Source: Octopus vulgaris (lineage: Eukaryota). From it: a DNA stretch of 64,000 nucleotides. Location of the stretch: positions 45,384,001 through 45,448,000 of the forward strand of contig OX597828.1 of the NCBI GenBank assembly GCA_951406725.2, read 5' to 3'. This document shows positions 1 through 64,000 of this stretch, one piece after another (the first letter of the stretch is position 1; each line of letters opens with the position of its first letter). The notes below the pieces were generated by a model that ran no database searches, was not told the DNA's origin, and worked only from the letters and a program-made list of their open reading frames with translations. Position numbers and translations under genes: made by a program.

Positions 1-28240: not shown

Positions 28241-28386
28241 TGTGCAGTTGTATTGCAGTTGTTGTTGTTACTGCTTAGTTCTGGAGCACTGTGAAGTAAC
28301 ACACCAATAATCAAAGGACTTCTAGTTGGTGCAATCCCATCTCATGTATCTAAAGTTACATTAACCAAAATTCCCCTTTTCTGACT

Positions 28387-28620
28387 TAATCCTTTTGTTA
28401 CTGTATTTCTATTGAGATACACTATTTTTGTATCACTTAAGTCCGAAAATAAGAAAGAACTGAATAAAATGATTTTGTCCTCATTAAGCTGGTGTTTGAG
28501 AAAGAGATTAATTAACAGGAAATTTTGATGGAAAGTTTTAATTTAAATCCTTTCAAAACAGAAAGTTTACACCATAGAACCAGAAGTAGATCTCAGGTGG
28601 GTTAATGCCACAAGGTTTAA
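28387..28620. mobile_element. piggyBac-like MITE remnant
   Basis: TTAA at both ends with degenerate termini TTAATCCTTT.../...AAGGTTTAA. Confidence 0.45.
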
Positions 28621-28869
28621 AGAGAATAGGCTTTGAGATTTGAAGAGAATTTTGTCACTATTTCTTCTAGTAGATTAAACAGTGCCCTAGGGAAACCTTT
28701 GTTGTCATGTCCAGAAGCTTTCCATTAAACAGATGATGACTTCCAGAACTGGCTTTGCCCTTTCCTGTTTCTTGACCGTATCAACTTATTTCTCAAGAAT
28801 ATTACATTATATCATTACATTTTATGACAAGATGGGGGTTCCAGTAAAATTTGGTTCATATTTCTTGCA

Positions 28870-29520
28870 GGGTCACAAACTGTGCTAGTCTGTTTCCTTA
28901 GTGTTAGTTATCTCACCTAAGTATTTATAGTTTTCTTAAGATACACAAATATTTATAGCTCACCAATTCTGATCTCTTTTATAACGCTGTCTTTATAAGG
29001 TAAATTATATCCCATTATTTCCTGCTATTTTCCTTTCAATCTTTGTAAACACCCCTAGATTTTGTATTCCAAACTTCTTTGAAAGATATTCTGTAAATCC
29101 ATAAAAATATCTTTGTACTAAAACATCAATCTCATACATCAGTGTTCTTTTGTGAATAGCTTCCAGTCATTTATAAGAAATCATTGATTTTATGCTGCAT
29201 ACTTTCCATGGCATACACCTAACATATATCATTCTAAGAATTAATGGTATTGAACATAACATGAAAAACAAAGAGGTCGAACTAAACAACCTAGAAAATT
29301 TTTTATTGATTTTTATGCTTCCTAAATCATTATCAGAAATGACAGAGAGTTTGGTTTTGCAGTGACATGATTTTTAAAAAACTTTTAGAATTCTAGGAAC
29401 TTTTACTACAATTAGCATCTTGATATATCCCTTCACTATCCAAGATTAAAGATTTAGGTTAATACCATAATAAGTTTCCTACGTTTGTAAATAATAGATT
29501 TCACAATGTCTGATGATCTC
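28870..29520 (-). pseudogene. Degraded R4/Dong-like RT fragment, inverted relative to the 27540 copy
   Basis: Reverse-complement homology to 27540-28240. YKYLG is encoded at 28915-28929. Confidence 0.6.
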
Positions 29521-31173
29521 TTGTGCAGACATCGCATCTTTTATCTTCTATCTTTTACTTTAATTATTTTAATAAGGCCATGCTGGGATACCATCTTGAA
29601 GAACTTTATGTTAGAAGAATCGACCCTAGTACTTGTAGATTTTTTAAAGCCTGGTACTTATTCTGTCAGCTTCATTTGCCAAACCGCTAAGCTATGGGGA
29701 TGTTAACATGCCAATACCAGTTGTCAAGCAGTGGTGGGGGATGAACACAGACACAAAGACACATACACACACAAATATGCATGTATGTGTATGTTTATAT
29801 ATATATATATTTTTATATATATATATACAGATTTTCCTCCCTGTGCCTGTGAAATCTTGCATCCCTGCTGTAAGGCTTTATTTTCACACACCCCAGCTTA
29901 ATTTAATTCATCCTTAGTCGAAAGACACCTGTTGTTATGTCCAAGAATTATTCTTTGTAAGCCTAGTCCTTATTCTATCAGTCTCTTTTTCTGAACCGCT
30001 AAGTTACAGGGACGTACACAAACCAGCATCGGTTGTCAAGTGATGTTGGGGGGACGAACACAGACACACAAACATACACACACACATACATATACATATA
30101 TACGATGGGCTTCTTTCAGTTTCTGGCTACCAAATCAACTCACAAGGCTTTGTTGGTCCGAGGCTATAGAAGACTCCTGCCCAAAGTACCACACAGTGGG
30201 ACTGAACCCGGAACCATTTGGTTGGTAAGCAGGCTACTTACCACACAGCCACTCCTACGCCTAATGATAATGATGATAGATGATGATGATGATGAGGAGG
30301 AGGTAGAGGTAGAATAGGAGAATGATGATGATGGTGGTGGTGGTGGTGGTGGTGGTGGCAGTGGTGATGATGATGAAGAGGAGGAGAGTGATGATGATGA
30401 TGATGATGATGATGACGACCATGATGAAGAATATAATAACGATGACAATGACAATGGCAGTGATGATGATGGCTATGATGGTGATGATGAAGATGATGAT
30501 GATAATGATGATGGTGATAATGTGGATGATGATGATGAAGACAACCACAATGAATATGATAATAACAATTCCGGTGATTGTGATGATGATGATGATTATG
30601 ATGACAATGGTGATGACGATAATGATGATGACGATGACGATGCTGATGATTATGATGAAGATGACGAAGTCAATCAGATGAAACACAATCATAATCCAGA
30701 ATTATGTACACTCATTATCCACTACAGCACTTGGGCAATCCCCTCGATACATTGTAACCTCAAATTACATGTATATTACGTTTGTATAAGAATAAACTGG
30801 GATTATACCCTTAATCCATCAGTTCAATTGCAATCCATCATTATTACACGTTATTTGTTAATACACTTATAATTCAAAATCATGAACTAAATTTTTGAAA
30901 TTCTTGAGTATTTTGTATGTTCACATCACATGAGCTATTGCCCTACATTGCACCTGAAAAATGTTAATCCTTCAATACACTTACAAGCCACAGATACGTA
31001 TATAGGCACAGGCAAAGCTATGTGGTAAGAAGCTAGCTTCCCAATCACATGGTTCTGGGTTCAGTCCTACTGTATGGTACCATAGGCAAGTGTCTTCCAC
31101 ACAAGCCCCATCCTGCAACCAACCAAAACCTTGTGAGTGGATTTGGTAGATCGAAACTGAAAGAAGTTTGTTG

Positions 31174-31213
<40 letters not shown>

Positions 31214-31551
31214 CATGATGGCTGCCCCCTCGTTATCGAGTATGGCCATTGCACGAAGCTTAACTGTTATCGGTGCTGTGATCGAATGTGACTTTTATTT
31301 GCTTTTTAAGGCTACAGCCAGCCATTCAGTTGAGACACACAGCACTATCAACAATCATGAACAATGTTGCTATCGTGCAATGCCTGTGCAAGAAGATTTT
31401 TTTTAAGTGAGGAAAGGCTGTGCACTGAGTCAAGCCATAATGTTGTTGTTGTTGTTGTTATTATTATTATTGTTATTGTTGTTGTGGTTGTTGTTGTTGT
31501 TATTATTATTGTTTTTGCTGTTGTGGTTGTTGTTGTTATTATTATTATTAT

Positions 31552-31979
31552 TGAGTGAGAGAGCAGTTCATGCCATCAAAGTGACACTGGGGTAAAATAT
31601 ACGAAGCCCAATATACCCATCATGACTACCCGTCTGATAAGGGTACACCAGGCACATGCATCACAACCATATGTGCGCGACATGGTGATCTCATATCAAG
31701 GTAAACAGCACATGACCTTGCAGGTGGGACCCAGTTAAAATTTTCTTCAGGTTGAGTAGCCCATCCCGCTCAAAAGGTCCCTGAATAAGGGTTGTTTAAG
31801 GATGTTGAAAGAACCACCCATGTTTCCAGAGCTGAATTATTCAAATCCCAAAGAATCCCTCTCAACACATAGCTATGATGCTCCCCCACTACTTCTGCTC
31901 GTGATCAGAGATGCACATATCGTCAGCCACTAAGGGACATGCTCAACTGGTTAAGGTCAAACAACTGACAAGCAAATGT

Positions 31980-32023
<44 letters not shown>

Positions 32024-32580
32024 GAGTGAGCGAGCAGAGCATGCCATCAAAGTGACACTGGGGTAAAATATACAAAGCCCAATATACCCATCATGACTAC
32101 CCGTCTGATAAGGGTACACCAGGCACATGCATCACAACCATATGTGCGCGACATGGTGATCTCATATCAAGATAAACAGCACATGACCTTGCAGGTGGAG
32201 CCCAGTTAGAATTTTCTTCAGATCGAGTAACCCATCCCGCTCAAAAGGTCCCTGAATAAGGGTTGTTTAAGGACGTTGAACGAAACACCCATGTTTCCAG
32301 AGGTGAATTATTCAAACCCCAAAGAATCCTTCTCAACACATGGCTATGATGCTCCCCCACTACTTCTGCTCAGTGATCAGAGATGCACATATCATCAGCC
32401 ACTAAGGGACATGCTCAACTGGTTAAGGTCAAACAACTGACAAACAAATCTGTGGTATTGAGCAGAATATTTGCTGTAGCCCATCTTTTATACCAAGACA
32501 AAACAATGTACATGATAACACTTCCAATCAGTTAAGATCAGAAGCCATGAGAGCCACTGCCTGGTACTGCATCAGGGCAT

Positions 32581-32582
<2 letters not shown>
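31552..32582 (-). mobile_element. Two head-to-tail copies (31552-31980 truncated; 32023-32582 full ~560 bp) of an (AAT)n-embedded retroelement
   Basis: Near-identical sequences bounded by (ATT)n. A third copy lies at 34953-35484. Confidence 0.85.
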
Positions 32583-32614
<32 letters not shown>

Positions 32615-32618
32615 TATA

Positions 32619-32651
<33 letters not shown>

Positions 32652-32889
32652 GTTATTATTATTATTAAGGTGGCAAGCTGGCGGAATCGTTAGCACACCA
32701 GGCAGAATGCTTAGTGGCATTTTGTTCGTCTTTAATGTTTTAAGTTCAAATTCCACCAAGGTCGACTTTGGTTTCCATCCTTCCAAGGTCAATGAAATAA
32801 GTACCAGTGAAACACTGGGGTCGATGGAATTGACAGGTCCCCTCCCCACCAAATTTCAGGCCTTGTGCTTATAGTAGAAAGGATTATTA

Positions 32890-33400
32890 TTACTGTTATC
32901 TGTTTTGTCTAGTTTCCTTCCAAAATCAAATTTCCAATCATACCTACATTTACCATTTTCTTATGATCCACAACTACTAGTAAATTATCACTGGTTCCTC
33001 TCCTTTTCATGGTGTTGTCCTTATCAGGTGACTACATCACTTTATTTTCTGCCGCTTTCCTTGTTCTCATTGTTCCATGGCCCCAAGATTCCATATTCTA
33101 AATTTTCATATTCATCGAAATATTCTGTCTAAGCCTATAAAACTGATTGTGCTAAGACATGTCTCTCTTTGATCTGTATTCTTCACCTGAATAGCTTCCA
33201 GCCATTCCAAAATGCGAAATTATTGATTTTATGCTGCATACTTTCCATGACACACTGAACATACACCATTCTTAGAATTAATGGTATTGAACATTGTATA
33301 AAAAGACCAAGGGGTCAAACTAAACAACCTTATAAAATTTCTGTTATTGATTTCACTATTTCCTAAATCTTTAGCAGAATACGAAGAAAGAGGGCCTACT
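32890..33400 (-). pseudogene. Third R4/Dong-like RT fragment
   Basis: Shares TGATTTTATGCTGCATACTTTCCATG...AGAATTAATGGTATTGAACAT with the 29160-29260 region. Confidence 0.55.
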
Positions 33401-33519
33401 TTTCTGGTGGTATCTTTCCTTTTCCTCTTAGAATTCTAATGACTTTTGCTTCATCTCTCGTTTCAATATATCTTTGGAACAGTATTAGTAGCACAATCGA
33501 GTATATCCAATATGCTCTG

Positions 33520-33630
33520 CAAACGAGACCTTCGAAGACCGAAGTGGAGAAGGGGTCCGTGCCAACGGCGGTCAAGCACGGGTCAGTCGGTCCTAAGAAG
33601 CGGGCAAAAGCTTCCACGAAGGGAGCCAAA
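33520..33630 (+). rRNA. Retroposed 28S rRNA fragment (~110 nt, ending in D7a), fused to a SINE
   Basis: CAAACGAGA.CTT.GAAG.CCGAAGTGGAGAAGGG.TCC.TG..AAC.GC.GT..A.CA.GGGTCAGTCGGTCCT matches the conserved eukaryotic LSU segment. The CCGTGC/GCACGG helix shows compensatory changes. Confidence 0.88.
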
Positions 33631-33632
33631 GA

Positions 33633-33861
33633 GGCGGTGAGCTGGCAGAATCGTTAGCACGCCGGGCAAAATGCGTAGCTGTATTTCATCTGCCGTTACG
33701 TTCTGAGTTCAAATTCCGCCGAGGTCGACTTTACCGTTCATCCTTTCGAGGTCGATAAATAAAGTGCCAGTTACACACTGGGGTCAATATAACCGACTTA
33801 ATCCGTTTGTCTGTCCTTGTTTGTTCCCTCAATGTTTGGCCCCTTGTGGGCAATAAAGAAA
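33633..33861 (+). mobile_element. SINE family B, 3' partner of the 28S chimera
   Basis: Full head to tail. TSD CAATATGCTCTGCAAA at 33508-33523 and 33862-33877 encloses rRNA plus SINE. Confidence 0.9.
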
Positions 33862-34140
33862 CAATATGCTCTGCAAAGGGATTGGTGCTAAGAAGGACAC
33901 CCACCTATAGAAATCATGTCACAGATTGATATACATGAGCAAAATGTGCTCGACTGACCCTCATAGGTAGGATGATAACTTCCAAATAAGAACTGGTGAG
34001 CTGGTAGATTCATTAGAGCTTTAGTAAAAGCACATATTCTCTGGTGTTTGGTTTCGCTCTTTATGTTCTGAGTTCAAATCTTACTGAAGCCAACTTTGCT
34101 TTTCATTCTTTCATGGTTTATCTTTTAATTCAACAATAAC

Positions 34141-34176
<36 letters not shown>

Positions 34177-34434
34177 CATGAGTCATAAGTATGTTATATA
34201 AGAGTAAAATTACATAAATAATACAAAGAAAAAGTGAAAAAAAAATTTATGCTCAAGAAGTAAAATAAAAATGAAACAAAATGTGTATATGTATATAAAT
34301 ATCACACGTGTCTTGAATGGGCTGGAGTACTTCTATTTTGGATGTATTTGGGGTACTTAATTGTGCTCATGACTTAGTGTTTTGCTTCTTCCATGGGTAT
34401 GAGTAAGTATCTCATTTATTTCTTTTGCCACATT

Positions 34435-34485
34435 CATCACTGATGAAGGGAGGGTTCTTACGAACTAACCCTGAAATCTGTCCAA
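34435..34485 (+). ncRNA. Degenerate hammerhead-like motif in an AT-rich element
   Basis: CTGATGA (34440) - AGGG...CCCT stem II - GAAA - TCT - GTC. Stems I and III are poorly paired. Confidence 0.4.
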
Positions 34486-34952
34486 TATGGTAATAATGGA
34501 ATTTTTTAGAAATTTCTGTCGGCTTTTTTCAAGTAGCGTGCATATTGTGAAAAATTATATGGTTATGGACAATATGTTCAATTTTCGGCATATTTGGCAT
34601 TAGAAATTTTTTCGTTTGCCCTTGTTTATAAGTTGTTTATATATATATATATGTGTATATATATATATATAAGTACATACTCACAAGTATGGATGTCAAT
34701 AATTTATGAATCAATATTATCTGTATTCATATATATATGTTCTTTTCTAAGTTACTTATTCAAGTATATAAATTAAGGGATATAAGAGTAAAAAATAAAA
34801 TAAGAATAATAAATTAATAAATAAAAATAAAATGAATTTATAATATGATATAATAAAGTAGAAGCAAAATAAAATAAAATAAAAAGTAAATAAAATAGAA
34901 TGTAGGCAAATGAAAAATTGAAATAAAGTCATGCTCATATGTGAAGATGGTG

Positions 34953-35484
34953 AAATGTCCTGATGCAGTACCAGGCAGTGGCTCTCATGGCTTCTGATCT
35001 TAACTGATTGGAAGTGTCATCATGTACATTGTTTTGTCTTGGTATAAAAGAGGGGCTACAGCAAATATTCTGCTCAAAACCACAGATTTACTTGTCACTT
35101 GTTTGACCTTAACCAGTTGACCATGTCCTTTAGTGGTTGACGATATGTGCATCTCTGACCACAAGCAGAAGTAGTGGGGGAGTATCATAGCCATGTGTTG
35201 AGAGGGATTCTTTGGGGTTTGAATAATTCATCTTTGGAAACATGGGTGTTTCATTCAACCTTTTGAGTGGGATGGGTTACTCGACCAGAAGAAAATTCGA
35301 ACTGGACCCCACCCGCAAGGTCATGTGCTGTTTATCTTGATATGAGATCACCATGTCGCGCACGAGTGGTTGTGATGCATGTGCCTGGTGTACCCTTATC
35401 AAACGGGTAGTGATGATGGGTATGCTGGGCTTCGTATATTTTACCCCAGTGTCACTTTGATGGCATGCACTGCTCTCTCACTCA
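34953..35484 (+). mobile_element. (AAT)n-tailed element, inverted copy of 32023-32582
   Basis: Reverse-complement identity with a small internal deletion, followed by (AAT)n. Confidence 0.85.
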
Positions 35485-35501
35485 ATAATAATAATAATAA
35501 T

Positions 35502-35542
<41 letters not shown>

Positions 35543-36089
35543 TAATAGTAATAATAATAATGATGATGATGAGAAGAAAAAGAAGAAGAAGAAGAACAAC
35601 AACAACAACAACAAAAATAACAACAATAACAACAACAACTACAGGAAGAACATTAATAATAAGACCAGCATTTTCTAAGAGTCTAGAGCAAATCAATTAC
35701 GTTGAGGTGCCTAACTTGACTGGTACTTTTATTTTACCGATTCTGAAAGAAAGAAAATCAAAACTGACCTCAGAAGAATTGCAACCGAGGAAGTAAAGAA
35801 CCAGAAGAAATGCCACTAAGCATTTTGTCCAAAACACTAACAATTCTGGCAGCTGACCAATGAAGATGATGATGATGATGATGATGATGGTGTGGATGAT
35901 GAAGAAGAAAATAATGATGATGATGATGATTGTGATGATGACGACTTTGATAATGATGATGATGAAGATGGTGATGACGACGATGACAACAACGATGATG
36001 ATGGTGATGATGATAACGACCATGACGTTGATGATCATGATGATTATCATCATCATCATCATGCTTATGATGATAATGATGCTGCTGTC

Positions 36090-36169
<80 letters not shown>

Positions 36170-37838
36170 CGATGACGACGATGATGACGATGATGATGAT
36201 GATGATGATGATGAGAATAAAAGAAGTACAGAAGAGAATAAAGAGAGAGCTGACAAAAAGAAATTAAGAAGCAGAGGAAGAGTGGGACATGGAAAGAAGA
36301 GAGAGGTGGAAGTGTATGGATGACAGGTTTTTTTTCAATTATGGTATTTGAGACATAAAAAAGTAATATATGATAAGGAAAACTTATTTCTGCAAAGAAA
36401 TAAAAATGGTTTGGTTTTTATCTGTAGGAAATACGTTTTTAACATATCGAAATCCTTATATAAAAGAATAAGGTAAAAAAAAAAAAATAGGAGTGGAGAG
36501 ATTGCTCTGAGGATAAACAAAAATAATTAGTCCCTCGCATCTATTTTTTTTATGACTTCATTTTAAAGAAGGAATGATAGCACCCAAGCCCTTTAAAGGA
36601 GGTTTCTGAGGTTGATGGGGGGGTCTAAATGAGGAGGTGAGACATTGATTGATCAATGATTTTTAAAAGATACAGCACAGTAACTTGGAAAGTTTGTATT
36701 GATCATAGTTGATAACATAGTACTAGCATCAAATTTAACCCTCACCCCTCCCATTAAAGGATACATGACAAAGATAATGGCTAAAAAGGCAAATACGTAT
36801 TTCTTTATTACCCACAAGGGGCTAAACACAGAGAGGACAAACAAGGACAGACATAGGTATTAAGTCGATTACATCGACCCCAGTGCGTAACTGGTACTTA
36901 ATTTATCGACCCCGAAAGGATGAAAGGCAAAGTCAATCTCGGTGGAATTTGAACTCACAACGTAACGCAGATGAAATACCGCTAAGCATTTCACCAGGCG
37001 TGCTAACGTTTCTGCCAGTCATTCCTTCTAGAGCTAGATTTCATTAATTAGCCAAAATATATACCTGCTCATGTAGGCAGGGGATGGAGGTTTCCCTTTT
37101 CTATTTTTCTGATATTTTTTCTTCTGTTCTCTCATATGTAATCTATACTCCGCAGCTTGTCAACCAGTTGTATTTTTTTTAACCAAACATTCTGTGCAAA
37201 AGAGTTTAAGCTAAGCATTTCTGACTGGCATGTCTGATGCAATGGAATTATTCTGTCCATGTAGGGAAGCTGAATTATTTATGAAACTCTCCAGTAACTT
37301 TTGGCTTTATATAGTGTTTAATTTATACAGTTGTCTAAATAAAATATCTGCCTTACTAGCTTAAAATGAGCATCCTCATCTCTTCCAACTTATGAAATGC
37401 TCATGGACATATGCTTCTATGTGCATCTGTACATATGTATGCATTTAAGTATGTATGTGTGCATGTGTATGTAAATGCTTTGAATCTGTTGAACTAATTT
37501 TATTTATTCCTATGGATATATGTACATATACCACACTACACATCACATCACAACACAACACCCACACATCAGCACAGACCAATTTCCATCCCCACATTTT
37601 CACGCCTACACATACACACACGCATACGTCAAGACCACCAGCCCTCTTTCACATGCACAAACATACTCTCTTATACACACACGCACCTTCGTTTTGGGGG
37701 TCATCTTTACTTTGTTATCTCCCCTACTTCTTCGCTCTCCTGTGTGTCATTTCTGTTCGGCAGTCACCATGATAGATCGGTAGCCACTACACACATTTTC
37801 TTTCTCTCCTGTTTCTCTCCTTGTTTTTTTCTGTGTCC

Positions 37839-37874
37839 CTTTCTGTGGAAGAGCGTAGGCTCAAAATGTAAAAG
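37839..37874 (+). ncRNA. Decayed minimal hammerhead-like motif
   Basis: CTTT-CTGTGGA-A-GAGC-GTAG-GCTC-AAAAT-GTA-AAAG. Related to the 44903 and 55502 motifs. Confidence 0.45.
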
Positions 37875-37904
37875 ACTTTTTCAATTTCTGAGCGTTATAC
37901 TAAT

Positions 37905-38720
37905 ACAAGTTCGGAAAGCTCCTCCCTCTGTTGGTAACAAAGGGCCTCTCCTTCAAAGTAAGAGGCAGATTGTATGATACCCGTGTGCAAACAGCTATGC
38001 TACGTGGCAGTAAAACATAGGCTGTGATAGCTGAGCACATGCATAGGCTTGAAAGAAATGAAGCCAGTATGCTTTACTGGATGTGCAATGTCAGTGTGCA
38101 TGTTCAACAGAATGTAAGGATCTTGAGAGAAAAGTCAGACATAAGAGACACCAGATGTGGTGTGCGAGAGAGATGATTGCACTGGTATGGTCATGTGAAG
38201 TATATGGACAAAGACAGTTGTGTAAGGAAGTGCTGAACTGTGGTAGAGATAGACCCAGGAAGACAAGGCACGAGGTGGTGAAGCATGATCTTTGAACTTT
38301 GGGCCTCACAGAGGCAATGACTAGCAAACAAGGCCTTTGGCGAAATGCTGTGTTTGAGAAGGCTTGTTAAGCCAAGAGAAAGCATAGTCATGGCTGATGC
38401 TGGTGTCACATAACTGGCACCCATGCCGGGCACATAAAAGGTACCTTTCAAGCATTTGCCCTCACAGAGACAAAGTGGTTGAGCTCCTTTCGATTGTTCA
38501 GCCTCACAGCAGCAATGACTGAGAACTTCGGTATTATGTCATGCTTGAGAAGAAAACCCATCAAGCTGAGCAAATTCACAGTTGTGGCATATACCAGTGT
38601 CACACAAATGGCACCTGTGCCAATGACAGGTAAAAGCACCCACTACACTCTCGGAATGGTTAGCATTAGGAAGGACATCCAGCTGTAGAAAACCATGCCA
38701 AATTGGAGAGCTGCATAAGG
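37905..38720 (+). mobile_element. Old RTE 3' fragment with internal duplications
   Basis: Diverged homology to 20065-20560 (LLPLLVTKGLS..VRGRLYD) and to the RTE tail. Confidence 0.8.
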
Positions 38721-38959
38721 CTCCAATCATTGCTTTTGACATGGTTTCTATGGCTAGATGTCCTTCCTAATGCCAACCACTTTACAGAGTGTACTGGGTG
38801 CATTTTATGTGGTACCAACATAGATGATTTTTATGTGACACTGGCACAGGGGATTTTCGTGTGGCACCATGCAAAATGGATGAAATACAGAAGGGAAAAT
38901 AAGACAACAGTTAATGTGTTATTTTGTATCCCTTCTGGGTTAGAACATTTTTCTCAAGA

Positions 38960-39363
38960 AGGTGCAGGAGTGGCTGTGTGGTGAGTAGCTTGCTTACCAA
39001 CCATATGGTTCTGGGTTCATTTCCACTGTGAGGCACCTTGGGCAAGTGTCTTCTACTATAGCTTCAGGCTGACCAAAGCCTTGTGAGTGGACTTGGTAGA
39101 CGGAAACTGAAGGAATCCTGTCGTATATATATATATATATATGTATGTATGTGTGTGTTTATGTTTGTCCCCCCCCAACATCGCTTGACAACCGATGCTG
39201 GTGTGTTTACATCCCCATAACTTAGCGCAGTTCAGCAAAAGAGACCAATAGAATAAGTACTAGGCTTACAAAGAATAAGTCCTGGGGTTGATTTGCTTGA
39301 CTAAAGGCGGTGCTCCAGTATGGCCACAGTCAAATGACTGAAGCAAGTAAAAAAGTAGATAGT
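38960..39363 (+). mobile_element. SINE family A, full length
   Basis: Collinear with 18586-18997. Confidence 0.85.
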
Positions 39364-40274
39364 ATAGGTTTCTAGAAAACTGTGAGTATACATGAGCTGA
39401 GCACAGGATGAAGAGAGCAGCTTGATAACCTGATCTCAGATGAAGAGAGGAGCCACATGAATTTTTCTACTCCAGGCACAAGGCCCGAAGTTTTGGGGAA
39501 GCAGGTAGGCAGTCGATTAGATTGACCCCAGTACACAACTGGTACTTAATTTATCGATCCCAAAAGGATGAAAAGCAAAGTCAACCTCATGGAATTTGAA
39601 CTCAGAACGTAAAGACAGACGAAATACTGCTAAGCATTTATCCTGGCGTGCTAACGTTTCTTATTTCTTTATCGCTCACAAGGGGCTAAACATAGAGGGG
39701 ACAAACAAGGACAGACAAAGGGATTAAGTCGAATATATTGACCCCAGTGTGTAACTGGTAATTATTTAATTGACCCCAAAAAGGATGAAAGGCAAATTTG
39801 ACCTCGGCGGAATTTGAACTCAGAATGTAGCGGCAGATGAAATACCACTAAGCATTTGTACCAGGTCGCTGCCTTAGGAGCTACATGAACTGAGCTAGAA
39901 ATAGTAGGAAGCAAATAACGGATCGAATCTTGGCATTGTACTTGTGTGAATTTCTTAAAATTTGGTATGATAGAAAGTGCATGATAGTAGTTTCCAGAGA
40001 TAAATAAAGATTGGCACTAGAATCTGGTAAACTAATAATGGTCCACATTGGAAGGAATCAGGTGGGAAATAACGATTAAAGATATATGCAAGTTACTGTA
40101 GCATGAAATGAAGTGGAGAATAATGTTCCAAGAAAAGTAACTTATTAAATAAATCTTGGTGTCTTGATCGTATTGCATATCTCTTTTGTTACCTAATTCA
40201 AACTGACATAGACAAGCACGGGAATAAAAAGTTTGCTCTCTGTCCTTCGTCATTGTAGTAGTAGTAGTAGTCGC

Positions 40275-40352
<78 letters not shown>

Positions 40353-40420
40353 GGTGGTGGTAGTGGTGGTGGTGGTGGTGGTGGTAGTAGTAGTAGTAGG
40401 AGTAGGAGTAGTAGTAGTAG

Positions 40421-40463
<43 letters not shown>

Positions 40464-40485
40464 GGTGGTGGTGGTGGTGGTGGTG

Positions 40486-40547
<62 letters not shown>

Positions 40548-43009
40548 TGCTGCTGCTGCTGTTGTTGTCTCTACTATAATTTGTTTTACTTTTTTTTTTC
40601 GTAGAAGGCCTGTAGTAATTGGGTTTTTGTTTTTCAGCTTTTGGAGTCTACAAGACTGGCGAGTGGTTAGGGAGAGAAGTAATAATTTGACAGTACTGGA
40701 AACCTAACCTGAATGCTTGCAACAGAACAGATTCTCCTGAAGGCCCCCAAATGAACTGGTACCCCAATATGTGGTCTTTGAATCAGTAGACATGTGTTGC
40801 AAGATATTTGAGCCATGACTATTTTTCATCATCTTTTATTCAGGTACAGACAGACGTGGCTGCAATGGTTTAGAAGTTGACTTGGCAACTATGTGGTTTA
40901 AGGTTCCATACCTCTGAGTGGCACTTTACTGAATGGTGATTATCCTTCCCTGTTTTTTTAGATGGGTGATCCCTCTGATGCATTCACCATAGTTGTGTGC
41001 ATGAAAGAGACCCTGTCTCAATTTTGTTGCCACAGCCAATACAAATATGTTTTAATGTGGATGGTGCCAGGTATCCTGGGGATTCATCCAACAGCCAGTC
41101 AATCAACACATCCAGATGTGTAGATGTAGACTTATCCTCCCTAGATGCATTAGCATAGCTGGGGAGCGGGAGGTTTGCCTCAGACAGCACTTTTAAAGGA
41201 GTACCAATTCTGGATCTGCTGTAGGCATTATGTGTTTTTTGTAGGGCAGCACACACTCTAGCTACGCTAGTGCCTAGATACCTATTTCTTTACTACCCAC
41301 AAGGGGCTAAACACAGAGAGGACAAACAAGGACAGACATTGGTATTAAGTCGATTACATCGACCCCAGTGCGTAACTGGTACTTATTTAATCGACCCCGA
41401 AAGGATGACCTCGGCGGAATTTGAACTCAGAATGTAGCAGCAGACGAAATACTGCTAAGCATTTCGCCTGGCGTGCTAACAATTCTGCCAGCTTGCGCTA
41501 GTGCCTAGATACCATCCAGTCAGGACTAGAACAACTAGTGAACGAATCCTGACTGACTCCAGCTGAGCAAGCTATAAGAGTTTTCATAATCAAGGGCCTG
41601 AAGAATAAACTGGCTAAATCGGACATTTCACTTATCACTTGGTGAGTCAAAGCAGCTCAAAACAGAAAATGTTGCAAGTAAAACAAAATAATGGTCAGAT
41701 CAACACCTGAGATAGTTCTGACTACAGCTGTCCTCCAGAATGAGTATTTAAAAAAATTCCATGATGACCCACCTGTGCCTATTTATTGATCCACAGGGAT
41801 GTCATTCGATGTCTGCATTGTTTCCAGTGACACAGGAAATGACACAGAATGGTTCAATTTATGGTCAAATCTGAAACTTTTCGCATTGTTAGTTTACCCA
41901 CGTGTGGAAGGATAAATTTGGCATGGTTGCATCTACCCGACATCTACCCGACATGTCTCAACCAACACCTGTTAAGAGAGTGATCCCTTTCACTAAACCC
42001 TCAGGGTGCTTTTAGCAGAACCTTGTTCTGTTGTAACCATCCAGATCAAGTTTTAGCTTTCAGAAAATCATTCTCCCTTCCTTATTGATGGTCTTGAAGG
42101 TGCCATAATGGTTTATAGGTACTGCCTTCTATCCTCAATAAGAAGTAGGTTACAAAAAGACACAAAAAAAAATGAAAAGGTAACAAAAACAGAAAACACA
42201 GAAGTGAGAATGATAATGATGATACAATCATGCTGACAATGATAATGAAGACGATAATGATGGTGGTGGCGGTGGTGGTGGTGGTGGTGGTGGTTGTGAG
42301 GGTCATGGTTTTCATGATGATGATGATGGTGATGAGGATGCTAGTGCAAATGCAAGAGAGTGATATTCAAAGCATTGAATCTTTACGTAATAATACTGAT
42401 GATGATGATGATGATGATGACGACGACACTGGTGGTGATGATGATGACAATGATGATGATGATGATAAAGGGGAGGAGGGAAGGTGGGGATGATGAAGAT
42501 GATGGTGATGATGTCGATGATGATGACGACAATGACGATGACGATGATAACGATGATGATGATGATGGTGGTGATGATGACTACAAAAATGGTGATGACG
42601 ATGATGATGGTGGTGGTGATTGTAGTAGTGGTGGTGCTGCTGGTGGTAATGATGATGACGATGATGAAGATGGTGGTGGTGATGATGGTCATTGCAAATT
42701 TTTACCTGGTACTTCAACAATACTAAGAGCATTTCTAATCAATCAATTTGAAGTGACAGTGAAGTGGTGAAGAGGTAGGTTTGTAATCAAAGGTAGAAGA
42801 AAGGATGGCAAACACAGTTGTGGAGATGGTGGTGGTGGTGGCGGTGGTTGTGGATGTGGATGGTTATCCAGCATTCACTCTCCTGTCAGTCTCTCTCTCT
42901 ATATATAAATACATATATGTGTGTGTGTGTGTATATATATAAATATATACATTATAAATAAATAAATAATTACACGCACACACACATATATATATACATA
43001 TATATATAC

Positions 43010-43050
<41 letters not shown>

Positions 43051-43145
43051 AACATATATATATTTATGAATGTGTATATGCATCTATCTATCTATCTATC
43101 TATCTATTTATATCTATATCTATGTATATATATATATATATCATG

Positions 43146-43179
<34 letters not shown>

Positions 43180-43199
43180 GCTTGTATATATATGTATAT

Positions 43200-43237
<38 letters not shown>

Positions 43238-43489
43238 GTATATATATATGTATGTATATATATATATATATATACATATATATATGTATATATATATATA
43301 TATGTATATATGTATATATACATGTATATATATGTATATATTTATATATATATGCATATATATATATGTGTGTGTGTGTATATATATATATATATGTATG
43401 TATATATGTATATATTTATATATATATGTATGTATATATGTATATATTTATATATATATGTATGTATATATGTATATATATATATATGG

Positions 43490-43558
<69 letters not shown>

Positions 43559-43587
43559 AAGATAGATATAGATATACATACATATAT

Positions 43588-43620
<33 letters not shown>

Positions 43621-44198
43621 AATTGAAACTGTTATAAACCTTAGATTGGTTTCGTAACAGTGCGAGCGACATTTTGGTGGTTTGCCATGATGAATAAATG
43701 ATGTTTTCATGGCACAGAATGTTGTTATGTAGATCAACGCCACTGCTCCTGGCACCATCAGCTTCAACATTATCATCTACTTCATCATTATCTTAACCAA
43801 CTTTATCATCATCATCATCATTCACCTTAATCATCATTATCGTTACTGTAATCATCCACTCAATCATTATCTTCCATCGGTATCAGCAATTCACTGCATC
43901 AGGGTTATATGTGTGCATGCATGCATGCATGCGTGTGTGTGTGTGTGTGTGTGTGTGTGAGGATTATGTTATATCTTTATTGTTTTATTTGTTTCAGTCA
44001 TTTGACTGTGGCCATACTAGAGCACTGCCTTAAAAGGTTTTTGTTGAAAAAAAAATCAACCCCAGAATGTATTCTTTGTAAGCCTAGTACTTATTCTATC
44101 GGACTTTTTTGCTGAACTGCTACAGGGAGCTGAACACACCACAGCGTCAGTTGTCAAGTGATGGAAGGGGCACAAAGACAGACAGACAGACAGACACA

Positions 44199-44271
<73 letters not shown>

Positions 44272-44295
44272 CTCTCTCTATATATATATATATAT

Positions 44296-44750
44296 AGATA
44301 GATTCAGATGAATATGGAACTTAAGTTGAGGCACCAGAATTTAGTACGGTATTATCCATACAATTTCAAAGTAAGGTGATTAAAGTCAAATTAAGCAACA
44401 TGGATATCCAGAGGTAATCCTGTATGATCGTTTCATGCAACTCTATTTAATTGAACAATGCAATCATTACATCAATTTAAAGTGCAGAGCAATCCTCAGC
44501 TGCACAAAGACATAGAATTTAATTAAATTAAAACAGATGGACACATTAGTATAATTATAGGTACTTTAAATTGATGTAATGATTGCATTGTTCAATTAAA
44601 TAGAGTTGCATGAAACGATCATACAGCATTACCTCTGGATATCCTTGTTGCTTATTTTGATTTTAATCACCTTATTTTGAAATTGTATGGATAATACCGT
44701 ACTAAATTCTGGTGCCTCAACCGAAGTACCATATTCATCTGAATCTATCT
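44296..44750. repeat. Fold-back element (~188-bp arms, ~79-bp spacer)
   Basis: Arms 44296-44483 / 44563-44750. Same family as 17727-18125. Confidence 0.88.
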
Positions 44751-44771
44751 ATCTATCTATCTATCCATCCA

Positions 44772-44803
<32 letters not shown>

Positions 44804-44902
44804 GTTAATCCAAACATGAAAACACAAAGAGAAAACAACAACGTAAGAACGTGGAACAAATATAGTATTATTGGATACTCAGGAAGGAAGGGAAGAAGGA
44901 GG

Positions 44903-44938
44903 GTTTTTACGTTTCGAGCAGAGCTCTTCGTCAGAAAC
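44903..44938 (-). ncRNA. Minimal type-I hammerhead motif, intact core, in a ~225-bp TA-flanked element (44803-45028)
   Basis: Minus strand GTTT-CTGACGA-A-GAGC-TCT-GCTC-GAAAC-GTA-AAAAC. Stem III ACGT is palindromic and stem I is only ~3 bp. Confidence 0.65.
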
Positions 44939-45939
44939 ATAGGAAAAGGAAAGACCCAGAGAAGGGAAGACGGAGGAATAAAAATTGCCAACGGTTCGCA
45001 CGCAGTCACATTTTGAATGAATATGAACATATATATATATATATATATATATATAGATAGATAGATTGAAATCCATCAATGACTTTTGGGACACCCTGTA
45101 TATTGACTATATTAATTATAATGTATTCAGCTCTATTGATAATATAGAACATTCTCCTTTCATTTTTGACACTCTACAGAAACTTTTAACACTACTTAGA
45201 TATATGTGCATGTGTGTGGCGAGAGAGAGAGAGAGAGAGGGAGAAGCAGGGTAAAAGAGATGTCTCTATTGTCACACTTCCCGCTGTCCATTTCTTCACG
45301 ACACATGCAAAATGCAATACGCAGCATGCAGAGTGCAACATGGTTCTTGTCAGACAGAAAGATACAAAAACACAACTTAACTAGGAAGATATCTCTGCAG
45401 ACGACACTTTGTCATTCAACTAATTGCCTTCATACCTAAGGACTGCCGGATCAAAGCTAACCAAAAACCAATACCCACCCACTCACCGCACCCAACAACA
45501 ACTACAGCAGCAACAGCAACAGCAACCACATTAACAAATGTCACCCAAACTACAGTTAAAATGTCTAGAACTAAATATTACAATTAATAACTAACTTCTC
45601 GTTTCTTTGATACCCTAATTGCTGTCAATTCTTTCTGTGACACACCAATTTACTTACATTCTATCTCAAGTAGACTTCTGATTCTTTGTTTTTAAATTTT
45701 TGTAATTTTTGCAATTTTTGTAAATTTTGAAATTTTTTCGATTTAAAAAATATTTTTTGGGGAAATTTTTGTAATTTTTGTAATTTTTCTTTATTTTTTA
45801 TTTACGATATGCAATTTTCCAAAATATATATTTTAATGTTCATATACATCACAGCGTGTTTTGCTTGTTAATTAATGAGGTATTCAGGTGATTATTGCTG
45901 CTGTTGTTATCGTTGCAGTCGTCATTAGAGTTATTGTTG

Positions 45940-46298
45940 TCTATGATGCTCATGATGATCACGATGATGATGATGAGGTTGATGATGATGATGATGATGA
46001 TGAATGGTGAAGATGGGGATGGGGATGTTGGTGTTAATGGTGATGGCTTGATGGTTGTTGGTTGTGCTGGTGGTGATGGCGGTGGCCAAGATGAAGATGA
46101 GAAGGAGGGTGCTCAGGATTGCGTTAGTGGTGGTGATGGTGACGGTGGTGGTTGTGGTGGTAGTGGTGATTGTTGTGGTGATGATGATGGTATTGATTGT
46201 GATGACGATGGTGGTGGTGGTGGTGGTGGTGGTAGTAGTGTAGTGGTGGTGGTAGTGACGATGTTGGTAATGGACAATGACGATAAAAGGCATTGTGA

Positions 46299-46329
<31 letters not shown>

Positions 46330-46378
46330 GACAGCGGCTTTGATGATGATGAGGAGGAGGAGGAGGAAGAAGATGAGA

Positions 46379-46434
<56 letters not shown>

Positions 46435-46780
46435 AGTGGTGGTGATTGTGATGATAGTGGTGGTGGTGGTGGTGATAATGATGAGGAGCGTCTTGATGCT
46501 GAGGATGATGATTATAATGAAGAGGAGGAGGTGGAGACGGAGGAGGAGAAGGTTGAGGAGGAGGAGAAGGTTGAGGAGGAGAAGAAGGTTGAGGAGGAGG
46601 AGAAGGTTGAGGAGGAGGAAGAGGAGAAGGCGGAGGCAGAGGAGAATGTTGAGGAAGAGGAGGAGGAGAAGGCAGAGGCAGAGGAGAAGGTGGAGGAGGA
46701 GGAGAAGGCAGAGGCAGAGGAGAAGGTGGAGGATGAGGAGAAGGCAGAGGATGAGGAGAAGGCTGAGGAGGAGGAGAAGT
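45940..46780. repeat. (GAT)n/(GGT)n/(GAG)n field ending in an 18-bp GAGGAGGAGGAGAAGG(TT/CA) minisatellite
   Basis: Direct inspection. Confidence 0.85.
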
Positions 46781-46900
46781 TCAACAACAGTGGTAGCCTG
46801 TGTTTGATTTTTGGCTTTCATTCTTTCATGGAGCTAGCTTTAAATTTCTGCTTCACTTCTTCTGTTGCCCATTAGAGAAAACAAAAGCCCACATCACACA

Positions 46901-48625
46901 TACAAGGTCTGATCAAAAAACATTGGAACTGGTGCTATAAAAAGAAAACTACCACAATAGATACCAATTTGGCATTTAATCTCCTTCAAAGTAATCCCCT
47001 TCAGAAGCCAAACATTTTAATCAGCATTGTTTCCATCGATGGGAGCATTTCCGGAACTCCTTTCTTGGATAGTGGAGCAGCTGCCTTGTTGCCTTTCTCT
47101 TGGGTTTCCTTGACAACTTGACATGTTCCTTTTATGTAGGATTTGATTTCTACTTCGGTTTGAGAATTTTAGCCATGGACCCATGACTCATCGCCTGTTA
47201 TGACCATTTTCAAAAAGTTTCTGTCTTCTTTGACACGGGAAAAGAAGATCCTATGCGGCTGAAACCCAATCTTCTTTCCGAGATGACTGCACTTTACACA
47301 CTTTACTTCCAAGCACGAGTGGCTATGTGGTAAGTAGCTTGCTTACCAACCACATGGTTCCGGGTTCAGTCCCATTGCGTGGCACCTTGGGCAAGTGTCT
47401 TCCACTATAGCCTCAGGCTGATCAAAGCCTTGTGAGTGGAATTGGTAGATGGAAACTGAAAGAAGCCCGTCATATATATGTGTATGTATATATATGTGTG
47501 TGTGTGTGTGTTTGGGTGCCTGTTTTCGTCCCCACCAAAATCGCTTGACAACCGATGCTGGTGTGTTTACATCCCCATAACTTAGCAGTTCAGCAAAAGA
47601 GACTGATAGAATAAGTACTAGGCTTACAAAGAATAGGTCCTAGGGTCGATTTGCTCGACTAAAGGCGGTGCTCCAGCATGGCCACAGTCAAATGACTGAA
47701 ACAAGTAAAAGAGTAAAAAGAAAGAGTAAGCACTGCTATAAACAACAGAGTGAGCGAGAGAGTTATAACTTAGTGACAGAGTTCAAGGTCAATATGTGCC
47801 AAGGGGCTTCACTCTGCATGCTTTATCTTCATTACCATAGCAACAGTAAGTTCAAATTCCATCGAGGTCAACTTTGCCTTTCATCCTTCCGTGGTCAATA
47901 AATTAAGTACCAGTAAAATACTGGAGTCAATGTAATCGACTGTGTGGAAGCACTCCGTCGGTTACGACGACGAGGGTTCCGGTTGATCCGAATCAACGGA
48001 GCAGCCTGCTCGTGAAATTAATGTGTAAGTGGCTGAGCACTCCACAGGCACGTGTACCCTTAACGTAGTTCTCGGGGATATTCAGCGTGACACAGAGAGT
48101 GACAAGGCCGGCCCCTTGAAATACAGGTACAACAGAAATAGGAAGTAAGAGTGAGAGAACGTTGTGGTGAAAGAGTACAGCAGGGATCACCACCATCCCC
48201 TGCCGGAGCCTCGTGGAGCTTTAGGTGTTTACGCTCAATAAACACTCACAACGCCCGGTCTGGGAATCGAAACCGCGATTCTATGACTGCGAGTCCGCTG
48301 CCCTAACCACTGGGCCATTGTGCCTCCGTAATCGACTAACCCTCCTCTCTCAAAATTTCAGGCCTTGTGCCTATAGCAGAAAGGATTATCGTTAGCATAC
48401 TGGATGGAATGCTTAGCAGTATTTCACCTGTCACAATGTTGTGAGTTCAAATCCCACCAAGGTTGATTTTGTCTTTCATCTTTTCAGGGTTGATAAATTA
48501 AGTACCAGTAAAACACTGGGGTCAGTGTAATCCCTTATCCCCTTCCCCTAAATTGCAGGCCTTGTGCCTATAGTAGAAAGGATTACCATATCAACGGACC
48601 CAATATTTTTTGATCATACCTTGTA
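46901..48625 (-). mobile_element. Deleted mariner remnant containing nested SINEs
   Basis: TIRs TACAAGGTCTGATCAAAAAA / TTTTTTGATCATACCTTGTA. Minus-strand peptides FLKMVITGDESWVH and EGDYFEGD*. Confidence 0.75.
47942..48327 (-). mobile_element. tRNA-derived SINE family C, full length, 10-bp TSD
   Basis: Head GGAGGCACAATGGCCCAGTGGTTAGGG...GGTTTCGATTCCC. TSD GTAATCGACT at 47932-47941 / 48328-48337. Partial copy at 2738-2900. Confidence 0.88.
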
Positions 48626-49899
48626 TGTGTTTATGTATGCTTGTGTATATGTGTATGTATTTGATTTACCTGTTTCAGTCGTTAAACTATGGCCATGCTG
48701 GGGCACTGCCCTGAATTTTTAGAAGACTGAATCAACCCCCTCCCCCAGCACTAATTTTTTAAACCTGGTACTTATTCTATCGGTTTCTTTTGCTGAACTG
48801 CTAAGTTACAGGGACAAACACACACACCCACACAACCAGATACAAATATATACATATGTATATATGACAGGCTTCTTTCAGTTTCCGACTACCAAATCCA
48901 CTCACAAGGTTTTGGCTGACCCGAGGCTATAGTAGAAGATACTTGCCCAAGTTACCATGCAGTGGGACTGAACCTGGGCCTATGTGGTAGGGAAGCAAGC
49001 TTCTTACCACACAGCCATAGGACTATGTGGTAGGGAGAGGAAGAAATAGTGAAAGAGGGGGAGGAGTAGGCGAGGACATCTGTGGTGGTTGTGATGGCAA
49101 TGGTGGTGATTGTAGTGGTAATAGTAGGAATGGTGGTGGTAGTGGTATTGGTGCTTGCGGTACTGCTAGAGGAGGTAATGATAGTGGTGGTGGTGGTGGT
49201 AGTTGTGGTAGTGGGTAGTGCTGATGGTCATGGTTCTAGTAGTGGTTGTAGTGGTGGTGGTGGTAATGGTGGTGGAGGTGGTGGTGATGGTAGTGGTAGT
49301 TGTGATGGTGATTGTAGTGGTAGTAGTAGTTGTGATGGTAATTGTGATTTTGGTGGTAGCAGTGATAACAGTGGTGGTAATAGTGGTTGTAATAGTGGTT
49401 GTAACGGTAGTAGTAGAGGTGGTTGTAGTGATAGTGGTGGAAGTGGTGGTGGTATTGGTGATAGGGGTAGTGGTGGTGGTGGTGGTGGTGGTGGTGGGTA
49501 GTGGTTGTGATTGTAGTAATTGTTGTAACGGTAGTGGTAATGTGGTGGTGGTGCTGGTTGTAGTAGTGGTGGTGGTGCTGGTGGTGGTGGTGGTTGTGGT
49601 GAGAAGTTATCAAAAGAACAAAATTAAGTTTTTGGGGGTCCAAAGAAATTCTGTTAATTATTAAATGAAGACTGATTAAAGTTTAGTTTGATTTTGTTGC
49701 ATAATAAGTGAGAATACACACTGGATAATAGATTCCAAGGTAAACAATACCTGAAAAGAGAAAGGGTAATGTTTAAGGTTGGAATATTTGTCATCATGTG
49801 TCCGTTTGATCAATGCCTATGAGAATAACGATGATGTCCATAATGTTAATTGCGATGTTAATCCGGTCAATGACCAAAAGTCTAAATGTTAATTAACAC

Positions 49900-50379
49900 T
49901 AACAACAACAACAACATTCACAACAACAACAACAACAACAACAACAACATTCGCAACAATAACTCAAACACACACGTACACACAAACACAAACACATGCA
50001 CTCACACACACACACACAGAGGTACGGTACACACTCGAGCACACACACATACACACACATGCATACACACAGAAAAACAAACACATACAGAAACACAAAC
50101 ACACACAAACACAAGCACACACACACACACGAACACACACACACACACATACACACACACACATAAATACACACAGACAAATACACACAGACACATACAA
50201 ACACAAACACACAGATACACACAAATACACACAAACACACAAACACACATGCAAACACAAACACACACACACACAAATACACACACACACATACAAACAC
50301 ACATGCACACATTCAAACAAGCACACACACACACAAATACACAAATACACACACGCACATGCACACACACACGCACATG

Positions 50380-50411
<32 letters not shown>

Positions 50412-50448
50412 AATACACACACACACATGCACACACACACGCACATGC

Positions 50449-50481
<33 letters not shown>

Positions 50482-50576
50482 AATACACACACACACATAC
50501 AAACACACATGCATACATTCAAACAAGCACACACACACACACAAATACACAAATACACACACGCACATGCACACAC

Positions 50577-50621
<45 letters not shown>

Positions 50622-50770
50622 TACACACACACACATACAAACACACATGCACACATTCAAACAAGCACACACACACACACAAATACACAAATACACACAC
50701 GCACATGCACACACACACGCACATGCACACACACACACACACACACAAACACACACGCAAACACACTCAC
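49900..50770. repeat. (CA)n-derived complex minisatellite
   Basis: Recurring CACATTCAAACAAGCAC and ACAAATACAC units. Confidence 0.9.
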
Positions 50771-51710
50771 ATATCTTTGTCTTGTACTTTTTATTTTTTA
50801 CCTGTTTCATTCACTGCGCTGTGGCCATGCTGGAACAACACTTTGTAGGATTTCAATCAAACAACTCAGACCCAGGAATTGTTTTTGTCTTTTAATTCTG
50901 ATACGTATTGTATCAGTCTCTTTTGTGAAACTGCTAAGTCATGGAGACATAAACAAACCAATGCCAGTTGTTGCCAAGCAATGATAGGGGACCAACACAA
51001 GCACAAAGATGCATACACACTCAAATATACATACATACATACATACATATATCAATACAGTGTACATTTAAACACATAAGAGGTATCCTTCATAGGATTC
51101 CTTCCTCACTAGAAGGAACAACTAAAGTCCAAACAACGAATTAAGGATAAAAACTTGAAGGGAAGGAAAAATAAAAACACTTACCATCTATTTCCTGGTG
51201 CATGGTTTCTAACTTTTTTTAGCAAATATAATAATTTGTTAGGCGAAGAAATGCCGGTAGTCTTTTTTGCCGCCAGCTAAAAACTGTGCTTGCGTGGTGG
51301 ATTTGAAAAATTATAATGCCTAAGCAAGAGGCACATGCTGGATTTGCCTAGTACTTATATTTTTGATCTTGGCGTACCTGTTGATGAAGCCTTAGTATTT
51401 AGGCATTCATTATTGGTGTTATAAATTCAGGGATACATTTTTCTTTTCCTATGAATCAAATGGATATGTGCTATGCATGTAAATCTACTTAATTAAAAAA
51501 ATCAAGCAGAAGTTCATGGGAGTAAATTTTTTTAATGTATAATATACTTATAAAGCAAAATATGCATATAATCGCTATCCAAAAACTTACCAAAATTAGA
51601 GGTGTGGTAGTGTGGGTGGGTGTTGGCCCATGCTTGAAATTTTGAAGTATGAATTGTCTTTTTGAACATGCAAGAAAAGTTTTCCTCCTTAGTATCTAAA
51701 CATTCATTAT

Positions 51711-52115
51711 TACTCTTTTACTCTTTTACTTGTTTCAGTCATTTGATTGCGGCCATGCTGGAGCACCGCCTTTAGTCGAGCAAATCAACCCCGGGACTTA
51801 TTCTTTGTAAGCCCAGTACTTATTCTATCGGTCTCTTTTGCCGAACTGCTAAGTGACGGGGACGTAAACACACCAGCATCGGTTGTCAAGCAATGCTAGG
51901 GGACAAACACAGACACACAAACACATACACACATATATATATACATATATACGACAGGCTTCTTTCAGTTTCCGTCTACCAAATCCACTCACAAGGCATT
52001 GGTCGGCCCAGGGCTATAGCAGAAGACACTTGCCCAAGATTCCATGCAGTGGGACTGAACCCGGAACCATGTGGTTGGTTAGCAAGCTACTTACCACACA
52101 GCCACTCCTGCGCCT
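51711..52115 (-). mobile_element. SINE family A, full length
   Basis: Collinear with the other A copies. Confidence 0.88.
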
Positions 52116-53542
52116 ATTATTGATGTTATAATATTTAATTTTTCCATGATACAGAAACCATACTTGCTGCATCATCATCCTATGTTTGTTGACCTTACCT
52201 ATGATTCTATAGTTTATATGGAGGTTGTTCATGAACCCTTCTTTAAGTGACCATACCATATTAGATAAAGATGTTGTATGTCTTTTACTTTTGTCTCTAA
52301 ACGAAGCCAAATGTTGGATATACCTCACCATGAATGTGCATTATTAGTAACAACATCAGTAACAGCAGTAATAATGCCAGTGATGCAAACAATGACAACA
52401 ACAACAATAACAACAAATGTAACTGAACCGAAATTCAACAGCTACAATCACAAAACTACAATGACAAGAGTAGAAGTGCTAACAGAAAAGATAGAACACA
52501 AATACAATAACAATAGTACCACTTTCACCACCATCATCAACAACAACACAACGCTATTGCCACCCATCACCACCACCACCGCCGCCGTCACAACACCTCC
52601 ACCATTTTCACCACCACCACAACAAATACCAATACCACCAAAACAACAACACCAGAACCACCACCATCACCACCATCAGCAACATCGCCAACAACACTAC
52701 CAGTGCATTACTGCAAATGACAACAAAAGCCACTGTTTAATTAGATTTCCAATTAGAAAATTATTGCAGGATTTACAAGGAAAATTACTTAATAATTAAA
52801 TTATAAAGTTTTCTTCTTTTTTTTATTTTTTACCAGGAAGTGTCTGAGAGTTTTTCTTACTTGAACTGATTATACAGGAATGTAATTATAATTGGAAAAG
52901 TTCAATAGTTATCTACGTTGGATCAATATCAATTTCACATTGGAAGCAGGAACAGGGCAAGATGACAATGAACATATTTTTGCTAATGGGGGATGTGATG
53001 CTGCTTCTTAAAACCTATTTTTATTTGGTGTTGGATGGTAGTGGTAAGTTTTCCTTTCCCAAGATTGATTCCGTCGCGGTTTTGGTAAATCCTCTTTTAA
53101 TGACTCCTGATTTTAAAATTTTATCATGTAAAAAAAGCTCTTGGGCTGGTGCCACATAAAAAGCACCAATGCTGGTGCCACGTAAAAAAGCACTTGGGCT
53201 GGTGCCACGTAAAAAGCACCCAGTCACACATAGTAAAGTGGTTGACAGTAGAAAGGGCATCCAGTTGTAGAAACCATGTCGAAACAGACAAATGGATCTT
53301 GGTGCAGCTCTTGTCAAACTGCTCAACCATTTGCCAGATTAGAAAATGGACGATAAATGATGATGAAGGTCAGTTTGGGTGGTGTTTGTAAGGTGAATTG
53401 CAATATTACATGGTAGCAAAACATTGGTATTAAATATTGAAAATGTGTAAAGTGTGGAGAAAAATTAAGCAAGGAGGCTTACATGTATGTACAAATGCAT
53501 ACACACACATGCACATAAGCACACTCACACATATATACATAA

Positions 53543-53589
<47 letters not shown>

Positions 53590-53934
53590 CTATATATACA
53601 CACAAACACACACACACAAGCACACGCACACATATATACATATGTACATCACCGTGACTGACCAGGCTATCAGATGTTGCTACACATCGCTGGTCACAAT
53701 GCGCTTCACATTGTTTTAGCCTTCAAATGATGCCACCCCGCTGGCTAAGCGAGCATGCCACATATGTACATATATATATATATATATATACTATATATAT
53801 ATATACTATATACATATATATTATATATACATATATGCACACAAACACACACACACGCACATATGTATACATACACACAGGCTTACAAAGAATAAGTCCT
53901 GGGGTCAATTTGCTCTACTAAAAGCCTTGCTCCA

Positions 53935-54339
53935 AGGCGCAGGTGTGGCTGTGTGGTAAGTAGCTTGCTAACCAATCACATGTTTCCGGGTTCAGTCCCA
54001 CTGCATGGCATCTTGGGCAAGTGTCTTCTGCTATAGCCCCGGACCGACCAATGCCTTGTGAGTGGATTTGCTAGACGGAAACTGAAAGAAGCCTGTCGTA
54101 TATATGTATATATATATATATGTGTGTTTGTGTGTCTGTGTTTGTCCCCCTAGCATTGCTTGACAACCGATGCTGGTGTGTTTACGTCCCCATCACTTAG
54201 CGGTTCAGCAAAAGAGACCGATAGAATAAGTACTGGGCTTACAAAGAATAAGTCCCGGGGTCGATTTGCTCGACTAAAAGGCAGTGCTCCAGCATGGCCG
54301 CAGTCAAATGACTGAAACAAGTAAAAGAGTAAAAGAGTA
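53935..54339 (+). mobile_element. SINE family A, full length
   Basis: Collinear with the other A copies. Confidence 0.88.
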
Positions 54340-54940
54340 TTCTCAACACAATCAAGGAGAACTTGCACAACTGAAACCCGAGTGTCTTTTCGGTCAGCTG
54401 GAAGCAGTTTTGGTACAAACTTGGCAGACACGTGTCTCATATCCAAATCTTCAGTGATAATGGACTGACCTGAATCATAACTAATCTGCACATCTTCTGA
54501 AAACTCATGGATGGTGATTCAACGATTTCCCCTCATAACTGCACACACTTCTGTGATGTTTTTTCTTAGTTCTGCTGGTTGTAGGACCCCCTGTCTGTCA
54601 ATATTGATATATTTTCAGCCATCTTGGAAAGATCTGAACCACTCCTACACTTGTGTGCAGCTCATAGTGTATTCCTCTTCATAGACTTTCTTCAATATTC
54701 CGTAGGCCTCTGAGCAGGTAATGCCATGACAACTTTCTGCGTCATGGTCAGCGAGATGATCACACACTACACACCTTCCTTCCAAGCACTGCTGTAAACA
54801 GCGGGAGTGAGCTGGAATGTTAAAACTTAGTGTGCATGCACAGCAGAGTTCAAGGTCAATTTGTACCAAGCAACTTTACTCTGTGCATTTTAGCTTCGTT
54901 ACTATGGCAACAGTCCGGATACTTATTGATCAGGCCTTAT
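54340..54940 (-). mobile_element. Mariner 5' half (same family as 46901-48625)
   Basis: QSIITEDLDMRHVSAKFVPKLL (WVP-like linker). TIR-like TATTGATCAGGCCTTATA. 54784-54913 is homologous to 47728-47848. Confidence 0.8.

Positions 54941-64000: not shown

Follow-up and report, generated by a model that had tools for sequence, protein, structure and literature searches.

The locus described here raises two questions: how a piece of 28S ribosomal RNA came to stand directly in front of a SINE, and whether the position at which the rRNA stops records a cut in the RNA itself. The locus lies in a 64-kb stretch of the Octopus vulgaris genome (the window, from whose first letter all positions are counted). 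It is delimited by an exact direct repeat, 33508-33523 being identical to 33862-33877 at 16 of 16 positions, so that the perfect 16-bp target site duplication (TSD) seen in the initial annotation of this DNA is confirmed. The 16-mer has no further occurrence on either strand of the 64-kb window, and the chance of such a TSD is about 7e-7, given the base composition of the flanks and allowing 10 nt of slack per end. The interval between the TSD copies is 338 nt long and has two parts, 28S rRNA and then SINE, arranged as follows.

33508..33523 (+): 5' TSD copy, with 2 nt at its end (possibly 4) in common with the rRNA
33524..33631 (+): 28S rRNA fragment, sense, 5'-truncated, 108 nt, ending inside D7a, 34 nt past CCTAAG
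33543..33562 (+): equivalent of the upstream one of the two conserved 20-mers that flank the hidden break (Natsidis et al.)
33592..33631 (+): D7a part, starting at CCTAAG, with its last nucleotides aligned to the distal-hairpin loop of the Rfam model
33632..33861 (+): tRNA-type SINE, 5'-complete, long-tail subfamily
33862..33877 (+): 3' TSD copy

The rRNA is placed 5' of the SINE in the same sense, the 3' end of the SINE is present, and a single TSD surrounds both; among the repeats listed, none surrounds either part alone. At the inner junction no extra bases are evident, and the A at 33632 can be assigned either to the rRNA or to the SINE. The direct joining of about 110 nt of LSU rRNA to a full SINE, claimed at the outset, is thus borne out, with 108 nt of rRNA and a SINE that starts at 33632.

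The rRNA part has a G+C content of 60% (33524-33631), the flanks 30-35%. Positions 1470 to ~1584 (of 3401) of the Rfam model LSU_rRNA_eukarya align to 33518-33633 with an E-value of 0.12, which is below the gathering score; at the gathering threshold Rfam gives 0 matches in the window. Scanning of metagenome contigs for a conserved 28S motif yielded 71 28S loci, and the same motif gave 0 matches in each of the genome contig and viral contig sets. One of the 71 loci, L017, is identical to 33522-33597 at 74 of 76 positions (BLAST E 7e-33), and a second, L052, gives a similar match; upstream of the conserved motif both agree with the window at 51 of 53 nt. Two substitutions, at 33555 and 33574, separate the rRNA part from rDNA, and L017 differs from it at these two positions as well. 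Bins covering 33516-33623 have rDNA-like contig depth in three of four runs (thousands to hundreds of thousands, with 6-28 in the left flank), and in those three contig sets 33555 and 33574 are two fixed differences from the window. The rRNA pieces listed reach 33616 at most, and 33617-33631 are assigned from bin depth together with the Rfam alignment. Folding of the rRNA piece gives an uninformative z-score of -0.58. The raw DNA run X21, which was probably filtered, is likewise uninformative and places 2 of 12.9 million reads, none of them on the rRNA.

The close relatives of the rRNA piece have ends of their own: L017:1-323 and L052:1-321, from contigs that may be RNA or DNA, terminate 2 and 0 nt past CCTAAG, respectively. 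Such an end within 65 nt after CCTAAG is found in both close relatives (2/2) and in 3/69 other loci. The L017 contig is 1919 nt long, roughly the size of a 28S-alpha fragment. Depth falls toward the end of the rRNA piece in the RNA-like run X12, although contigs cannot reveal RNA ends. We give no weight to this fall or to the ends of L017 and L052.

The SINE part belongs to a family with many copies in the window. Its 5' boundary at 33632/33633 is marked by loose contig ends "before 33632" in 100, 92 and 27 contigs, and the element starts at the modal 5' end of its family. A long 3' tail is common to this SINE and four other copies in the window, the element itself being about 2 nt shorter at the 3' end. 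What we take to be A-box-like (~33641-33652) and B-box-like (33705-33717) motifs lie within it, and ARAGORN identifies 0 tRNA genes in the window. Of the four sister copies, one has a clean TSD, one lies inside a TGG repeat, and two are without a TSD. The first of these (41285-41493, minus strand) has an exact 18-bp TSD as well as an 11-nt internal deletion, so that a TSD of 16 bp is of normal length for the family. The window also carries head-to-tail tandem SINE pairs at 39511-39857 (-) and 63454-63797 (+), and many tail-to-head SINE joints are present in contigs, so that multimers of the family appear to be common.

At the 5' junction, the last letters of the TSD are shared with the rRNA, which had been described as a CAAA microhomology. 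L017 and L052, which are the closest 28S sequences, have CGAA before the junction, and this gives a microhomology of 2 nt (AA); CAAA is the reading of the Rfam consensus. That much of the claim stands, and the full 4 nt are found with the consensus but not with L017 or L052. As deduced from 31-letter assembly words, the contig ends of run X6 agree with a microhomology of 2 nt and those of X3 with one of 4 nt.

Position of the rRNA end relative to the hidden break

In protostomes, according to the accessible part of Natsidis et al. (PMC6925239), 28S rRNA is broken in D7a, between two conserved 20-mers that are a median of 105 nt apart in molluscs. CCTAAG is given as the start of D7a in the portion of PMC12880105 available, and excerpts of two further studies (PMC2048585, PMC4671170) place the cut in the loop of the distal D7a helix. 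The rRNA of the element ends about 69 nt beyond the first marker (33543-33562), and the second marker is outside the fragment. By its distance from the first marker and its position in the Rfam distal-hairpin loop, the end lies between the markers and in distal D7a, where a 28S-alpha fragment would end.

A finer comparison is offered by Drosophila, whose 28S coverage gap is given as 1814-1858 and whose methylated Cm, Am and Gm trio is listed at 1679, 1691 and 1692 (main text and supplementary table of PMC11014333, each in part). The same spacing, a C followed by A at +12 and G at +13, is also present in L017, which puts the Am equivalent at position 33510 of the window. We take this C/A/G motif to be the conserved trio, and the spacing fits. 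Counted from Am, the rRNA end at 33631 is at +121, and the gap in the fly, a single reference species whose boundary is set by read coverage, is preceded by base +122. The core from Am to CCTAAG is near-constant in length among the 71 loci (87 nt in 52, 88 in 13 and 91-93 in 6) and is 87 nt in the element. Offsets are therefore transferable up to CCTAAG, while indels are possible beyond it. Past CCTAAG the D7a of flies is unlike that of molluscs, so that chance may account in part for the agreement to 1 nt. Were the end placed uniformly, it would come within 5 nt of a given site in 0.2-0.3% of cases, a figure that takes no account of the element having been picked for ending near the break. 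In 41 of 43 distinct D7a segments (taken from the loci retrieved and apparently mostly non-animal), the distal hairpin is predicted to have its apex beyond +34, so that the rRNA of the element ends on the alpha (5') side of the apex.

The claim that the rRNA ends near the hidden break is accordingly supported, if indirectly, by the Drosophila offset (+121 against +122) and by the distal D7a loop, with the octopus end itself placed by analogy. The searched supplement of Natsidis et al. (PMC6925239), as far as it was accessible, contains no cephalopod name, and the available text of an octopus ribosome preprint maps a separate break in H88 and depicts the protostome gap as a schematic only (PMC13321053). 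We infer that D7a of Octopus vulgaris is probably cut at the position equivalent to 33631. As the rRNA stops within 1 base of the equivalent of the fly cut, it is likely that the element arose through a single accident of copying and preserves a trace of the corresponding cut in this animal. Overall, the link between the chimera and the hidden break is fairly well supported, and it is testable.

The window holds a second, older 28S fragment at 1619-1695 (+), between AT-rich microsatellites. Its core (1644-1689) is identical to L017 at 37 of 46 positions (E 2.6e-6), and 0 of 1000 shuffles reach its score. No SINE or TSD was noticed with it, and it ends about 110 nt short (upstream) of the endpoint of the chimera. 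The 28S queries spanned about 620 nt around D7a, and other pieces of rDNA could be missed.

Formation of the chimera and rival explanations

A single retrotransposed chimera is well supported by the one TSD, the same orientation of both parts, the 5'-complete SINE and their compatible divergence. The rRNA differs at 2/74 positions (2.7%) and the SINE has private changes at 12/220 (5.5%), a comparison of low power (Fisher p 0.53). Contigs of single-copy depth join the left flank to the rRNA in X3 (33300-33549) and in X6 (33309-33551; a run labelled as a different organism); in X3 the SINE and the right flank are likewise joined (33835-34100). These outer-junction contigs hold 26-28 nt of the insert, which is below the 31-letter bridging rule. 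Among the matches listed, no contig lies over the inner rRNA-SINE junction. There is no empty-site joint among the 15 joints listed (107 more exist), and X3 and X6 have the filled left junction. Within the window, rRNA stands ahead of the SINE head in 1 of 15 SINE-head matches. All depth of three runs has the rDNA letter at 33555 and 33574, which argues against an abundant family with the rRNA variants of the element, although contigs drop rare variants. The element is probably a non-functional single copy.

Non-LTR reverse transcriptases jump from the 5' end of one template to the 3' end of another with pairing of a base or two at most, according to the accessible parts of PMC8594491 and PMC2912911. 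The SINE is complete to the modal 5' end of its family, which is the point where end-to-end jumping starts. We therefore rather favour a single retrotransposition: the reverse transcriptase probably copied the SINE to completion, and its next template, reached by a jump, was likely the free 3' end of 28S-alpha. A LINE enzyme would have introduced a nick at the target site and started cDNA synthesis on the tail of the SINE, would have run off the 5' end of the SINE at 33632 and continued on 28S-alpha for about 108 nt, and the cDNA may then have been joined to the upstream target end via a microhomology of 2 (at most 4) nt. That the SINE was copied first follows from its tail, which abuts the 3' TSD. 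The same sequence of SINE and then jump had been proposed at the outset; the one TSD and the 5'-complete SINE speak for it, whereas a single copy cannot separate jumping from ligation or from the use of a decay fragment.

The latter distinction bears on the endpoint. The insertion may have been single and yet have involved a switch to a 28S decay fragment, or annealing inside the exposed A-rich D7a loop, in which case the end would reflect accessibility and not a programmed cut. The 18 human 28S/LINE-1 chimeras draw internal segments from all over the 28S, as far as their description is available (PMC13174262), and humans, as deuterostomes, are without the D7a break in the account of Natsidis et al. 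(PMC6925239, in part). Tailless retrocopies of rRNA likewise end in loops, which the accessible text of PMC5322556 ascribes to internal priming. In the element a short overlap is possible, given an A-rich rRNA end and AGG as the first letters of the SINE, and the older 28S fragment at 1619-1695 ends elsewhere. However, agreement with the fly end to 1 nt is tighter than a loop that is tens of bases wide requires, and we regard an origin from decay or loop annealing as unlikely. RNA ligation would leave the meaning of the endpoint intact: were the 28S-alpha end joined to SINE RNA by an RtcB-type activity before reverse transcription, the end would still mark the break. An endonucleolytic RNA end could serve as a substrate for RtcB ligase. 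Sense orientation suits ligation as much as it does template switching (PMC13174262, in part), and ligation has been proposed for U6/LINE-1 chimeras. We nevertheless hold this route to be improbable, given that the SINE is 5'-complete and that the end of a primary transcript would not suit RtcB. Primary Pol III transcripts have a 5' triphosphate, and RtcB needs a 5' hydroxyl.

The remaining explanations concern whether the two parts were joined at this locus and in one step. The fusion could be older, with a SINE in the D7a of an rDNA unit or an rRNA-headed master, of which the present element would be a 5'-truncated daughter within a small subfamily. D7a varies in length and tolerates change, and SINE 5' extensions that became subfamilies are known from the part of PMC4494074 available. 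Against such a history, which appears quite improbable, rRNA is found in front of only one of the 15 SINE heads in the window, and three runs contain no abundant family with the variants at 33555 and 33574. Two independent events, a SINE insertion and a later break whose repair captured rRNA at the 5' edge of the SINE, or else an artefact of assembly, would agree with there being neither an empty site nor a piece covering the whole element among the matches listed, and with the nominally higher divergence of the SINE (5.5% against 2.7% in the rRNA). The difference in divergence is not significant, though (p 0.53), the second insertion would have had to fall exactly between TSD and SINE without loss or duplication, and the outer junctions are present in contigs of other samples, which tells against an artefact; we give these explanations very little probability.

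Related chimeras and significance

The class to which the element belongs, chimeric retrocopies made by LINE machinery, is already known and includes 18 human 28S/LINE-1 loci and snRNA/Alu chimeras. Its closest counterparts, the human 28S/LINE-1 chimeras, are similar in that 28S sequence is 5' of a retroelement, in sense orientation in 83%, over 50-482 nt and as one insertion event; the accessible text ascribes them to template switch or RNA ligation (PMC13174262). The partner here is a 5'-complete tRNA-type SINE and not the 3' end of LINE-1, and the host is an invertebrate. With a SINE as its 3' part, the element falls outside the strict 28S/LINE-1 class. The human 28S segments come most often from 3,636-4,115 nt (PMC13174262, in part), whereas the present one ends at the D7a hidden-break position (Drosophila-equivalent). 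Chimeras of snRNA with Alu and of U6 with LINE-1, which are cited in the available part of PMC4494074, also combine, within one retrocopy, a cellular RNA with a SINE or LINE placed behind it. In those the captured RNA differs from the internal piece of 28S found here, which has a 3' end only once the 28S has been processed or has decayed. Such snRNA/Alu and U6/LINE-1 chimeras were reportedly explained by template switch in work by Buzdin (2002) and Garcia-Perez (2007).

Three further systems share single aspects with the element. The biochemistry is supplied by the R2 reverse transcriptase, which jumps end to end between templates with 0-1 nt paired, but in the accessible parts of PMC8594491 and PMC2912911 this is demonstrated in vitro for R2, whereas the enzyme of this SINE is putatively that of a LINE. 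SINE28 is likewise a retroposon with 28S-derived sequence, but in the portions of PMC4994717 and PMC4758252 available it is a multicopy mammalian family derived from the 28S 3' end; the present piece is from the middle of the molecule (1470-1584 of 3401) and is in one copy as far as seen. Tailless rRNA retropseudogenes are 5'-truncated 28S copies with TSDs that end in single-stranded regions, and they prime directly on the target (PMC5322556, in part), whereas in the element the rRNA is separated from the 3' TSD by a 230-nt SINE. Our literature search, in which few subscription papers were covered, found no report of an rRNA retrocopy that ends at the hidden break.

If the endpoint is the 28S-alpha end, it would follow that in the germ line the end left by the hidden break is free and that a retroelement enzyme can use it. 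The element, itself probably inert, is mainly of value as a fossil marker of rRNA processing. We tentatively suggest, as a possibility less likely than its opposite, that LINE reverse transcriptases repeatedly land on the processed internal ends of rRNA, and that protostome genomes keep a base-precise, datable record of the hidden break. If this is true, a stack of 28S retrocopies, compared by their 3' ends, would locate the break of each lineage from DNA alone, and gains and losses of breaks could be dated, including the octopus H88 break. The same test is applicable to that break as it is mapped in the accessible text of the preprint (PMC13321053).

Flanks and neighbouring sequences

An extended homology between target and rRNA upstream of the 5' junction was considered and is not robust, since 36/339, 6/330 and 9/315 positions score equally and 57, 12 and 16 of 399 random targets equal it. 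An rRNA-derived empty site was likewise rejected, 126 of 1000 shuffles scoring equally well. The flanks contain three matches to rRNA, at 33486-33493 (8 nt), 33884-33895 (11/12) and 33951-33960 (10 nt, inverted); they are treated as chance because the empty site, when reconstructed, does not outscore shuffled sequences. Pfam searches of 99 of 110 selected frames identified neither a reverse transcriptase nor a host gene in the vicinity of the element. Just 3' of it is a decayed second SINE head (33988-34117, plus strand). Elsewhere in the window, a Pfam PHD-finger match (PF00628, E 1.1e-5) at 19768-19968 on the plus strand may be a host exon or a remnant of a LINE ORF1.
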